64,000 nt of DNA from IMG/VR virus record IMGVR_UViG_3300023179_000021, positions 64,001 through 128,000 of that record. One strand, 5' to 3'. The DNA comes from a virus. Within the stretch, counting starts at the first letter, position 1; each line of letters starts with the position of its first letter. This document shows, piece by piece, positions 1 to 64,000 of the stretch. Made by a program: the position numbers and the translations under genes. Below the pieces are notes generated by a model. It searched no databases. It was given only the letters and a program-made list of their open reading frames with translations, and had not been told where the DNA came from.

Positions 1-314
1 CATTATATTACAGTGATAAATTAAATAAGTATTTTTCTGTACCTTATTCTACCGAAGAAAATCAAAGAGGTGTTGTACAAGCTGAAGATACAATTATGTC
101 GGTATTAGAATTTGTCAGAGAAAATAAACAACCTCAGACAATTTCATATGGTGAAAATCAAGACATTATAATTGAATATCGAGTAGCTAATGCAATATTA
201 AAAATTTATGCTTCTTTAAATGACGAAAATAAATTAAAAATTTCTGAGATGATTGAAAAAGGACCTGAGCAATTTAATAAAGTTGCTAGTTTTGCTTTAT
301 CAAAAATCATATGA
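1..314 (+). CDS. Conserved T4-like phage hypothetical protein, 5'-truncated at the window edge
   Basis: The frame of ORF 96..314 is open back to base 3 (LYYSDKLNKYFSVPY...), so the true start probably lies upstream of the window. Confidence 0.6.
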   Translation, partial: LYYSDKLNKYFSVPYSTEENQRGVVQAEDTIMSVLEFVRENKQPQTISYGENQDIIIEYRVANAILKIYASLNDENKLKISEMIEKGPEQFNKVASFALSKII

Positions 315-748
315 ATTTTATAGACAAATTAATTGAAAATGATTTAAAAGGTGCTAGAGCACTTTTGTTTTATCGCCTCGATGAAATTGCCAAAGAATAT
401 TTAAAAAGTTACAAAGAAATTTTAATTACTGATCGCTTTGAAGTATTAGAAGAGGCCGTTCGTAGAAATCCAAACATTGTTCGCATGGGTCGTATACAAA
501 AAATTCGCCGTAGAATACGAAGAAATGCCAAAGGCAAAATAGTATTACAAAAAAATGTAAAACGTTCTGGTGTTAAAGGATATCGATTATCGGGTAGTAC
601 ATTAAAAAGAATACCTGCTGCTCAAAGATTACAGAAAGCAAGAAAACTTAGACAATCATGGAAAACAACAAGAAGAGCTCAATTACGAAGAACATTGATG
701 AAAAGAAAAATGTCTTTGCGTAGACGAGCAGCAATAGGACTAAGATAA
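311..748 (+). CDS. Prohead core protein, gp68-like
   Basis: Very basic Arg/Lys-rich C-terminus (RRTLMKRKMSLRRR); position upstream of gp21. Confidence 0.55.
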   Translation: MNFIDKLIENDLKGARALLFYRLDEIAKEYLKSYKEILITDRFEVLEEAVRRNPNIVRMGRIQKIRRRIRRNAKGKIVLQKNVKRSGVKGYRLSGSTLKRIPAAQRLQKARKLRQSWKTTRRAQLRRTLMKRKMSLRRRAAIGLR

Positions 749-749
749 A

Positions 750-1100
750 ATGGCATTTGAAATAACCAACACACAAAGATCCGCATCAATTATTAGAGTC
801 GTTAATTCTGGCACTGAAACTGTACAGTTAGCTAATTTAGCGTTTAATGCTAATGAAACTGTTTCTTCAGCTAGTATACGAAGGCTGACTTGGTCTACAA
901 ACGGCAGTATTCAAATTGTAAGAAATTCTGTGCCAATATTGATGTTGCACAATGCGGGAACAATGATGCTTGATGAACTCAATCATTCAATTGCAAATAA
1001 TGATACATCAAGTATCGTAATTACAATTAATACTGGTGGATCAATTGTTATGGAAGTCACAAAAGTGGCATCTTATGCTAACGTACTAACGGAAATGTAA
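750..1100 (+). CDS. Hypothetical virion-associated protein
   Basis: 116-aa beta-rich ORF tightly packed in the head operon. Confidence 0.55.
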   Translation: MAFEITNTQRSASIIRVVNSGTETVQLANLAFNANETVSSASIRRLTWSTNGSIQIVRNSVPILMLHNAGTMMLDELNHSIANNDTSSIVITINTGGSIVMEVTKVASYANVLTEM

Positions 1101-1101
1101 A

Positions 1102-1752
1102 ATGAAACTAATTAGAGAAACAATTGAAAACGTTAAATGTCTTAGTGAAACTACAGAGAACGGTAAAAAACGTCTGTATATTGAAGGTACATTTTTAGTT
1201 GGCGATAAAGTAAATCGTAACAATCGTATGTACAAAATGGATACACTTCGCCGCGAAGTTGGCCGTTATAATGAAGAATACATTAAAACAAATCGTGCTC
1301 TTGGTGAATTAGGTCATCCAGATACTCCGTCTTTAAATTTAGAACGAGTATCACACAAAATTTTATCTCTTGCAGAGGATGGCAATACATTTTATGGTAG
1401 AGCTTTGATCCTTGAAACTCCTTATGGCCAAATTGTTAAAAACTTTATTGAAAATGATGTCAGTATTGGTGTTTCTTCAAGAGCTTTAGGTTCAGTTGTT
1501 CAAACAAAAGAAGGCTATAATTTAGTACAAGATGATTTAAAATTAGCTACAGCTGCTGACATTGTTGCTGACCCATCTGCACCTGGTGCTTTTGTTCAAG
1601 GCATTATGGAAAATAAAGAGTGGATGTTTATTGATGGTAAATTTGTTGAAGCTAATTTTGATTATTCTAAAAAACAAATTAAACAAGCATCTTCCAAGCA
1701 AATAGAAGAAGTTGCTTTAAAATTATTTGAAAATTACCTACGAAAACTTTAA
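1102..1752 (+). CDS. gp21: Prohead protease gp21
   Basis: NRNNRMY, ALGELGHP, GVSSRALGS and DIVADPSAPGAFV motifs. Confidence 0.95.
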   Translation: MKLIRETIENVKCLSETTENGKKRLYIEGTFLVGDKVNRNNRMYKMDTLRREVGRYNEEYIKTNRALGELGHPDTPSLNLERVSHKILSLAEDGNTFYGRALILETPYGQIVKNFIENDVSIGVSSRALGSVVQTKEGYNLVQDDLKLATAADIVADPSAPGAFVQGIMENKEWMFIDGKFVEANFDYSKKQIKQASSKQIEEVALKLFENYLRKL

Positions 1753-1756
1753 AATT

Positions 1757-1764
1757 TATAAATA
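1757..1764 (+). promoter_or_regulatory. T4-type late promoter TATAAATA
   Basis: Exact consensus upstream of gp22 and its AAGGAG RBS. Confidence 0.8.
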
Positions 1765-1786
1765 GAAAATCACAAGGAGATTCCTA

Positions 1787-2845
1787 ATGGCATCAAGTAA
1801 ATTAATGGAAGCAGCTGCTGATATTCTTGCCGGAAGCAAGTCTAAAGCCACCGCTATGCCACCAGAAAAACTACCGGGCGAAATGGAAGACCTGGGTGGT
1901 CCCACGCCACAAAATTTTAAATCAACAGATGATTCGACGAAAATTTATGCCTCTGCAAAAGCGCCGGATAATTCTGCTAAAAATAAAGCTAGCATTTCTA
2001 CAAAACCATCTGATGCTTCAGCAGACACTCAACTCCGCATGAATAAAGAAGATTCTGAAGAAGATAACGAAGAAATGCTTGATGAAAAATCATACATGAA
2101 TATGATGAAGAAAAAAATGAAAGAAGATGTCGATGCACTTTTTGCCGATGATTCAACAATTTCTGAAGAGTTTAAAGAAAAAGCAGCTATAATTTTTGAA
2201 GCTCGTGTTTTTGATCGTGTCGCACAAATTCAAGAAGAACTTGAAATCGAATATGCATCAGTTCTTGAAGAAGCCGTTGAAGAAATTAAAAATGACTTGA
2301 CCGAGAAGGTCGATGATTATCTTTCCTATGTTGTTGAACAATGGATCGAGCAAAATGAAATTGCTGTTGAATCGGGCCTCCGCGCTGAACTTACCGAAGA
2401 ATTTATCGCTGGTCTTCGTAATTTATTTGCTGAACATTACATTGATGTTCCTACAGAAAAAGTTGACCTCGTTGATGAGCTTGCAAGTAAAGTTGAAGAA
2501 CTTGAAGGCAAACTTAACGAAGAAATTGAACATGGTATTGAATTGAAAAAAGCTTTAATTGAGTCTTATAAACAAGAAGTTACCCATGCTGTTTGCGAGG
2601 GTCTCACCGCTACTCAAGTTGAAAAAATTAAATCACTCGCAGAGAGTGTAGAGTTTTCCACAGAGGAAGAATACAAAGAAAAACTTGAAACAATTCGTGA
2701 GAACTACTTTCCGTCTGGCGTTAAAAAAGCCAATGTTGCACAGCTGCATGAACAAGTAGAAGATGCCGACGAAAAGAAGGCCATAATTACTGACCCATTC
2801 GTTGCTGCAGTCTCACAAGCTATTTCAAAAACTAAGTTACAATAA
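1787..2845 (+). CDS. gp22: Prohead scaffold protein gp22
   Basis: Acidic coiled coil with EEFKEKAAIIFEA and KVDDYLSYVVEQW; lies between gp21 and gp23. Confidence 0.9.
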   Translation: MASSKLMEAAADILAGSKSKATAMPPEKLPGEMEDLGGPTPQNFKSTDDSTKIYASAKAPDNSAKNKASISTKPSDASADTQLRMNKEDSEEDNEEMLDEKSYMNMMKKKMKEDVDALFADDSTISEEFKEKAAIIFEARVFDRVAQIQEELEIEYASVLEEAVEEIKNDLTEKVDDYLSYVVEQWIEQNEIAVESGLRAELTEEFIAGLRNLFAEHYIDVPTEKVDLVDELASKVEELEGKLNEEIEHGIELKKALIESYKQEVTHAVCEGLTATQVEKIKSLAESVEFSTEEEYKEKLETIRENYFPSGVKKANVAQLHEQVEDADEKKAIITDPFVAAVSQAISKTKLQ

Positions 2846-2869
2846 TAATAAAATCAAGGAGATTTTCTA

Positions 2870-4219
2870 ATGTATCTTTCCGAACAACTTCAAACTAAAT
2901 GGGCAGGTGTACTGGATCATCCAGACCTGCCTGCAATTAAAGATCCGTATCGTAAGGCTGTTACTGCTGTTATTCTTGAAAATCAAGCTCAAGAAATGCA
3001 AAAGGCTGCAGGTATGCTTCACGAAGCTGTACCAACAATGTCGGCATCTGCTGGTCTTGGTTCTGGCGGCGCAACCGGTTTTTCAGCAGGCGCTACTGCT
3101 ACAGGCCCAGTTGCTGGTTTCGACCCAATTCTTATTTCGTTGGTTCGTCGTTCGCTTCCAAATTTGATTGCCTATGACATTTGCGGTGTTCAACCAATGA
3201 CTGGTCCCACTGGTCTTATTTTTGCAATGCGCTCACGTTATAGCACACAAACAAGTGGTACAGAAGCTTTCTACGATGAGGCTAACACTGGTTTCTCTGG
3301 TCTTGGCACTGCACAAACAACCCTTGCTATCGGTGCCGCAGCTGCTAACACTTTTGTTGCTAACGGTGCAGGTGTTGCTGCTATGTCAACAGCTCGTGCT
3401 GAAGCTCTCGGTGACGGTTCTAACACTTTCCAAGAAATGGCATTCAGTATCGAGAAAGTTACTGTTACTGCTAAAACTCGCGCTCTCAAGGCAGAATACT
3501 CAATCGAACTCGCACAGGATCTTAAAGCAGTTCATGGTCTTGACGCAGAAACAGAATTGAGCAACATTCTTTCTTCAGAGATTCTTGCTGAAATCAACCG
3601 TGAAGTTATCCGTACAGTTTATGCTGTTGCTAAGACTGGTGCTCAAGTTGGTACTACAACTGCTGGCACATTCAACCTCGACACAGATTCTAACGGCCGC
3701 TGGATGGTTGAAAAAGTTAAGGGTCTTGCCTTTCAAATCGAACGCGAAGCAAATACTATTGCTAAGCAAACTCGTCGCGGTAAGGGTAACATCATGATTT
3801 GTTCTTCAGATGTTGCTTCTGCTCTTGCCATGGCTGGTATTCTTGATTATAACTCAGCACTTCAGTCTCAGGTTAATCTAACAGTTGATGATACCGGCAA
3901 TACTTTTGCAGGTACATTGTTTGGTCGTATCAAAGTTTACATCGATCCATATTTCCCAGCAGGTTCCACTTCAGAATTCGCAGTTGTTGGTTATAAGGGT
4001 TCGAACGCTTATGATGCAGGTATTTTCTACTGCCCATACGTTCCTCTCCAAATGGTTCGTGCTGTAGATACTGGTACATTCCAGCCAAAGATTGGTTTCA
4101 AAACTCGTTACGGTCTTGTTGCTAATCCATTTGCTGAAGGTACGACACAAGGCTCCGGTACTCTTACCAACCTTGCGAATGTGTATTACCGTGCATTTAA
4201 AATTTCGAACCTCATGTAA
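2870..4219 (+). CDS. gp23: Major capsid protein gp23
   Basis: GVQPMTGPTGLIFAMR, ELAQDLKAVHGLDAE, YCPYVPL and FQPKIGFKTRYG motifs. Confidence 0.98.
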   Translation: MYLSEQLQTKWAGVLDHPDLPAIKDPYRKAVTAVILENQAQEMQKAAGMLHEAVPTMSASAGLGSGGATGFSAGATATGPVAGFDPILISLVRRSLPNLIAYDICGVQPMTGPTGLIFAMRSRYSTQTSGTEAFYDEANTGFSGLGTAQTTLAIGAAAANTFVANGAGVAAMSTARAEALGDGSNTFQEMAFSIEKVTVTAKTRALKAEYSIELAQDLKAVHGLDAETELSNILSSEILAEINREVIRTVYAVAKTGAQVGTTTAGTFNLDTDSNGRWMVEKVKGLAFQIEREANTIAKQTRRGKGNIMICSSDVASALAMAGILDYNSALQSQVNLTVDDTGNTFAGTLFGRIKVYIDPYFPAGSTSEFAVVGYKGSNAYDAGIFYCPYVPLQMVRAVDTGTFQPKIGFKTRYGLVANPFAEGTTQGSGTLTNLANVYYRAFKISNLM

Positions 4220-4239
4220 ACCCCATTAAGAGGGTTCTT

Positions 4240-4269
4240 AAAGAGGGACAGAAATGTCCCTCTTTTTTT
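4240..4269 (+). terminator. Rho-independent terminator after gp23
   Basis: AAGAGGGACA-GAAA-TGTCCCTCTT followed by a T run. Confidence 0.9.
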
Positions 4270-4285
4270 ATGGATAAATATTAAC

Positions 4286-4816
4286 ATGACCGCATTTACT
4301 AGAAATCCAACCAATCCTAATTTTCTTCAGCCCAATAAGTTTATATTAAACTTTACACGGGCACCGGCACTTCGTTATTTTTGTCAAACAGTTACAGTAC
4401 CCGGCATAGCAACAACAGAAATACCACAAACAAATCCATTTGTAGAAATCTATGTACCTGGTGAAAAAGCAGTTTATGATGTTTTAAATATTACATTTAT
4501 GGTTGACGAAAATTTAGAATCATGGCGCGAAATACATGATTGGATTCGTGCGATGACTTTTCCATATTCTTATGCTGAGTATCGTTCATTGGCAAATTTA
4601 AATCCTTATAATCAAAAAGGCCAACCTCAATACTCAGATGCTACACTTACACTTCTTTCTTCGGCAAATAATCCAATACTTGATTTTAAATTTTATGATG
4701 TGTTTCCCATTTCTATTGGCTCTTTTGTCATGTCTTCTACAGATAGCCCAGATAGTATTATTACCTCAGACGCAACATTTCGGTATACTTTATACGATTT
4801 AGTTGTACCAGGATAA
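4286..4816 (+). CDS. gp3: Tail completion/tube terminator gp3-like protein
   Basis: NFLQPNKF...FMVDENL..W.EIHDW...SDATL; follows gp23; late-promoter variant GATAAATA at 4273-4280. Confidence 0.8.
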   Translation: MTAFTRNPTNPNFLQPNKFILNFTRAPALRYFCQTVTVPGIATTEIPQTNPFVEIYVPGEKAVYDVLNITFMVDENLESWREIHDWIRAMTFPYSYAEYRSLANLNPYNQKGQPQYSDATLTLLSSANNPILDFKFYDVFPISIGSFVMSSTDSPDSIITSDATFRYTLYDLVVPG

Positions 4817-4852
4817 TTTTTATGATATAATCTCCGTATAGGAGGATTTGAA

Positions 4853-5287
4853 ATGAGTAAACTTGATGATTTATTGGCTATGTGGGCAAAAGATACTGAA
4901 ATTGATCGCACCGAACCAGGTAAAGCTCTTTTAGATATTCCCAAACTTCATAGCAAATATCTTAACATACTTTCAAATCATCGTCTATTGATCCGAGACT
5001 GTGAATTTAAATATAACCGAATGAAAAAGATTAAGTGGGAATACTATACTGGTAAATTAGATGAAGATGATTTAAAGAAACATGGATGGGAGCCATTTCC
5101 GTATGTTCTTAAGTCCGACATCACTACATATATGGAAGCCGATGAAGATATGAATCGTTATTTGGCTCAAAAAAGGTTACATGAAGAAATTGTTGAAGTT
5201 TGTAATTCTATACTGAAAGAATTGCACTCTCGCACATATCAGTTAAGAGGTTTTATAGAATATGAAAAGTTTATAAACGGAATATAA
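4853..5287 (+). CDS. uvsY: Recombination mediator UvsY
   Basis: IPKLHSKYL and WEYYTGK motifs; upstream of uvsW. Confidence 0.85.
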   Translation: MSKLDDLLAMWAKDTEIDRTEPGKALLDIPKLHSKYLNILSNHRLLIRDCEFKYNRMKKIKWEYYTGKLDEDDLKKHGWEPFPYVLKSDITTYMEADEDMNRYLAQKRLHEEIVEVCNSILKELHSRTYQLRGFIEYEKFINGI

Positions 5288-5295
5288 ACAATTAA

Positions 5296-6759
5296 ATGAG
5301 TGATATAACATTACATGTATTAAATGAGGCTTACATAAAAGTTGAATGTGAAAGGCACTATGCTCAAGAATTAAACGAATACTTTTCTTTTCGAGTTCCA
5401 GGGTATCAATTCACGCCGGCTTATAAAAATAAAATTTGGGACGGTTACATAAAACTTTTTTCGTTAAAAGACAATACCATCTATCGAGGCCTTTTACCTT
5501 ATATTGAAAAGTTTGCCAAAGAAAGAAATTATGAAGTAAATATTCATGATAATTTAAATGTCACCGATGAATTGTCATTAAAAGAAACTACTGAATTTAT
5601 ACAGTTACTTAATTTGCCATTAGAGCCTCGTGATTATCAAATAAAGTCTTTTGTACATGCTATAAGAAATCGGCGTATGTTGCTTGTTTCTCCTACGGCT
5701 TCTGGTAAATCACTTATCATTTATCTAATTGTACGGTATTTTCAGAAGATAAATTTAAAACGTGGTCTTTTAATTGTACCAAACATTTCTCTCGTGGCAC
5801 AAATGTATAAAGATTTTGAATCGTACGGTTATGATTCACTAGAGAATTGTCATACCATACACCAAGGGCGTGATAAAGAGGCTAAAAAGTTTCTGTTCAT
5901 TTCTACATGGCAATCTATCTACACACAACCTAAGGAGTATTTTGAACAGTTTGATTTTGTAATTGGCGATGAGGCACATTCATTCAAGGCTAAATCTCTC
6001 ACTACAATTATGACTAGTTGTATCCATTCTAAATACCGTATAGGTTGTACAGGTACATTGGATGGTACACAAACACACCGCCTTGTGCTTGAGGGTTTAT
6101 TTGGGCCGGTATATCAATCAACTTCCACATCCGAATTGATTGAGAAAAAACAATTGGCTGATTTTAAAATAAAGTGTTTGATATTGAAGTATCCTGAAAT
6201 TGTTTGTAAAGAAAGCAGAAAATGGGATTATCAAACCGAAATAGATTACATTGTGTCAAATTCTAAACGTAATGAATTTATTAAAAATTTAGTGCTATCA
6301 TTAAATGGTAATACTCTTGTTTTGTTTCAATTAGTAGAAAGACACGGTAAAATACTACATGACCTTATTCAAAAGCATTCTAGTGATAGGCATGTATTTT
6401 TTGTTTTTGGTGGAACTGACATTGAAGTTCGTGAATTGGTTCGTTCAATTACTGAAAAAGAATCTAATGCTATTATTGTGGCTTCTTATGGCGTTTACAG
6501 CACTGGAGTTAATATACGCAACCTTCATAATATTGTTTTCGCCTCACCATCTAAATCAAGAATTCGTAACCTTCAATCAATAGGCCGCGGTCTTCGTATT
6601 GGTGAAAATAAACAAGAGGCCACTTTGTTTGATATTGTTGATGATTTAAGAACAGGTAAAAATACAAATTATACGCTAAAACATTTTCTTGAAAGAGTAA
6701 AAATATATGATGAAGAAAAGTTTAATTATAAATTTTACAATATAAAGTTAAAAACATGA
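5296..6759 (+). CDS. uvsW: SF2 helicase UvsW
   Basis: PTASGKS, DEAH, TGT and QSIGRGLR motifs. Confidence 0.95.
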   Translation: MSDITLHVLNEAYIKVECERHYAQELNEYFSFRVPGYQFTPAYKNKIWDGYIKLFSLKDNTIYRGLLPYIEKFAKERNYEVNIHDNLNVTDELSLKETTEFIQLLNLPLEPRDYQIKSFVHAIRNRRMLLVSPTASGKSLIIYLIVRYFQKINLKRGLLIVPNISLVAQMYKDFESYGYDSLENCHTIHQGRDKEAKKFLFISTWQSIYTQPKEYFEQFDFVIGDEAHSFKAKSLTTIMTSCIHSKYRIGCTGTLDGTQTHRLVLEGLFGPVYQSTSTSELIEKKQLADFKIKCLILKYPEIVCKESRKWDYQTEIDYIVSNSKRNEFIKNLVLSLNGNTLVLFQLVERHGKILHDLIQKHSSDRHVFFVFGGTDIEVRELVRSITEKESNAIIVASYGVYSTGVNIRNLHNIVFASPSKSRIRNLQSIGRGLRIGENKQEATLFDIVDDLRTGKNTNYTLKHFLERVKIYDEEKFNYKFYNIKLKT

Positions 6760-7175
6760 CCGAACTATTAGAACTTCAAATAAAAATTTTAAGATTAAAT
6801 ACAGGTGAAGACATTGTTGGTTTTTGTTTAATGGATGATGAACATGGTTGTGTAAGTATTGAAAACCCTATGAAAGTTCATATTAAAAGAGCCACACCGC
6901 CACTTGGTCAAACAGCACTTTATATGATGCCTTGGTTGCCATTAGAAATCATTGAAGATAATTTAGCAACTATTAATTATGATGATATAATTACTATTGT
7001 AGATCCAAAAAAATCATTTGTTAAATACTATAATAATGCCGTAGAAGAATATGAAATTCAAAGAAAAATACAAGAAAACGAAGTAGAAGAAAATGAAGAA
7101 AATGATGTTGATGAAGAAACTTTACAAGAAATGTTAGAATCTCTTCGTGAATCTAAAAAGAATCGTCTACATTAA
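6756..7175 (+). CDS. Conserved T4-like hypothetical protein (Sm-like N-terminus, acidic tail)
   Basis: ILRLNTGEDIV...PWLP pattern; overlaps the uvsW stop. Confidence 0.6.
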   Translation: MTELLELQIKILRLNTGEDIVGFCLMDDEHGCVSIENPMKVHIKRATPPLGQTALYMMPWLPLEIIEDNLATINYDDIITIVDPKKSFVKYYNNAVEEYEIQRKIQENEVEENEENDVDEETLQEMLESLRESKKNRLH

Positions 7176-7576
7176 TGGATTATAGTGAACAAAATTTAAA
7201 ACTGGTATCTTCAGTTATAAAAAATAATTTAACACCAGATTTATTACCTAAAAAATGGGTGCAAAGGAATCAAAGCAACCCTACATTTGGGCATTGTCAT
7301 ACAGCATCAGCTTGCCTTCAAAAGGTCTTTGGTAGTAAAATGATACATCTTTGGAGAGGCCTTGATGATGAAGGTATTTGGCATTGGTGGGCAGTAGATA
7401 TAAATGGTTTAAGAATTGATATTACAGAAGAACAATATACCTCTCAAGGTAGAGTGCCACCTTATGATGTTGGGATGAAGGCCTCAATCTTAGGATTTGA
7501 TTATCGTAAAAGAGTATTGAAGCTTTTGGATAAGGTAACTAAAGAATTATCATCATACGGAACACCGCTAATGTAA
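7175..7576 (+). CDS. Hypothetical protein with a possible Cys-His-Asp (transglutaminase/YunG-like) triad
   Basis: GHCHTAS...WHWW...IDITEEQY. Confidence 0.45.
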   Translation: MDYSEQNLKLVSSVIKNNLTPDLLPKKWVQRNQSNPTFGHCHTASACLQKVFGSKMIHLWRGLDDEGIWHWWAVDINGLRIDITEEQYTSQGRVPPYDVGMKASILGFDYRKRVLKLLDKVTKELSSYGTPLM

Positions 7577-7628
7577 CACTTGTCAAGAGCAAAAACAAGG
7601 GCTTATTAGGCGAAGATAACATAAAAGA

Positions 7629-7657
7629 TTGACATACAACCAACGAATGTGTATACT
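7629..7657 (+). promoter_or_regulatory. Sigma70-type promoter for gp55
   Basis: TTGACA-17 nt-TATACT with an extended TG. Confidence 0.7.
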
Positions 7658-8209
7658 ATGAAAACTATGACAAAGAAAACTAACTATTATATAAACAATG
7701 CTGACTTTCTTAAAGCTCTCATTGATTACAAAGAGTCGTGTGAAATTGCTCAAAAACAAAAGAAATCTGACCCTCCAATACCAAATTATATTGGCGAGTG
7801 CTTCTTAAAGATTGCTGACCACTTGTCTCGTAAGCCAAATTTTGTATCATATTCTTTTCGAGATGAAATGATTTCAGATGGCATTGAAAATTGCCTAATG
7901 TATTTTAAAAATTTTGATCCAATTAAATCAAAAAATCCATTTGCCTATTTTACACAAATTATTTACTATGCTTTTCTTCGCCGTATTATGAAAGAAAAGA
8001 AACAACTGTATGTTAAATATAAGGCTACTGAAAACTTTGGTTTACTGGATGAATTTGAAATGTTTGAAGATTCAGATGGTAATATGAGGCAATTTCAGTT
8101 ATATGATAATATCTCAGAGTTCATACAAACATTTGAAGAAAACAAACGAAATAAAAAACGTGGTAAAATTAGAACATTTGAAGACTTAGAGGAAAATATA
8201 GATGAATAA
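7649..8209 (+). CDS. gp55: Late-transcription sigma factor gp55 (start probably 7667)
   Basis: YIGECFLKIA, DEMISDGIENC and NPFAYFTQIIYYAFLRRI motifs. Confidence 0.95.
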   Translation: MYTMKTMTKKTNYYINNADFLKALIDYKESCEIAQKQKKSDPPIPNYIGECFLKIADHLSRKPNFVSYSFRDEMISDGIENCLMYFKNFDPIKSKNPFAYFTQIIYYAFLRRIMKEKKQLYVKYKATENFGLLDEFEMFEDSDGNMRQFQLYDNISEFIQTFEENKRNKKRGKIRTFEDLEENIDE

Positions 8210-8378
8210 TGAAGATATTTTAAATCGTATTGCAGCACTAGAAGCTCGAAGTGAAATGTTTGAATCTGAAATTATTCGTGTGGAAAATACACATCGAAAC
8301 CAAATGATGATTGTTGATTTAAAAAAGAAAAAACTTAAAATCAAAGATGAGATTGAACAACTTAAAAAACAACTATGA
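8202..8378 (+). CDS. Small coiled-coil protein, DUF465/YdcH-like (58 aa, not in the ORF track)
   Basis: Translated by hand: MNNEDILNRIAALEARSEMFESEIIRVENTHRNQMMIVDLKKKKLKIKDEIEQLKKQL; fills the gp55-gp47 gap with overlaps at both ends. Confidence 0.65.
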   Translation: MNNEDILNRIAALEARSEMFESEIIRVENTHRNQMMIVDLKKKKLKIKDEIEQLKKQL

Positions 8379-9439
8379 AAATATGTATTCTTGGTGACAC
8401 CCATTTCGGTGCTCGAGGTGATTCGCTAGACTTTCATCGGTACTTTCAGAAATTCTATGAAAACATTTTGTTTCCATATCTGGAAGAAAACAATATTAAA
8501 ACTATTTTTCAAATGGGTGATTTATTTGACCGCAGAAAGTTTATCAATTTTAATTCTCTTTTTTTAGCGAGAAAGTATTTTTTTGATGAAATAGTTGCAA
8601 ATGATATAACAATGTATACACTCATTGGTAATCACGACATGGCTTTTAAAAATACTTTAGAAGTCAATTCTCCGTCGTTGGTTATTAATGACTATAAAAA
8701 TGTTAAAGTCATTCAAAATTTCACAACAATTGGACTTGGTGATACTTTAATTGATGTTGTTCCGTGGATTTGTGATGAAAATAAAAACGATATAATTAAA
8801 AAAATTAAATCTTCAAAATCAGATATTTGTTTCGGGCATTTTGAAATCATGGGTTTTGAAATGGAAAGAGGCAGTATATGTGAGACAGGTATTGACAAAA
8901 AGATTTTATCCAGATATGATGTGGTTTTGTCGGGCCATTTTCACCATAAATCCACTCAAGGTAATATTACCTATGTTGGTACACCTTATGAAATGACATG
9001 GTCTGATTTTAATGATGTAAAAGGTTTTCATATTTTTGACACTGAAACTAGAACACTTGAATTTACGGCAAACCCATATACAATGTTTAATAAAATTATA
9101 TATGATGATTCAGAAACAAACTTTGAATTTTGGAAAGCCTATGAATATGATAAACATGCAAATACCTATGTAAAAGTTGTTGTGGTCAATAAACAAAATC
9201 CATATTTGTTTGATAATGTAATTGACAATCTATATAAAGCTTCTTGTGCTGATATTGCAATTGTTGAAGATTTTACTGATACACGAATTGAAGATGAAAT
9301 TGTTGACCAAGCTGAAGATACAATGACTATTCTTTCAAAATTTATCGATGCACTTGAACTTGATGTTGAAAATGATAAATTGAAAAAAGTGATGCGAGAA
9401 CTTTATGTTGAAGCATTGAATACTGAAGTTACTGACTGA
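8375..9439 (+). CDS. gp47: Recombination nuclease gp47 (Mre11/SbcD-like)
   Basis: GDTHFG, GDLFD, GNHD and SGHFH phosphoesterase motifs. Confidence 0.95.
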   Translation: MKICILGDTHFGARGDSLDFHRYFQKFYENILFPYLEENNIKTIFQMGDLFDRRKFINFNSLFLARKYFFDEIVANDITMYTLIGNHDMAFKNTLEVNSPSLVINDYKNVKVIQNFTTIGLGDTLIDVVPWICDENKNDIIKKIKSSKSDICFGHFEIMGFEMERGSICETGIDKKILSRYDVVLSGHFHHKSTQGNITYVGTPYEMTWSDFNDVKGFHIFDTETRTLEFTANPYTMFNKIIYDDSETNFEFWKAYEYDKHANTYVKVVVVNKQNPYLFDNVIDNLYKASCADIAIVEDFTDTRIEDEIVDQAEDTMTILSKFIDALELDVENDKLKKVMRELYVEALNTEVTD

Positions 9440-11151
9440 TGATAATTTTTCAAAAAATCCGTTGGAAGAATTTACTTTCAACAGGTAATAATTACACAGA
9501 AATTAACTTATCAACAAACACCAATACACTGATTGTTGGTGAAAATGGCTCAGGCAAATCTACAATGCTTGATGCTTTATGCTTTGGTTTATTTGGTAAA
9601 GCTTTTCGTTCAATTAATAAACCACAACTTTTAAACAGTATTAATCAAAAAGAATGTGTAGTTGAAATTGAATTTGAAGCCAATAACAAAACCTATAAAA
9701 TCATTCGTGGCATCAAACCAAATATCTTTGAAATCTATTGTAATGGCACTCTGCTTAATCAAGAGGCTGCATCAAGAGATTACCAAGAACACCTCGAAAA
9801 ATTTATACTGAAACTTAATTATAAATCTTTCACACAGATTGTTATTCTTGGTTCAGCTTCATTTACGCCGTTTATGCAACTTTCGGCATCTGACCGCCGA
9901 ACAATCATTGAAGACTTGCTCGATATACAAATATTTTCGACGATGAATGGATTAGTCAAAGAACGATTATCAGCCAATAAAGAAAGTACTTCATCTATTA
10001 AACATCAAATTGATTTATTTACCAAAGAATATGAGTTAAAAAAGAAACATATTGAAGACCTCAAAAAATCAAATGATGATGAGGTGAAGCGATATGAAGA
10101 AGAGATTCAAAATAATATTGAAACTATAAGTCAACTATTGGCAAATAATCAAGTTCTTACAATTAGAACTGAAGAATTAAATCATGAAATTTCAAATAAA
10201 ATTGATTGTGAAAACAAAATTAAAAAGATTACAAAACTTGAATCTCAAATTGAAAACAATATTTCCAAGTATGAAAAAGATATAAGTTTTTTTACAAATA
10301 ACAATGATTGTCCAACATGTAGGCAATCAATAGTTTCTGAATTCAAAGAAGAACAAATTAATTCTCTTGGTATTAAAAACAATGATTCTAAGGCCGCTCT
10401 TGAACAACTTAAAAGAAAACTTAAAGATGAACAAGAAAGGCTAAATGAAATCAATGAAACACAATCCTTGATTCAAAGTTTTGTTGTAAAAATTGCTACA
10501 AATAATACTTCAATCAATGAAACAAACAAGTATATTAACAAACTTCGTAAAAAAATTGAAGAACTTACCACGGACAAATCAAATACAGAGAAAGAAGGCA
10601 ACAACCTAAAAGAATTACAGGACTCTTTGTCTCAACTACAAGAATCGTTAAAAGAACTAATACAAGAAAAAGCATACTTAGAAGTGGCCTCAACGCTATT
10701 GAAAGATACTGGCATTAAAACAAAGATTGTCAAACAATATCTTCCAATTATTAACAAACTGGTCAATAAGTATTTAGCTCTTTTGGATTTCTTTGTGAAC
10801 TTTAACCTTGATGAATCGTTCAAAGAAACAATTAAGTCTCGGCACCGTGATGATTTTTCATATAATAATTTTTCAGAAGGTGAGAAACAAAGAATTGATA
10901 TGGCTCTTATGTTAACTTGGCGTGCTGTTGCTAAGTTAAAAAATTCAGCCAATACTAATTTATTGATACTTGATGAAACGTTTGATTCAAGTTTGGATGC
11001 CAATGGAACCGAATATCTAATGACAGTTTTACACACATTAGAGGGGGTAAATTTATTTGTTATTTCACATAAAGGTGATGTGTTGCAAGATAAATTCAGT
11101 AATGTTATTCGTTTTGTAAAGGAAAAGAATTTCTCTAAGGTGATAAAATGA
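9439..11151 (+). CDS. gp46: Recombination ATPase gp46 (Rad50/SbcC-like)
   Basis: GENGSGKS, CPTC zinc hook, FSEGEK signature, LILDE. Confidence 0.95.
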   Translation: MIIFQKIRWKNLLSTGNNYTEINLSTNTNTLIVGENGSGKSTMLDALCFGLFGKAFRSINKPQLLNSINQKECVVEIEFEANNKTYKIIRGIKPNIFEIYCNGTLLNQEAASRDYQEHLEKFILKLNYKSFTQIVILGSASFTPFMQLSASDRRTIIEDLLDIQIFSTMNGLVKERLSANKESTSSIKHQIDLFTKEYELKKKHIEDLKKSNDDEVKRYEEEIQNNIETISQLLANNQVLTIRTEELNHEISNKIDCENKIKKITKLESQIENNISKYEKDISFFTNNNDCPTCRQSIVSEFKEEQINSLGIKNNDSKAALEQLKRKLKDEQERLNEINETQSLIQSFVVKIATNNTSINETNKYINKLRKKIEELTTDKSNTEKEGNNLKELQDSLSQLQESLKELIQEKAYLEVASTLLKDTGIKTKIVKQYLPIINKLVNKYLALLDFFVNFNLDESFKETIKSRHRDDFSYNNFSEGEKQRIDMALMLTWRAVAKLKNSANTNLLILDETFDSSLDANGTEYLMTVLHTLEGVNLFVISHKGDVLQDKFSNVIRFVKEKNFSKVIK

Positions 11152-11723
11152 GTGAAGAATTTTTAGTTATTAATACAGAACAATCTTTGGTTAAGCCAAA
11201 AGCATTAGAACCATTGCCATTGTATGATGAAAACTATTCGATGTTGAAACAAAAGATGCCTGATTATACTGGTCAATTACCAAATCAAAATATGACCAAC
11301 CTCATTGAGCGTATGAAAATGACAATGAGAAAGTTTTCGGGCATTGGTCTTTCGGCAAACCAATGTGGTATTATGACCAGAATGTTTATTATTGGGCATG
11401 AAAACTTTGAACTGGTGTGTATCAACCCTAAGGTTCTTGGCCAATCGGCAGAAATAATTAAAGGCGATGAAGGTTGCCTCTCTTTTCCCGGTTTGTTTTG
11501 TAAGATAGAAAGGCCTGCATGGATCGATGTTGAATTTATGAATGAAAAGGGTGAGATTCTACAGACAAGACTTGAGGGTTTAACTGCAAGATGTTATTTA
11601 CATGAACTCGATCACATGAATGGAATTAAATTAATTGACCATGTTGGCCCTGTAGCTTTAAAAATGGCTCGTGAAAAACAAAGAAAACGTATTAAAACAA
11701 TTACTAAACGATTGAAAAAATAA
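11148..11723 (+). CDS. def: Peptide deformylase
   Basis: GIGLSANQ, EGCLS and HELDH motifs. Confidence 0.92.
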   Translation: MSEEFLVINTEQSLVKPKALEPLPLYDENYSMLKQKMPDYTGQLPNQNMTNLIERMKMTMRKFSGIGLSANQCGIMTRMFIIGHENFELVCINPKVLGQSAEIIKGDEGCLSFPGLFCKIERPAWIDVEFMNEKGEILQTRLEGLTARCYLHELDHMNGIKLIDHVGPVALKMAREKQRKRIKTITKRLKK

Positions 11724-13000
11724 TGTCTTACTCATTTGACCCTAAAGATGATGTTGATACACAATGGCAAAAATGGCGCGATTCTGGTTTAACTTTTCAA
11801 CAAATCGACGAAGAAAAACTCCGAACTAAAGTAATTGAAGAACTTACTTATGTTTCAAAGATGGATGTTAAAGAGTACACTTTGTATCAGAAATGGTGTG
11901 AGGTGCAAGAAAAATACCCTTCAACTATTATAAATGATTTATGGGAAGGCCAAAAATGTGTTCTGCAAGATGAAGATCAACGCCGCGCTATCGATGAAAT
12001 AAAACGCAATTTTTGGATACCTGAAACATCTGAAGCTTACGAAGCACTAGAACCAGAACTTCTTTACACCAATAAAGAAAAAGGTCTGCCTGAATTGTGG
12101 AATTGTATTCGCACATTCTCTTCAACAATGAAAAACAATTCAAACATCGGCCGTAATCTTAATTTTATTGTGCGTGATCGAATCACTAAGAAATATCTTG
12201 GTGTGATTTGTATTTCATCAGATTTTCTTGACCTCACACCAAGAGATAGGTACATTGGATGGTCAAGAGAATTAAAAACGCAAGGCGGTATGATTAATCA
12301 CACGGCCATCGGTTCAACAATTGTACCTTTGCAACCACTTGGGTTTAATTATGTCGGTGGTAAACTTCTTGCTCTACTTTGTCTTTCGGATCCAATACAA
12401 GAACTTTGGGAGAAATTGTACGGTGATAAGTTGGTGTCTATAACCACCACATCACTCTATGGTAAAACAAAGGCGGATGGTCTATCCCAGTATGACAATC
12501 TAGACTACTGGCAGAAAATGGGATTCACTTCAGGTTCCGTGTCGTATGAACCTACCAATGAAACAAGGTATATGATTCGTGAGTGGCTTAAAACAAATCA
12601 CACACGGAGATACTTTGAATGGTATATTGCGAAGAAACCATCTGGTCAACCACATAAACGTGACCATAAGAATCGTTCATTGACCTTTGCGTATTCTAAA
12701 CTCAATGTACCAAAAGAATTTATTAAATCTGACCATGCTCGTGGTATTTACTGGTGCCCTTTGTATGCTGAATCAGTAGAGTTTCTCCGAGGCGAACATG
12801 ACGGCAAGAATATGAAAAAATGTTTTGATTCTTCGATTCAAGACCTAAGTAATATATGGAAGAATAAACATGCAAGGCCTCGAATTAAACAATTAGTAAA
12901 AAAAGACCGTGTTTCACATGATACTCTTTTCTATGACAATTTGGCAACCTTGTCTTGGGAAGAAGCAAAGTCTATGTATCTTCAACAAGTTGGCAGGTAA
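11723..13000 (+). CDS. DUF4338/DruA-like, Mom-related GNAT-fold protein (putative DNA-modifying enzyme), copy 1
   Basis: GRNLNFIV.D, IVPLQPLGFNYVGGKLLALLC, TTTSLYG...SQYD and W.KMGFTSG motifs; paralog at 30988. Confidence 0.65.
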   Translation: MSYSFDPKDDVDTQWQKWRDSGLTFQQIDEEKLRTKVIEELTYVSKMDVKEYTLYQKWCEVQEKYPSTIINDLWEGQKCVLQDEDQRRAIDEIKRNFWIPETSEAYEALEPELLYTNKEKGLPELWNCIRTFSSTMKNNSNIGRNLNFIVRDRITKKYLGVICISSDFLDLTPRDRYIGWSRELKTQGGMINHTAIGSTIVPLQPLGFNYVGGKLLALLCLSDPIQELWEKLYGDKLVSITTTSLYGKTKADGLSQYDNLDYWQKMGFTSGSVSYEPTNETRYMIREWLKTNHTRRYFEWYIAKKPSGQPHKRDHKNRSLTFAYSKLNVPKEFIKSDHARGIYWCPLYAESVEFLRGEHDGKNMKKCFDSSIQDLSNIWKNKHARPRIKQLVKKDRVSHDTLFYDNLATLSWEEAKSMYLQQVGR

Positions 13001-13430
13001 AACCTTTATGAATTTTGTATTTACCTTTAGCCACATTGTACATACAACTTTCATAAAGATTATTTTCTTTACAGAATTTTTTAAGATTTTTAACCTTTTC
13101 GGTTTTACCGTCAGGAAAAGTTACTAACCAATTTTTCGAAAGTGTGTTTGCTATTTTATTTTTTTGTATTTGACTGTTTGGGATGCCTTTGTTCCAGGTT
13201 GTAATTCCTTTCAGAGCGAGACTTATTTTATCTTTAGATTCTTGTGTGTGTTTTTTGCCCAGATTAAGTTCTCTTAAGATTTGTTTTGTTGATTCGTGGA
13301 GTTTTTCTCCTTTAATTGCACCTCGATAAGACCAAACAGCATCATTTGGAATTTCTATTGGATTGTTTTTGATCCATTCACGCAGTTCTGTGGTCCAATC
13401 ATCATCTAGATTGTGAGAATAAATACTCAT
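12972..13430 (-). mobile_element. Free-standing homing-endonuclease-like gene with NUMOD3-type repeats and no obvious nuclease domain
   Basis: KKHTQESKDKISLALKG, WNKGIP and NLKKFCKENNL motifs; likely ATG at 13430 (MSIYSH) preceded by AAGGA; the only credible minus-strand gene in the window. Confidence 0.65.
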
Positions 13431-13508
13431 GCTGACATTCCTTACTAATGTTAGAGTGGGTGCAGACGGCAATCTGGCGACCCACACCTATATATGCCGT
13501 TAAAACTC

Positions 13509-13537
13509 TTGACAAATTACATATATATTAGTATAGT
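13509..13537 (+). promoter_or_regulatory. Sigma70 promoter driving the tRNA-like RNA
   Basis: TTGACA(13509)-17 nt-TATAGT(13532); predicted start a few nt before 13546. Confidence 0.75.
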
Positions 13538-13545
13538 CCAAATAT

Positions 13546-13611
13546 GCGGTGAGTCCGAGACAGCTTACCTTCCCAGTAGGCAGAGAGGTTTAACTCCTCT
13601 GAACCGCTCCA
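13546..13611 (+). tRNA. Non-canonical tRNA-Gly(UCC)-like RNA with a minimal D arm
   Basis: GCGGT/ACCGC acceptor stem + T-CCA; anticodon arm GCTTAC-CTTCCCA-GTAGGC; T arm AGAGG-TTTAACT-CCTCT; D arm reduced to GTC-CGA-GAC. Confidence 0.75.
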
Positions 13612-13615
13612 CTTC

Positions 13616-13697
13616 TGTTGTATAAAAACAACAAAAAAGTTTAATGAAATCAATGACTTACAAAGCGCTTGACAAATCACTGCGGCTAGAGTAAGAT
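13616..13697 (+). promoter_or_regulatory. Promoter region: TGTTG-N8-CAACA palindrome, IHF-consensus site and sigma70 promoter
   Basis: Palindrome 13616-13633; AATCAATGACTTA (WATCAANNNNTTR) 13648-13660; TTGACA(13669)-17 nt-TAAGAT. Confidence 0.6.
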
Positions 13698-13725
13698 GGT
13701 AACATAAATCATTACGGATATCGAT

Positions 13726-16062
13726 ATGTCATTTACTGCTGAACAAAAATCGCAACTTGCCAAACTGATGGCGACCGAGAATTTGACGGTTCAACACCAG
13801 AAAATTTCAACAGCCAAATTTGATCCTAAAAACCGTGTATTGTATCTCCCAATCTGGCAGGATATGTCTGGTGATCTTTATGATCTCTTGGCAGGCCATG
13901 AAGTTGGTCATGCTCTTCATACTCCCGCTGAAGGTTGGCACAATGCTGTAGTTGACAAAACAAAGCCTGCTTCATACAAAAACTTTTTGAATGTCGTTGA
14001 AGATGCTCGTATTGAGAAAAAAGTAAAGCGCCGGTATCCTGGTCTTCGCTTGCCTTTTCAGAGAGCATATAAAGAGCTTTTCGACCGTGATTTTTTTGGT
14101 ATTCGGAACCGTGACCCTAATAAATTGCCTTTTATCGACCGTTTGAATATTTACTCAAAGTCACAATACACTGCTTCGTTCCTTGAATTCAATGAGCGTG
14201 AACTTGATTTTGTTGATAGAATTCAAAAAACTGAAAGCTGGGATGATGTTGTTGCCTTGACCAATGAAATTTTCGAATACTCAAAGGAAGAGCAATCTCA
14301 AATCCAACATACTGATTTTGATCCAGACAATTATGGTGAAGATGGTTTTGATGAAGATTCCGCTTTTGATGAAGTTGACCAAGATGAAGATGGTCAAAGT
14401 CAAAACGGTACCAAGTCTAAGGCTGGTGATGAAAACGAAGGTGATGAATCGGAAGCCGAGGGTGATGGTGGTGCCGATGGTTCAAATGACAAAGGCGAAA
14501 CTGGTGAATCTAAAGGTTCTCGGCTGAATCGTTTCAAGGACTCGGAGGAATCTGATGAAGATCAATTTGAGCCAGAATGTATTACTGATGAAAACTTCCG
14601 TAAAAATGAAGACTTATTGCTTGATGCACAAAGCAAACCTTTTGTTTATGTAAATGTGCCAAAATTCAATGCGAAACATAGCATCACGCCAGCAAGCCGT
14701 GTGGTCGAACAAATCAATGATTATTATACAAAAGGATTTTCGCTCACGGAAGTTCTATCTGCGGCTGATATCCAAAAATTGATCGGCGATTTCAAAAATC
14801 GAAATGAACGGTATATTGGTTTACTTGCTAAAGAATTTGAAATGCGTAAAGCTGCCAAAGCTTTTAGTAAGTCTAAGTTGTCCGACACCGGCGATATTGA
14901 TGTTGCTAAACTTTCATCTTACCAGTTTGATGACAACATTTTCCGCAAAGTGATGTTGACACCAAAAGGTAAAAATCATGGTCTTATGTTGTTACTTGAC
15001 AAATCGGGTTCCATGGCCGATAACATGCCTGGTTCAATTGAACAGATTTTGATTCTTGCTATGTTTTGTCGCAAAGTGAATATCCCGTTTGTGGTGTACG
15101 GATTCGGTAGTTCCTATCGTGCTCGGAAGACTGATTTTCCTGGAGAGTACCTTAAGAATGATGATGGTTCGGGAAAAGTTTTTTCTGCTCATAGCAATGA
15201 TCTCCGTTTCAGTGAAGTTTATCTCCGTGAGTATCTAAATTCAAGCATGTCAAACATGGAATTTATGTCGGCTGTCAAAGCTTTGTTGTTACTCAAGCGG
15301 TCATTTGAAATGAAATGGCGCTCCAGTCGGCCCGATTCAGAAGATTTATCGAATACTCCGTTGACCGAGGCTGTATTTGCTTGCACTCATTTGATGCAAA
15401 AATTCCGCCAAAAACACAACCTAGACCTTTCAAGTTTGGTGGTTGTACATGATGGTGATTCAGACTCTATTGGTTCTTTTTATCAACAAAGTGAACCTGG
15501 ATTGAGTAAGTACACCAACAGTTTCAGTACAATTATTCATAACGTGATTGTTCAGGATCGCCAAAACAAATTTGAGTATAAGTTGAAAACTCCTGATCCT
15601 TCGAAGGCTCACTTTGATCCAATGCTTCTGTGCGCTATTGAGTATTTCAAACAGCTAAGTAATTCAAAGGTGTTTGGTTTCTTCTTGACAAGCGGCAGTC
15701 GTGGTAGTGCAAAGGCTTCAATTATGAACCGCTATGTGTTTGACGATGGCGAAAACTTTGAATCTCTTGAAAAGAAAGCTTTCAGAAGCCATAACTATAA
15801 TGAAAAAGCTCGTGTCAATCAACAATTAGATTTGATGGTGAAGAAGTTTAAAGCTGAGAAGTTCCTGATCAGCAAACCAAAAGGCTACAATGAATTTTAT
15901 ATTGTGGCTGGTGGTGATGAATTGGTTACCGAGGCTGATGAAATGGAAATCGAAGGCAAAGTGACCTCATCCAAATTGAAAGCCGCCTTTTTAAAGATGA
16001 ACAAAAAGAAAGCCATCAATCGTGTTTTGGTCTCCCGTTTCATCCAGGGCATTGCCGCCTGA
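13726..16062 (+). CDS. CobT-like VWA protein with an N-terminal HExxH metallopeptidase-like domain
   Basis: HEVGH, NVVEDARIE, acidic linker, MIDAS DKSGS, TPL and HDGD. Confidence 0.85.
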   Translation: MSFTAEQKSQLAKLMATENLTVQHQKISTAKFDPKNRVLYLPIWQDMSGDLYDLLAGHEVGHALHTPAEGWHNAVVDKTKPASYKNFLNVVEDARIEKKVKRRYPGLRLPFQRAYKELFDRDFFGIRNRDPNKLPFIDRLNIYSKSQYTASFLEFNERELDFVDRIQKTESWDDVVALTNEIFEYSKEEQSQIQHTDFDPDNYGEDGFDEDSAFDEVDQDEDGQSQNGTKSKAGDENEGDESEAEGDGGADGSNDKGETGESKGSRLNRFKDSEESDEDQFEPECITDENFRKNEDLLLDAQSKPFVYVNVPKFNAKHSITPASRVVEQINDYYTKGFSLTEVLSAADIQKLIGDFKNRNERYIGLLAKEFEMRKAAKAFSKSKLSDTGDIDVAKLSSYQFDDNIFRKVMLTPKGKNHGLMLLLDKSGSMADNMPGSIEQILILAMFCRKVNIPFVVYGFGSSYRARKTDFPGEYLKNDDGSGKVFSAHSNDLRFSEVYLREYLNSSMSNMEFMSAVKALLLLKRSFEMKWRSSRPDSEDLSNTPLTEAVFACTHLMQKFRQKHNLDLSSLVVVHDGDSDSIGSFYQQSEPGLSKYTNSFSTIIHNVIVQDRQNKFEYKLKTPDPSKAHFDPMLLCAIEYFKQLSNSKVFGFFLTSGSRGSAKASIMNRYVFDDGENFESLEKKAFRSHNYNEKARVNQQLDLMVKKFKAEKFLISKPKGYNEFYIVAGGDELVTEADEMEIEGKVTSSKLKAAFLKMNKKKAINRVLVSRFIQGIAA

Positions 16063-16113
16063 TGTTGTTTTTATGCAACAGGGCTTGACAGAGCCCTGAT
16101 TCTTTTATATAAT
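16063..16113 (+). promoter_or_regulatory. TGTTG-N8-CAACA palindrome plus consensus sigma70 promoter
   Basis: Palindrome 16063-16080; TTGACA(16085)-17 nt-TATAAT(16108). Confidence 0.75.
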
Positions 16114-16144
16114 GGATCCATATTGTGAATGAGGATATTTCGTT

Positions 16145-17323
16145 ATGACTTCCCGTGCTTCTAATCGCCAAAATTTCATCGATTCCTTAATTGCTCTTGG
16201 CAAACCTGTGGTTACCAAGGCTGAGATTAAGAAAGTTTGTGCTGAAATCGGCATTTCTAGTGCCGCTTGGTTTACTAAAGATGAAAACAACCGTGTTGGT
16301 CATGGTCTATATAAAGTACCGACCGCTTCAGATGTAGCATCTATACCTGCTATGGTAGCTCAAGTTTTGCCAATGACTAAACCTGTGGAAAAATCAGAAA
16401 ATCGTATTCAAAATGTTTCGACCGATCTGGAAGAAACTGACCTAGTTCCTAAAGTGTACAAAAATTATGTACCGTTTGGTAACTTTGATGATGTTCTGTC
16501 TATTGTACAAAGCAATCGATTCTTTCCTGTGTTCATTTCGGGCCACTCTGGCAACGGTAAGACCATGTCGGTCGAACAGGCTTGTGCTAAAGCCAAACGT
16601 AAGTTCATTTGTGTTTCAATGACACCTGAAACCGATGAAAGTGATTTGCTCGGTAACTATGTTCTTATTAACGGCAACATGGAATGGCGTGATGGTCCTG
16701 TGACCACTGCCGCTCGTCAAGGTGCTGTCCTTTGTATTGATGAAATTGACTATGGTGCTCAGAACCTATCGAGTCTTCAGCGTGTACTTGAAGGCAAACC
16801 TTTTATGCTGAAGAAAAAAGGTGAATTGATTGTGCCTGCTCCTGGTTTTACAATATTCGCAACCGCAAATACCAAAGGCAAAGGCTCTGATGATGGTCGT
16901 TACATGTTTACCAATGTTCTGAATGAAGCCTTTCTTGAGCGTTTTCGTAATACGCTTGAGCAAGAATGGCCTCCGACTACTGTAGAAAAAAAGATTGTCC
17001 GTAAGGAACTTGATTCAGTTGGTCGTTCTGATGATGATTTCGCAGATAAGTTGGTTACATGGGCGGATGTCATACGGAAGACGTTCACGGAAGGTGGTTG
17101 TGACGAAGTGATTTCTACACGCCGTTTGGTGCATATCGTTGAAACCTTTGGTATCTTCGGCGATAAAATGAAAGCCATTCGTATGTGTTTGAATCGCTTT
17201 GATGAGGACACTAAGGCTTCGTTTCTTGACCTGTATACTAAAGTTGATGCTGGTGCCACTGCTGAGCAGATTTTGACGCCAGAAACTCCGGCTAAACCAA
17301 TTGATGAAGAAATTCCGTTTTAA
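16145..17323 (+). CDS. CobS/MoxR-like AAA+ ATPase
   Basis: GHSGNGKT, LCIDEID, ATANTKG and NEAFLERF motifs; partner of the upstream VWA protein. Confidence 0.9.
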   Translation: MTSRASNRQNFIDSLIALGKPVVTKAEIKKVCAEIGISSAAWFTKDENNRVGHGLYKVPTASDVASIPAMVAQVLPMTKPVEKSENRIQNVSTDLEETDLVPKVYKNYVPFGNFDDVLSIVQSNRFFPVFISGHSGNGKTMSVEQACAKAKRKFICVSMTPETDESDLLGNYVLINGNMEWRDGPVTTAARQGAVLCIDEIDYGAQNLSSLQRVLEGKPFMLKKKGELIVPAPGFTIFATANTKGKGSDDGRYMFTNVLNEAFLERFRNTLEQEWPPTTVEKKIVRKELDSVGRSDDDFADKLVTWADVIRKTFTEGGCDEVISTRRLVHIVETFGIFGDKMKAIRMCLNRFDEDTKASFLDLYTKVDAGATAEQILTPETPAKPIDEEIPF

Positions 17324-17340
17324 TATTACCTGAATAATGC

Positions 17341-17369
17341 TTGACACAGGCTTCGGCCTGTGTTATATT
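17341..17369 (+). promoter_or_regulatory. Sigma70 promoter with a UUCG hairpin in the spacer
   Basis: TTGACA-caggcttcggcctgtgt-TATATT. Confidence 0.65.
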
Positions 17370-17420
17370 ATCGTTACTGAGAGAACGGTCGCCTCTCGGT
17401 AATGTTTTAGTGCGACCAAC

Positions 17421-17708
17421 ATGGAGAAATTTGTAATGTCCGCAAAAGAAAAAGTTTTAAATTATTTGTCAAAAATCGATGGGTATAATACATTGACCGC
17501 TAAAAAAATGCAAACGCTTTTTGGTGTCAAGAATCCATCAGCCACAATCAATGAACTTCGCAATGAAGGCCATGCTATTTACTTGAATAGCCGCAAAACT
17601 TCCAGTGGTGAGAAGGTATCTTTTTACCGTCTTGGTACACCAACGAAGCGTATGGTTGCTGCTGGTATTGCAGCTCTTCGCACACAAGGACGCCGTGCAT
17701 TTGCCTAA
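17421..17708 (+). CDS. Small winged-HTH DNA-binding protein
   Basis: FGVKNPSATINELRNEGHAIYLN...YRLGTP. Confidence 0.6.
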   Translation: MEKFVMSAKEKVLNYLSKIDGYNTLTAKKMQTLFGVKNPSATINELRNEGHAIYLNSRKTSSGEKVSFYRLGTPTKRMVAAGIAALRTQGRRAFA

Positions 17709-17730
17709 AAGATAGTCCACTTTGAGCGAC

Positions 17731-17764
17731 AGAGGGATATATACTTTATATCCCTCTTTATTTT
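17731..17764 (+). terminator. Terminator-like hairpin
   Basis: AGAGGGATATA-TACTT-TATATCCCTCT followed by a T-rich tail. Confidence 0.6.
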
Positions 17765-17775
17765 ATGGACAAATT

Positions 17776-18591
17776 ATGGAAATACAAGTAAAACTTGATG
17801 AATTGAGGAAACATAAAGTTTTTGTGGCAACACCAATGTATGGCGGTATGGCTCACGGACTTTATGTTAAATCCAGTCTTGACCTGCAAGCCATGTTAAC
17901 CAAGTATGGCGTTGAAACTAAATTTTCTTTTCTCTTTAACGAATCGCTAATTACAAGGGCTCGTAATTACCTTGTTGATGAATTTCTAAGAACAGATTAT
18001 ACACATTTACTTTTTATTGATTCTGATATTCACTATCATGCACAGGATGTCGTAGCACTTCTTGCACTTGATAAAGATGTAATTGGTGGGCCATATCCTA
18101 AGAAGGCCATCAATTGGCAGAATATTATTGATGCTGCAAGAAAACATCCCGACCTTGAAGCACATGAATTAGAAAAATTGGTTGGCCAGTATGTGTTCAA
18201 TGTGGTCAAAGGTACAAAACAATTTTCTGTAACTGAACCACTAGAAGTGATGGAAATTGGCACAGGCTACATGTTAATTAAACGACATGTATTTGATAAA
18301 ATGAGAGATGCTTTTCCAATGATTCATTACAAACCAGATCATGTTGGTCAAGCGAACTTTGATGGTTCTAGATACATTCATGCATATTTCGATACAGTGA
18401 TTGACGCCAAGGGTTCCATTACAGACGGTGGGACAGATCGTTACCTAAGTGAAGATTACATGTTCTGCCAAATGTGGCGTAAGATCGGCGGTCAAATTTT
18501 CTTATGCCCTTGGATGAAAACGCAACATGTCGGAAGTTATGCATTTACTGGAGATATGCCGGCGGTGGCCAATTATGCAGGAAAGTTATGA
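17776..18591 (+). CDS. GT-A fold glycosyltransferase-like protein
   Basis: ATPMYGG, NESLITRARN, LLFIDSDI (DxD) and YLSEDYMFC; ATG at 17776. Confidence 0.75.
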   Translation: MEIQVKLDELRKHKVFVATPMYGGMAHGLYVKSSLDLQAMLTKYGVETKFSFLFNESLITRARNYLVDEFLRTDYTHLLFIDSDIHYHAQDVVALLALDKDVIGGPYPKKAINWQNIIDAARKHPDLEAHELEKLVGQYVFNVVKGTKQFSVTEPLEVMEIGTGYMLIKRHVFDKMRDAFPMIHYKPDHVGQANFDGSRYIHAYFDTVIDAKGSITDGGTDRYLSEDYMFCQMWRKIGGQIFLCPWMKTQHVGSYAFTGDMPAVANYAGKL

Positions 18592-18651
18592 AAAACATAA
18601 CATATAAGTACAGGGCTTTATATAATCATGATATGAAAAAAGGTGATCGTA

Positions 18652-19338
18652 ATGAAACTTTCAAATGAAACAATTGGTGTTCTAAAAAACTTTGGCAGTA
18701 TTAATTCTGGTATTTTTTTGAAGAAAGGCAAAACAATTAAAACCGTTTCTTCACATAAAAATATTTTGGCACAAGCTACAATTCCTGATGAAATTCCTGC
18801 CGACTTTGGTATCTACGACTTAAATGAATTTCTTTCTGTGGTTTCTCTGCATAAAGATGATTTGAATCTTGAGTTTGATTCTAAGAATGTTGTAATCTCT
18901 GGCCTTAAAGGCCGTAGTAAAATTAAGTATCGTTCTTGTGATGCTACAATGCTTGTTGTACCTCCAGAAAAAACACTTCAGATTGCTAATCCAGAAATTC
19001 AATTTGATTTAAGTGCTGAAGACTTTAGATGGATTCTTGACGCTGCAAATGTTCTTGGCAGCCCACAAATTTCTGTTGAATCTGATGGTATAAAAGTCAC
19101 ACTGAATACATTAGATGTAACAAATGATTCAGCTCATACCGAATCGCTTGAATTAGAAGTTGAAGGCTCTGGTAACAAATACAAGATGGTTTTTAAAACT
19201 GAAAATTTTTCTAAAGTATTACTTGGTCCATATGAGGTGAAAATTTCTTCAAAAGGCGTTTCTCATTTTAAGAACAAAAAAACATCTATTGAATATTGGA
19301 TTACCACAGAAATTGGCTCAACATTTCAAAAGGCTTAA
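18652..19338 (+). CDS. gp45: Sliding clamp gp45
   Basis: MKLSNETIGVLKNF, FGIYDLNEFL and YWITTE motifs. Confidence 0.92.
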   Translation: MKLSNETIGVLKNFGSINSGIFLKKGKTIKTVSSHKNILAQATIPDEIPADFGIYDLNEFLSVVSLHKDDLNLEFDSKNVVISGLKGRSKIKYRSCDATMLVVPPEKTLQIANPEIQFDLSAEDFRWILDAANVLGSPQISVESDGIKVTLNTLDVTNDSAHTESLELEVEGSGNKYKMVFKTENFSKVLLGPYEVKISSKGVSHFKNKKTSIEYWITTEIGSTFQKA

Positions 19339-19340
19339 TT

Positions 19341-19523
19341 ATGATTTTATTTACTGATGCTGAAACTGGAAATGAAGTTTATATAAATCCAGATTGTGTA
19401 AAGATGGTTAGAGATTTTAGAAACTTAACAAAAATCATGTTTTTGGATGATGCGTATGTTATCGTCACTGACACTCTTAAAGTTACAATTGAAAAAATGG
19501 TTAAAAAACCAGTTAAATCTTGA
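19341..19523 (+). CDS. Small hypothetical protein
   Basis: MILFTDAETGNEVYINPD...; fills the gp45-gp44 gap. Confidence 0.55.
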   Translation: MILFTDAETGNEVYINPDCVKMVRDFRNLTKIMFLDDAYVIVTDTLKVTIEKMVKKPVKS

Positions 19524-19549
19524 GATGTTTATTGTGAGGAATTTTTATT

Positions 19550-20482
19550 ATGAGTCAACTTCTTTGGGTGGAAACACACAGGCCCCAAACAATTCGGGAC
19601 TGTATCCTACCAGAGCGTCTGAAAAAACCATTTCAGGAATATGTCAATCAAAAAAGTATTCCAAATCTTCTTCTTGCTGGTGGTCCTGGAGTAGGCAAGA
19701 CCACAGTGGCCAAGGCCATGTGCAACGAAGTGGGATGCGATTATCTGGTAATCAATGGTTCTGACGAATCTGGTATTGATACTTTCCGTGTAAAAATCAA
19801 AAATTATGCTTCGTCAATGTCTTTGGCTGGTGGCCGTAAAGTCATCATCATTGATGAAGCCGACTATTTAAACCCAAACTCCACACAACCCGCCTTAAGG
19901 AACGCAATTGAAGAATTTGCTTCAAACTGCTCTTTCATATTTACTTGTAACTATAAGAATCGTATCATTGAGCCTTTACATTCTCGGTGTGCGGTTGTCG
20001 ATTTCACTCTTAAAAACGGTGATAAGGCTAAAATGGCCAAAGAATTCTTCATACGAATCAAAGAAATTTTACGAAGTGAATCGGTCGACTTTGAGGACAA
20101 AGTAGTTGCTGAATTAATTAAGAAACATTTTCCAGATTTTCGTCGTGTAATTAACGAACTGCAGCGTTATTCGCAGTTTGGTAAAATCGATTCTGGTGTT
20201 CTTGCTCAAATTGCTAATGTTTCTATTTCTGAAATAGTAAAGCATATGAAAGAGAAAGATTTTGGCTCTCTTCGTAAGTGGGTGGCCTCAGGAGATTATG
20301 ATGCAAATGTGGTGTTTCGGCAGATTTATGACGCACTATATGACGTATTAAAACCACAATCAATTCCACAGGCCGTATTGATTCTTGCTGACTATCAATA
20401 CAAACAGGCCTTTGTTGCTGATGGTGAAATTAATCTTGTTGCTTGTCTTGTTGAATTGATGGGGAATTGTGAGTTTGTATGA
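19550..20482 (+). CDS. gp44: Clamp loader large subunit gp44
   Basis: GGPGVGKT, IIIDEAD and SRC motifs. Confidence 0.95.
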   Translation: MSQLLWVETHRPQTIRDCILPERLKKPFQEYVNQKSIPNLLLAGGPGVGKTTVAKAMCNEVGCDYLVINGSDESGIDTFRVKIKNYASSMSLAGGRKVIIIDEADYLNPNSTQPALRNAIEEFASNCSFIFTCNYKNRIIEPLHSRCAVVDFTLKNGDKAKMAKEFFIRIKEILRSESVDFEDKVVAELIKKHFPDFRRVINELQRYSQFGKIDSGVLAQIANVSISEIVKHMKEKDFGSLRKWVASGDYDANVVFRQIYDALYDVLKPQSIPQAVLILADYQYKQAFVADGEINLVACLVELMGNCEFV

Positions 20483-21048
20483 AATTAGATTTTTGTGCTA
20501 TTTGTGGTACTAAAGAAGGTTTACACCAACATCATATTCATCCTGTTGTATACTCTACGGCAAAAAGAAACAGTAAGAAATATGACTCAAATAAGAAATT
20601 AAAAGAATGTGATATTTTTGAGATATGGGCTTATCTTTTAGATCAAGGTTATATATCAGATGATGCGACGGTTACGGTTTGTGAATTTCATCACAATATG
20701 TTGCACGGTATAGTTAAATTCACAAAAGCAAAACAATCCGATATGATTAAAGCAGGTATAGAAAAATCTAGACAAAAAGGCATCAAGCTTGGAAGACCTA
20801 GTAAATTGAATGATGAAATGATATACAATGTGCATCAAATGCGAAAAAATGGATTTTCAATTAGAGATGCGGCGAGAGAACTTAAAATTGGTATAGGCAC
20901 AATTTATTCAGCTTTAAACTTGGAACCAAAAGATTTATCGAACGAAGAGTGTGATGAAATTCTGAATTTGATTGAAAATGATGAACTTGATTCACATTTA
21001 ACTGTTGAATTGGAATCAACTTCTTATTGGGAAAATCTTCGTGAATGA
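20479..21048 (+). CDS. HNH-type zinc nuclease domain fused to a resolvase-type HTH
   Basis: CAICG...HQHHIHP...TVCEFHHNMLH, then KAGIEKSRQKGIKLGRPSKL...SIRDAARELKIGIGTIY. Confidence 0.6.
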   Translation: MKLDFCAICGTKEGLHQHHIHPVVYSTAKRNSKKYDSNKKLKECDIFEIWAYLLDQGYISDDATVTVCEFHHNMLHGIVKFTKAKQSDMIKAGIEKSRQKGIKLGRPSKLNDEMIYNVHQMRKNGFSIRDAARELKIGIGTIYSALNLEPKDLSNEECDEILNLIENDELDSHLTVELESTSYWENLRE

Positions 21049-22192
21049 TTTATTTAATCTTCTTAGACTAAAACGTTCTAATTCATTTAAAAAAAGTACC
21101 AAATATCATGTAGCTCGTAGCCGAAATAAAAGAAAAATACGAAAAATTGACGATAGGAAATATGAAATGGGTGCATCAATGGAAGATAAATCACAAACAG
21201 AGTATTTTTTAAGTGCATCATCTTTGAATGACCATGTGATTTCTAAATGTTTATCAAAGCGTGTTGAATTAAGATTTACAACAATTTGTCTTAAAGAAAG
21301 TTTGGTTTGTAATCCTAAGGAATGGCATGAATATGTCCGTTATAAATTAGATGATGAATTCAATCAATTGGTTGAATTTGGCCATCAAACTGGTATGATT
21401 ATCAATAATGAAACAAATGATTTCGTTGATTACACTGTCAATTCCAATCTTGTTGAAGTCAAAATTTATGGCTCTAAACAATTTACCGAAAAAATGTATG
21501 GCCAATTGACCGAGGATTTTGAAATTGCTGCATGTTATATTGAATGGGTTTATGGTTCAGATGGTGAATCCGTAAATATTCCATTATCATCAGAAAAGCT
21601 TCCAATTTCTGAGATGTACCCTTTTCTTGGGAGTGAATCAATCGAAGAATACTATAATCGTTTTTTAGAATCATCAGCATCGATTCTTCTTTTGATTGGT
21701 CCACCAGGCACAGGTAAAACCACATTCATTCGTGGTTTGCTTTATCATTCTGCTATGAACGCCATTGTTACCTATGACGATAAGATCCTAGAGCGTGATT
21801 ATATCTTTGCTCGTTTTATTGAGGATGATGTTGGCGTAATGGTCATTGAAGATGCTGATAGTTTCCTCAAACCAAGGGCCGATGGCAATACAATGATGCA
21901 TCGCTTTCTAAATGTGGGCGATGGCCTTATTTCAATGAAACGTAAGAAACTCATCTTTTCAACCAATCTGCCATCGGTTAATGATGTTGATGATGCTCTA
22001 ATTCGTCCCGGTCGTTGCTTTGATATTTTAAATTTTGAGAATTATAACGAAGAACAAGCTAAGATTGTCAGTGGAAAACTTGGTATACCTTTTAATTCTA
22101 AATCACCTTCTGAGACTTATTCTTTGGCTGAAATCTTTCATACACAAAAGAATTCAAACTCAAAACAGAAAAGAAAGATGGGATTTGTATGA
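21041..22192 (+). CDS. AAA+ ATPase
   Basis: GPPGTGKT, VIEDAD, STN and ALIRPGRCFD motifs; GTG start inferred. Confidence 0.8.
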   Translation: MNDLFNLLRLKRSNSFKKSTKYHVARSRNKRKIRKIDDRKYEMGASMEDKSQTEYFLSASSLNDHVISKCLSKRVELRFTTICLKESLVCNPKEWHEYVRYKLDDEFNQLVEFGHQTGMIINNETNDFVDYTVNSNLVEVKIYGSKQFTEKMYGQLTEDFEIAACYIEWVYGSDGESVNIPLSSEKLPISEMYPFLGSESIEEYYNRFLESSASILLLIGPPGTGKTTFIRGLLYHSAMNAIVTYDDKILERDYIFARFIEDDVGVMVIEDADSFLKPRADGNTMMHRFLNVGDGLISMKRKKLIFSTNLPSVNDVDDALIRPGRCFDILNFENYNEEQAKIVSGKLGIPFNSKSPSETYSLAEIFHTQKNSNSKQKRKMGFV

Positions 22193-22575
22193 GTAACCCT
22201 TTTGACTATGTAAATCAGATTCTCTATGGTAAAAAGGATTTGATTGTTGATGCTCAAACTGAAAAAGAATACAACCCCTTCATCGTAAACAGGTCACTTT
22301 CTTATCATTTCGATTGTGTTTTGTTTACTAATGAGATGAATCGAAGGCATTTTGTCGATAAAAAGTTACAAAATTCATTCCTAATAAATACAATCAGGTC
22401 TCGTAAAAGGCCTTTTGCTAAGTGGGTTAAATCTGAAAAGAGTGAAGATTTGGAATGTATCAAAAAATATTTTAACTATTCCAACATTAGAGCTCTTGAA
22501 GTTTTGCCTCTACTCAGTGAAAAACAAATCCAAGAATTAAAAGAAAAAACCGAAATAGGTGGATTAAGGAAATGA
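22189..22575 (+). CDS. gp62: Clamp loader small subunit gp62
   Basis: MSNPFDYVN, YNPFIVNRSLS and RKRPFAKW motifs. Confidence 0.9.
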   Translation: MSNPFDYVNQILYGKKDLIVDAQTEKEYNPFIVNRSLSYHFDCVLFTNEMNRRHFVDKKLQNSFLINTIRSRKRPFAKWVKSEKSEDLECIKKYFNYSNIRALEVLPLLSEKQIQELKEKTEIGGLRK

Positions 22576-22576
22576 T

Positions 22577-22993
22577 ATGTCTGATATATTTAAAGGAGTT
22601 GGAGTTGAAATAACACTTGAAAATGAGGATGCATTTTTAAAAGTAAGAGAAACACTGACAAGAATTGGTGTTTCGTCTCGTAAAGAAAAAGTGTTATACC
22701 AATCTTGCCACATACTTCATAAACAAGGCCGTTATGTAATTTTACATTTTAAAGAATTATTTTCTTTAGATGGAAAACCATCTACAATTACAGACAATGA
22801 TATACAACGAAGAAATGCTATTACTAATTTGCTTGAAGAATGGGGATTATTGAAAATACTTAAAGATGAAAAGGAGAAAATTGAAGGAAATTTGGCACCT
22901 CTACATCAAATTAAAATCATTTCATATAAAGAAAAAGATGATTGGGAACTTGTAAGTAAATATACAATAGGAAAAAAGAAAGTTGAGTATTGA
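22577..22993 (+). CDS. regA: Translational repressor RegA
   Basis: FLKVRETLTRIG and LYQSCHILHKQGRYVILHFKELF motifs. Confidence 0.95.
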   Translation: MSDIFKGVGVEITLENEDAFLKVRETLTRIGVSSRKEKVLYQSCHILHKQGRYVILHFKELFSLDGKPSTITDNDIQRRNAITNLLEEWGLLKILKDEKEKIEGNLAPLHQIKIISYKEKDDWELVSKYTIGKKKVEY

Positions 22994-23175
22994 AAATGAA
23001 ACCCGTAATTGTGAAATTAAAAAATTTATATACAAATGAAATTATATACACTGAAAATTATGATGATTACCAAGAAAAAGATGGTCTAGAATTCATCAAA
23101 GTTTTTAAGGAAGAAAACCCAAAAAGAAAGTATTTGGTCAACAGAAATGCTTATCAAATACTAAATAAAGAATAG
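22990..23175 (+). CDS. Small hypothetical protein
   Basis: About 60-aa ORF packed after regA. Confidence 0.5.
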   Translation: MKMKPVIVKLKNLYTNEIIYTENYDDYQEKDGLEFIKVFKEENPKRKYLVNRNAYQILNKE

Positions 23176-23230
23176 CCAATGCCTAATGGGTTGGCTATTT
23201 TAAACTTGCTTATTTAAGGAGAAAACTATG
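23171..23230 (+). promoter_or_regulatory. ROSE-like RNA thermometer in the hsp20 leader
   Basis: 5' hairpin AATAGCCAA...TTGGCTATT, then CTTGCT-TATTTA-AGGAG with UUGCU opposite the SD. Confidence 0.6.
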
Positions 23231-23701
23231 ACTTATGTATTACGTCCGCTTCACTACACAACCCTTGGTTTTGAACGCTTTTTTAATGATGTTGAGCGAT
23301 TGCTTAAAGATGACCCTCAAGCCAAGGCTTCCAACTTTCCACCACATAATATTCTTCGTCTAGATGACAATCGTTATATCATCGAAATGGCTGTCGCTGG
23401 TTTTGCCAAAGACGAAATTGATATTACAATTGAAGATGGCAGCTTGACCGTAAAAGGTGAAAAAAAAGAACAGGTAAATAATTCTCAATATGTACATCGT
23501 GGTATTGGCACACGTTCTTTTACCAAAACTTTTACTGTTGCTGATACAATTGAAGTTTGTGGTGCCGAATTTAAAGATGGCATTCTTCGTATTGGTCTAG
23601 AAAATATTATTCCAGATCACAAGAAACCGCGCAAAGTTGAAATTGGTAATAATCTTGAGGCATTCAAGCCACAACTTTTACAAGAGACCAAAACGGCATA
23701 A
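23228..23701 (+). CDS. Small heat-shock protein Hsp20 (IbpA-like)
   Basis: FPPHNI, IEMAVAGF, YVHRGIGTRSF and A.FKDGIL motifs. Confidence 0.92.
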   Translation: MTYVLRPLHYTTLGFERFFNDVERLLKDDPQAKASNFPPHNILRLDDNRYIIEMAVAGFAKDEIDITIEDGSLTVKGEKKEQVNNSQYVHRGIGTRSFTKTFTVADTIEVCGAEFKDGILRIGLENIIPDHKKPRKVEIGNNLEAFKPQLLQETKTA

Positions 23702-23707
23702 GTGGGT

Positions 23708-23734
23708 GGGAGGGCTTGACCCTCCCTTGTTTTT
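23708..23734 (+). terminator. Rho-independent terminator
   Basis: GGGAGGG-CTTGA-CCCTCCC followed by TTGTTTTT. Confidence 0.8.
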
Positions 23735-23752
23735 ATTATAGAATAGATTCTT

Positions 23753-24205
23753 ATGAAAACTATTTCAATTGTCAGTGATGATAGAAAATGTGGTGATTGT
23801 ACACTTTGTTGTGAAGGATGGATAACAAATGTTGCACATGGCTATGAAATGTGGCCAGGTAATAAGTGCCAATTCGTTTCTTGTGGAAATGGTTGTACAA
23901 TTTATAATGATCGGCCCAAAAGTTGTGAAGAATTTTCTTGCCAATGGTTAATTGACAAACGTGTGCCAGAGTGGATGAAACCCAATACATGCGGTGCTAT
24001 TTTAAAAGAATGGGAAATAAATGGTATTAAATTTTTAGAAATTTTTGAAGCAGGCCGAAAACTAGATTCTGAAGTTTTAACATGGGCTTTTAATGCTCTA
24101 GTAAGCAAAAAATTTGAAAATATAAAATACCAAGTTTCTTCAGGTTGGAATTATTTCGGTACCAAAGAATTTTTTGATGTAATCAGAAAAAAATATCAAA
24201 AATGA
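23753..24205 (+). CDS. Cys-rich metal-binding protein (YkgJ/Fe-S-cluster-like)
   Basis: CGDCTLCC, CQF, GCTIYNDRPKSC..FSCQW. Confidence 0.65.
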   Translation: MKTISIVSDDRKCGDCTLCCEGWITNVAHGYEMWPGNKCQFVSCGNGCTIYNDRPKSCEEFSCQWLIDKRVPEWMKPNTCGAILKEWEINGIKFLEIFEAGRKLDSEVLTWAFNALVSKKFENIKYQVSSGWNYFGTKEFFDVIRKKYQK

Positions 24206-24633
24206 AACAAAAATTTATCGAACCCTATATGAAGGTAGCTGAAACTTTTGCTGAGTTATCTTCAGCACGCCGTCTTCATGTCGGTGCTATTGTTGTAAAA
24301 GATGATAGAATCATTTCAATTGGTTATAATGGTATGCCGACTGGATGGACAAATGAGTGTGAAGATGAAAAATATGAAGAAGATGGATTTCATATCACAA
24401 CGATAACAAAGCCAGAGGTATTGCACGCTGAAACAAACGCAATCGCTAAGTTAGCTAAATCCACAGAATCTGGTGATGGCGCTATAATGTTTATTACTCA
24501 CGCACCATGCCTTGAATGTGCAAAGTTAATTTATCAAAGTGGCATCAAGTCTGTTTTTTATCGTAACACCTATCGCAGCACCGATGGTGTTGATTTTCTA
24601 ACTAAATGTGGCATCGAGGTAAAAAATGTCTGA
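24202..24633 (+). CDS. dCMP deaminase
   Basis: HAETNAI, PCLECAK and GYNG motifs. Confidence 0.92.
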   Translation: MKQKFIEPYMKVAETFAELSSARRLHVGAIVVKDDRIISIGYNGMPTGWTNECEDEKYEEDGFHITTITKPEVLHAETNAIAKLAKSTESGDGAIMFITHAPCLECAKLIYQSGIKSVFYRNTYRSTDGVDFLTKCGIEVKNV

Positions 24634-24796
24634 TAAAGTATACACTAGCGAAGTTCTAGAGATTTTAGAAAACGGTGATGCAATGATTGAAATACCAATT
24701 GAACTTATGAAAGAAATGGAATGGAAAGAAGGCGATGTTCTGGATTGTTCTTTAGAAGAAGACACAATTATTTTGCGTAAACTTGACAATTATTGA
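24626..24796 (+). CDS. AbrB/MazE-like small DNA-binding protein (56 aa, not in the ORF track)
   Basis: Translated by hand: ...NGDAMIEIPIELMKEMEWKEGDVLDCSLEEDTIILRK. Confidence 0.6.
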   Translation: MSDKVYTSEVLEILENGDAMIEIPIELMKEMEWKEGDVLDCSLEEDTIILRKLDNY

Positions 24797-24827
24797 TTTA
24801 CATTTAAAATAAGAAAAGGAAATCATT

Positions 24828-25190
24828 ATGAAATCTGTGTTTAAAGATGTACAAATTTTTATGGAAGCCGCAGATCAATCAACAACAGATTATAATCTAG
24901 ACCAATCTTCTCTTTATATGAAATTAATTGGTGAAGAATTTAGTGAACTACTTACTGCTAAAAACCGTAATGATGACCCTGAAATTGCTGATGCTTGTTT
25001 CGACCTCATGTGGGTTGTAATTGGATATATGATTTCAAGAGGTTGGAATGTTGATAAAATTTGGGATGAAGGTGCTCTAAGTAATTTAAGAAAAATTGAT
25101 CCAGAAACACGAAAAGTTTTAAAACGTGAAGATGGTAAAGTTTTAAAACCCGAAGGATGGCAACCTCCCAATTTTAGTCAATTTGTTTAA
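24828..25190 (+). CDS. MazG-like/PRA-PH nucleoside triphosphate pyrophosphatase
   Basis: LIGEEFSEL...EIADACFDL...SNLRK...REDGKVLKPEGW. Confidence 0.8.
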   Translation: MKSVFKDVQIFMEAADQSTTDYNLDQSSLYMKLIGEEFSELLTAKNRNDDPEIADACFDLMWVVIGYMISRGWNVDKIWDEGALSNLRKIDPETRKVLKREDGKVLKPEGWQPPNFSQFV

Positions 25191-25201
25191 AAAGGAACTA
25201 T

Positions 25202-25426
25202 ATGAATATTCGTGAATTAGCTAAAAAAATAGCAATCGAACAAAAACTTCCAAGGTCTGAGAAATATGATTTAGTTTTGCGAGAATATGACAGAATGGTC
25301 GAACTGATTGGCTTAGTTCCTGACCCTAATTACAACATGCGTGATTTTGAAGGGCGTGAAATGTTGTTTCCTAAACGCTGGGTAACACTGGCTGTTTTTC
25401 CCGAAAGTACAAAGGTGAATGTATAA
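25202..25426 (+). CDS. Hypothetical protein
   Basis: AAGGA RBS; packed in the operon. Confidence 0.55.
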   Translation: MNIRELAKKIAIEQKLPRSEKYDLVLREYDRMVELIGLVPDPNYNMRDFEGREMLFPKRWVTLAVFPESTKVNV

Positions 25427-25725
25427 TGGATGTCAAACTTGTAACACTTAAAACAAATCACACACTGATTGCTAAGGTTGAACTGCCTTTTGACCAATCG
25501 TATGTGTTGGTTAAAGAACCACTTCAAGTAGCCTTACAACCAACCAAAGAAGGTTCTGGTGTGATGTTTGTACCATTTGTTGAATATGCCGAAGAGTTTA
25601 AAACAGGCTTCAAGATTTCAATGAGTGATGTACTAATGATTTCAACACCTCTACAAGAACTACAGGACAATTACCGGCAAATCTTCAGTAATATACAAAT
25701 TGCCTCAGCCATGCCAAGGGTTTGA
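25426..25725 (+). CDS. Conserved Sm-like hypothetical protein upstream of gp43
   Basis: VKLVTLKTNHTLIA...FVPF pattern. Confidence 0.6.
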   Translation: MDVKLVTLKTNHTLIAKVELPFDQSYVLVKEPLQVALQPTKEGSGVMFVPFVEYAEEFKTGFKISMSDVLMISTPLQELQDNYRQIFSNIQIASAMPRV

Positions 25726-25737
25726 TATAATCCAAGG

Positions 25738-28269
25738 ATGAACTACTATACAAACATTTCAGTACAAGGCAACAATGTCCTGTATAGAGGTGTCTTAAAC
25801 GGTCGGCGAATTCAAAAGAAAATTGAATACTCGCCGATTTTGTTTTTGCCTTCTAATAAAAATACAGGATGGAAAACCTTATTTGGTGAGAATCTTGAAT
25901 TAAAGAAGTTTGATACGATTCGGGATGCTCGTGATTTTGTTAAACGCTATGAAGAGGTTCAAAACTTTAAGATATATGGCAATGACCGTTTTGAGTATGC
26001 CTTTATTGCTGATGAACACCGAGGACCTATAGATTGGGACATCACTCAACTTTCAATTGTTATCATTGATATTGAGGTTGGTTCAGAGAATGGTTTTCCT
26101 GATCCATATAAGGCCACAGAACCAATCACAGCCATTGCCGTGCGCCAACTAAATGGAGATATCACAGTATATGGTTGTGGTGAATATAAGAAACAAGGTG
26201 ATGAAAATTATATACAATGTAAAGATGAGTGGACACTTTGTAAAACTTTTTTAAAAGATTGGCAAGCAAATTACCCCGATGTGGTTTCTGGTTGGAATAT
26301 TGATTACTTTGATATTCCATACTTGGTAAACCGCTTCAATCGTATTCTTGGTGAAGATGAGACAAAGAAACTTTCACCATGGAATAACGTATGGGAAAGA
26401 AGTTTCGTACATAAAGGCCAACAAAAAAGAGTGTACAATATGACTGGTATTGCTGCACTTGATTACATTGAATTGTACCGATGGTATGCTCCTGCTGGTA
26501 AGTCACAAGAATCATACTCGTTGAATCATATTACCAGTGTTGAACTAAATGAATCAAAAATTTCTTATGATGAGTATGACAACCTCCATCAATTGTATAG
26601 ACTTAATTATCAAAAATTTATTGAATACAATATTAAAGATGTAGAACTTGTCATCAAACTTGAAGACAAACTAAAGCTAATTGAACTAGCACTAACTCTA
26701 GCCTACGACACAAAGACCAACTATGAAGACGTATTTGCTCAAACTCGTATGTGGGATTCGCTCATCTATTCGTATCTCTTGGAGAAAAATGTTGTTGTCC
26801 CGCCAAAAGAAATTCAAAAGAAAGATTCAGCATTTGAGGGTGCCTATGTAAAAGACCCTCAGATTGGTATGCACGATTGGGTGGCCTCATTTGATCTTGA
26901 TAGTCTGTACCCACACCTGATGATGATGTACAACATATCACCTGAAACGCTGGTGGAAACAAGCGACTATACCGATGAAATGAGACAATTGGTTATGGAT
27001 GGGATATCAGTGGAAAATCTCCTTGGCCAAAAAGTAAAAACTAACGCTATAAAAAATGTAACTGTTACTCCAAATGGCCAATTCTTTCGTACTGACTTCC
27101 AAGGTTTTCTGCCAAAGATGCTTGAAGAAATGTATGAAGATCGGAAGAAGTTTAAGAAGTTAATGTTGAAGTGTAAACAAGAATATGTTGACGAAAAAAA
27201 CCCAAAGAAAAAAGAAGAAATTGGTAAACTGGTTGCACGATACAATAATCTACAACTCGCAAAGAAGGTGGCATTAAATTCTGCCTATGGTGCCCTAGGC
27301 TCACAGTATTTCCGATTCTATGATCTTAGAATGGCACTTGGTGTAACATTGGCTGGTCAACTGTCTATTCGTTGGATTGAAAATAAAATCAATATATACA
27401 TGAATAAACTATTAAAGACTGCTGATGTAGATTATGTTATTGCTTCGGACACAGATTCGATTTATTTGCGCCTTGGTGACCTCGTTGATAAGGTGTATGC
27501 AGGCGAGAAAGAAGTTACTAAAGTTATCGCCTTCATGGATCGTGTCTGCGAAGATAAGATACAACCTTATATTAATGAGAGTTATCAGGAACTTGCTTCG
27601 TATGTTCATGCCTATGACCAAAAAATGAGAATGAAGCGTGAAGGTTTGTCCAATAAAGGGCTCTGGACGGCCAAAAAACGCTATATTCTCAATGTGTTCA
27701 ATAACGAAGGCGTCCAATATGATGAGCCTGATATGAAAATTATGGGTCTTGAGGTGGTTAAATCATCAACTCCGGCCATCATTCGGGAGAAAATGAAAGA
27801 AACCATTTCACTGATAATCAATGCCGATGAGGCCACGGTTCAAGAGTTTATTGCAAATTTGAAACAAGAATTCAAGAAACTACCTGTAGAAGACATTTCT
27901 TTTCCTCGTGGCGTCAATGGCATCCGTGAGTATTCGGATTCAGCCAGTCTATATAAAAAGGGAACACCAATTCATGTAAAGGGTGCCATTCTCTACAACC
28001 ATTTTCTCATCGAAAAGAAATTAACAAAGAAGTATCCACTGATACAAGAAGGTGAAAAACTTAAATTTACTTATCTGAAAACACCAAACCCATTTAAAGA
28101 TACAGTTGTTTCATTTCCTGCAAGGCTGCCAAAAGAATTTGGCTTACAAGAATATATTGATTATGAAACACAATTTGAAAAAACATTTATTGAGCCTATG
28201 GAAATTATTTTAGATTGTATTGGTTGGCAAGTAGAACGACAGAACAGCCTCGAAGCATTTTTTGTTTAA
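25738..28269 (+). CDS. gp43: Family B DNA polymerase gp43
   Basis: DIE exonuclease motif, SFDLDSLYP, KVALNSAYG, DTDS and KKRY. Confidence 0.98.
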   Translation: MNYYTNISVQGNNVLYRGVLNGRRIQKKIEYSPILFLPSNKNTGWKTLFGENLELKKFDTIRDARDFVKRYEEVQNFKIYGNDRFEYAFIADEHRGPIDWDITQLSIVIIDIEVGSENGFPDPYKATEPITAIAVRQLNGDITVYGCGEYKKQGDENYIQCKDEWTLCKTFLKDWQANYPDVVSGWNIDYFDIPYLVNRFNRILGEDETKKLSPWNNVWERSFVHKGQQKRVYNMTGIAALDYIELYRWYAPAGKSQESYSLNHITSVELNESKISYDEYDNLHQLYRLNYQKFIEYNIKDVELVIKLEDKLKLIELALTLAYDTKTNYEDVFAQTRMWDSLIYSYLLEKNVVVPPKEIQKKDSAFEGAYVKDPQIGMHDWVASFDLDSLYPHLMMMYNISPETLVETSDYTDEMRQLVMDGISVENLLGQKVKTNAIKNVTVTPNGQFFRTDFQGFLPKMLEEMYEDRKKFKKLMLKCKQEYVDEKNPKKKEEIGKLVARYNNLQLAKKVALNSAYGALGSQYFRFYDLRMALGVTLAGQLSIRWIENKINIYMNKLLKTADVDYVIASDTDSIYLRLGDLVDKVYAGEKEVTKVIAFMDRVCEDKIQPYINESYQELASYVHAYDQKMRMKREGLSNKGLWTAKKRYILNVFNNEGVQYDEPDMKIMGLEVVKSSTPAIIREKMKETISLIINADEATVQEFIANLKQEFKKLPVEDISFPRGVNGIREYSDSASLYKKGTPIHVKGAILYNHFLIEKKLTKKYPLIQEGEKLKFTYLKTPNPFKDTVVSFPARLPKEFGLQEYIDYETQFEKTFIEPMEIILDCIGWQVERQNSLEAFFV

Positions 28270-28280
28270 CGGAGAAACGA

Positions 28281-29336
28281 ATGGGCATACTTGAAAAACT
28301 GAAAAAGAATTCAACCATTAAAGAAACGGCCATTCTTTCTAAGTCAAAGTTTTTTAATGAGAAAGATGTAATTAGTACATTTGTGCCAATGATTAATGTT
28401 GCCTTTTCTGGTCGCCTCGATGGCGGTTTTACACCTGGCTTGACAATGTGGGCAGGTCCATCAAAACACTTTAAAACAGCATTTAGTTTATTGATGGCTA
28501 AAGCCTACATGGACAAATACCCTGAGGCTGCCCTTTTGTTTTATGATTCAGAATTCGGCACACCAATTAAATATTTTGAAACATTTAATATTGATATGGA
28601 CCGTGTCATTCACACACCATTGACTGACATTGAACAATTAAAATTTGATATTATGCAACAACTTCAGGAAATTTCTCGTGGGGATAAGCTAGTGATTGTT
28701 CTAGATTCTATAGGGAACTTAGCATCCAAAAAAGAAGTTGAAGATGCGCTTGAAGGTAAATCGGTCGCTGACATGAGCCGTGCAAAACAGGTGAAAAGTT
28801 TGTTTCGTATGGTGACACCACACCTTACAATGAAAGATATTCCAATGGTCGTTGTCAATCATACTTACAAAGAAATCGGCATGTTTCCAAAAGATATTGT
28901 AGGTGGCGGCACTGGTTCGTATTATTCAGCCGACAATATTTATATTCTTGGCCGTCAACAAGAAAAAGATGGCACTGAAATTGTTGGTTACAACTTTATT
29001 ATCAATGTGGAGAAATCAAGATATGTCAAAGAAAAATCTAAAATACCTGTTAATGTATCTTTTGATGGTGGGATTAACAAGTGGTCTGGTTTACTTGACA
29101 TTGCACTTGAATCCGGGCATGTGGTCAAACCATCAAATGGTTGGTATGCAAAAGTAAATCAAGAAACTGCCGAAATTGGTGGAAAAGTTCGTTATAATGA
29201 TACACAAACTGCCGATTTTTGGTCTGATATTTTGACCAGTTATTCTTTCCAAGAGTTTGTAAGGAAGAAATATGAAATCACTTATGGCAATATTATGGGA
29301 CAAACTGGGGTGGTGGAAGAAGCCGAGGATGCTTGA
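28281..29336 (+). CDS. uvsX: RecA-like recombinase UvsX
   Basis: GPSKHFKT, YDSEFG and DSIGNLASKKE motifs; GGAG RBS before ATG 28281. Confidence 0.95.
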   Translation: MGILEKLKKNSTIKETAILSKSKFFNEKDVISTFVPMINVAFSGRLDGGFTPGLTMWAGPSKHFKTAFSLLMAKAYMDKYPEAALLFYDSEFGTPIKYFETFNIDMDRVIHTPLTDIEQLKFDIMQQLQEISRGDKLVIVLDSIGNLASKKEVEDALEGKSVADMSRAKQVKSLFRMVTPHLTMKDIPMVVVNHTYKEIGMFPKDIVGGGTGSYYSADNIYILGRQQEKDGTEIVGYNFIINVEKSRYVKEKSKIPVNVSFDGGINKWSGLLDIALESGHVVKPSNGWYAKVNQETAEIGGKVRYNDTQTADFWSDILTSYSFQEFVRKKYEITYGNIMGQTGVVEEAEDA

Positions 29337-29640
29337 AGAAAACAAAGACTTTCACTATATAAACTTCAATAACACTGACGTAACAGGTATTGAATTGTTA
29401 ATGTCGGAGTTTCGCGGTGTTATTTATCATTATGATAAAGCCAGTGTTACTGAAGAAGGTGAAATTGCTCGTTTGAAATTCGGTTATACTGTGGTTCATC
29501 CAGGTGAACATGACATAGATGACTTGAATTCTAACGAAAAATTTCATACAATAATGGGTGACCTGTTGACCCAAATTTTAATGGCTAAAATAGAAGATGA
29601 GACTAGAGACCAGTATTCTAAAAAATTTAATATTCAATGA
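29329..29640 (+). CDS. Hypothetical protein at the gp40 position
   Basis: Between uvsX and gp41; ATG at 29329. Confidence 0.55.
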   Translation: MLEENKDFHYINFNNTDVTGIELLMSEFRGVIYHYDKASVTEEGEIARLKFGYTVVHPGEHDIDDLNSNEKFHTIMGDLLTQILMAKIEDETRDQYSKKFNIQ

Positions 29641-30991
29641 GGAATTTACTCGTAAAGTATTGCCATTTATTCAATCAGAATATTTCGCCGACAACAAAGA
29701 TAAAACACTTTTTAACTTTGTTTCACAATTTGTCAATAAATATAAAACATTGCCAACTTATGAATCTCTTGTTATTGAATTAAATAACTCAAAAAAACTT
29801 ACCGATCAAGAATTAAAAAATACTTTAAATTTACTTGATGAAATAAATCAAAACAAAAGCGAGCCTACAGAGTTACAGTGGTTAATTGAACAAACCGAAA
29901 AGTTTTGCCAAGACAAGGCGATTTATAATGCCATTATGGAATCGGTAACAATACTTGATTCTAAAAACACAAACAAGGACAAGGGTGAAATCCCTAAGTT
30001 ATTATCAAATGCGCTTGGTGTTTCTTTTGATTCTCATATTGGCCACGATTATATTAATGACTACGATTCCCGTTTCGAATTTTACCACCGACAAGAAACT
30101 AGAATATCATTTGATTTAGACCTTTTTAATACAATCACCAAAGGTGGTCTACCAAATAAAACACTCAATATTTGTCTTGCTGGGACCGGCGTTGGCAAAT
30201 CAATGTTTATGTGTCATGTGGCTGCATCTTGTTTATCTCAGGGCTTGAATGTTCTTTATATTACACTTGAGATGGCCGAAGAAAGAATCGCCGAGCGTAT
30301 TGATGCCAATCTTTTAAATGTATCAATGAACGATCTACATTCTATGACAAAATTGGAGTATGATCGTAAGTTTCAATCATTGCGAAATAAAACACAAGGC
30401 AAACTTATCATCAAAGAATATCCAACGGCGGCAGCCAATGCACTACACTTTCGTTCGTTGCTAAATGAATTGCACCTTAAAAAGAATTTCGTGCCGCAAA
30501 TTATCTTTATTGATTATCTGAATATCTGTTCTTCGGCTCGCATTAAACCTGGTGCCAATGTTAATTCTTATTCTTATATCAAGGCGATTGCAGAAGAACT
30601 CCGTGGTCTTGCTGTTGAATTTAATTTACCTATTGTTTCAGCGACACAAACAACAAGGTCGGGCTATACAAACACTGACATTGGTCTTGAAGATACTTCC
30701 GAATCTTTTGGTCTGCCTGCAACCGCTGATTTTATGTTTGCTCTAATTTCAACAGAAGAATTAGAACAATTAAATCAAATCATGGTCAAACAATTAAAGA
30801 ATCGATATGCTGATCCAAATTTTAATAAAAGGTTTGTAATCGGCGTTGATCGTTCGAAGATGAAGTTGTATGATGTTGAACAATTGGCACAAACTGGTAT
30901 TGTAGATTCTGGCCAAGATGATCCGCCGCTAAATACTTTTGGAAACCGTGAAAGTAAATTCAATCGTAAGTTTGAAGGCTTTAAAGTATGA
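29597..30991 (+). CDS. gp41: Replicative helicase gp41
   Basis: AGTGVGKS, IFIDYL, SATQTTR, SESFGLPATAD and KQLKNRY motifs. Confidence 0.97.
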   Translation: MRLETSILKNLIFNEEFTRKVLPFIQSEYFADNKDKTLFNFVSQFVNKYKTLPTYESLVIELNNSKKLTDQELKNTLNLLDEINQNKSEPTELQWLIEQTEKFCQDKAIYNAIMESVTILDSKNTNKDKGEIPKLLSNALGVSFDSHIGHDYINDYDSRFEFYHRQETRISFDLDLFNTITKGGLPNKTLNICLAGTGVGKSMFMCHVAASCLSQGLNVLYITLEMAEERIAERIDANLLNVSMNDLHSMTKLEYDRKFQSLRNKTQGKLIIKEYPTAAANALHFRSLLNELHLKKNFVPQIIFIDYLNICSSARIKPGANVNSYSYIKAIAEELRGLAVEFNLPIVSATQTTRSGYTNTDIGLEDTSESFGLPATADFMFALISTEELEQLNQIMVKQLKNRYADPNFNKRFVIGVDRSKMKLYDVEQLAQTGIVDSGQDDPPLNTFGNRESKFNRKFEGFKV

Positions 30992-32103
30992 AACTGAATA
31001 AAGAACAGGCGCTTCATTGCGCTGAAGCCTTTTCTAATTATTTTGACCGATTTGGCCGTATTGATGATTACATTCGTGACCAGAAACTAAATTCATTATC
31101 TTCAAGGCCGACTACTCTACCTGGGATGGGACCCGAAGAAGATTTATTTTCTGATTTTACCATGCACCCAAACGACATGAATTTGGAGTTGGTCGAATTG
31201 CCTCAGGACAGTTGGGACATTTATTTAAATATGATTTCTTCTCATTCAAATATGACCAGTATTCCAGGCCGGTGTTTTCGTTTGGCTGTTCTCGAAAAGA
31301 ACACAAATAAATGGGTTGGTTTTATTCGCCTTGGTTCACCAGTTATCAACATGAAACCACGAAATGAACTTCTTGGTGGAGTATTTACACAAACAAAAGA
31401 ATCAGCCAGAGCCTTCAATCAAACAACTATCATGGGTTTCGTAATTGTGCCATCGCAGCCATTTGGTTATAATTATCTTGGTGGTAAATTATTGGCGGCC
31501 ATTTGTTGCTCTCATTGGGTTCGTGAGCAGTTGAACAAGAAGTATGATATGAATACTTGTATGTTTGAAACAACCAGTCTCTATGGTACATCGAAATCTT
31601 CATCGCAATATGACGGTATGAAGCCCTTTTTGAGGTTTAGTGGTCTTACCGACTCCGATTTTCTGCCAATGATGCACGGTAAACCTTATGAAGAACTCAA
31701 AGACTATGTTGAAAATGCTGTTGGTGTTATTGTGCCACCTGAAGCCTCTAGTCGTAAACTTAAAATTTCAAATAAAATTATCAGTATGACCAAAGTGGCT
31801 CTAAAAGGTGAACCAGAATACGGCAAATTTATAACAACGATTCAAAACGCATTGTCTTTGACTGAAAAGAAACGATATTATTATTCAAACTACGGCTTCT
31901 CCAACTTTACAGATGTGGTGATGGGCCGCGCAGATAAGTTGGTGCCAGACAAGGAGAATTATGATAAGTTTCGCCTCGACAACATTATTAACTGGTGGAA
32001 GAAAAAGGCTACAAATCGTTTTGAAAATCTAAAGGCTGAGAATAGACTCCGAACAGAAATAGAAGTTTGGACTGGTGAAAAAGAGCTTGACATTATTCGG
32101 TAA
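30988..32103 (+). CDS. DUF4338/DruA-like, Mom-related GNAT-fold protein, copy 2
   Basis: IVPSQPFGYNYLGGKLLAAIC and ETTSLYG...SQYDG motifs; ATGA overlap with the gp41 stop. Confidence 0.65.
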   Translation: MKLNKEQALHCAEAFSNYFDRFGRIDDYIRDQKLNSLSSRPTTLPGMGPEEDLFSDFTMHPNDMNLELVELPQDSWDIYLNMISSHSNMTSIPGRCFRLAVLEKNTNKWVGFIRLGSPVINMKPRNELLGGVFTQTKESARAFNQTTIMGFVIVPSQPFGYNYLGGKLLAAICCSHWVREQLNKKYDMNTCMFETTSLYGTSKSSSQYDGMKPFLRFSGLTDSDFLPMMHGKPYEELKDYVENAVGVIVPPEASSRKLKISNKIISMTKVALKGEPEYGKFITTIQNALSLTEKKRYYYSNYGFSNFTDVVMGRADKLVPDKENYDKFRLDNIINWWKKKATNRFENLKAENRLRTEIEVWTGEKELDIIR

Positions 32104-32112
32104 TTAAGGTAA

Positions 32113-32120
32113 TATAAATA
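32113..32120 (+). promoter_or_regulatory. T4-type late promoter TATAAATA
   Basis: Exact consensus; marks the switch from replication genes to late genes. Confidence 0.75.
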
Positions 32121-32130
32121 CTCCAAAACA

Positions 32131-33474
32131 ATGGAGTATCAGATGACCCCAGCAGACTTAAAGAAAGAAGCAGGTAAAGGACCGTATAAAGGAGTTCCAA
32201 GAACACAAATTTTCAAACTTAAAATAGAGGATGGAAAACCTTTTACTTTAAATAACGGTCAAAAAGTTCAAGGTACAAAATGGGATGAATCTAATTACAC
32301 ACTATATGTTGGTTCTCGTAAAATATCTCTAAAAGAAATAAAGAAAGATCCAGATTTTGGTGGAGGTGGTTCTGGTGCTGGTGCTGATGTTACTGCGATT
32401 GTAGAATGTGGCCAAGCTCTAGTTTGTTCATTAGTTTATAATGTAATGAGGCGTGAAATAAAATGGGAAAATTTAACAATGGAAGGATTACAAGAGGCTT
32501 TAAAATATTGTTATCTTTCTGACAGCCTTGATGCTATCATTGAAAGATCACCCGCCGAATGGGTACAGTCTTATGTTAAATCGGCGAATATTTTATATAG
32601 AAATTATAAGATGATGGGTTCACCTGTGTATTTTCATCGTGGTTCTAAGTTTATGGATGAGATTTATGCTAGTAAGAAAATTGTTTATGATGCTGATAAG
32701 AAGTCTGATAATCCGCAAGCACCAGGCTCATTCTCTGACGATAAATGGAACCCAGGCGATATATGGATGACAACATTGAAACAAGTTCCATCAATTAGTA
32801 GTGATTCTTGGTCAAATTTAAATAAAGACATTTATGATTTAGCTCGTGCTAAAAAACTAATAGGTGTTTCATTGAAGAAGGTTGGAGCTACGGCACATAT
32901 TGAAGAGTATAATGCTCTAAGTACGAAACAAACTAAAGATTATAATTATGGTGGTTTCCGTGTTTCGTCGGCATCGGAACGAGGTCCTTTACCTCCATTT
33001 TTTAATTCAATTGATTTGTACATGAAAGTTGGTGAAAAAGAAATTCAGTTTAGAGCCACATCAGGTTCTGCTGGCTGGCAAGGCGAGATAAAGGGTGCCA
33101 CTGCTGCAGGTGGTAAAATTGGTGGAGGTAATGTGAACTTCTTTTTGAAAAAGTATACTGGTCGTGGTGTTTTCAATAAAGAAGAAAAAGAAGTCATAGA
33201 TTTCACAAAGTCTAAAGATTTTTTTCCAGAATTTTACGAGCTCTATAAAAAACATTTTGATGGTAAAATTTTACCTTATGAAGATTTTGTGATTAATGCT
33301 AACAAGAAACAAAAGGAATCGGCTGGTTATCTCTTCTCTAAATATATCAACATGAAATTTATTGATATATTTTTAAGTGCAAACGCTCAAACTAGAAACA
33401 AAATTGCAACTGAATTTTTAAGATATGCAGCTTCAAACATAGATCAAAGTTCCTTTTTTGTAAAGATATCCTAA
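32131..33474 (+). CDS. Putative PD-(D/E)xK nuclease-fold protein
   Basis: AIVE...DKWNPGDIW...IGVSLKK pattern. Confidence 0.5.
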   Translation: MEYQMTPADLKKEAGKGPYKGVPRTQIFKLKIEDGKPFTLNNGQKVQGTKWDESNYTLYVGSRKISLKEIKKDPDFGGGGSGAGADVTAIVECGQALVCSLVYNVMRREIKWENLTMEGLQEALKYCYLSDSLDAIIERSPAEWVQSYVKSANILYRNYKMMGSPVYFHRGSKFMDEIYASKKIVYDADKKSDNPQAPGSFSDDKWNPGDIWMTTLKQVPSISSDSWSNLNKDIYDLARAKKLIGVSLKKVGATAHIEEYNALSTKQTKDYNYGGFRVSSASERGPLPPFFNSIDLYMKVGEKEIQFRATSGSAGWQGEIKGATAAGGKIGGGNVNFFLKKYTGRGVFNKEEKEVIDFTKSKDFFPEFYELYKKHFDGKILPYEDFVINANKKQKESAGYLFSKYINMKFIDIFLSANAQTRNKIATEFLRYAASNIDQSSFFVKIS

Positions 33475-33971
33475 TGTACTTCAAAGAATTTTTAAACGAA
33501 GCAAAAGAGGGTGCTAATTTACATTTAGAACATTTAGAAGATAATGTGCTTAATCGTGGTACAAATGGTGCTCGTGAAGCTATTAATTTTCTTCGTTCGC
33601 TTCGTGACATGTTGGCCGGCCATGCACAATCAAAAACAAATGTTACCACAAAATGGGACGGTTGTATTAGAGAAGATACTATTTTAAAAACAAACTATGG
33701 TGAAATGACAATAAAAGAATTACATGAAAAATTTCTATCTTTAGAAAATGTTAAAATTATGGCTAAAGATTTAAAATCAGAAATACCGATTGATAAAATG
33801 GTTTCTGTTTTAAATACTTATTGTAACGATGGAAATAAATCGTGGGTTGAAATAGAAGTAGAAAATGGAAGTAGCATATTTGTAACAGAAGATCATAAAA
33901 TACATACAACGAATAGAGGTTGGATTGAAGCTGTAAAATTGAATGTGGGTGATGATATAACCGAACTATAA
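33474..33971 (+). CDS. N-half of a fractured ligase-fold (DUF6267-like) protein: 63-aa N-extein + 102-aa IntN
   Basis: HLEHLED...TTKWDG followed by CIREDT (intein block A, Cys1 at 33663) and VTEDHKI (block B TxxH). Confidence 0.9.
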   Translation: MYFKEFLNEAKEGANLHLEHLEDNVLNRGTNGAREAINFLRSLRDMLAGHAQSKTNVTTKWDGCIREDTILKTNYGEMTIKELHEKFLSLENVKIMAKDLKSEIPIDKMVSVLNTYCNDGNKSWVEIEVENGSSIFVTEDHKIHTTNRGWIEAVKLNVGDDITEL

Positions 33972-33992
33972 AATTAGACGGTATTCATCTCA

Positions 33993-34033
33993 ATTTTTCT
34001 TTTTTTATAAATAAAATAAAGGAGAAAAATATG
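33993..34033 (+). promoter_or_regulatory. Late promoter embedded in an RBS-sequestering hairpin
   Basis: ATTTTTCTTTTTT can pair with AAAGGAGAAAAAT; TATAAATA at 34006-34013 lies between the arms. Confidence 0.75.
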
Positions 34034-34687
34034 AAAATTAATGTAATTACGGAAGAAATTAGGAACCTAATTATAGAAACTTATAAACAAGAATATTCTG
34101 TTTCTAAAGTTATGGAAAAGTGTCCGAAAGGAATAGGGCGAAAAAGAGTTGAAAAAATATTAAAAGATGTTAATGTTTATGAGGGATTAAACGGTAAAAA
34201 TTATTTAAAGAAAAAAGTTGAAAATCATGAAAAATTAATGATGGAAAAATATGGCGTTATTAATTGGGGACAAACGAAAAACGGTGGTTACAGAAGTCAA
34301 AACAAAATACCATATAAAAAAATAAGTTTTTTAACCGATGACTATAAAAAATATAGACTTTTAGTGGAAAAAGAAACTGAAAAAAATATAAAAAAGTTTT
34401 TTAAAACATATCCAAAATATTGTTATTATACAAAAATTTTATTTGCCGATGAAGAGGGTCCTGTGAATCCAAATGATCCTAGAAAAAGAAGTGTGGATCA
34501 TAAAGTGCCAGTTTTACATTGTTATTTAAATAATATTGATGTGGAAAAAGCTTCTAGTATTGACAATATTATTTTTGTTTTGCGTTATGTAAATGCTGTA
34601 AAAGGACAAACTTTAGAGGAATCTTTTCTACCAATCGTGGAAAAAATAAGAAAGGTTTTTATAAATGAAGGTTTTAAAAGTAAATAG
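34031..34687 (+). mobile_element. Free-standing HNH homing endonuclease between the split intein halves
   Basis: SVDHKVP...NIIFVLRYVNAVKG (HNN-type motif), MEKYGV motif; very AT-rich. Confidence 0.8.
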
Positions 34688-35819
34688 ATTAAGTGAAAAA
34701 TATAAACAATATGATTTATCTACAGAAACAGAAAATTTCTTTGTGAAACTCGGAGAAGTTTGGGGGTTAATTCATAATTCACCCGCTGTGATTTGTGGTA
34801 TTAATCCAGACAATGGTAAATTCTTCGTTGGCACCAAATCAGTATTCAATAAAGAGGGTAAACTAAATTATACCGACGCTGATATTGATAAGAACCATCC
34901 TGGTGAAGGCCTCAATGATAAGCTGAAGATAGCACTTGCATATTTACCAAAACTAGGCATCAAAGGTATCATTCAAGGTGACATGATGTTTACAAAAGGT
35001 GATATAAAGAAACAAACAATCGACGGTCAATCCTATGCTACCTTTCAACCAAATACGATTGTTTATGCCGTACCTTCTGATTCTGTTATGGCACAAAAGA
35101 TGATGGCTGCACAACTTGGTATTGTTTTTCATACCACATACAATGGCCGTTCAATGAAAACCCTTAAGGCCTCATTTAACATTGATATTGGACATCTCAC
35201 GCCAACCAAAGATGTATGGTTTCGTGATGCTTCTTTTGTTGATGCTTCAGGTACAGCAACATTTACTGAACAAGAAACAAAGAAATTATCTGATGTTCTT
35301 TCCAATGCCGGCCGAGTGTTTCAGTCTATTAATTCATCGGTACTTAATCGCATATCAACTAACGAAACTTTTAACCTTTATATCAAAACATTCAATAATA
35401 CCAAAGTTCGTTCTGGTGAACCAATTAAGAATACCCAACAACACACTACACAACTGATAAAATGGATTGAAGATAAACTGAATAAAGAAATATTGGCGGC
35501 CAAGAAAGAAGACACTAAGAAAAAACGAATCGGTGAAAAAAATGAGGTCATGCGTTTCTTTCGAGGCAATGCTATACAACTAAAAAGTATATTTGACCTA
35601 ATGAATCTAATTGTTGATGCAAAAGTTATGATTGTTCGTAAATTAGAAACAATTAAATCTTCAATTGATACATTTGTTGTAACACCAGATGGTTTTAAGG
35701 TAACTGGTCCCGAAGGGTTTGTTTGCGTGGATAGAATTTCTGGTGGTGCATTGAAGTTGATTGACCGTATGGAGTTCAGTAAAAACAATTTCAATGCTGC
35801 TAAGGCATGGAGTAAATAA
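34665..35819 (+). CDS. C-half of the fractured protein: 38-aa IntC + 346-aa C-extein
   Basis: QYDLSTETENFF (block F), LIHN|S (block G; Asn 34776-34778, Ser+1 34779); extein SPAVICG, QGDMMF, EGFV and LKLIDR. Confidence 0.9.
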   Translation: MKVLKVNRLSEKYKQYDLSTETENFFVKLGEVWGLIHNSPAVICGINPDNGKFFVGTKSVFNKEGKLNYTDADIDKNHPGEGLNDKLKIALAYLPKLGIKGIIQGDMMFTKGDIKKQTIDGQSYATFQPNTIVYAVPSDSVMAQKMMAAQLGIVFHTTYNGRSMKTLKASFNIDIGHLTPTKDVWFRDASFVDASGTATFTEQETKKLSDVLSNAGRVFQSINSSVLNRISTNETFNLYIKTFNNTKVRSGEPIKNTQQHTTQLIKWIEDKLNKEILAAKKEDTKKKRIGEKNEVMRFFRGNAIQLKSIFDLMNLIVDAKVMIVRKLETIKSSIDTFVVTPDGFKVTGPEGFVCVDRISGGALKLIDRMEFSKNNFNAAKAWSK

Positions 35820-36101
35820 ATGGCCACAAAGAAATATGACCTAACACAAATTATGGCAGAATTTGATGATGATGATTTTGGATTTAGCACCCTTGATGAA
35901 TCAGAATATGAGGCAGTGATTGCTGAGAAGGATGAAACAGTTGAAGAATACAAACAAAGATTAGAACAAGTTGAAAAGATTATATTGCCATTTCTAAACA
36001 AATTACTTAAAACTGCCGATCAAGCCGTCATTAAATGGCCCAATCGTAAACCTGTGATTGAAGCACAAATACAAAAAATTCTCAATCTAACCAGAGAATA
36101 A
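35820..36101 (+). CDS. Conserved phage hypothetical protein
   Basis: DDFGFS...IILPFLNKL...IKWPNR. Confidence 0.6.
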
Positions 36102-36102
36102 T

Positions 36103-36423
36103 ATGATACAAATTACCGAAAAAGCTTTTAAACAAATCCATGAAATTATGATTGAAGAAGATACCAATGAGGCACTAAGAGTGTTTGTTCAAGGTGGTGG
36201 TTGTTCTGGTTTTCAATATGGGTTTACATTTGATGAAAACCAAGCTGATGATGATTTTGTTATTGAACAGGATGGTGTTAGAGTTCTTGTTGATGCGGCT
36301 TCAATGACATATCTTAGTGGTGCAGAAATTGATTATAAGAAAGATTTAACTTCGGCACAATTCGTTATTAAAAACCCCAACGCAACTAATACTTGTGGTT
36401 GCGGTTCTTCTTTTGCAGCATAA
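36103..36423 (+). CDS. erpA: A-type Fe-S carrier ErpA/IscA
   Basis: [17 protein letters not shown] and [12 protein letters not shown] motifs. Confidence 0.9.
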
Positions 36424-36424
36424 T

Positions 36425-36814
36425 ATGGCATACTCAGAAAAAGTTTTAGATCATTATGAAAATCCTCGTAATGTGGGATCATTTGCTAAAGAAATAAAAC
36501 GTATTGGCACAGGTATGGTTGGTGCTCCAGCCTGTGGTGATGTGATGAAACTACAAATACAGGTAAATGATGATGGTATCATTACGGATGCTAAATTTAA
36601 AACATATGGATGTGGTTCAGCGATTGCGTCTAGTTCGCTCGTTACGGAATGGGTCAAAGGTAAAACTCTCGACGAGGCCTGCACTATTCGCAATACTCAA
36701 ATTGCAGAAGAACTTGCGCTACCACCCGTTAAGATACACTGCTCCATATTGGCAGAGGATGCGATCAAAGCCGCAATAAAAGATTTTCGTGATAAACATG
36801 AAGGAACAACATGA
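36425..36814 (+). CDS. iscU: Fe-S scaffold IscU
   Basis: MAYSEKVLDHYENPRNVG, GAPACGD, GCGSAIASSS and LPPVKIHCS motifs. Confidence 0.95.
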   Translation: MAYSEKVLDHYENPRNVGSFAKEIKRIGTGMVGAPACGDVMKLQIQVNDDGIITDAKFKTYGCGSAIASSSLVTEWVKGKTLDEACTIRNTQIAEELALPPVKIHCSILAEDAIKAAIKDFRDKHEGTT

Positions 36815-37464
36815 GTTTTTTAGTAGCCAATATTCCACCAGTCCATTGTTATATTCGCCGTGAATTTTTATATGATTTTGAAAAAGGATATGGTGAGTTT
36901 GAACCTTGTATTTGGGTAACCGTTAAATCGATCCGTGGCCAGGCATTTAGAATTGAATCATATTTACCTAATTATGGCGCACTTTATGATAAACTTCCAA
37001 TAAATGCATTTGTATCGAGAACAGAAAAACTTGAGCCATACTTAGAATTAGATACCCTACAAATTTGGGATTGTTTTTCAAATGAAATAACAGTGTTACA
37101 AAAATCATTTCTAAAAAATCTGTCATGTAAATTCTATGCTAAAGACAAGAATTTTTATAACGGCGATTACATGTTTACTGTTGATAATGGTTTTTCTGAT
37201 CCAAATACTATCGACACAACTTATGCAGAATGGCCCGAAGACCATAAATCATTTAATTTCATACAATTAGAAAACGGCCAGTATGCAGCACAGCCAAATA
37301 ATCGTTGTATATTTTTAGATGCTGCATCAAATCCAAAACAATTAAAATTTCCAGATTTCAAAGTATGCACTAAATTGTATCGTGTAGAAACTAACCCTAA
37401 ATGGGCCCTTGGTGATGCTAATACGGTAATGTACGAAAAGGACGAAAATGTTAAAACAAGTTAA
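36811..37464 (+). CDS. Conserved phage hypothetical protein
   Basis: GALYDKLPI, LQIWDCFS, EDHKSFN and GQYAAQPNNR. Confidence 0.65.
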   Translation: MSFLVANIPPVHCYIRREFLYDFEKGYGEFEPCIWVTVKSIRGQAFRIESYLPNYGALYDKLPINAFVSRTEKLEPYLELDTLQIWDCFSNEITVLQKSFLKNLSCKFYAKDKNFYNGDYMFTVDNGFSDPNTIDTTYAEWPEDHKSFNFIQLENGQYAAQPNNRCIFLDAASNPKQLKFPDFKVCTKLYRVETNPKWALGDANTVMYEKDENVKTS

Positions 37465-37735
37465 CGGCAAGTGGGCTCTGGTTTCTAGAAAAACACAGAG
37501 GCCATTGGCATATTACAAGGGCCAAGGTAAACCGCCCGATACTTGGGTGGCCAAACAAGAGCGCCGTATTCAATTTTTTAAACATGGGTTTGGTGAGGCT
37601 GTTACAAGTCCGGATATTTTACCTAAGTCTGGTGGTGGAAACGATGGAACCACAGAACTGGTAAAGACATATATGAAAGATACACCAGGCCAGAACCTTA
37701 AGAAATTCAAAGCCTATATAAAAAGTAAATATTAA
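37448..37735 (+). CDS. Small basic hypothetical protein
   Basis: ERRIQFFKH...GTTELVKTYMKDTPGQ. Confidence 0.55.
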   Translation: MLKQVNGKWALVSRKTQRPLAYYKGQGKPPDTWVAKQERRIQFFKHGFGEAVTSPDILPKSGGGNDGTTELVKTYMKDTPGQNLKKFKAYIKSKY

Positions 37736-37749
37736 TTTTTGGAGTTATT

Positions 37750-38622
37750 ATGAAAGACATTGTGATTGGATGCATCACCAACTATAATTTTGACAAAATA
37801 AAACACTGGGTCAATTCATTAGACCGAAGTGGTTTTGATGGTATTAAAGTTATGCTTTGTTACAGTATTGAATATGCTGTAGTTGAAGAATTAACAAAAC
37901 GAAATTATACCATTTTTGCATTTGGTCAAAACAAAGAAAATGGTAATTTATTTTACAAACATCCTAACGAACGGTCATTTAATATTTGTTTAGACCGGTT
38001 TGCACATATTCCATTTTTTCTCAATCGCCTTGAAAACAAAGATCAATATCGTTATGTTATTGCTACCGATGTAAGAGATGTAATATTTCAAAGTAACCCA
38101 TCAGAGTGGCTTGAGAAAAATGTTGGCGATAAAAAAATTAATGTGGCCTCTGAATCATTAACGTATGAAAATGAATCATGGGGTAAAAACAATATGAAAT
38201 TATCTTTTGGTCCATTAATTTATGAACGAATGAAAAATAAACTCATCTACAATGCTGGCACAATTTCTGGCGAATTTAATACAATGCTCGACCTAATGAC
38301 AAATATTTTTCTTTCGTGTGGCGGAGCACCAGCACATGTAGCTGGCGGCGGTGGTCCCGATCAAGCAGCCTTAAATGTTCTACTTGACATGACACCGTAT
38401 AAAGAAATCACCAATTTCGCAATGAGTGAAGATGGGTATGCTGCACAACTTGGTACAACAGGTTATCAGACGAAAGACAAATATGGCCAGCATTTAGTTG
38501 AAAAAGCACCAATAATGGTAAAAGATTTGGTGTGTACGAGCACAGGAAAACCATTTGCGCTTGTTCATCAATATGACCGAGTGCCCGAATGGAAAGAAAT
38601 TATAGAGAGAAAATATGACTAA
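37750..38622 (+). CDS. Glycosyltransferase (GT-A)
   Basis: TDVRDVIFQSNP, YNAG, DQAALN and VHQYDR motifs. Confidence 0.75.
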   Translation: MKDIVIGCITNYNFDKIKHWVNSLDRSGFDGIKVMLCYSIEYAVVEELTKRNYTIFAFGQNKENGNLFYKHPNERSFNICLDRFAHIPFFLNRLENKDQYRYVIATDVRDVIFQSNPSEWLEKNVGDKKINVASESLTYENESWGKNNMKLSFGPLIYERMKNKLIYNAGTISGEFNTMLDLMTNIFLSCGGAPAHVAGGGGPDQAALNVLLDMTPYKEITNFAMSEDGYAAQLGTTGYQTKDKYGQHLVEKAPIMVKDLVCTSTGKPFALVHQYDRVPEWKEIIERKYD

Positions 38623-39346
38623 TTTGATATTTTGCCCTGTAGGCATACCACTTGAATTTCATCCGACCTATGATAAAGAAAATCATTGGCGATATACAAA
38701 ACCAGAAAGAAATTATGAAGTGTTTGCCTACCAATATAATGATTTTGAAATACCTCAAGGTACCTATGACTACAAAGGATGGGGTAAAGGGTGGAAATGG
38801 CAAATTGCAAGCCAGTTTTTAGAAATGTTAGATCACACGCAATACGAATACATCGGTTTCTGGGATGATGATTTAGTTACCGATATAAAAAGTATGAATC
38901 GAGCCTTAGAAATTGCAAAAGAAACCGGTATGAAATTGTTTCAGTTATCAACAGTTGCTGGCGCTGATTCTACACACCAAATTCTACATCAACAACCAAA
39001 TGTCAAATATACAACGACAAATGTGCTTGAAGGTATGGGTCCATTTGTTCATTCATCATTAATACCGACACTTAAAAGTTTTTGGAAATACCATGAAGTT
39101 AAAAGTGGATGGGGTTTTGATTTAATTATGCCGAATATACTTAAAACTAAAGCTGGTATCATACATGAAGTTTCGATGTATCATCCAGCAAAACCAAGTT
39201 ACTATGATAAAAATGCAGCTTTCTCTGAAATGTATCAAATATACAATGAAATTTATCCGAAGTTTATGAAGGATACATATAATGAGGACTGTAAACCTTG
39301 GAATGAACCGCACCGTGAATATGAAGTAGTTTTTAAAGGAATTTAA
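38615..39346 (+). CDS. Glycosyltransferase-like protein (DUF707-like)
   Basis: YEYIGFWDDDL and SGWGFD motifs. Confidence 0.6.
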   Translation: MTNLIFCPVGIPLEFHPTYDKENHWRYTKPERNYEVFAYQYNDFEIPQGTYDYKGWGKGWKWQIASQFLEMLDHTQYEYIGFWDDDLVTDIKSMNRALEIAKETGMKLFQLSTVAGADSTHQILHQQPNVKYTTTNVLEGMGPFVHSSLIPTLKSFWKYHEVKSGWGFDLIMPNILKTKAGIIHEVSMYHPAKPSYYDKNAAFSEMYQIYNEIYPKFMKDTYNEDCKPWNEPHREYEVVFKGI

Positions 39347-40459
39347 ATGGAAGTTGTAAACATCAGTAAACTCAAAAAGAAAAAACAAAAACTCGTAGAA
39401 GAAAAAGTACAAGGCCGCACATACACTAGTAACCATGTAAAACTACTTAAGCATCTCGACCGTCTTAAAATAATCCAAGATGGTGGCCGACCAAAGCCTG
39501 TGATGTTTCACATGTCACCCTGCAATCCCTGTAATTTGACTTGTTCTTTTTGTTGTTTTGCAAATCGTAATCTAAAAGAAATGCTTACACTAGCACAAAT
39601 GAAAAAGGCTATCGACCAATTTGTAGAACTCGGTGTCAGTGGCATGGAATTGACCGGTGGTGGTGAACCTCTACTTCATCCAAAAATCAATGATGTAATT
39701 AAATATGCTCATTCAAAGGGCTTGAAAATTGGTATTGTAACTAATGGATCAATTTTAAAACGTGTTAAAGTTTGGGACATGGTTTCTTGGGTTCGACTTG
39801 GTATGTATGGTTTCGATGAGGGTTATGATTATGACCTCTCGGTATTTGATGGTATTGATACAATTGAAATTTCGGCAGCTTATGTTTGGGATGGCGCACT
39901 TGAAACATCTACAAATCCAAATGTAACTGGTAATTGGACCAATCTAGAAAAGAAAATTCTCTCAAAGAATTTTTATAAAGAAGAAAACTTTTTTCGTATG
40001 CTAAAGTGGATTGAAGAGAAAAAAATTCCAACTCGTATTGCTTTTAATGCCATCAAAGATCCACAAGAAACGATGAAAGATATTGAAAAGATTCGTAGTC
40101 TTTTGGCGAAACATGAGGCAGAAAATGGTCCTCTAAAACATGCCTTTTTATCTGATTTTAATTTCAAAGGTGTTCGTCGTAATGATAATTGTTATATGCA
40201 CATGGTTAAACCTTGTGTTTTTACTGATGGTAATGTGTATGTTTGTCCTTCGGCCGAACTTGCACCAGAGAATAATTATCATGTAAACGATAAATTCAAA
40301 CTATGCGACATCGATGGCATTTTGGATTTTTATAATTCTCAAGTTGGTGGACCAGATGTTTCTCGTAGGCACCATGATTGTTCATTTTGTAAATATGCAT
40401 ATCAAAACGAATTAATTGATGATGTTGTTACTGAATTAAAACACACAGAATTTGCTTAG
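39347..40459 (+). CDS. Radical SAM enzyme with a C-terminal SPASM/twitch-like domain
   Basis: CNLTCSFC, TGGGEP, TNG, DGNVYVCP and CSFC motifs. Confidence 0.88.
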   Translation: MEVVNISKLKKKKQKLVEEKVQGRTYTSNHVKLLKHLDRLKIIQDGGRPKPVMFHMSPCNPCNLTCSFCCFANRNLKEMLTLAQMKKAIDQFVELGVSGMELTGGGEPLLHPKINDVIKYAHSKGLKIGIVTNGSILKRVKVWDMVSWVRLGMYGFDEGYDYDLSVFDGIDTIEISAAYVWDGALETSTNPNVTGNWTNLEKKILSKNFYKEENFFRMLKWIEEKKIPTRIAFNAIKDPQETMKDIEKIRSLLAKHEAENGPLKHAFLSDFNFKGVRRNDNCYMHMVKPCVFTDGNVYVCPSAELAPENNYHVNDKFKLCDIDGILDFYNSQVGGPDVSRRHHDCSFCKYAYQNELIDDVVTELKHTEFA

Positions 40460-40467
40460 GAATTATT

Positions 40468-41082
40468 ATGCGTGAACTATTTGATGAAAAATATTTTGAA
40501 GATGGTGTTCGTAATCGTGTAAGTGCTTATGAAAATTATCGATGGATGCCCGAAAGAACAATTCGTGAGGCCTCTTCAATCATTAATAATATATCATTTG
40601 AAAATGTATTAGATTATGGATGTGCCAAAGGTTTTATGGTTTATGCATTAAGGCTTTTAGGTAAACAAGCTCATGGTGTTGACATTTCTGATTATGCTAT
40701 AAAAAATTGCCATCAAGCTGTGAAAAAATACGTTAGTGTAGTTGATGACATTGAACAAATTACTGGTGGTTGGGATTTAATTATTGCAAAAGATGTGCTT
40801 GAACACACCACGAAAGAAAATGTTCCATTGATTTTAGAATCTTTTCGAACCAGAACAAAACAACTTTTTGTTGTTGTACCACTTGGTGATGGTAAAAGAT
40901 TTCGTATTCGTGAGTATGAAATGGATGTAACTCATATCATTCGTGAACCGGAAGAATGGTGGCTTACAACAATTGTAAATGCGGGCTTTAAAATTAAATT
41001 TTTTGATTATCAATTTTATCATGTTAAGGCCAATTGGACAAACACACATTTACATGGTAATGCATTTATCGTAGCTGAATAA
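40468..41082 (+). CDS. Class I SAM methyltransferase
   Basis: VLDYGCAKG, GVDIS and DVLEH motifs. Confidence 0.85.
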   Translation: MRELFDEKYFEDGVRNRVSAYENYRWMPERTIREASSIINNISFENVLDYGCAKGFMVYALRLLGKQAHGVDISDYAIKNCHQAVKKYVSVVDDIEQITGGWDLIIAKDVLEHTTKENVPLILESFRTRTKQLFVVVPLGDGKRFRIREYEMDVTHIIREPEEWWLTTIVNAGFKIKFFDYQFYHVKANWTNTHLHGNAFIVAE

Positions 41083-41087
41083 TTTAA

Positions 41088-41633
41088 ATGAAACTTATAT
41101 TATTCAGTGGTGGAGTTGAAAGCACTGCACTTTTAACTATGTCTAAAAAAGAAGATTTAATTTTAATTTGTGAATGTCCTAGAGAAGATTATGTAAAAAA
41201 TGATGTTAATTGGGATAATTGCAGAAAAATTGTTAATTATTTTGGAAATGAATCAATAGAATTTAAATTTCCAACAACAATAAAAGGCACAAAATGGGTG
41301 CATCAAATTAATTGGTTCATTTTTATTAGCCACTTAATTGCAGAAAGTCGAGGAGATATTTCAGAAGTTTGGTGGGGTATGCATCATGATGAATCCCACA
41401 AAATAAAAACTCATACAATAGAAAGACGCCGCATACTTGAAAAATGTATGACAGCTTGGAGAGTTTTGCAACCAAAAATCAAATTTCAAATACCTTTAGA
41501 ATTTATGCCAAAAAAACAACAATGGAATTTAATTCCTGAAGAAATTAAACCTTTAGTTAATAGTTGTTTATATGGAAATAAATGTGGGAATTGTAACAAA
41601 TGTGCAGAAGTTAAAACATTAGTTGGAGTATAA
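41088..41633 (+). CDS. QueC-like PP-loop ATPase
   Basis: LFSGGVES and SC...CGNCNKC motifs. Confidence 0.65.
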   Translation: MKLILFSGGVESTALLTMSKKEDLILICECPREDYVKNDVNWDNCRKIVNYFGNESIEFKFPTTIKGTKWVHQINWFIFISHLIAESRGDISEVWWGMHHDESHKIKTHTIERRRILEKCMTAWRVLQPKIKFQIPLEFMPKKQQWNLIPEEIKPLVNSCLYGNKCGNCNKCAEVKTLVGV

Positions 41634-41635
41634 AA

Positions 41636-42217
41636 ATGATCCATTTTTATGAAAGAATACATGGTTTTTTTGATTATGAAAAACTTTATGATTTCATCGT
41701 CAAAAATGTGCCCGACAATCAAAAAGAAAAAATGGTTGAGGTTGGTGTATGGAAAGGGAAGTCTGTTTCATATATTGCCGTAGAAATTATTAAATCACAG
41801 AAAAATATGACAATAGATGCTGTAGATTCTTGGGAAACAGCTGAAGGTTGGACAAATGAGCAATATTTAATAGATATGGTAAAAAATGAAGATGTTTATG
41901 AACAGTTCGTTAATAATATAGAGCCAGTGAAACATATTGTAATGCCAATAAAAATGAAAAGTGTGGAAGCTTCAAAAACATATGAAGATAACAGTTTATT
42001 TTTTGTTTTTATAGATGGCAATCATACTTATGAATCAACCAAAGAAGATATTTTATCTTGGTTACCAAAAGTAAAAATTGGTGGTTATATTGGTGGCCAT
42101 GATTTTGATAATGAAGAATGGCCTGGAGTTCGGCAAGCAGTGGAAGAAACAGTAGAAGTTAAAAATATTGGAATTTATACTGGCTGGACAAATAGTTGGT
42201 TATATCATAAAAAATAA
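41636..42217 (+). CDS. Class I methyltransferase (Methyltransf_24-like)
   Basis: VEVGVWKGKS, FIDGNHTYE and GGHDF motifs. Confidence 0.8.
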   Translation: MIHFYERIHGFFDYEKLYDFIVKNVPDNQKEKMVEVGVWKGKSVSYIAVEIIKSQKNMTIDAVDSWETAEGWTNEQYLIDMVKNEDVYEQFVNNIEPVKHIVMPIKMKSVEASKTYEDNSLFFVFIDGNHTYESTKEDILSWLPKVKIGGYIGGHDFDNEEWPGVRQAVEETVEVKNIGIYTGWTNSWLYHKK

Positions 42218-42232
42218 TAATAGGAAATAATT

Positions 42233-43135
42233 ATGAAAAGTATTGTAACAGGTGGTTCTGGTTTTATTGGCTCACACATTGTTGATAAATTAATTGAACT
42301 TGGCCATGAAGTAATTGTAATTGACAACGAAAGTGCCATAGTTCATGATAATTTTTATTATAATGAAATGGCTCATTATCATAATGTAGATATTGCCGAT
42401 TATACAGGCATTCGTTCACTGTTTGAAGGCGTTGATTATGTTTTTCATTTAGCCGCTGAATCTCGTATTCAGCCAACTATTGATAATCCGCTACTTTGTT
42501 TTAATACAAATATCTATGGCACTGGAGTTGTTTTGCAATGTGCTCGTGAAGCTAAATGTAAAAAATTTATATTTTCTTCAACATCTTCCGCCTACGGCTT
42601 AACAAATCAACCACCACTTGAAGAAACGATGCGAGAAGATTGTTTAAACCCATATTCTGTTGCTAAAGTTGCTGGTGAGAAGATGTGCAAGATGTATAAT
42701 GATTTGTTTGGTTTAAAAACAATTATTCTTCGCTATTTTAATGTTTACGGTCCCAGAGAACCACTAAAAGGCCCATATGCACCAGTTGTTGGCCTTTTTC
42801 TTCGTCAAAAAAGAAACGGCGAAGCTTTAACAATTATTGGTGATGGTCTACAAAGTCGAGATTTTACACATGTTGATGATGTTGTTGAAGCTAATGTCCG
42901 TGCGATGAACTATGATGGCGTGTTTCATGGCAGTATTTTTAATGTGGGCACAGGCAGAAGTCATTCGGTTTTAAAATTGGCACAAATGATTTCTGACACC
43001 GTTCGTTTTATACCACAAAGACAAGGTGAAGCTCGTCAAACATTGGCTAAAACAAATAAGATTTATACAGAATTTAATTGGAAACCAAACAAAACAATTG
43101 AAGATTATATTCGTGAACAATTAAATACTAAATAG
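42233..43135 (+). CDS. NAD-dependent nucleotide-sugar epimerase/dehydratase
   Basis: TGGSGFIG, YSVAK (YxxxK), RYFNVYGP and RDFTHV motifs. Confidence 0.92.
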   Translation: MKSIVTGGSGFIGSHIVDKLIELGHEVIVIDNESAIVHDNFYYNEMAHYHNVDIADYTGIRSLFEGVDYVFHLAAESRIQPTIDNPLLCFNTNIYGTGVVLQCAREAKCKKFIFSSTSSAYGLTNQPPLEETMREDCLNPYSVAKVAGEKMCKMYNDLFGLKTIILRYFNVYGPREPLKGPYAPVVGLFLRQKRNGEALTIIGDGLQSRDFTHVDDVVEANVRAMNYDGVFHGSIFNVGTGRSHSVLKLAQMISDTVRFIPQRQGEARQTLAKTNKIYTEFNWKPNKTIEDYIREQLNTK

Positions 43136-43169
43136 AGAATCAAATAACAATACTGCTGTAGAGGCGGAA

Positions 43170-46082
43170 ATGAGATTCCTAGAGTTCTTAATTGAACAAA
43201 AAGAAAAACATGCAGTTTTAGCTTTTGGTCGTATGAATCCAATTACGACGGGGCATGAAAAACTAGTTGAAGCTGTTAAATCCATAGCGAAAAAGTATGG
43301 TGCAACGCCATATATTGTAGTTTCACATTCGCAAGATTCAAAGAAAAACCCACTTTCGGCTCAACAAAAACTCCAGTACGCTAAAAAGTTCTTTCTTGGC
43401 GTAAACTTTTCAGCTTCAGATAAAGTGTCACCAAATATTTTTTCTCAAGCTTCAAAACTTTACAAAATGGGATATACTCATCTTCATGTTGTTGGTGGTT
43501 CTGATCGTGTCGATGAATATAAAAATATCATGAACAAATATAATAATGTTAAAGGTTCTCATGGTTTTTATAATTTTAAAAACATTATGGTTCATTCAGC
43601 TGGTGAAAGAGATCCTGATGCGAAGGGCACTGAGGGCATGTCAGCATCAAAAATGCGTGAAGCTGCTAAAAACAATGATTTTAAAACATTTCGCAAAGGT
43701 GTTCCAAGTCATGCTACAGAATCGGATGCAAAAGGATTATTTAATGATGTAAGACATGGAATGGGTCTTAAAGAGAGTATTGATTTTGATTTTGAAGAAA
43801 TGTTTTTAGAGGGTGTCCATGATAAAAGTATTTTCAAGGCCGTTTTTCTTGCCGGTGGTCCAGGGTCTGGTAAAGATTATGTACTAGACAATACATTAAG
43901 TGGCCATGGGTTGACCGAGATTAATTCGGATAAAGCCTTTGAATATCTCATGGACAAAAAGAATTTAGATATGAAAATGCCCGAAAGTGAGAAAGAAGCT
44001 CGTGATGTTGTTCGTGGTAGAGCTAAATCTATGACTGAACTACGCGAAAGATTAGCTCTTCTTGGTCGTAATGGTGTAATTATCAATGGCACTGGTGATG
44101 ACCCAGAAAAAATCGCAAGAATTAAACAACGTCTTGAGCAAATTGGCTATGAAACAAGAATGATTATGGTAAATACTCGTGATGAAGTTTCGGCATCAAG
44201 AAATGTAGAAAGGGGGCAACGTGGTGGTCGTACAGTGCCAGAAAAGATTCGTAAACAAAAGTGGGATTCTGTGCAGGCTGCCAGGCCAGAACTCGCTAAA
44301 CTTTTTGGTGATAATTATACTGAATTTGATAACTCGGAAGATTTAAGAACAGCCAGACCCGAGATTGTACAACAAAAGAAACAAGAAATGTTGGATCTTT
44401 ATAAAAGTGTACAAAAATTTGTAACAAAACCACCCAAAAATGATGTGTCAAAAGAATGGATTGCAAGCGAATTACAGAAAGCCGATGTACAAAAAATTGA
44501 TACGAAGAAAGAAGTAGCGCCACATGAAGGATCCAAAGCAGCAGAAGAGGCACGAAGAATGGGCCTTAAATATTATGGTTTTGGCCGATATGGAAAAGAT
44601 GGTAAAGTAACTCATCGTGTTATACATGATAAATTGACCGATGTAAGTAAATCTGCTCAACAAGAACCTGCTGCAAGAGAAGCTATAAGAACAATTGCAG
44701 CGGCTGGTTCAAGTGGTTCAAATATTACTCCAAGGCAAAAAGAAAAACTTAAAACACTTATGAGTAAATCGAAATTGCCAAAATTAAAAGAAGAAAATGA
44801 ACCAAGAATACCTAAAAAACCTGGGCAACCAGATAAGTCGGATAAACATTCTGATTTATATACCGATGAAGAACCAAGAGGTACGATTCATGGGTTGAAA
44901 TTTGCTACAAAAGAAGATGCTGAAGAAAGTGTAAGAAAAATTAAATCAAGTGATCGTTCACATGCACATAAAATACAAGCAGCTGTTGCTATGGAGCAAA
45001 GAGCAAGAGTTATGGGTAAAGATTCTGCAGCTGCCGTTTATCGAAAGTTTATAAATTCTATGAAAGAATCATTTGAAAATACTGATGAAGAATTCGAAAA
45101 TTTATTTTCTGAAGATTTGCGTCAATGGTTTAACCCATCTCATCCAAAAGGTGGTTGGAAAAGAGTTAACAGTAAAGGTGAAGTTATTGGTCCTTGTGCT
45201 CGTGAACCTGGTGAGGGTAAACCAAAATGTTTATCTAATGAAAAAATTGGTAGTTTATCTAAAAAAGAACGTGCTGCGGCTTTTCGTGCAAAAAGAAAGT
45301 ATGATCCAAATCCAGAACGCCAAGGTAAACCAATTAATGTATCAAACTTTGGCAAAGGTAAATTATCAGAATCTTATGATTTGACAGATTCAAGCGCACT
45401 TAATATTTTACTCTTAGGTAATCGTATTGATGAAATTGATTTAGACGATAACTATATACAGTTTGAAGAAAAAAAATATTTAAAAGATTCTAGCGGAAAA
45501 ATTCGTGTGTTTATGTTACGAAGAGCCGCAACAAAAGAAGCACACACTAAAAACGGAACAGTCATACCATATAAAAATGGTTATATTGTCCAACTAAACG
45601 AGGAGACTTATCATGGGAATTCTACAATTCCTGAAAGACATATTTTGGGTGAACAAATCGAACTCAGAGAAACCACATCCGCTGGACCCACTTACTTTAC
45701 CGAAACAAGAGCCCGCCTTAGAGAGTACGCCGAGCTTACCACAGGTCAAGAATATGCCAGAGGAGAAGGAATCACCAGTGCCGGAACAGAAGCGCCAGCC
45801 GCAGGCACAAAAATCACCCTCGCCAAAATCAGGCAACGGCAGAAGGAAGCCAAAGTCAAAGAATCTATCGACAAGGGCATAGAACCGGGTCTTTCAATGT
45901 CGGCTTCTGGTGAAAATGCTGGGCGACCATCTTTAAAAACAAAACAAAATAAAAAACCTTTTGAAGAGGCAATTGGTGCTGGTGGTGAAGATGCAAATTC
46001 AATTGGTGCTAAAAAAGAAGATGAACTAAAAAAAGTGGGAATTAGTTTAACAACATTCAAAGCAAAAAGGCCAATAGGATGA
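43170..46082 (+). CDS. Multidomain late protein: cytidylyltransferase-like + P-loop (zeta-like) kinase + small modules
   Basis: AFGRMNPITTGH...MSASKMR; LAGGPGSGK; N-terminal MRFLEFLIE; late-promoter variant ACTAAATA at 43127. Confidence 0.8.
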   Translation: MRFLEFLIEQKEKHAVLAFGRMNPITTGHEKLVEAVKSIAKKYGATPYIVVSHSQDSKKNPLSAQQKLQYAKKFFLGVNFSASDKVSPNIFSQASKLYKMGYTHLHVVGGSDRVDEYKNIMNKYNNVKGSHGFYNFKNIMVHSAGERDPDAKGTEGMSASKMREAAKNNDFKTFRKGVPSHATESDAKGLFNDVRHGMGLKESIDFDFEEMFLEGVHDKSIFKAVFLAGGPGSGKDYVLDNTLSGHGLTEINSDKAFEYLMDKKNLDMKMPESEKEARDVVRGRAKSMTELRERLALLGRNGVIINGTGDDPEKIARIKQRLEQIGYETRMIMVNTRDEVSASRNVERGQRGGRTVPEKIRKQKWDSVQAARPELAKLFGDNYTEFDNSEDLRTARPEIVQQKKQEMLDLYKSVQKFVTKPPKNDVSKEWIASELQKADVQKIDTKKEVAPHEGSKAAEEARRMGLKYYGFGRYGKDGKVTHRVIHDKLTDVSKSAQQEPAAREAIRTIAAAGSSGSNITPRQKEKLKTLMSKSKLPKLKEENEPRIPKKPGQPDKSDKHSDLYTDEEPRGTIHGLKFATKEDAEESVRKIKSSDRSHAHKIQAAVAMEQRARVMGKDSAAAVYRKFINSMKESFENTDEEFENLFSEDLRQWFNPSHPKGGWKRVNSKGEVIGPCAREPGEGKPKCLSNEKIGSLSKKERAAAFRAKRKYDPNPERQGKPINVSNFGKGKLSESYDLTDSSALNILLLGNRIDEIDLDDNYIQFEEKKYLKDSSGKIRVFMLRRAATKEAHTKNGTVIPYKNGYIVQLNEETYHGNSTIPERHILGEQIELRETTSAGPTYFTETRARLREYAELTTGQEYARGEGITSAGTEAPAAGTKITLAKIRQRQKEAKVKESIDKGIEPGLSMSASGENAGRPSLKTKQNKKPFEEAIGAGGEDANSIGAKKEDELKKVGISLTTFKAKRPIG
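45613..45882 (+). CDS. Putative overprinted small gene in another frame inside 43170..46082
   Basis: AGGAG at 45601-45605, 7 nt before the ATG; amphipathic start MGILQFLKDIFW; Pro/Lys-rich tail. Confidence 0.5.
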   Translation: MGILQFLKDIFWVNKSNSEKPHPLDPLTLPKQEPALESTPSLPQVKNMPEEKESPVPEQKRQPQAQKSPSPKSGNGRRKPKSKNLSTRA

Positions 46083-46777
46083 AAAACTTTAAAACATTTA
46101 TAACAGAAGGTCGCCCTTCACAGAGACACCCACTAGAGGGCCATGATTATCATAAGAAAACTGATGCTCAACTAGAATATATTGCTAAAGACGCACACAA
46201 GGCTGCTGAGGCCATGAAAGGTCACAACACACAGGCAGAAAACAAGTATCGTGACCAGGCCAATGATTCAGCAACCGTAAGATACTGGCGCAAGAAAAAT
46301 GGTATGCCTGACTGGTATAAGAAAAAATACGGTCACATGAAAGAAGAAGTAGAACAAATTGATGAAATGGATAAATCACAACCTTCTTCAAGTCGTGGTG
46401 CTGAAGGATTACCATTAGGTAAAAAAGCAATCCCAGTTAAAACTGATAAAGTTAAATCTGATGCGCTAAAAGTATTGCAGAAACAATACAAAAAAGTAAA
46501 AGAAGAAATTGAAATCGAAGAAGATTGGCAAAAAGTAAATAAGGCCGATAAAACCGATGGTCTCTCACAGAAGGCCGTAGATGCTTATCGCCGTGAGAAT
46601 CCGGGTTCTAAACTTCAAACAGCTGTAACTGAAAAGAACCCAACAGGTAAACGAGCAGCACGCCGTAAATCATTTTGTTCTCGGATGGGCGGTATGAAGA
46701 AACGATTAACAAACCCGGAAAATGCTCGTGATCCGGATAGCCCAATCAACAAGGCTCTACGCCGCTGGAATTGCTAA
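46079..46777 (+). CDS. Modular basic internal-head-like protein
   Basis: MKNFKTFITE leader; RRKSFCSRM...SPINKALRRWNC module. Confidence 0.65.
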   Translation: MKNFKTFITEGRPSQRHPLEGHDYHKKTDAQLEYIAKDAHKAAEAMKGHNTQAENKYRDQANDSATVRYWRKKNGMPDWYKKKYGHMKEEVEQIDEMDKSQPSSSRGAEGLPLGKKAIPVKTDKVKSDALKVLQKQYKKVKEEIEIEEDWQKVNKADKTDGLSQKAVDAYRRENPGSKLQTAVTEKNPTGKRAARRKSFCSRMGGMKKRLTNPENARDPDSPINKALRRWNC

Positions 46778-46780
46778 TAA

Positions 46781-47437
46781 ATGACACAATTTAGTACACA
46801 AACTGACGATTTTTTAAACAATAATCGTAATATTTATGAAGTGATGTATTTAGCTAACAATGCCAATGGTGACATTGTATCAACCGTAAATCCTTTACCA
46901 GTAAAAGTTTTAAATACAATAACAGTAATTACTGAAGAAGAATCTGGTAATTTATTTGCATTTAATAATCATTCATTACATTCAAATCGTGGTTGGACTA
47001 TGGATGATAACATGCGACCAGTTATGAGTTTTAGAGTTTCTAATACAGCGACAACAATAACAGACTTAGCTGAAATATTTGAGTATCAACTAGGAAATAA
47101 TAATGCTAACCAAAGCACAATAGTTTATGAATGGTATGAAGGTGATTTAACGATTTCTGGCGCTTCTATCCCAAATTGGATTTCAGTTGGAACAAAATGT
47201 GAATATAGAATATATGAAGACAAATATAGTTCTAATACTGGAAACAGTTTTACAGCAAATACCGGTATATTAAGACATTCAGGAATTGTAATTGGTAAAA
47301 ATGCTGACGGTGATAATTTGGATATTTCATTGTTTGGTGGAGCTACACCGAATATGGTAACATTGTGTATGAAAAGAGTGGATTCTTCAACTAAACTTGA
47401 TGTTTGGTTCGCATTTAATATAAAAGAATTAACATAA
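46781..47437 (+). CDS. Hypothetical beta-rich structural protein
   Basis: VSTVNPLPV motif; late region. Confidence 0.55.
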   Translation: MTQFSTQTDDFLNNNRNIYEVMYLANNANGDIVSTVNPLPVKVLNTITVITEEESGNLFAFNNHSLHSNRGWTMDDNMRPVMSFRVSNTATTITDLAEIFEYQLGNNNANQSTIVYEWYEGDLTISGASIPNWISVGTKCEYRIYEDKYSSNTGNSFTANTGILRHSGIVIGKNADGDNLDISLFGGATPNMVTLCMKRVDSSTKLDVWFAFNIKELT

Positions 47438-47460
47438 AAATAAAAACTCAGGAGAAACAA

Positions 47461-48732
47461 ATGTCGATCTATGATAAGACACTTAAAAATGTTGCAGAAG
47501 TTGCAGCAAAAATCATGGCAGAAAAGTTACACCCAAACCAACAAAAATTGGATGTATATGAACCAGAGAAAGATAAGTTGACGGCCAAAGATTTTGAAAT
47601 GCTTCGTGCAGGTAAGAAGGCCAAGATGAAGGAAGAAACTGGGCTAGAGGAATCTGGCGAAATGGGTCCTGTAACAAGGCCCAAAGAAAAACCTGTAACA
47701 ATGCGTCATAAAACATCCGGTAAAGAAATCGTTGTTGTTAAGGCCGGTGTTAAGGACAAACAAAAACTTGGTTATAAAATGGTCAAAGAAGAAGATGAAC
47801 TTCAAGAAATGAAAGATATGATTGATGCTTTAATTCTTGAATATGAAGCAAAAGGCGGCGTATACAGGCATCAAGGTTCCTATGGTTATGGTGGCAAGGG
47901 TGTTGAACATGGTCAAACTGATTATAAAAAAGAAAATGATTTAGCCAAAGCCGCTGATAAACCTGCTCGTAAAAAGTATGGTTCTCGTCAAAATTATGTT
48001 CGTTCTACTCGTGTCAATGAATCGTTCACTGAATTGCTCGAAAAGTATACTGAGGGTGGCATGAAAGGTTTAAATGAAACTCTTTATGTGATCCAAGAGG
48101 AAGCTGATAATGAACAATTTACAAAAGAACTAGAGAAAGCCAAAAGAAAAGCCGCAGGCCAAGACCGTAATGATGAAAACATTGCTAAGGGTTCAGTGCA
48201 AGCTGTAAAAAATGAAGAAGTGGAAGAATTCGATGAAGCTATGAGTCATCAGGCCAAAACTACTATGAAACACGTTAAGAATCCTACGCCAGGTGAAAAG
48301 AAGGCTGCTAAAGATATTAAACCTGGAGTTGGTGGTTATAGTGATCGTTATGCAATGCTTCAAAGTGCCAAAGCTCGTGGTGCATTGAAGGAAGAAGACG
48401 CACTTGATGAAGAAGGTCCACAAGGTAAAGTACCAATGACAAGTTTAATGCCAGGCCACAGTGATAAGGCTGCACGATTTGCCGCTGTTCAAGCAAAAGG
48501 TAAATTGGTCAAGGGTAAAGCTCAAAGTGCTCCACAAAAAGAACCTGGTATGAAAAAAGAAGAAATTGAAGAAATTGATGAGCGTAAGATGACAGAACCA
48601 GAAATGAAAGAACGTGAGCGAATTGTAAAAGGTATGAAAAAAGGCCTTTCTGGTTTCAAGCAGCGTTATGGTGAGAGAGCAAAAAGTGTCATGTACGCTA
48701 CCTCAGCTAAAATCGCAAAAGAAAGAGCATAA
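47461..48732 (+). CDS. Charged modular internal-head-like protein
   Basis: Repeated xKEE/IDE linkers; RYGERAKSVMYAT module. Confidence 0.6.
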   Translation: MSIYDKTLKNVAEVAAKIMAEKLHPNQQKLDVYEPEKDKLTAKDFEMLRAGKKAKMKEETGLEESGEMGPVTRPKEKPVTMRHKTSGKEIVVVKAGVKDKQKLGYKMVKEEDELQEMKDMIDALILEYEAKGGVYRHQGSYGYGGKGVEHGQTDYKKENDLAKAADKPARKKYGSRQNYVRSTRVNESFTELLEKYTEGGMKGLNETLYVIQEEADNEQFTKELEKAKRKAAGQDRNDENIAKGSVQAVKNEEVEEFDEAMSHQAKTTMKHVKNPTPGEKKAAKDIKPGVGGYSDRYAMLQSAKARGALKEEDALDEEGPQGKVPMTSLMPGHSDKAARFAAVQAKGKLVKGKAQSAPQKEPGMKKEEIEEIDERKMTEPEMKERERIVKGMKKGLSGFKQRYGERAKSVMYATSAKIAKERA

Positions 48733-49325
48733 TGAAACATTGGCACCATATTGTTCCCAAACACGCTGGCGGAACTGATGATCCATCAAATCTTATTCAA
48801 CTTACGATTGAAGAACATGCTGAAGAACATAAAAAACTTTGGGAACAACATGGTCGTTGGCAAGACAAAATTGCTTGGCAAACATTATCTGGTCAAATAA
48901 GTATACAGGAAGCTCGTGAAAAAATGATGAAATATAACAATCCAATGCACAATCCAGAAGTTATAACTAAAATGTCTGGTAAAAATCATTGGGTTAATAG
49001 GGAAGGCAATATTTCTAATTGGATAAAAGACAATCCAATGCACAAACCGGAAATTATAGTTAAAATGTCTGGCGAAAATCATTGGTCTAAAAGGCCAGGA
49101 AAAGTTCATAATTGTCCAGAAGGTCCTATGAAAAATAAAAAACACGCCGAAGAAACTAAAAGAAAAATTGCTGAAACTAATATGGGAAGAGTACCTTCGA
49201 ATAAAGGTCAAAGAGGTATTTTTGGTTGGTTTAATGATGGCGAAAAAAATTATCAAATAAAGTTAACCGAAAAAATAGATTCCAATTTAAAAAAAGGTAG
49301 ATTAAAATGGATACAAAAGGACTAA
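48732..49325 (+). mobile_element. Free-standing HNH homing endonuclease with NUMOD-like repeats
   Basis: HHIVPKHAGGTDDPSNLIQLTIEEHAEEH, KKHAEETKRKI and WFNDG; NPMHxPExxxKMSGxNHW occurs twice, 93 nt apart. Confidence 0.85.
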
Positions 49326-49326
49326 T

Positions 49327-50478
49327 ATGAAAAAAGTCTCCGAATTCTTTAAAGAACTTGAGGAAGAAAAAAAAGACAAGTATGATGAAGGCGAATATGA
49401 CCAAGAAGGTGATATGGCCAAGTCAGACCTCCGTTCAATCATAGCCAATGCACAAAAACTGCACGATATGATTGATGATGCCGACAACCTTCCTGAATGG
49501 GTACAATCTAAAATTACAGTGGCCGAAGATTACATTTCAACCGTTGCAAATTATATGACGGCTGAAATGTCTGAGGCCGCTAAATTGACACCTCAACAAA
49601 AGTTTAAAAACAGTATGAAACGTGCCGGTTATGATATGGATGCTAGTGCTAAAAGATTGCAAGACCTATTAGCAAAGCAAAAGAAAGAGCGTGAAGAGCG
49701 TGAGAAGAAAAATATGGCGGAAGGCGACAGTGGAGCAAAATATAAAGTAAAATCTATTGGTAAAGATATTAAGGGTGATTACTATATCAGTCCCAGCTCT
49801 GATAAAAAAGTTTATAAGTCAGGAGTAAATAAAGGCGATCACGAAAATCCTAAAACAGGAGAGATTAAAAAGATTGTGGCGGAAGACACTGAACTACAAG
49901 AAGCAAATGCTGCAGCAATAGCAGCTGCTACCGCTATCGCAAAGAAAAAATCTGGTAATTATGACAGTGAAGGCATGAGAAAAACACCTTATAAGAATCC
50001 CGATGCACCAAACAGAAAAACAAATACTGAAAGAAAAAGAGAAATGGATGAAAGTTATTTGGAAGAAAAAAATGTTCCAACAAACCCTTCTCTTTGGTCA
50101 AGAGCAAAAGCTTTAGCTCGTCAGAAATTTGACGTATACCCTTCGGCCTACGCAAATGGTTGGGCTTCAAAATGGTACAAATCTAAAGGTGGAAGCTGGA
50201 AATCAGTGAGTGAATCTAAAGAAGATTTGCCTTTTGAACCAGATCCACCTAAAAAGAATAAAAAACCAGATCACGGCCCAATGTCGAGAGTTAGGCATTT
50301 AGCAAAACAAGCTATGAAAAAACAAACTGAAAAAATGAAACCAATGAAAGAAACCATTGAAGAATCACGCAAAGCTGAAATTGTCAAAGAGATCGTTAAA
50401 AAAAAGAAAAATGAAATGAACGGTAAATTTGAAGCCGACCCAGTTTTAACAAGTTCAGTTGTCAAAGAGAATAAATAG
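49327..50478 (+). CDS. Charged modular internal-head-like protein
   Basis: EGDMAK...LPEWVQSKIT and KFDVYPSAYANGWASKWYK modules. Confidence 0.65.
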   Translation: MKKVSEFFKELEEEKKDKYDEGEYDQEGDMAKSDLRSIIANAQKLHDMIDDADNLPEWVQSKITVAEDYISTVANYMTAEMSEAAKLTPQQKFKNSMKRAGYDMDASAKRLQDLLAKQKKEREEREKKNMAEGDSGAKYKVKSIGKDIKGDYYISPSSDKKVYKSGVNKGDHENPKTGEIKKIVAEDTELQEANAAAIAAATAIAKKKSGNYDSEGMRKTPYKNPDAPNRKTNTERKREMDESYLEEKNVPTNPSLWSRAKALARQKFDVYPSAYANGWASKWYKSKGGSWKSVSESKEDLPFEPDPPKKNKKPDHGPMSRVRHLAKQAMKKQTEKMKPMKETIEESRKAEIVKEIVKKKKNEMNGKFEADPVLTSSVVKENK

Positions 50479-50510
50479 AAGAATAAATCAAATTTCTAGG
50501 AGAAAAATAA

Positions 50511-50852
50511 ATGGCACTTTGGTCAAATACAGACGCTAATACTTCGGCACCAGTTTTCGCTGTTGCTAGTGGTCGTGGCGTTTCAGCAAACGGCTTCACG
50601 CTATATGCAAATACGCAAGCCGATGCTTTTATCACTGGTCTAAATGTTGGTGTTTTTGGTGTAGACACAACAGAAATTGGTCTCGCTAATAACGCCACAC
50701 AAAAACCAGCCCATGCTGGTTGGGTACTTCGCACAGAGGGTTCTGGTGGTCGTGCAGGCCGTATTCAAACCGAAGTTATTGTAGCGATGGGCTCAATGAC
50801 TGGTGACGGTGGCGCAACAATCAATGACAACCCAATCTACGCAAATACCTAA
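50511..50852 (+). CDS. Putative virion structural protein
   Basis: MALWSNTD...HAGWV...GRAGRIQTEVIVAM; AGGAG RBS. Confidence 0.65.
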   Translation: MALWSNTDANTSAPVFAVASGRGVSANGFTLYANTQADAFITGLNVGVFGVDTTEIGLANNATQKPAHAGWVLRTEGSGGRAGRIQTEVIVAMGSMTGDGGATINDNPIYANT

Positions 50853-50853
50853 T

Positions 50854-51225
50854 ATGAGGTTTAGTCAATACATTTCTGAAATGGAAGAACCCATTATAAT
50901 GACAATGGGTTCTTTTGATGTTTTTGATTCTTTAAGCCAAGAATTGGATTCAAAACTTTCAGAAACATTTTCATCACCCGAAGAAGGTATTCAAACAATT
51001 CGTGACATTATGGCTAATTATGGTGCTAATTTGCCAATGATAAACGATTTGAATTCTGAGGGCGATGAGATAGCTCTTGATGTAGAAACGCCTGAAGGTC
51101 CTCTTATACTTTATATTATATACTCTTTAACAGATAACGATGACTATGAATTTTATGCTGAACTCACTGATGATGATGGTTTAGAAGAAATCTTATCTGA
51201 TGAGGATGAAGAAGAAAAAGATTAA
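50854..51225 (+). CDS. Acidic hypothetical protein
   Basis: Start MRFSQYISE. Confidence 0.55.
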   Translation: MRFSQYISEMEEPIIMTMGSFDVFDSLSQELDSKLSETFSSPEEGIQTIRDIMANYGANLPMINDLNSEGDEIALDVETPEGPLILYIIYSLTDNDDYEFYAELTDDDGLEEILSDEDEEEKD

Positions 51226-51614
51226 TGTTTGAAGATTTAAATAATGAAAACTTTATTATCTATGCAATGAAGGCGTATGACAAACCAAATTGCTTAATGA
51301 GTGAGTTTAAAGAAGATATGAAGAGATTTAATTATCTTAAAAGACTTTTTCACAAATATCGGAAAAGTGGTGAATTAAAAGAACAATTAGTATTAAATCA
51401 TCTTATTGTAATTTATAATGTGTTTGGGCCAGAACCAGCAACAAGAATGTTATTTTATCGTATGGCTAAGGAAGATTACTCGGTGTTAAAAACGTATCTT
51501 ATTTTTTTAAATTCAATGCCAACGATCATAAAAGGTATTTGTGGACAAGATATAAGATCATCAGACATAGAAGTTGATATGATGGTTGCAGAGGAATTAA
51601 GAAAAATTAAATAA
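51225..51614 (+). CDS. Conserved T4-like hypothetical protein
   Basis: YAMKAYDKP...EF.ED.KRF.YLKRL...LVLNHLIV. Confidence 0.7.
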   Translation: MFEDLNNENFIIYAMKAYDKPNCLMSEFKEDMKRFNYLKRLFHKYRKSGELKEQLVLNHLIVIYNVFGPEPATRMLFYRMAKEDYSVLKTYLIFLNSMPTIIKGICGQDIRSSDIEVDMMVAEELRKIK

Positions 51615-51920
51615 ATGGCTAACGAATTTAAAAAAGAATGTGGTGAGGGTATGTATTGGTGTAATACCGATATGAAATGTAAACCTATTGAAGAATCTTG
51701 GTCACAAAAATATAAGAGGTCTATTGATTGTAATAATCCAAAAGGTTTTTCACAAAGAGCACATTGTCAAGGCCGAAAAAAGAGAATGAAAGAAGATGCT
51801 CCAGTAAATAATGTAAGTGGTGGTCAAATCGCTGGCGTTGGTGTAGGGCCACAAGGTGAACCGGGCATAAGTAAGAAAAAGAAAATTGCTTCATTTATTT
51901 CATTTATTCGTAGGAAATAA
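51615..51920 (+). CDS. Small Cys-module late protein
   Basis: CGEGMYWC and WSQKYKRSIDCNNPKGFSQRAHC modules. Confidence 0.6.
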   Translation: MANEFKKECGEGMYWCNTDMKCKPIEESWSQKYKRSIDCNNPKGFSQRAHCQGRKKRMKEDAPVNNVSGGQIAGVGVGPQGEPGISKKKKIASFISFIRRK

Positions 51921-51922
51921 AA

Positions 51923-52468
51923 ATGTTGTTTATACTAGAATTTCTTCCATCATGGGTATTTTTAGCATTTCTTGGAATTGGTATTTTGGGTTATGGCTTG
52001 ACACATCTACTTAAATTTGTACCTCTGCCAATTGTCTATGTTTACAAGACACCAATACAAATCGTATCAATTATTTTAATGATTACTGCCACGTTTTTGT
52101 ATGGTGGCGCATACAATAACGATTCTTGGATGGCCAAAGTAAAAGAAATGGAAGACAAAGTGGCCATTGCCGAAGAGCAAGCTAAGAAAGAAACGGTGAG
52201 AATTGAAGAAAAAGTGGTAGAAAAAACCAAAGAGATTAAGGTAAAGGGCGATACAATTATTAAAGAGATACAGGTACCGGGTCCCGAACGTGTCAAAGAA
52301 ATTACAAAAGATATGTCAGAAGACCAGAAAAAAGCCTATGAAGTCAAAGTTGCTGAACTCGAAAATGCAGTGAAAAACTGTCCCATACCACAACTTGTTT
52401 TAGATGCACACAATAAAGCTGCAAATCTTGTATCGCCGCCTGTTAAATCGACTGGAGAAAAGAAATGA
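51923..52468 (+). CDS. Putative i-spanin (Rz-like)
   Basis: N-terminal transmembrane segments plus a coiled coil; overlaps a downstream lipoprotein gene. Confidence 0.65.
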   Translation: MLFILEFLPSWVFLAFLGIGILGYGLTHLLKFVPLPIVYVYKTPIQIVSIILMITATFLYGGAYNNDSWMAKVKEMEDKVAIAEEQAKKETVRIEEKVVEKTKEIKVKGDTIIKEIQVPGPERVKEITKDMSEDQKKAYEVKVAELENAVKNCPIPQLVLDAHNKAANLVSPPVKSTGEKK

Positions 52469-52782
52469 GAAGTATATTATTGTCTCTGGTGATTTTACTT
52501 TCTGGTTGTGCCATGTTTCAAAAGCCCGTACCTATAGCACCAAAGTGGCCTGATGCGCCAGCTGCACTTAAAGAAAAATGTGAAGCTCTTAAAACAGTTG
52601 CAATGGATAAAGTTTCAATTACCGATATGATGAAAGTAATTGTTGAAAATTACACTCTTCATTATCAATGTTCAGCCAAGGTTGATGGTTGGAATGAATG
52701 GTATGATTCGCAAAAGAAAATCTATGAAACTGTGGTTCCAGACAAGAAAAAGAAACCATGGTATAATTTTTGGAGTAAATGA
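52465..52782 (+). CDS. Putative o-spanin lipoprotein (Rz1-like)
   Basis: Lipobox LLSGC, Pro-rich segment, two further Cys. Confidence 0.7.
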   Translation: MRSILLSLVILLSGCAMFQKPVPIAPKWPDAPAALKEKCEALKTVAMDKVSITDMMKVIVENYTLHYQCSAKVDGWNEWYDSQKKIYETVVPDKKKKPWYNFWSK

Positions 52783-53039
52783 TGAAAATGATAACATTTC
52801 TTATCTTTTGTGTGTTTCTTTCTGGTTGTGCTACCAGTAAGCATGAACTTTACTATGAAACTGCAAAATCAGTAAGTAAAGATAATACAATGTCACAAAC
52901 AGCCTGCTGGGCAGCTATCAGTGAAATTGCAAAAAGTTCTGACAGTGCCGTAAAAGTTGGTGCTATTGCATTAGCCGAAAAATGTAAAAATGATACTGTA
53001 AAAATAGAACCACCAAAGTCTAATTGGCTAGGACTCTAA
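52779..53039 (+). CDS. Lipoprotein
   Basis: Lipobox FLSGC. Confidence 0.65.
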   Translation: MMKMITFLIFCVFLSGCATSKHELYYETAKSVSKDNTMSQTACWAAISEIAKSSDSAVKVGAIALAEKCKNDTVKIEPPKSNWLGL

Positions 53040-53042
53040 TAT

Positions 53043-53666
53043 ATGGAATTAACAGAACAACAATTAAAACAATTACTTCCAAAGAACCCTTATGTGAGTT
53101 ACTGGCACACAGCACTCGCACAATTGTTTCCTGATTATGAAATTAATACACCACAAAGAGTGGCTTCATTTATAGCACAATGCGCTCATGAATCTGGTGG
53201 ATTTATGGTTCTACAAGAAAATTTAAATTATAAATGGCAATCTCTTCGTAAGGTGTTTCCAAAATATTTTCCGACCGATGATATAGCACAACAGTACGCA
53301 AGTAAACCAAACAAACAAGAAGCTATTGCTAATCGTGTTTATGCCAGTCGTATGGGAAACGGTCCCGAAGAATCTGGTGATGGTTGGCGTTATCGTGGTC
53401 GTGGTCTGATACAATTGACCGGCCGTGATAACTATGCTTGGTTTGCAGCATCATTACAAATTTCACCTGAGGAAGCAACCGAATACCTTGGCACCTTCGA
53501 AGGTGCTGCACAATCGGCCTGCTGGTTCTGGGAAACCAATAAACTTAATCAATGGGCCGACAAAGGAGACATTGTAACATTAACAAAACGCATTAACGGT
53601 GGCACGATAGGACTTCAGGATCGCATTAAACATTATGAACATGCGCTTCATGTCCTGGAGGTGTAA
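53043..53666 (+). CDS. GH19-family endolysin
   Basis: FIAQCAHES, YRGRGLIQLTG..NY, SACWFW and TKRINGG motifs. Confidence 0.92.
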   Translation: MELTEQQLKQLLPKNPYVSYWHTALAQLFPDYEINTPQRVASFIAQCAHESGGFMVLQENLNYKWQSLRKVFPKYFPTDDIAQQYASKPNKQEAIANRVYASRMGNGPEESGDGWRYRGRGLIQLTGRDNYAWFAASLQISPEEATEYLGTFEGAAQSACWFWETNKLNQWADKGDIVTLTKRINGGTIGLQDRIKHYEHALHVLEV

Positions 53667-53969
53667 ATGGTGGCAGATCGAAAACTATTTAAATTTTTAT
53701 TGTTTTTAATTGTATTACCAGTTGGTCTTGCCATTTTTGGTGGTGATCGTTTTCGTTATCCATGTCAGGACCCTCAGAATTGGGATAAACAAATATGTAA
53801 GTTTCCTGATTGTGATGTTACAAGAACTTGTCCCGAGCATGTATTTAAAGGGCAACGTGACCCAAGATTGGGACCGCCCCCCAATAGAAATGAACCCGCT
53901 ATGATTACAAGTCCTTTGACACAACAAAATTGTCCTGCACCGGCACAAGGAGCAAATTGTGGAAAATAA
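53667..53969 (+). CDS. Membrane-anchored Cys-rich protein
   Basis: N-terminal TM segment; DRFRYPCQDP...C..P.C....CP. Confidence 0.6.
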   Translation: MVADRKLFKFLLFLIVLPVGLAIFGGDRFRYPCQDPQNWDKQICKFPDCDVTRTCPEHVFKGQRDPRLGPPPNRNEPAMITSPLTQQNCPAPAQGANCGK

Positions 53970-54435
53970 TAATTTCATATATACCGAAGAGCAATTAATG
54001 GCTCGTTTGAAGTTTTTTATTGGCGTTTGTTTGGCGTTGACACTGACTGGCATTGTTTTTGTTGTGTTATATTCTTTGATTTTTGTTACGCAGCCACTGA
54101 ACGCTATTTCACCAATTGACCAAAAATTCTTTGAGTTAATTGTGCCAATTGCAACATTTTTAACTGGTACACTTTCTGGAATTATGTTAGCTGGTGCCAA
54201 AAAAGAAGATCAAGAGGCTATGTTAGCAGCACAAAAACTAGCCAATGATAATTTTGAAGCTACAAAGAAGGCCATGACTGCACCGCCACCGCAACAATCA
54301 AGCATGCCAACGGTGACATTAGGAAATAATGGTGCAATTACAATCGGTGGTGGAAGTAATCAACAATCTGGTCAAGTTGTTCTAGGTTTTGGTGGCAAAC
54401 CCGCACCTCCAATGGCACCGCAACCAGAACTGTAA
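53959..54435 (+). CDS. Two-TM membrane protein (holin-like)
   Basis: Two hydrophobic helices; lysis cassette context. Confidence 0.55.
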   Translation: MENNNFIYTEEQLMARLKFFIGVCLALTLTGIVFVVLYSLIFVTQPLNAISPIDQKFFELIVPIATFLTGTLSGIMLAGAKKEDQEAMLAAQKLANDNFEATKKAMTAPPPQQSSMPTVTLGNNGAITIGGGSNQQSGQVVLGFGGKPAPPMAPQPEL

Positions 54436-54707
54436 TGAGAGATTTTGTTTACAGTATTTTTCGTGACAGTATTGATGGTTCATGGAGTAGTCGTAGAATT
54501 ATAACGTTTTTAGCTTTTGTTTTTTGTAGTATTGCATTTTTTGCCGATTTATTTTGGAATCGTACAATTAATGCCTCAATGTTTGAAGGAATGATGTATA
54601 TTGTTCTAGGTGGACTTGGGTTTACGGTAAGTGAAAAATTTGCCAGTAAGCCCACAAAACTTTTTTACGGCACACCATTGCCAAAAATCAAAGAGGGAGA
54701 GTTATGA
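54435..54707 (+). CDS. Small two-TM membrane protein (holin-like)
   Basis: SSRRIITFLAF...LGFTVSEKF. Confidence 0.55.
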   Translation: MRDFVYSIFRDSIDGSWSSRRIITFLAFVFCSIAFFADLFWNRTINASMFEGMMYIVLGGLGFTVSEKFASKPTKLFYGTPLPKIKEGEL

Positions 54708-54922
54708 AGTATTTTATTACATTTTTTACAGCCATTGCTATGGCTTCTGGTGTTTATGCCGGAGAAGAACCAAAGAAAGCCGAAGTCAAAAAAGTTTGTG
54801 TTGACAAGGTTACAAAAGATGGTAAACCTGTCATGGATAAAGATGGAAAACAAGTTCAAGATTGTAAAGAGGTGAAAGTCCATCAGAAACTTGAAGGCAC
54901 TAAAGTACCCGATAAGAAATAA
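54704..54922 (+). CDS. Small exported protein
   Basis: Signal peptide (ASGVYA) and a Cys pair. Confidence 0.6.
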   Translation: MKYFITFFTAIAMASGVYAGEEPKKAEVKKVCVDKVTKDGKPVMDKDGKQVQDCKEVKVHQKLEGTKVPDKK

Positions 54923-54925
54923 ACC

Positions 54926-55240
54926 ATGGCCACCACCACTGAACGTCTTGGTATTGTAGAAACCAAGATAGAAAACATTAACGAAAAGGTCGATGAATTA
55001 AAAGTCGATGTAAAAGACTTACATGATTGTCTAGACAGAACTAGGGATGGTTTAAATGAAAAACTAGACATTATGTATGATGCCTCGTGTTCACAACATA
55101 AGGCATTATCCGACGAAATAAGTAAAATCAAAAGAGATAAAGATAAAATTGTTTGGTTAATTGGTGGTGGAATTGCCTTGCTTGGTTGGTTAAGTGGTCA
55201 TTCAGATAAAATTTTGGATGTAATTAAATCTTTTGCTTGA
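54926..55240 (+). CDS. Coiled-coil protein with a C-terminal TM segment
   Basis: Heptad N-terminus; IVWLIGGGIALLGWL. Confidence 0.6.
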   Translation: MATTTERLGIVETKIENINEKVDELKVDVKDLHDCLDRTRDGLNEKLDIMYDASCSQHKALSDEISKIKRDKDKIVWLIGGGIALLGWLSGHSDKILDVIKSFA

Positions 55241-55265
55241 CTTACACCTTCGGGTGTTTTATAAT
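55237..55265 (+). promoter_or_regulatory. Sigma70 promoter with a UUCG hairpin in the spacer
   Basis: TTGACT-tacaccttcgggtgttt-TATAAT. Confidence 0.7.
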
Positions 55266-55273
55266 TAATTATT

Positions 55274-56299
55274 ATGTTATCGATTGACGTTAAATATCTA
55301 CGTCTTCTTTCTTCTCGTTTGCGTAATTTCAAGCAGAAGAAAGAAGGTCTTTTTAATTTCTCTTGCCCAATTTGTGGCGATTCAAAAAAGAATCTATCAA
55401 AGGCTCGAGGTTATGCTTTTTCTAAAGGTAATGATTATTTTTATCGTTGCCATAATTGTGGAGCAAGTACAAATGTTGGTAACCTCATTAAACACATTGA
55501 TGCTTCCCTACACAAAGAATATATCCTTGAAAGGTATACCTCCGGTCGAACCAATAATGCTAATTCAGCCAACTCAGTATTACAAATATCCCCACCAAAA
55601 TTTGGAAAACTACAGAAGCAAAAGATTTTCGAACATGCTGAATGGTGCGACAAGTTACCATTTGGACATTTTTGCCTAGAGTATTTAAAAAGACGAAAGA
55701 TACCTAAGGATGCATATAAGTTACTGCTCTTTACAAGCAAGTACGCAGATTTTGTTACATCAATTTATAAAGACCACGGAAAACAACTAATTAATGATGC
55801 TCGACTGGTGATCCCTTTCTACGATGAAAACAATGATTTAATTGCTGTTTCTGGCCGAGCTCTTGAAACTAGCGATAATTCTCTTCGATATGTGACAGTA
55901 AGAACTAATGAATCAAAAACTAAATTAATTTATGGTATTGACAAATTAAAATCGTCAGAAAGAATACTTTTGGTTGAAGGACCTATAGACTCTCTTTTTC
56001 TAAATAATTGTCTGGCGTCTGGTGATGCAAATTTATTATCAGCTGCAAAAGAAGTGCATGGAGATGTGACTTTAGTATTTGACAATGAACCTAGAAATAA
56101 AGAAATATGTAAAATGATTGAAAGAGCCATTCATTTCAATCAACCAGTTGTTATTTGGCCTGATACTATAAAAGGTAAAGACATCAATGAGATGGTAATG
56201 AATGGTTTCCTGCCAGGCGAAATTTCAGATATTATAAGTAGCAATACGTTTAGTGGTGTAGCAGCAAAATTGAAATTTAATATGTGGAAGAAACTATGA
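55274..56299 (+). CDS. gp61: DNA primase gp61
   Basis: CPICGDS...CHNC zinc finger; EGPIDSLF, DNEPRN and KDINEM TOPRIM motifs. Confidence 0.95.
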   Translation: MLSIDVKYLRLLSSRLRNFKQKKEGLFNFSCPICGDSKKNLSKARGYAFSKGNDYFYRCHNCGASTNVGNLIKHIDASLHKEYILERYTSGRTNNANSANSVLQISPPKFGKLQKQKIFEHAEWCDKLPFGHFCLEYLKRRKIPKDAYKLLLFTSKYADFVTSIYKDHGKQLINDARLVIPFYDENNDLIAVSGRALETSDNSLRYVTVRTNESKTKLIYGIDKLKSSERILLVEGPIDSLFLNNCLASGDANLLSAAKEVHGDVTLVFDNEPRNKEICKMIERAIHFNQPVVIWPDTIKGKDINEMVMNGFLPGEISDIISSNTFSGVAAKLKFNMWKKL

Positions 56300-56973
56300 A
56301 AGTTAGACTAGTTAGTTATACAGAACCATCAAGTGAGATAATTGATGATTTCAAAAGTGAGCCCAATTTACAAGACCTCATTGCATATTGCGCCAGGGTA
56401 TCAAACCCAAGTAATCAGACAAATACAGAAACTTCAGAACGATTGTTAAAATACCTCATCAAAAATAAACATTGGTCACCACTTGAAATGGTGAATATGT
56501 GTTTAGAGATACAAACAACCAGAGATATAGCAAGACAAATATTGCGACATCGATCATTTTCATTTCAAGAATTCAGCCAACGATATGCTGATCCAATTAA
56601 AGATTTGGATTTTGAAATTCGTGAGGCCAGATTACAAGACACAACAAATCGTCAAAACTCTATTGAAACAGATGATGAAAAATTATCTAAAAAATGGGAA
56701 CTTGCACAACAGCGAGTTATTCATGAAGCAAAATCTGCCTATGAGTGGGCTATCAAAAATGGTATTGCAAAAGAAGTAGCTCGAGCAGTCCTACCAGAAG
56801 GCAACATCTTATCAAAAATGTATATGAATGGCACTCTTCGTTCGTGGATCCATTATATTGAATTGCGCTCAGCAAACGACACACAAAAAGAACACAGAGA
56901 GATAGCATTGGCCTGTGCAAAAACTATTACTCAAGTTTTTCCAATAGCATCAGAGTTCGTATCACAAAAATAA
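56296..56973 (+). CDS. thyX: Flavin-dependent thymidylate synthase
   Basis: HWSPLE and QILRHRSFSFQEFSQRY motifs. Confidence 0.95.
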   Translation: MKVRLVSYTEPSSEIIDDFKSEPNLQDLIAYCARVSNPSNQTNTETSERLLKYLIKNKHWSPLEMVNMCLEIQTTRDIARQILRHRSFSFQEFSQRYADPIKDLDFEIREARLQDTTNRQNSIETDDEKLSKKWELAQQRVIHEAKSAYEWAIKNGIAKEVARAVLPEGNILSKMYMNGTLRSWIHYIELRSANDTQKEHREIALACAKTITQVFPIASEFVSQK

Positions 56974-56988
56974 CAATAGGAGTACCGC

Positions 56989-58785
56989 ATGGATGATAAG
57001 ATTCACGGTATCACGGTCAATTATTTCCGTGATGGTTTGTTTGACGATTTAGGTATTAAAAGATTAAAAGAAAGTTATATGAGAGATGATGAATCCTCAC
57101 CACAAGAAAGGTTTGCGTATGTCTCAGCAGAATTTGGATCCAATTCAGAGCACAGTCAGCGTCTTTATAATTATAGCAGTAATCACTGGCTCAGCTATAG
57201 CACTCCAATTCTCTCTTTTGGACGCTCAAAGCGTGGTCTTCCTATTAGCTGCTTTTTACCTTATTTGGATGATTCTGCTGAAGGTTTGGTCGACACACTA
57301 TCGGAAGTAAATTGGCTATCAATGTTAGGAGGCGGAATTGGAATTGGAATTGGTATTCGTAGTGCTGATGATAAGTCTGTCGGTGTTATGCCTCATCTCA
57401 GGACTTACGATGCGTCTTCTCTCGCTTACAGACAGGGCCGTACTCGTCGTGGCAGCTATGCTGCATATCTCGACATCTCTCATCCGGATATTTTAATGTT
57501 TCTTGATATGCGTAAGCCCACCGGTGATCCAAACATGCGAGCGCTCAACCTACACCATGGTATCAATGTTTCGGATGATTTCATGGAAATTATTGAACGT
57601 TGTATGATTGACCCAAAAGCCGATGATACATGGGAACTTAAAGACCCACACAACGGTACAGTAAGAGAGAAAGTTTCTGCTCGTGAACTATGGCAACGTG
57701 TTCTAGAACTTAGGATGCAAACTGGTGAGCCATATTTACATTTCATTGATACAAGCAATGAAGCTTTACCAGAATTTCAAAAAAAGATTGGTTTAAAAAT
57801 TCGTCAAAGCAATTTGTGTTCTGAAATTATTTTGCCTACTGATAAAGAAAGAACAGCGGTGTGTTGCTTATCATCTGTAAATTTGGAGTATTTTGATGAT
57901 TGGAAAAACGATAAACTTTTTCTACGGGACATTGCAGAGATGCTTGATAATGTATTGCAGCACTTTATTGTTAATGCTCCTGATACTGTCTCTAGAGCTA
58001 AATATTCTGCTACTCGTGAGCGTAGCATTGGTGTGGGCGCTCTCGGCTTCCATGCTTACTTACAAAGGAATTCTATACCTTTTGAAACTGCCCTTGCCTC
58101 AAGCAAAAATAGAATGATGTTTAAACATATTCGTGAGGAATTAAATTCCGCAAACATTGAACTTGGAAAAGAAAGGGGTGAGGCTCCCGATGCTATTGGT
58201 ACAGGCAAAAGGTTTTCTCATATGACAGCTATAGCACCTAATGCTTCAAGTAGCATAATCATGGGAAATACCAGCCCAAGTATTGAACCATATAGAGCAA
58301 ATGCTTATCGTCAAGATACTTTATCAGGTTCTCATTTGAATAAAAATAAATGGCTCGATAAAATTATTAAGGAGAAATGTGATGCCGATTCTAAGTTGGA
58401 CTATAACGAAATCTGGTCAAGTATTATCGCAAACGACGGAAGTGTTCAACATCTTGAATTTCTTGATGACTGGACAAAAGATGTATTTAAAACATCAATG
58501 GAAATCGACCAAAGATGGATCGTACAGCATGCCGCTGATCGCCAGCCCTATATTGACCAAGCGCAAAGTCTCAATCTCTTTTTCAGACCGAACTCAAACA
58601 TTAAATACATTCATGCAGTACACTTCTTGGCATGGAAGCAAGGACTCAAAACGCTTTACTACTGCCGCAGCGAGAAGATTTCGAAAGCTGATAAAGTCTC
58701 TAAAAAAGTAGAACGTAAAATTATTGAAGAATTGAATCTAAAACAATTAGCAACTGAAGAAGTTTGCTTAGCTTGCGAGGGATAA
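56989..58785 (+). CDS. nrdA: Class I ribonucleotide reductase alpha subunit (short, no ATP cone)
   Basis: PISCF, SNLCSE, APNASSS, KTLYY and C-terminal CLAC. Confidence 0.95.
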   Translation: MDDKIHGITVNYFRDGLFDDLGIKRLKESYMRDDESSPQERFAYVSAEFGSNSEHSQRLYNYSSNHWLSYSTPILSFGRSKRGLPISCFLPYLDDSAEGLVDTLSEVNWLSMLGGGIGIGIGIRSADDKSVGVMPHLRTYDASSLAYRQGRTRRGSYAAYLDISHPDILMFLDMRKPTGDPNMRALNLHHGINVSDDFMEIIERCMIDPKADDTWELKDPHNGTVREKVSARELWQRVLELRMQTGEPYLHFIDTSNEALPEFQKKIGLKIRQSNLCSEIILPTDKERTAVCCLSSVNLEYFDDWKNDKLFLRDIAEMLDNVLQHFIVNAPDTVSRAKYSATRERSIGVGALGFHAYLQRNSIPFETALASSKNRMMFKHIREELNSANIELGKERGEAPDAIGTGKRFSHMTAIAPNASSSIIMGNTSPSIEPYRANAYRQDTLSGSHLNKNKWLDKIIKEKCDADSKLDYNEIWSSIIANDGSVQHLEFLDDWTKDVFKTSMEIDQRWIVQHAADRQPYIDQAQSLNLFFRPNSNIKYIHAVHFLAWKQGLKTLYYCRSEKISKADKVSKKVERKIIEELNLKQLATEEVCLACEG

Positions 58786-59775
58786 ATGGTAAAAAAGAAA
58801 TCTAAATTAACAGAAGAGCGAAATCACTATAAACCCTTTAATTATCCATGGGCTTATGAGGCCTGGCTTAGGCATGAACAAAGTCACTGGTTACACACAG
58901 AATGTCCTCTTTTAGAAGATGTAAAAGACTGGAAAAATAAGTTAACAGAGCACGAAAAGAAATTTCTTACAAATATCTTTCGTTTCTTTACACAAGGTGA
59001 TATTGATGTTGCAGGCGGTTATGTTAAAAATTATTTACCATATTTTCCACAACCAGAAATTCGGATGATGCTTTGTGGGTTTGCTGCAAGAGAGGCTTTA
59101 CATATTGCTGCATACTCACATTTGATTGAATCATTAGGAATGCCCGAAACCACATATAATGAGTTTTTGCAGTATTCTGAGATGAAAGAAAAACACGATT
59201 ACCTTTTAGATATTAGTTCAAAAAATACCACTAAAGAATCTACTGCCACACACATTGCTGCGTTCTCAGCATTTACAGAAGGCATGCAGCTCTTTAGTTC
59301 TTTTATTATGCTTCTTAATTTTCCTCGTCATGGTGTAATGAAAGGTATGGGACAAATTGTAACATGGTCGATTGTTGATGAAACACAGCACGCCGAAGCC
59401 ATGATTAAATTGTTTCGCACCTACATAGAAGAAAATAAAGAAATCTGGAATGATAATCTTAAATCACAAATTTACACGATTGCTACCAAAATGGTGGAGC
59501 TTGAAGATAAGTTTATTGATTTGGCATTTGGCGTGGTACCTATGGTCGACTTGGACGCTGCTGACGTTAAACGTTATATCCGCTATATTGCTGACCGCCG
59601 TCTTATCAGTTTGGGTCTTAAAGGAATCATGAAAGTTAAAAAGAACCCTCTTCCATGGGTCGAAGAAATGATTAATGCACCAACGCATACCAATTTCTTT
59701 GAGAACCGTGCTACAGATTATGCAAAAGGTGCCTTAGCTGGTTCATGGGAGGATGTTTGGGCTAAGGCCGCATAA
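58786..59775 (+). CDS. nrdB: Class I ribonucleotide reductase beta subunit
   Basis: FFTQGD, EALHIAAY, EGMQLFSSF, DETQH and NFFE...Y motifs. Confidence 0.95.
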   Translation: MVKKKSKLTEERNHYKPFNYPWAYEAWLRHEQSHWLHTECPLLEDVKDWKNKLTEHEKKFLTNIFRFFTQGDIDVAGGYVKNYLPYFPQPEIRMMLCGFAAREALHIAAYSHLIESLGMPETTYNEFLQYSEMKEKHDYLLDISSKNTTKESTATHIAAFSAFTEGMQLFSSFIMLLNFPRHGVMKGMGQIVTWSIVDETQHAEAMIKLFRTYIEENKEIWNDNLKSQIYTIATKMVELEDKFIDLAFGVVPMVDLDAADVKRYIRYIADRRLISLGLKGIMKVKKNPLPWVEEMINAPTHTNFFENRATDYAKGALAGSWEDVWAKAA

Positions 59776-59924
59776 TGCCCACGCTTAAACATAATTGTGG
59801 CACTTGCGATTCGATATTTACAATAGACTATGATGAAGAGGTATGTGAAGATGCACCACATTATTGTCCATTTTGCGGAGACTATATAATTGAAGAGAAT
59901 TATATAGATGAAGAAGATGAGTAA
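59775..59924 (+). CDS. Small zinc-ribbon protein (49 aa, not in the ORF track)
   Basis: Translated by hand: MPTLKHNCGTCDSIF...HYCPFCGDY...; TAATG coupling at both ends. Confidence 0.7.
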   Translation: MPTLKHNCGTCDSIFTIDYDEEVCEDAPHYCPFCGDYIIEENYIDEEDE

Positions 59925-60331
59925 TGTGGACATACAAAGGCCAGGAATTTTACGAGGAGCATATCGGTTCTACTTACGGTTATGTTTATTGCATTACCAA
60001 TCTACAAGATGGCAAACAGTACATTGGTAAGAAATTTTTCAGCAAGGCCGGCTACAAAACTGTAAAAGGTAAACGCAAGAAGATTCGAAAGCCCTCAGAT
60101 TGGTTAACCTACTGGGGGTCTAACAAAACTCTACTTGAAGATATAAAAAGACTTGGCGAACAACATTTTCGCCGAGAGATTTTACATTTATGTGCCACAA
60201 GAACAGATTGTGCTTATTTGGAATTAAAAGAACAAATGGATCGTCGTGTGTTAGAGTCGGACAATTATTATAACGATTGGATCATGGTAAAAGTTCGTAA
60301 AGATCATATAAAATTTCATAAGGTGAAATAG
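59924..60331 (+). CDS. GIY-YIG endonuclease (T4 EndoII-like)
   Basis: GYVYCITN...QYIGKK, YWGS and YYN motifs. Confidence 0.8.
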   Translation: MWTYKGQEFYEEHIGSTYGYVYCITNLQDGKQYIGKKFFSKAGYKTVKGKRKKIRKPSDWLTYWGSNKTLLEDIKRLGEQHFRREILHLCATRTDCAYLELKEQMDRRVLESDNYYNDWIMVKVRKDHIKFHKVK

Positions 60332-60404
60332 TTTATGTTGCACCTGCACAGCGAAAACATATATAATATTGTGGTTCTTATAAAAGCCAATAACAGGAGA
60401 ATAT

Positions 60405-60548
60405 ATGTTAAAAAAGATTTTTCAATTTTTTAGATTGGATTATCAGTCAATGTTAGATGACTACATTTCAGCGAGAAATCCAACTTGCGAACAAGATGTT
60501 GAAAGGCTTATTAAAGAATTTCACCGCAAACAATTTGGATACTATTAA
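60405..60548 (+). CDS. Small hypothetical protein (47 aa, DUF3563-like)
   Basis: AGGAG RBS; MLKKIFQFFRLDYQSMLDDYISARNPTCEQDVERLIKEFHRK. Confidence 0.55.
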   Translation: MLKKIFQFFRLDYQSMLDDYISARNPTCEQDVERLIKEFHRKQFGYY

Positions 60549-60568
60549 ACCGTTTAAAGGAAATAAAA

Positions 60569-60748
60569 ATGATTGACAATTTCATCGATACATTTCAAAA
60601 CTATAAAAAACAATTTGTAACCACCTATGTTACTGATAAAACAACTCGTGAGGCCTTGATTAAATTTGTAGATGCACAAACTGATTTTGCAAAAGAATCA
60701 TATAAAACGTTTGAGGCAATTTCAAAAGCTGGTTATAAATTTAATTAA
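60569..60748 (+). CDS. Small amphipathic helical protein (59 aa, phasin-like)
   Basis: AAGGA RBS; MIDNFIDTFQNYKKQFVTTYV...FVDAQTDFAK. Confidence 0.5.
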   Translation: MIDNFIDTFQNYKKQFVTTYVTDKTTREALIKFVDAQTDFAKESYKTFEAISKAGYKFN

Positions 60749-60779
60749 TTTTAAAATTTTCTAGGGCATACATAAGAGT

Positions 60780-61028
60780 ATGCAAAAGAAACTAGGAAAA
60801 TCTCAATCTTTCATTGATATTGAAAGTTCGAGCACTTCATACATGCCAGTAAACAGAAATGGATGGTGGATAAAATACTCTTGTCTTAAAGGTGAAACAA
60901 TTTTACTCCTCTTTACATCAATGTTTACTGGTCAAACCATCATACGTTATTTCGGCAATGAAGATGAAGCTATAAAGTTTCTTAATTTCATTATTCATTG
61001 TAATCCGGCAGAAGAGTTAATGTTTTAA
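60780..61028 (+). CDS. Hypothetical protein
   Basis: ORF track; fits gene packing. Confidence 0.5.
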   Translation: MQKKLGKSQSFIDIESSSTSYMPVNRNGWWIKYSCLKGETILLLFTSMFTGQTIIRYFGNEDEAIKFLNFIIHCNPAEELMF

Positions 61029-61070
61029 TAAATTGCCTCTTTTGATTTTTCAATGTGTTAAAGTGTTGAA

Positions 61071-61487
61071 ATGCACATACAAGGCCGAATAACAAAACAA
61101 CAATTTCGTGCAATTGATTTTTTTGCTGATTGTTTATTTTCACATCAATTAAAACGACATTTGTGGATTGAAATTCGCAATCGAAAAATGAATGAGAATG
61201 AAATGTATGGCTATGTTTTTGTTGAATCTTATAATATTCGTGGTAAACCAAGGCATTTTGTTATTGTAATGAATTCAAAATTGTCGCCCGAATTAAAAAT
61301 AAGAACATTAGCACATGAAATGGTGCATATAAAACAATATGCTTATGATGAATTAAATGAAGAAATGACAATGTGGCGTGGTCATAAAATCGATAGTGAT
61401 AAAATTTCTTATTTCGAACAACCATGGGAAGTTGAAGCATGGAAAAAAGGTGATAAAATTTATGAAAAATTTTGGAGGTTAACATGA
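61071..61487 (+). CDS. HExxH zinc metallopeptidase-like protein
   Basis: TLAHEMVHIKQ...PWEVEA. Confidence 0.75.
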   Translation: MHIQGRITKQQFRAIDFFADCLFSHQLKRHLWIEIRNRKMNENEMYGYVFVESYNIRGKPRHFVIVMNSKLSPELKIRTLAHEMVHIKQYAYDELNEEMTMWRGHKIDSDKISYFEQPWEVEAWKKGDKIYEKFWRLT

Positions 61488-61843
61488 CAACAAGTAATAT
61501 CAGCCCACTTACGGTGGATACTCTAGCAATTGATCCCTACACTACCACTTACAGACCGTTTAATATCTTAAAGCCAATTGATTCTATTCAAGGTCAAATG
61601 ATTATTGCTACAATTAAAGTCAATCATGAAGAAAAAGATATGATTGGCATGTCAGCAGCAGAGTTCCAAGAAATGATGAAAAAGAACTTGTGTATGGCTT
61701 TAATTGAAGAAATGGTGAAAAATAAAGTCATTGAATTTACCAGTCAAATGGATCCAGTTGAACTGGTAACTACATATCGTGCTAGAGTATACGCAACACC
61801 CGACACAGAAATTAGAGTGATACGCAAAAGTCAATCATTTTAA
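61484..61843 (+). CDS. Hypothetical protein
   Basis: GGAGG RBS before ATG 61484. Confidence 0.55.
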   Translation: MTTSNISPLTVDTLAIDPYTTTYRPFNILKPIDSIQGQMIIATIKVNHEEKDMIGMSAAEFQEMMKKNLCMALIEEMVKNKVIEFTSQMDPVELVTTYRARVYATPDTEIRVIRKSQSF

Positions 61844-61925
61844 AATATTACAAAATTGTTTAAGGAACAATAATTTCTAAGTAAAGAGGGGCAACCGCTC
61901 CAAACAATTTTCTTCGGAGAGAAAA

Positions 61926-62168
61926 ATGAAACTAGAAATGACCGTTTGGGATCTCAGTGTTAATTTGTCAGTCAAAGGCAATAACGAATTGTCACAAATT
62001 GACCTCTTAGAAAAAGTAAAAAGTTTGCTAGAAGAACTTACAGCATTTGATGAAGTAAACGTTAGTATTCAAAGTGTTACTCCAGAAGATGGTGAAGAAA
62101 ATGGCGATGAAGAAGCAACAGTTGAGGATGAGACTGAAGATAACTCCGATTATCGCCACGCAGCCTAA
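61926..62168 (+). CDS. Acidic hypothetical protein
   Basis: GGAG RBS. Confidence 0.5.
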   Translation: MKLEMTVWDLSVNLSVKGNNELSQIDLLEKVKSLLEELTAFDEVNVSIQSVTPEDGEENGDEEATVEDETEDNSDYRHAA

Positions 62169-62171
62169 GAA

Positions 62172-62960
62172 ATGAATTATCGATCTATCTTTATATCGGA
62201 TATTCATTTAGGAAGCAAAGGTTGTAAGGCAGACTTACTTATCAATTTTTTAAAATTGAACTCGGCTGATAAATTATATCTTATAGGCGATATAGTAGAT
62301 GGATGGAAAATTCAAGAAAATAAATGGTATTGGAAACAGTCACACACTAATGTCGTAAGAAGAATTTTAGGCTTTGCGAAACAAGGTTCAGAAGTTATAT
62401 ACATTGCTGGAAACCATGATGAATTTTTGCGGCCTATGATTCCTTACGGCATTTCCTTTGGTCGAATACAAATTGCTAATCAATTTACGCATGAAGGTTT
62501 GGATGGTAAGAAATACCTTGTGGTGCATGGAGACTTATTTGATGGCATCACCAGGCTTGCTCCATGGGTTAGTTTTATTGGTGATCGAGCCTATGATATA
62601 TTAATTAATTTAAACACTAAATTTAACTGGTGGAGGCACAAACTTGGATTTGGTTATTGGTCTCTTAGCCAATTTCTTAAACAGCGTGTCAAGCGTGCTG
62701 TTGATTTCATTTTCCATTTTGAGCATAATCTTGTTAACTATGGCCGTAAGCGTGGCTATGACGGAGTCATCTGTGGACACATACACAAAGCCGAAATCAA
62801 AACGGTAAATGGAATAATATATATGAATGATGGTGATTGGGTGGAATCATGTACAGCCCTAGTTGAACACCACGATGGCCACTGGGAAATTGTCACTTGG
62901 AACAATTTAATTAATGAAAAAAATACTGATTATAACGGACAATCTAGCAAACCAAATTAA
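62172..62960 (+). CDS. PlcP/LpxH2-like metallophosphoesterase (putative phospholipase C)
   Basis: SDIHLG, GDIVD, GNHD, HGDLFD, CGHIH and NDGDWVES motifs. Confidence 0.8.
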   Translation: MNYRSIFISDIHLGSKGCKADLLINFLKLNSADKLYLIGDIVDGWKIQENKWYWKQSHTNVVRRILGFAKQGSEVIYIAGNHDEFLRPMIPYGISFGRIQIANQFTHEGLDGKKYLVVHGDLFDGITRLAPWVSFIGDRAYDILINLNTKFNWWRHKLGFGYWSLSQFLKQRVKRAVDFIFHFEHNLVNYGRKRGYDGVICGHIHKAEIKTVNGIIYMNDGDWVESCTALVEHHDGHWEIVTWNNLINEKNTDYNGQSSKPN

Positions 62961-63912
62961 CGGTGTTGTTACGACCTATACAAATCTTGAGGCGCTGGCG
63001 TTTCGTGATGGTTATCAGTTTGTTTATATTACTCCCGATGAGTTCAACCACTTTGATTGCCCTGTCTATAACGAAGTCAAGATTGCCTATCCATGGGAGA
63101 TGGGCAAGAAGATTGAGGAGATATGTCCGAATTATATCCATATCGCCACAGAGGGTCCTGTGGGTTTGTGGGCTCGAGCATATCTTACAAAACACGATTA
63201 TCATTACAATACTGCTTATCACACTAAATTTCCTGAAGGGCTCAAAACTTTGGTTGGAATTCCTGAGTCCGTTACTTGGCGCTACATAAAATGGTTTCAT
63301 AAACATACTGGTAAAGTTTTAACAACAACCGATAGTATGGTGAAAGAATTAAAAGATCATGGTCTAACCTCAAAAATTATATCATGGACAAGAGGTGTTG
63401 ATCGAACAATTTTCAACCCCGATCAACGAAATAAAACAACAAAAGAAATCATTTTATTGTGTGTTTCAAGAGCAAGCAAAGAAAAAAACCTTGATGTCTT
63501 TTGTACGATTCAATATCCAAATTCTAAAAAAATATTTGTTGGTGATGGGCCTTATTTAAAAATTTTGAAGGAAAAATATGATGATGTTGAATTTGTCGGG
63601 TTTAAAACTGGTAAAGAGTTAGCCCATTATTATGCCAATGCCGATGTATTTGTATTTCCATCGTGCTGGGAAACATTTGGTATTGTAATGATTGAAGCTA
63701 TGGCTTGTGGAACACCTGTAGCCGCTTACCCTACGCAAGGCCCTTTAGATGTTGTTGATGAAGGTAAAACTGGGTTTTTACATGAAAATTTAAATATAGC
63801 CATTGAAAAATGCTTGAATATGGATCGACAAGATGTTATTAATTATAGCTATCGATGGAGTTGGTCCGAGGCGTGGAAAATATTTAAAAATAATTTAATT
63901 GACTGGAAATGA
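62914..63912 (+). CDS. GT4 glycosyltransferase (Agt-like glycolipid synthase)
   Basis: QINGVVTT, IHIATEGP.G, YHTKFPE and ETFGIVMIEAMACG motifs. Confidence 0.8.
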   Translation: MKKILIITDNLANQINGVVTTYTNLEALAFRDGYQFVYITPDEFNHFDCPVYNEVKIAYPWEMGKKIEEICPNYIHIATEGPVGLWARAYLTKHDYHYNTAYHTKFPEGLKTLVGIPESVTWRYIKWFHKHTGKVLTTTDSMVKELKDHGLTSKIISWTRGVDRTIFNPDQRNKTTKEIILLCVSRASKEKNLDVFCTIQYPNSKKIFVGDGPYLKILKEKYDDVEFVGFKTGKELAHYYANADVFVFPSCWETFGIVMIEAMACGTPVAAYPTQGPLDVVDEGKTGFLHENLNIAIEKCLNMDRQDVINYSYRWSWSEAWKIFKNNLIDWK

Positions 63913-64000
63913 AAATGGTAAAAAAAAGAAAAGAAGAAAAAACAATAAAGATGAAAATGCCCGGCACTCTTGGGAGTGCCAAATTAGTTTTTCCTGAAGA

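Follow-up and report, generated by a model that had tools for sequence, protein, structure and literature searches.

What is the function of a 66-nt, tRNA-like RNA that a phage encodes behind a promoter of its own next to a gene of the DruA/DUF4338 family? The question is raised by a locus in a 64,000-nucleotide stretch of DNA from a T4-like aquatic phage, here called the window (positions 64,001 to 128,000 of IMG/VR record IMGVR_UViG_3300023179_000021). The initial annotation had proposed that the RNA carries glycine for transfer to DNA by the neighbouring enzyme. The features of the locus, in window coordinates, are:

11723–13000, + strand: DruA/DUF4338-family gene, 425 aa (Pfam PF14236, PADLOC DruA, AF2 model)
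12972–13433, − strand: homing-endonuclease-derived ORF, 153 aa, with NUMOD3 modules (Pfam NUMOD3, E 2.8e-6)
13001–13520, no strand: ~520-bp insertion relative to the closest relative, L003 (blastn, window against L003)
13509–13537, + strand: sigma-70-type promoter of the RNA, TTGACA-17-TATAGT (11/12 consensus positions)
13546–13611, + strand: 66-nt RNA, 'type A', assigned as tRNA-Gly-derived (fold and homologues; 82.6 bits with model R1)
13616–13633, no strand: palindrome TGTTGT-N6-ACAACA on the 3' side of the RNA, a putative terminator or operator (sequence)
13669–16062, + strand: promoter (13669–13697) and 'peptidase' gene, 778 aa, HExxH motif, CobT-like (phrog_459, E 1e-170)

The locus and the 66-nt RNA

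The DruA-like gene is stand-alone, with a peptide deformylase gene on one side and the peptidase gene on the other; an SMC/gp46-like gene and CobS-like genes complete the neighbourhood. The peptidase gene is a constant downstream neighbour of the RNA and probably not part of the system. As the initial annotation described, the RNA lies downstream of the DUF4338-like gene with an antisense insert between them, and has a sigma70 promoter of its own. The insert brings in the NUMOD3 ORF on the opposite strand and also provides the RNA promoter with its −35 box. Pfam and PHROG searches found no nuclease domain in this ORF, and the HNH/homing endonuclease families of PHROG match it with their C-terminal parts only. 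L034 and L036 have a homologous insert (blastn), and gaps of ~545 nt between gene and RNA occur at about 6 of 72 RNA loci. The promoter predicts an RNA start 0–2 nt before G13546, and the −10 box lies 8–10 nt upstream of G1 in every relative. A terminator scan detected nothing at the 13616–13633 palindrome. The same palindrome recurs in relatives after the RNA and again ~2.5 kb downstream.

RNAfold of 13546–13611 reproduced exactly the cloverleaf-like structure that had been drawn for it. A 5-bp acceptor stem (GCGGU/ACCGC) with G.A/A.G at its base is followed by a discriminator U and an encoded CCA; the D arm is collapsed to 3 bp with a 3-nt loop (GUC-CGA-GAC), the anticodon-like stem has 6 bp and the loop CUUCCCA, and the T-like stem has 5 bp and the loop UUUAACU. 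The missing D-loop GG and the TTT in the T loop, both pointed out earlier, are evident in this fold, and with G18, G19 and C56 absent the contacts of the tRNA elbow are gone. The single-sequence fold is not beyond chance (z = −1.72; 9 of 200 shuffles fold equally well). ARAGORN in bacterial mode called no tRNA gene over the window, Rfam, searched with the RNA region and a limit of E 10, returned no tRNA (only a chance snoRNA match), and a blastn search of 50,697 phage records with the RNA gave nothing relevant. The metazoan-mitochondrial mode of ARAGORN alone called 'mtRNA-Gly(tcc)'; this call was rejected as evidence, as the mode also fires inside coding sequence. We therefore regard the RNA as real because of the comparative data described below, not because of its lone fold.

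A family of reduced tRNA-Gly relatives

A homologue of the RNA was found at 75 of 76 evaluable DruA-like loci (GCGG...CCGC-U-CCA, ≤1.8 kb downstream; ≤66 nt in 71 of these). When 29 distinct homologues were aligned, 34 of 66 positions were invariant. The proposed structure left 91% of cells paired, with compensatory (double) changes at 10 pairs; none of 500 shuffles did as well, and covariation extended over the acceptor, anticodon-like and T stems. The RNA family is thus real and widespread, absent from Rfam and missed by tRNA finders, and this holds even if the partnership with an enzyme discussed below fails.

The loop of the anticodon-like arm is variable. Its 7-nt form with UCC, noted in the initial annotation, proved to be particular to the window phage: in 22 of the 29 distinct homologues the loop is a 4-nt CCCC or CCCA, and in others it has 5–6 nt. 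Loops of 7 nt contain UCC, ACC or CCC, all of them glycine anticodons. The forms found at the equivalent site make a graded series, from a near-canonical 74-nt tRNA-Gly(UCC) accepted by ARAGORN (in L015), through 67–69-nt forms with the loop GUCCA or two forms in tandem, to 63–68-nt forms with the loop CCCC or CCCA in the remaining relatives. Loop length varies freely along this series while the stems covary. Judged from these sequences, the 66-nt RNA is a reduced descendant of tRNA-Gly, and in most related phages it appears to be no longer able to read codons, the features for decoding having been lost.

Different positions were preserved. Among 22 diverse members, G1-C72, C2-G71, G3-C70 and G4-C69, U73, CCA, one loop C and the G53-C61 pair are invariant; a second, adjacent loop C is kept in at least 90% of them, and both cytosines are invariant in the 29 type-A sequences. 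In the window loop these are C27 and C28, corresponding to C35 and C36. The determinants of glycylation are G1-C72, the second acceptor pair, U73, C35 and C36 (PMC7826273). The corresponding set for glycyl-tRNA synthetase (GlyRS), G1-C72, C2-G71, G3-C70, U73, C35 and C36, shows little or no variation among type A, type B and canonical members. Hence the GlyRS identity bases and CCA emphasized in the initial annotation are conserved family features; the UCC anticodon listed with them is not. Its tandem G.A pairs likewise held in part, G6.A67 being a conserved mismatch and position 7-66 a normal A-U pair in 16 of 29 sequences. In the T stem, 24 of 29 sequences have A49-U65 and 26 of 29 have A51-U63, and pair 50-64 is C-G or G-C. 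Staphylococcal non-proteogenic tRNAGly species bind EF-Tu weakly and have the T-stem pairs A49-U65, U50-A64 and A51-U63 (PMC7826273). Conservation thus appears to be confined to recognition elements, with decay of the decoding and elbow features, and the RNA is probably a chargeable, non-decoding derivative of tRNA-Gly.

The DruA-like protein and its linkage to the RNA

The ORF at 11723–13000 matches Pfam DruA/DUF4338 with E 7e-20 (71.8 bits, cut-off 27; profile positions 44–297 of 297) and PADLOC DruA with E 4.8e-18. DUF4338 proteins are GNATs, and bacterial homologues of the gene are found in Druantia and in DndF fusions (PMC10853773). Distant DruA-like phage genes lie between gp44 and gp62, or beside the DNA polymerase and UvsX genes. 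The AF2 model (pLDDT 95.3) consists of an N-terminal helical part of ~100 aa, a GNAT core at about residues 104–358 and a C-terminal helical part. A winged-helix assignment of the N-terminal domain was unsupported (residues 1–103 alone, pLDDT 73; no structural match above Z 3.8). The GNAT fold expected from the initial annotation was borne out: the best solved neighbour of the core among 48,161 PDB representatives (VIA-align) is phage Mu Mom (8bv8_B, Z 9.7, 173 residues aligned, rmsd 4.1), with other GNATs close behind (Z 8–9) and FemA at Z 8.0 through the common GNAT fold. In a viral structure library Mom was the first named match outside the DruA-like family; the Foldseek match to Mom was weak (probability 0.97, E 0.08).

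The Mom-like motifs that DUF4338 had been said to share did not materialize. Pfam gave DruA alone for the ORF, with no Mom-type signal; hhalign of 59 DruA-like against 26 Mom sequences gave a probability of 0.15%, relaxed local hhalign also gave nothing, and against Mu Mom alone only an RGVY tetrapeptide aligned (1.3%). A PDB profile search found no link between the two families either. The resemblance to Mom appears from the models to be one of fold only, barely above that to other GNATs. What the initial annotation says about Mom itself is correct: it is a GNAT that moves glycine from Gly-tRNAGly to N6-adenine of double-stranded DNA, the group then rearranging to carbamoylmethyl-adenine (PMC13219725). 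The fold of a GNAT does not reveal its donor, a point made for Mom itself (PMC13219725). At the position of the expected CoA-binding motif, Q/R-x-x-G-x-G/A, the DruA-like consensus, read by eye, is QPFGxN, which does not appear to be a clean motif.

Every phage in which the RNA was found also has a DruA-like gene, a co-occurrence that rests on two or three lineages and few independent events. Within the clade, the order DruA-like gene, RNA, peptidase gene is invariant (upstream at 72 of 72 and downstream at 65 of 65 RNA loci), and the RNA adjoins the peptidase gene as constantly as the DruA-like gene. Adjacency in the clade therefore carries little independent weight, because it is conserved synteny. 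All insertions (the homing-endonuclease-like ORF, and two oxygenase-like genes in L073) lie between the GNAT gene and the RNA, and none between the RNA and the peptidase gene. Association of the RNA with the peptidase/CobS pair was rejected, since the RNA is missing from 14 loci that have these two genes and lack a DruA-like gene. S-RIM4 and ACG-2014d likewise have no RNA upstream of their peptidase gene. The gp46–peptidase gap is an insertion hot spot, and S-CREM1 has an ordinary tRNA-Ala there.

Outside the conserved arrangement, L087 has a promoter-driven relative of the RNA 2.9 kb from its DruA-like gene, and the HTVC008M lineage has a single tRNA-like gene, an aberrant tRNA-Gly(ACC) that lies 4 kb away from its DruA-like gene. 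No RNA was detected in several phages that have the gene (Mosig, L232, L242, L084, L085 and L212–214). The intergenic regions after the DruA-like genes of Mosig and HTVC008M contain no homologue, model R1 has no match over the whole Mosig genome, and a scan of viral contigs with distant homologues (P0029) found nothing. The linkage proposed in the initial annotation thus holds at 75 of 76 evaluable loci, but not for every phage with a DruA-like gene. We found no paper describing a pairing of the RNA with a DruA-like gene.

A proposed private glycyl carrier, its alternatives and known systems

The observations to be explained are the RNA and its structure, the selective pattern of its conservation, the GNAT fold and the genomic linkage. 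Our best explanation, which is held tentatively, is that the RNA serves as a private glycyl carrier for the DruA-like GNAT, with every step inferred. The RNA would be transcribed from its own early-type promoter and trimmed by RNase P and 3' exonucleases to G1...CCA. Host GlyRS would load glycine through G1-C72, C2-G71, G3-C70, U73 and the two loop cytosines. The product is expected to be a poor substrate for EF-Tu and the ribosome, because it lacks the D/T-loop elbow, carries A49-U65 and A51-U63 and has mostly 4–5-nt loops in relatives. The charged RNA would then keep activated glycine in reserve for the neighbouring DruA/DUF4338 GNAT alone, and this enzyme may move the glycyl group in the manner of Mom, Fem and L/F transferases. 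The likeliest acceptor would be phage DNA, in which a Mom-like modified base would protect against host nucleases. Whether the RNA works together with the GNAT we judge to be evenly balanced, and DNA as the acceptor is possible but doubtful. That aquatic T4-like phages encode a two-part DNA-hypermodification system, a DruA-family GNAT with its own tRNA-Gly-derived glycyl carrier RNA, is conceivable and somewhat unlikely as a whole; in such a system RNA evolution would have discarded all but what GlyRS and the transferase need. The glycine-carrier proposal of the initial annotation thus retains tRNA-Gly descent, the GlyRS set, the GNAT and the linkage, and loses Mom motifs, UCC conservation and the force of adjacency, which is synteny.

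The same conservation pattern could also have been produced by a decoy or sponge, which would mimic the acceptor and anticodon cues of tRNA-Gly and titrate a host factor independently of the DruA-like protein. Possible targets are a tRNA-directed toxin (a TacT-type GNAT acetylating Gly-tRNAGly, or an acceptor or anticodon nuclease), GlyRS or a deacylase; Gly-tRNAGly is the substrate of TacT (PMC13219725). Conservation of only the recognition elements (acceptor, U73, CCA and the loop CC) while decoding parts decay, a strong early-type promoter, two different versions of the RNA in tandem in some phages, and DruA-like genes without the RNA are all compatible with such a role. However, the RNA was found only together with a DruA-like gene and in 0 of 14 DruA-less relatives that share the neighbour genes. 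We also know of no tRNA-Gly-directed defence in the likely hosts, which counts against a decoy, and consider it unlikely. It is less likely still that the RNA is a substrate, not a donor, the DruA-like GNAT acylating a base (as TmcA does) or the aminoacyl group from acyl-CoA, or in a variant merely binding the RNA as cofactor or guide. The linkage data are equal to those for the glycine-donor explanation, most of the fold-close GNATs use acetyl-CoA, and tRNA-modifying GNATs are known (TmcA, TacT and AtaT; PMC13219725). Yet a substrate would have no reason to keep the exact GlyRS identity set, including U73 and C35/C36, and the family consensus suggests that a clean CoA-binding motif is lacking.

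The tRNA-like fold might instead act in cis, as an RNase P or 3'-processing signal that ends the upstream mRNA or insulates the downstream promoter; tRNA-like processing elements occur in mitochondria and MALAT1. The position of the RNA, always between two genes and beginning 21–24 nt past the DruA-like stop codon in 34 relatives, would suit such punctuation. But a −10 box accompanies each copy at constant spacing, neither U73-CCA nor the loop cytosines are required for a processing signal, and the RNA is located elsewhere in HTVC008M and L087, so that we give this account a slim chance. Finally, the RNA could be a normal phage tRNA-Gly(UCC), degenerate to some extent, that helps to translate GGA and GGG codons. 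This would match the 7-nt window loop with U33 and UCC and the near-canonical tRNA-Gly at the equivalent site in L015. The 4–6-nt loops of the closest relatives, the missing G18, G19 and C56, the rejection by ARAGORN and Rfam, and the free change of loop length alongside covarying stems make it highly improbable.

If the glycyl-carrier explanation is true, evolution can reduce a tRNA to nothing but a carrier of its amino acid, and the natural series from canonical to minimal forms maps the separate needs of GlyRS and transferase. It would provide a testable biochemical hypothesis for the DUF4338/DruA family, including its role in Druantia defence, and would predict that abundant myophages of fresh and marine waters have a glycine-derived DNA modification not yet described, or some other glycylated target; this would have consequences for work on their restriction, sequencing and host range. 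The two-part system, if real, would be the first with a virus-encoded dedicated aminoacyl-carrier RNA, and DUF4338 proteins in general, Druantia DruA included, would be aminoacyl-tRNA-dependent modifiers of nucleic acids.

Of the known systems, Mu Mom (PF25680; 8bv8) is alike in being a phage-encoded single-domain GNAT with insertions and the top solved neighbour of the DruA-like core; its glycine-tRNA donor is only implied for the DruA-like protein, whose homologues occur in DNA-centred contexts. In contrast to Mom, the DruA-like protein has 425 aa with extra N- and C-terminal domains and no sequence or profile similarity to it; Mom, with the catalytic residues R111 and S124, uses host tRNAGly isoacceptors and encodes no RNA, and no modified base is known for the DruA-like/RNA phages. 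Type I Druantia DruA belongs to the same protein family by HMM (PF14236/PADLOC DruA), but the phage protein is phage-encoded and stand-alone, with no druBCDE among the flanking genes. Viral tRNA-like structures and D-armless mitochondrial tRNAs share with the phage RNA a minimal acceptor/T minihelix with a CCA end. Such viral structures and reduced mitochondrial tRNAs can be charged although canonical tertiary contacts are missing, and standard tRNA finders overlook them. Plant-virus tRNA-like structures form the 3' ends of genomic RNAs, whereas the phage RNA is predicted to be a separate small transcript of a DNA phage; mitochondrial tRNAs still decode, whereas most of the phage RNAs seem to have no usable anticodon loop. 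The NP1-3 tRNAGly species of S. aureus, which feed FmhB, FemA and FemB (PMC7826273), deliver glycine to a GNAT-fold transferase outside the ribosome. They too are tRNA-Gly paralogues with GlyRS determinants kept, D and T arms altered, and A49-U65 and A51-U63 present. NP1-3 are full-size, cellular, have 7-nt anticodon loops and serve peptidoglycan through two-domain Fem enzymes, whereas the phage RNAs have 63–69 nt, mostly 4–5-nt loops and no elbow, and their neighbour is a single-GNAT DruA-family protein with no Fem homologue adjoining.

The RNA between the DruA-like and peptidase genes

The window is part of the 145.6-kb genome of a T4-like phage; among named phages, Pelagibacter myophages and Kyanoviridae are closest to it. 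The genome encodes a single ordinary tRNA, for Met, and a tRNA-Gly-derived RNA that is present once and lies among the following features.

Features around the tRNA-Gly-derived RNA (window positions)
9439-11151: gp46/SMC-like nuclease subunit
11148-11723: peptide deformylase
11723-13000 (+): DruA/DUF4338 protein, 425 aa (Pfam E 7e-20; PADLOC DruA E 4.8e-18)
12972-13433 (minus, antisense): ORF of 153 aa with NUMOD3 modules only
13546-13611 (+): tRNA-Gly-derived RNA
13726-16062: HExxH 'peptidase', 778 aa

The promoter of the RNA (TTGACA-17-TATAGT) ends 8 nt upstream of it. RNAfold gave exactly the cloverleaf that the initial annotation had drawn for 13546-13611. The single-sequence evidence is weak (fold z = -1.7), and no tRNA was found by ARAGORN in the window or by Rfam at E up to 10. 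Related loci were collected from IMG/VR by way of the protein (80 loci, 72–96% identical to the window protein), 76 of them with enough downstream sequence for the RNA to be evaluated. An RNA of the form GCGG...CCGC-U-CCA was present within 1.8 kb downstream of the DruA-like gene at 75/76 loci, starting 21–66 nt past the stop codon at 71 of the 75; at three loci the RNA is preceded by a ~545-nt insert resembling that of the window, and at one (L073, 5294-6588) two 2OG-Fe(II) oxygenase-like genes are inserted between it and the DruA-like gene. In this region Mosig also has 2OG oxygenase genes, upstream of its peptide deformylase gene. When the 29 distinct sequences of the window's form (type A) were aligned, 34/66 positions were invariant, 91% of cells were paired on the proposed structure and 10/20 pairs showed compensatory double changes. 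The covarying pairs are 5-68 (U-A/A-U), 4/5 of the anticodon stem and 3/5 of the T stem, a level approached by none of 500 shuffles and by no slid control. Every copy has a -10 box 8–10 nt 5' of G1. These comparisons, which bear out and extend the initial observation of an RNA at this locus, indicate that it is transcribed, structured and under purifying selection.

The 520-bp insert at 13001-13520 fits exactly between the DruA-like stop codon and the RNA's -10 box, and its right end contributes the TTGACA -35 box that the RNA now uses. It bears a homing-endonuclease remnant (NUMOD3 modules without a nuclease domain); inserts 71% identical to it occur at two related loci (L034, L036). A palindrome, TGTTGT-N6-ACAACA (13616-13633), stands 3' of the RNA in almost every relative, with an inverted copy ~2.5 kb further downstream, past the peptidase gene. 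Since no T-run follows it, the palindrome at 13616-13633 is perhaps an operator and not a terminator.

Fold of the DruA-like protein and its possible acceptor

Among 1.8 billion cluster representatives searched, 908 homologues of the DruA-like protein were found, and an AlphaFold2 model with 58 aligned homologues reached pLDDT 95.3 and pTM 0.92. Foldseek against the PDB gave weak matches only, almost all GNATs; DUF4338 has independently been assigned to this fold (PMC10853773). With VIA-align, the top match among 48,161 representatives was the phage Mu DNA-modifying GNAT Mom (8bv8_B; Z 9.7, rmsd 4.1, 173/202 residues aligned over model residues 104-358), followed by ordinary acetyltransferases (Z 8–9) and FemA (Z 8.0). 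The N-terminal 103 residues had no fold match. In a viral structure library true homologues, some from giant viruses, ranked on top, and the first named outsider after them was a Mom. Clear structural homologues occur in Faunusvirus, Yasminevirus and Dasosvirus (BFVD A0A3G4ZXG3, A0A5K0UAJ3, A0A3G4ZRA1), and some giant-virus homologues sit within proteins of >1100 aa. Sequence comparison detected no relation to Mom, leaving the 'Mom-like motifs' ascribed to DUF4338 unsupported. The donor named for Mom in the initial annotation was correct: the enzyme takes glycine from Gly-tRNAGly and places it on N6-adenine of double-stranded DNA, after which an on-base rearrangement follows, and this donor could not have been foreseen from structure (PMC13219725).

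The contexts of DruA-like genes point to DNA as acceptor. In cyanophages, homologues lie between gp44 and gp62, which encode the clamp loader, and one such gene was deposited as 'methylcarbamoylase mom'; others adjoin DNA polymerase or UvsX, in some cases as paralogues in tandem; the window's gene is two genes after gp46; and bacterial relatives are known from Druantia and as DndF fusions. The neighbourhood also holds peptide deformylase, the peptidase and, in pelagiphages, ribosomal protein S21, so a protein acceptor, as for L/F-transferase, is possible. A DNA modification as the product is offered here as a tentative and somewhat doubtful proposal. In several uncultured T4-like phages, two tandem paralogues stand directly upstream of the DNA polymerase gene (L212 127-2591, L213, L085/L086), whereas L214 has one copy, flanked by the genes for DNA polymerase and UvsX.

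Possible linkage of the RNA to the enzyme

A search by RNA pattern found a DruA-like gene upstream at 72/72 loci and the peptidase gene downstream at 65/65. The order DruA-like gene, RNA, peptidase is fixed inside the window's clade, and adjacency alone therefore cannot name the partner of the RNA; every insertion falls between the GNAT gene and the RNA. A second set, of 39 loci (29–100% identity), was collected with the peptidase of HTVC008M, a distant Pelagibacter phage, as the query. An aberrant tRNA-Gly(ACC) was present in 7/7 evaluable HTVC008M-like contigs with a DruA-like gene, located after CobS at a distance of ~4 kb from that gene. Its D hairpin is 6 bp long and capped by a tetraloop, and its T loop is AGCGUUA; it has U73-CCA, scores 26–31 bits with search model R2, and is the sole tRNA-like gene of HTVC008M. 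No such RNA was found in 14 evaluable loci with peptidase and CobS but without a DruA-like gene; L253, beyond those 14, has an ordinary Arg/Gly/Leu tRNA array. Nothing was found upstream of the peptidase gene in the cyanophages S-RIM4 and ACG-2014d, which lack DruA-like genes. In S-CREM1 (L220 7818-7890) a canonical tRNA-Ala(UGC) fills the gp46-peptidase gap, which is therefore an insertion hot spot, tRNAs included. In another lineage (L087, ~45–49% identical) a promoter-driven relative of the RNA lies 2.9 kb from the DruA-like gene, and in S-SSM7 a lone tRNA-Gly(UCC), apart from the tRNA cluster, lies 3.2 kb from the DruA-like gene of that phage.

In the sequence available, no RNA was detected with the DruA-like genes of Mosig, L232, L242, L084, L085/86 and L212-214. 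These genes are compatible with use of host Gly-tRNAGly, as by Mom, yet they weaken the link, and the association rests on two or three lineages rather than many independent events. We give roughly even chances that the RNA serves the DruA-like GNAT. No paper was found describing the RNA or linking DUF4338 to tRNA.

The HTVC008M tRNA-Gly (L002 9658-9731; record 91140-91213), with its rare anticodon ACC and without D-loop GG or T-psi-C, is missing from the feature list of the corresponding part of the GenBank record. A conserved hairpin, GCUGUGCGA..UGACGCA(G)CC, is common to Mosig (L001 6590-6640) and HTVC008M (L002 5790-5830); it closely follows the DruA-like/MazG genes, at the site that the RNA occupies in the window's clade.

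Features retained and lost by the RNA

Relatives carry in the same slot a graded series from tRNA-Gly(UCC) to reduced RNAs. L015 has a 74-nt tRNA-Gly(UCC) accepted by ARAGORN; L016, L056, L079 and L051 have RNAs of 67–70 nt whose D hairpin is short, whose loop reads (U)GUCCAA or GACCAA and whose T loop is UGCGAAU or UGCAAAC; L022, L037 and L046 have yet other D and T arms. RNAs of the window's clade are 63–68 nt long; their D arm is GUC-CGA-GAC, their T loop is UUUAACU, and the anticodon-position loop is in most cases reduced to CCCC or CCCA. Two different versions stand in tandem at at least five loci, including L069, L077, L064 and L082, which suggests either two carriers with separate specialisations or a duplication that is still diverging. 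Tandem copies are 3 nt apart (L069 1361-1500; L077 5273-5412; L064 5339-5478; L176 412-550), the first with a CCCC-type and the second with a GUCCA-type loop, both ending in U-CCA.

Over 22 representatives of all types, G1-C72, C2-G71, G3-C70, G4-C69, U73, CCA, G53-C61 and one loop C are invariant, and the adjacent C is kept in at least 90%. In type A both loop cytosines are invariant (C27 and C28 of the window RNA, positions 35 and 36 of a 7-nt loop); 7-nt loops, whenever present, read UCC, ACC or CCC. Features of decoding (G18, G19, C56, the 7-nt loop, U33) are lost or vary freely. Glycylation is determined by G1-C72, the second acceptor pair, U73, C35 and C36 (PMC7826273), and deacylation of glycyl-tRNA by DTD is largely decided by the discriminator base (PMC6097841). 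From this conservation we infer that selection preserved whatever GlyRS and some user of the acceptor end would need, and nothing that the ribosome needs. The RNA is probably a chargeable, non-decoding derivative of tRNA-Gly. Alternatively, it could be an ordinary tRNA, a decoy, a processing signal or itself a substrate of the GNAT. The initial interpretation is supported in part: the tRNA-Gly origin, the GNAT fold and Mom's use of Gly-tRNAGly stand, and the shared motifs are not supported. The type A T stem has A49-U65 in 24/29 and A51-U63 in 26/29 sequences; in staphylococcal non-proteogenic tRNAGly these two pairs, together with U50-A64, are linked to weak EF-Tu binding (PMC7826273), and pair 50-64 of the phage RNAs is C-G or G-C.

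Follow-up and report, generated by a model that had tools for sequence, protein, structure and literature searches.

The locus described here raises the question of how a single phage protein can be made from a gene that lies in two pieces, with an endonuclease gene between them. It was analysed within a window of 64,000 nucleotides (positions 64,001 to 128,000 of the IMG/VR record IMGVR_UViG_3300023179_000021) and belongs to an uncultured T4-like aquatic phage. We assign a probability of about 85% to the reading that, in this uncultured T4-like aquatic myovirus, a DUF6267 gene has been fractured by a split class-1 intein together with an HTH-HNH homing-endonuclease cassette, and that its protein is rejoined. 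Under this reading, a mobile cassette would have invaded the single DUF6267 gene directly after KxDG.

Three open reading frames, all on the + strand, make up the locus, and each is present as described in an earlier note on this DNA, with coordinates in agreement. The first (33474-33971, 165 aa; N-ORF) encodes a 63-aa N-extein followed by a 102-aa IntN, reads TTKWDG/CIREDT across the boundary and contains VTEDHKI. The second (34031-34687, 218 aa) encodes a free-standing endonuclease, and the third (34665-35819, 384 aa; C-ORF) starts with MKVLKV and encodes a 38-aa IntC and a 346-aa C-extein, with LIHN/SPAVICG at the boundary. A spacer of 59 nt separates N-ORF from the endonuclease gene, which overlaps the start of C-ORF by 23 nt, bearing out the claim that this gene fills the gap and runs into the start of IntC. 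N-ORF and C-ORF have a common reading frame, and the endonuclease gene lies in a different one. Phage inteins with an in-frame HNH domain are known, as cited in bioRxiv 10.1101/2025.01.02.630785, and the stops could have arisen from sequencing or assembly errors in such a contiguous intein. This explanation is hardly credible, since the HNH gene has, besides a frame different from that of the two halves, an SD and a promoter box of its own and a 59-nt spacer, and since the identical architecture is found in many independent assemblies. When proteins of 290-2000 aa were searched for contiguous (cis) inteins at the DUF6267 site, no such intein was obtained, only N-halves with long N-terminal extensions; this absence is weak evidence because of the word-based design of the search. 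Nevertheless, the three-gene layout is not an assembly artefact, because it recurs in many independent IMG/VR contigs.

The two outer reading frames together account for one host protein. Positions 1-47 of the Pfam DUF6267 profile match residues 15-63 of N-ORF (E 4e-14) and positions 48-376 match residues 39-380 of C-ORF (E 6.5e-92), with the break point of the profile falling exactly between positions 47 and 48; judged by these matches, the splitting of DUF6267 over both frames is far beyond chance. The N-extein (33474..33662, + strand), which ends in KWDG, is 100% identical to residues 1-63 of P0121, a 409-aa intein-free metagenomic allele with the junction KWDG/APAV, and the C-extein (34779..35819, + strand; 346 aa plus stop), which begins with Ser+1 (TCA), is approximately 98% identical to the same allele. 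The sum of the exteins (63 + 346 = 409 aa), already put forward in the earlier note, equals the length of P0121 exactly. As that note had also predicted, intein-free homologues are contiguous over the junction, mostly as KWDG-APA and rarely as KWDG-SPA, and the tblastn matches of the two exteins in Melnitz phage abut. DUF6267 occurs as a single copy in the 145.6-kb record; an intact second copy elsewhere is conceivable, because the record is only about 83% complete.

Invasion might have killed the host gene, leaving pieces on their way to being lost. Empty, nuclease-decayed and nuclease-less alleles do exist, and the element therefore does turn over. However, the death of this gene is very improbable given that none of the three open reading frames is interrupted, that the exteins match an intact allele at 98-100% identity, that the layout is retained in approximately 26 contigs, and that DUF6267 has been conserved in phages, with 461 records that are mostly of cyanomyoviruses. 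Moreover, dN lies far below dS in both the intein and the HNH gene, the dN/dS of the closest pair being about 0.08 in IntN and about 0.10 in the HNH gene; these values are rough because dS is saturated.

If the protein is instead rejoined by an intein, the element that parts the exteins has the composition expected: judged by its sequence, it is a naturally split class-1 intein (Hint domain). IntN (33663..33971, + strand; 102 aa plus stop) begins with Cys1 (33663-33665) and carries block B as T75-E-D-H78, and IntC (34665..34778, + strand; 38 aa), whose ATG falls within the 23 nt at the end of the endonuclease gene, carries D17 and ends in His37-Asn38. In the comparison with Hint models that had been proposed as a check, the N half scored above the curated cut-off of TIGR01445 (32.4 bits against 24.5), with N-ORF residues 64-144 corresponding to profile positions 1-82 and profile position 1 falling on Cys64, that is, Cys1. 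Both halves remained below the gathering score of 35.8 of PF14890 (Pfam Intein_splicing), at 27.7 bits (E 2.8e-6) for the N half and 13.7 bits (E 0.054, positions 122-148) for IntC. A PF14890 profile search of the phage's own genome gave no match, which is a limit of sensitivity, because hmmscan does match the N half. The closest solved intein to IntN is NrdJ-1 (8ubs; E 1.1e-6 over residues 5-99). No match was obtained in a PDB sequence search with IntC alone, and the best PDB matches of an IntC profile, at E values of about 0.1, were intein C-termini ending in HN, namely those of VMA inteins, Neq Pol IntC and NrdJ-1.

The full set of class-1 residues (Cys1, TxxH, His-Asn and Ser+1) is present and conserved. 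Across six loci with extein identities of only 24-64%, Cys1, the block B residues T75, D77 and H78, the block F Asp (D17 of IntC) and the stretch LIHN/SPA are invariant, which includes the Cys1/Ser+1 pair singled out in the earlier note. All intein-bearing alleles have Ser (TCN or AGT) at +1, and nearly all empty alleles have Ala (GCN), Ser being rare among them. The halves might merely dock the DUF6267 fragments non-covalently, without splicing, and Aeh1 nrdA, as cited in PMC2677866, has no intein and yet works as two pieces. We consider such docking improbable, since Cys1, TxxH, the block F Asp, His-Asn and Ser+1 are all intact and invariant in diverged loci; furthermore, the change from Ala to Ser at +1 is found, apart from those few empty alleles, only in intein-bearing alleles and would therefore be sensible only if the nucleophile is used. 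In the covalent rejoining that we favour, the acidic IntN (net charge -7 here, -7 to -15 over the loci) and the N-terminal end of IntC, which is basic (+4 over its first 15 residues, +1 to +5 over the loci), would associate into a Hint domain, in which Cys1, the Thr and His of block B, the terminal His-Asn and Ser+1 would perform trans-splicing. The product would be a protein of 409 aa with the junction KWDG-SPAV (junction peptide WDGSPAVICGINPDNGK).

Structural modelling gives an indication of what the host protein may be. The DUF6267 model best matches ATP-dependent RNA/DNA ligases, with middling Z values of 8.8-7.0 over 160-187 aligned residues; Foldseek also placed ligases on top (E 0.02), and the fold matches other than helical ones were mostly ligases or capping enzymes. 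The family is predicted to be an RNA/DNA-ligase-like nucleotidyltransferase, its fold resembling those of NgrRnl (5cot), T. brucei REL1 (1xdn), T4 Rnl2 (1s68/2hvq) and T4 Rnl1 (9do4), with KxDG at the expected place. Identity to these solved ligases is only about 10-14%, and DUF6267 differs from them in a helical insertion of approximately 130 aa (residues ~223-357). PDB sequence searches with C-ORF and with the DUF6267 profile returned only noise and matched no solved ligase. Within the family, K60, D62 and G63 of motif I (KxDG) are invariant in 29 homologues, and the other ligase-like positions that do not vary, QGD, EG and K, are found in the C-extein. The intein site lies directly after motif I, the locus of the predicted nucleotidyl-acceptor lysine, and KxDG is thus the kind of active-site position at which inteins typically insert. 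Rather than as an unusual intein target, the term of the earlier note, the host is better described as an enzyme of predicted ligase fold cut at this point. The insertion site marks KWDG as the functional core of the uncharacterised DUF6267 family, and the prediction of a ligase-like nucleotidyltransferase is thereby strengthened. An actinophage intein host annotated as "nucleotidyltransferase" was considered as a member of the same family and rejected, being a Pol-beta-type protein. No paper mentioning DUF6267 was found in a literature search.

The middle gene (34031..34687, + strand) had been identified as an HNH endonuclease, an identity with which both its invariant motif and its predicted fold agree. 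The 218-aa protein is predicted to be an HTH + HNH nuclease, with an N-terminal HTH/Myb-like DNA-binding domain of three helices (residues ~1-50) and a C-terminal HNH nuclease domain (residues ~97-216). Among 56 diverse family members, no columns are invariant other than D156, H157, N179, N188 and K191. In Foldseek, the model (pLDDT 96.5) gave as top matches the Gme HNH protein 4h9d (probability 0.97), PacI (0.96), ScoMcrA and the Cas9 HNH domain, with E values of about 0.1; VIA-align gave Z 6.4 for PacI (99 residues), Z 6.0 for Gme HNH (92 residues) and Z 7.2 for the GcrA DNA-binding domain. The protein matches PHROG 1035 (E 4e-7), and 16 of its 56 relatives match DUF7487. The Pfam HNH profile PF01844 did not match the endonuclease of the window and matched a homologue (L015) at E 0.065, a profile search of PDB sequences returned only noise, and tblastn against cultured phages gave one weak match only, to a metagenomic megaphage (two accessions).

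Several elements around these genes may control their expression. TATAAATA, a T4-type late-promoter-like box, is located at 32113..32120 on the + strand, 10 nt upstream of ORF 32131-33474, whose stop overlaps the start codon of the N-half (TAATG). This box is probably the promoter for the N-half, which would be translated through coupling with the late gene before it. No enrichment of TATAAATA was found within the window (4 found against 6.4 expected), and the copy in the 59-nt spacer (34006-34013) does not vary among six diverged loci. A short conserved hairpin (33977..33989, + strand; 5-bp stem, one mismatch in the window) that follows closely on the IntN stop is a candidate terminator-like or RNA-processing element; run on six loci, RNAalifold found 5 pairs in it, of which one shows a compensatory change. 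In a second predicted RNA hairpin (33990..34034, + strand; MFE -9.5 kcal/mol, z -3.2), the U-rich 5' arm pairs with the endonuclease SD (GGAG, 34021-34024), and the 34006-34013 copy of the box sits in the loop. RNAalifold recovered the small post-stop hairpin and, because of indels, missed the SD-sequestering one; in single-sequence folds, a similar SD-covering pairing was seen in five of six loci, being absent from L009 and partial in L069. The endonuclease gene may thus be served by a late-promoter box of its own, set in the loop of a hairpin that covers the ribosome-binding site, in which case the enzyme would be made only from late, promoter-proximal transcripts. Translation of the C-half would begin at the ATG within the end of the endonuclease gene. 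T4-family endonuclease genes, including I-TevI, likewise have a late promoter box together with a hairpin hiding the ribosome-binding site, according to work by Gibb and Edgell as cited in PMC2677866; here, such control is predicted only.

The cassette recurs in approximately 26 IMG/VR contigs with exteins only 24-64% identical. Scanning IMG/VR with a single IntN sequence retrieved one distant locus only, and an IntN alignment was used instead. IMG/VR yielded about 17 sequence types and the protein collection about 50 clusters, all of them with Cys1/Ser+1 and distantly related to NrdJ-1; these split-intein variants are candidate orthogonal protein-ligation tools. Empty alleles were found alongside cassettes in which the nuclease gene is intact, frameshifted (L093), reduced to a remnant (L107) or absent (L079, L087 and L106). 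The last 17 endonuclease codons are still present in L079, fused to IntN, and the three nuclease-less variants imply that the split form persists after loss of the endonuclease gene. Identities are incongruent, as in the pair L069/L076, with 48% for the extein, 78% for the intein and 46% for the HNH protein. This incongruence, together with the finding of empty alleles next to full and decayed ones, speaks indirectly for homing: in mixed infections, the HNH enzyme would cut intein-free KWDG-APA alleles and repair would copy the cassette in. One gene family displays all life-cycle stages of the element, in support of the gene-breaking model of 2009.

Fractured phage genes with split inteins, to which the earlier note had referred as established, have been a published type since 2009 and include gp41-1, gp41-8, NrdJ-1, IMPDH-1, NrdA-2 and others (Dassa, London, Stoddard, Schueler-Furman and Pietrokovski, 2009; PMC2677866). 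The present locus is a further case. As in those genes, a split intein interrupts a conserved phage enzyme gene within a conserved motif, giving three same-strand reading frames in T4-like aquatic phages; the short spacer with a hairpin before the endonuclease gene measures 59 nt here and 27-51 nt in theirs, the overlap between the 3' end of the endonuclease gene and the IntC start 23 nt and 6-69 bp, respectively, and the halves are of about 100 aa (IntN) and 38 aa (IntC). Endonuclease-less variants are likewise common to both sets (gp41-7 in theirs, L079, L087 and L106 here). By contrast, DUF6267 lies outside their eight named enzyme types, although for one of their loci, beside nrdB, the host was left unnamed, and their endonucleases were GIY-YIG or Vsr-like instead of HTH-HNH; HNH cases were predicted in that study and none was observed. 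A literature search found no paper on a DUF6267 host or on an HNH gene between split-intein halves, and the HTH-HNH family is added to the endonucleases that break intein genes. NrdJ-1 (8ubs, 9omb), the closest solved structure by sequence, is likewise class 1 with Cys1 and is split at the same endonuclease-insertion position, but the relation is distant (by E-values, not by high identity), its host and insertion site are others, and the +1 residue is Ser here. In Aeh1, nrdA-a/mobE/nrdA-b similarly has a free-standing HNH-type gene between the halves of a host gene; its halves assemble non-covalently without an intein, whereas intact intein halves are present here.

The N-extein starts with the leader MYFKEFLNE, which follows the pattern MxxFxxFLxE with an invariant Glu and is disordered in the model. 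We take it to resemble a T4-style capsid-targeting leader. The concept of capsid targeting, though not the motif, is confirmed by a review. It is a doubtful proposal that the leader targets the capsid and that DUF6267 is a packaged and injected ligase-like enzyme whose address label and enzyme body are joined only by trans-splicing. If true, splicing would gate both active-site formation and virion delivery, because the label (N-half) and the body (C-half) would be separate until spliced. In other loci, DUF6267 N-parts are fused to cytidylyltransferase-like or Pol-beta-like domains, and under the same proposal these fusions would be consistent with an enzyme that is packaged and repairs or modifies nucleic acids. 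The leader pattern is common to at least two other reading frames of the window.

ORF translation exactly bore out the coordinates and layout of the three ORFs described in the earlier note, all on the plus strand: an N-ORF (33474-33971, 165 aa) made up of the 63-aa N-extein and the 102-aa IntN, a middle endonuclease ORF (34031-34687, 218 aa), and a C-ORF (34665-35819, 384 aa) made up of the 38-aa IntC and the 346-aa C-extein. N-ORF and C-ORF share a common reading frame, and the middle gene lies in a different frame and overlaps the C-ORF by 23 nt. The Pfam profile DUF6267 (PF19782) is distributed over the two outer ORFs, with its positions 1-47 corresponding to N-ORF residues 15-63 and its positions 48-376 to C-ORF residues 39-380, so that the break in the profile coincides exactly with the predicted junction. 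PHROG 455 splits across both ORFs in the same way, and tblastn places the two pieces side by side in Melnitz phages (13290-13475 and 13473-14525). The exteins were also expected to be contiguous in intein-free homologues, and this is what was found: P0121, a 409-aa metagenomic protein identical to the N-extein and approximately 98% identical to the C-extein, reads KWDG-APAV without interruption, and among 57 intein-free homologues obtained by translating IMG/VR loci, 52 have K[WF]DG-A at the junction. The motif is absent in two others, both truncated ORFs, and the remaining three (L051, L052, and L054) carry KWDG-S without an intein. In these three empty alleles KWDG-SPA (TCG) replaces KWDG-APA, and they could mark sites from which an intein was precisely lost or target alleles pre-adapted to its arrival. 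No second DUF6267 copy was found in the parent IMG/VR record (145,640 bp, estimated completeness 83%), of which the window spans positions 64001-128000. The nearest cultured relatives of the window are Kyanoviridae-type T4-like myoviruses, namely Methylophilales phage Melnitz, Pelagibacter phage HTVC008M, and many cyanomyoviruses.

The two halves match intein models, as the earlier note had anticipated. TIGR01445, the curated NCBIfam model of the intein N-terminal splicing region, matches N-ORF residues 64-144 above its cut-off (32.4 versus 24.5 bits), and since the match starts at profile position 1 on residue 64, the model begins at the predicted Cys1. Pfam Intein_splicing matches both halves in the correct order (positions 2-92 and 122-148), below its gathering score. 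The closest solved structure to IntN is the NrdJ-1 intein (E 1.1e-6), one of the fractured-gene inteins reported in 2009 (PMC2677866). A six-sequence IntC profile matched mainly intein C-termini ending in HN, including three VMA inteins, the Neq Pol IntC, and NrdJ-1, each with an E-value of only about 0.1 because the query comprises 42 residues. Among six loci with extein identities of 24-64%, Cys1, the block-B T..DH, the block-F Asp, the His-Asn pair, and Ser+1 are invariant. An acidic IntN (charge -7 to -15) is paired with a basic IntC N-terminus (+1 to +5 over 15 residues), in keeping with the step of electrostatic capture that has been described for naturally split inteins (PMC11923092). 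At position +1, all occupied alleles have a Ser codon (TCN or AGT) and nearly all empty alleles an Ala codon (GCN), the two differing by a single base. In the closest pair of loci, dN/dS was approximately 0.08 for IntN and 0.10 for the HNH gene, values obtained with saturated dS. The split-intein cassette is real and well preserved and, judging from its sequence, very probably functional; trans-splicing would yield a 409-aa product with the tryptic junction peptide WDGSPAVICGINPDNGK.

The host protein is predicted to be a member of the ligase superfamily. The intein-free allele was modeled from an alignment of 29 sequences (pLDDT 83.5), and the model gave structural matches to the Naegleria RNA ligase 5cot (Z 8.8), REL1 (Z 8.3), and T4 Rnl2 (Z 7.7-7.6), with Trl1, T4 Rnl1, and many ATP-dependent DNA ligases among the further best matches; independently, Foldseek ranked ATP-dependent DNA ligases first (E ~0.02). 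The match scores stay in the middle range, since the domain is interrupted by a helical insertion of about 130 residues. Invariant positions in the DUF6267 alignment are K60, D62, and G63 (motif I), Q129-G130-D131, E375-G376, and K389. In the ligase superfamily, KxDG carries the nucleotidyl-acceptor lysine. The intein lies directly after KxDG, a typical active-site intein insertion.

Pfam HNH did not match the middle protein, and PHROG 1035 ("endonuclease VII") did so with an E-value of 4e-7. Searching 1.84 billion representatives with a profile retrieved 347 relatives. Among cultured phages, no close relative of the protein was found. In an alignment of 56 of the 347 relatives, 16 of which match Pfam DUF7487, invariance is confined to D156, H157, N179, N188, and K191, which by sequence constitute the HNH signature. 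The AlphaFold model (pLDDT 96.5) found its best Foldseek matches in the Gme HNH nicking endonuclease (probability 0.97), PacI (0.96), ScoMcrA, and Cas9 HNH domains, and VIA-align gave Z 6.4 for PacI over residues 106-216 and Z 6.0 for Gme HNH. Residues 1-50 are modeled as a three-helix Myb/HTH-type DNA-binding domain (Z 7.2 with the GcrA DNA-binding domain). The invariant motif and the predicted fold thus uphold the assignment of an HNH gene between the halves, and the modeled product is an HTH-HNH endonuclease.

The DUF6267 split intein was detected in IMG/VR scans on approximately 26 contigs representing about 17 sequence types, and N-halves carrying both extein and intein form approximately 50 clusters in the protein collection. 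Most loci show the full layout, with the IntN stop, a spacer of 47-66 nt, the endonuclease gene, and an IntC overlap of 23-47 nt. Identities of extein, intein, and HNH are incongruent between loci (48, 78, and 46% for L069 and L076; 50, 76, and 74% for L004 and L006; 64, 51, and 50% for the window and L076), indicating that the intein moved between diverged host alleles; these sequence comparisons suggest that the endonuclease gene may have a history of its own. The window exteins are 98% identical to an empty allele versus at most ~75% to any occupied one (C-halves), which points to a recent gain. Decay was also observed: L093 carries a frameshifted endonuclease gene and L107 only a 132-aa remnant of it, and the gene is absent in L079, L087/L088/L097, and L106, where the halves stay as separate ORFs. 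In L079 (1893-2343), the IntN ORF runs out into the final 17 codons (..PLIPVLKRAFDEDC) of an endonuclease gene whose intact form is present in the related L076 (3501-4621), showing directly that an internal deletion gave rise to the endonuclease-less form. No contiguous intein was found at the KWDG site among the longer proteins.

The start codon of the N-half and the stop codon of the preceding ORF overlap (TAATG), and this preceding ORF itself has TATAAATA in front of it. A short conserved hairpin directly follows the IntN stop. Next, a U-rich tract is predicted to pair, as the 5' arm (33990-34005) of a further hairpin, with the Shine-Dalgarno sequence (SD) of the endonuclease gene; the loop of this hairpin holds TATAAATA (MFE -9.5 kcal/mol, z -3.2). 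This TATAAATA before the endonuclease gene is kept in all six loci examined, the rest of the spacer being poorly conserved, and RNA folding paired the SD in five of them; within the window, TATAAATA showed no enrichment. Free-standing endonuclease genes of the T4 family are under late-promoter/hairpin control (cited in PMC2677866), and by analogy the elements found here are predicted to resemble it.

The locus shares with the fractured gene arrangement of Dassa et al. (2009; PMC2677866) the ORF order, spacer, hairpin, endonuclease/IntC overlap, sizes of IntN and IntC, and phage setting; that study also included one locus without an endonuclease, as do several here. However, DUF6267 is not among the enzymes it named, and the endonuclease is of the HNH family instead of GIY-YIG or Vsr-like, although HNH cases were predicted there. 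A literature search found no paper on DUF6267 or on this intein.

Related IntN sequences (28-37% identity) were observed in other phage genes at L108, L110, L112, and other IMG/VR loci, one of them following SNLC in ribonucleotide-reductase-like proteins. A second weak IntN-like match (L004:64-192; 35% identity over 43 aa) on a 149.6-kb contig, ~4 kb upstream of its DUF6267 cassette, may belong to an additional intein with a different host gene. In Salmonella phage S16 (L120; HQ331142.1, 104626-107352), the end of gp114 ("ATP-dependent DNA helicase") is 32% identical to the window IntN and is followed by the 291-aa hypothetical gene gp114.1 and gp115 (UvsW); from its sequence, gp114-gp115 looks like a fractured uvsW in this cultured Tevenvirinae phage and its relatives.

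The leader of the N-extein, of a type present in at least two other window ORFs, may resemble capsid-targeting-type leaders, and by this analogy the N-extein may carry one; if so, trans-splicing would join an address label to the enzyme body. A leader of the same kind (MRFLEFLIE) opens the 970-aa ORF 43170-46082 (+), followed by a cytidylyltransferase-like GRMNPITTGHE motif. In L091 (938-1969) and L092 (2763-3794), a similar leader and a cytidylyltransferase-like domain are fused before the DUF6267 N-part and IntN, and in cyanophage records an annotated cytidyltransferase adjoins DUF6267. Proteins P0253 and P0257 (424-427 aa), L093 (707-2005), and the L015 N-half extend ~260-330 aa N-terminal of KWDG-C, and by eye these extensions show a G-S...SGDLD-type stretch recalling Pol-beta-type nucleotidyltransferases. 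ORF 30988-32103 (+), which precedes the fractured gene by two genes, matches Pfam DruA (Druantia; E 1.1e-10) and PHROG 19197 (E 2.5e-139). Just downstream (36103-36814, +), two small ORFs appear, by the look of the ORF list, to encode IscA/HesB-like (...CGCGSSF) and IscU-type Fe-S scaffold proteins.
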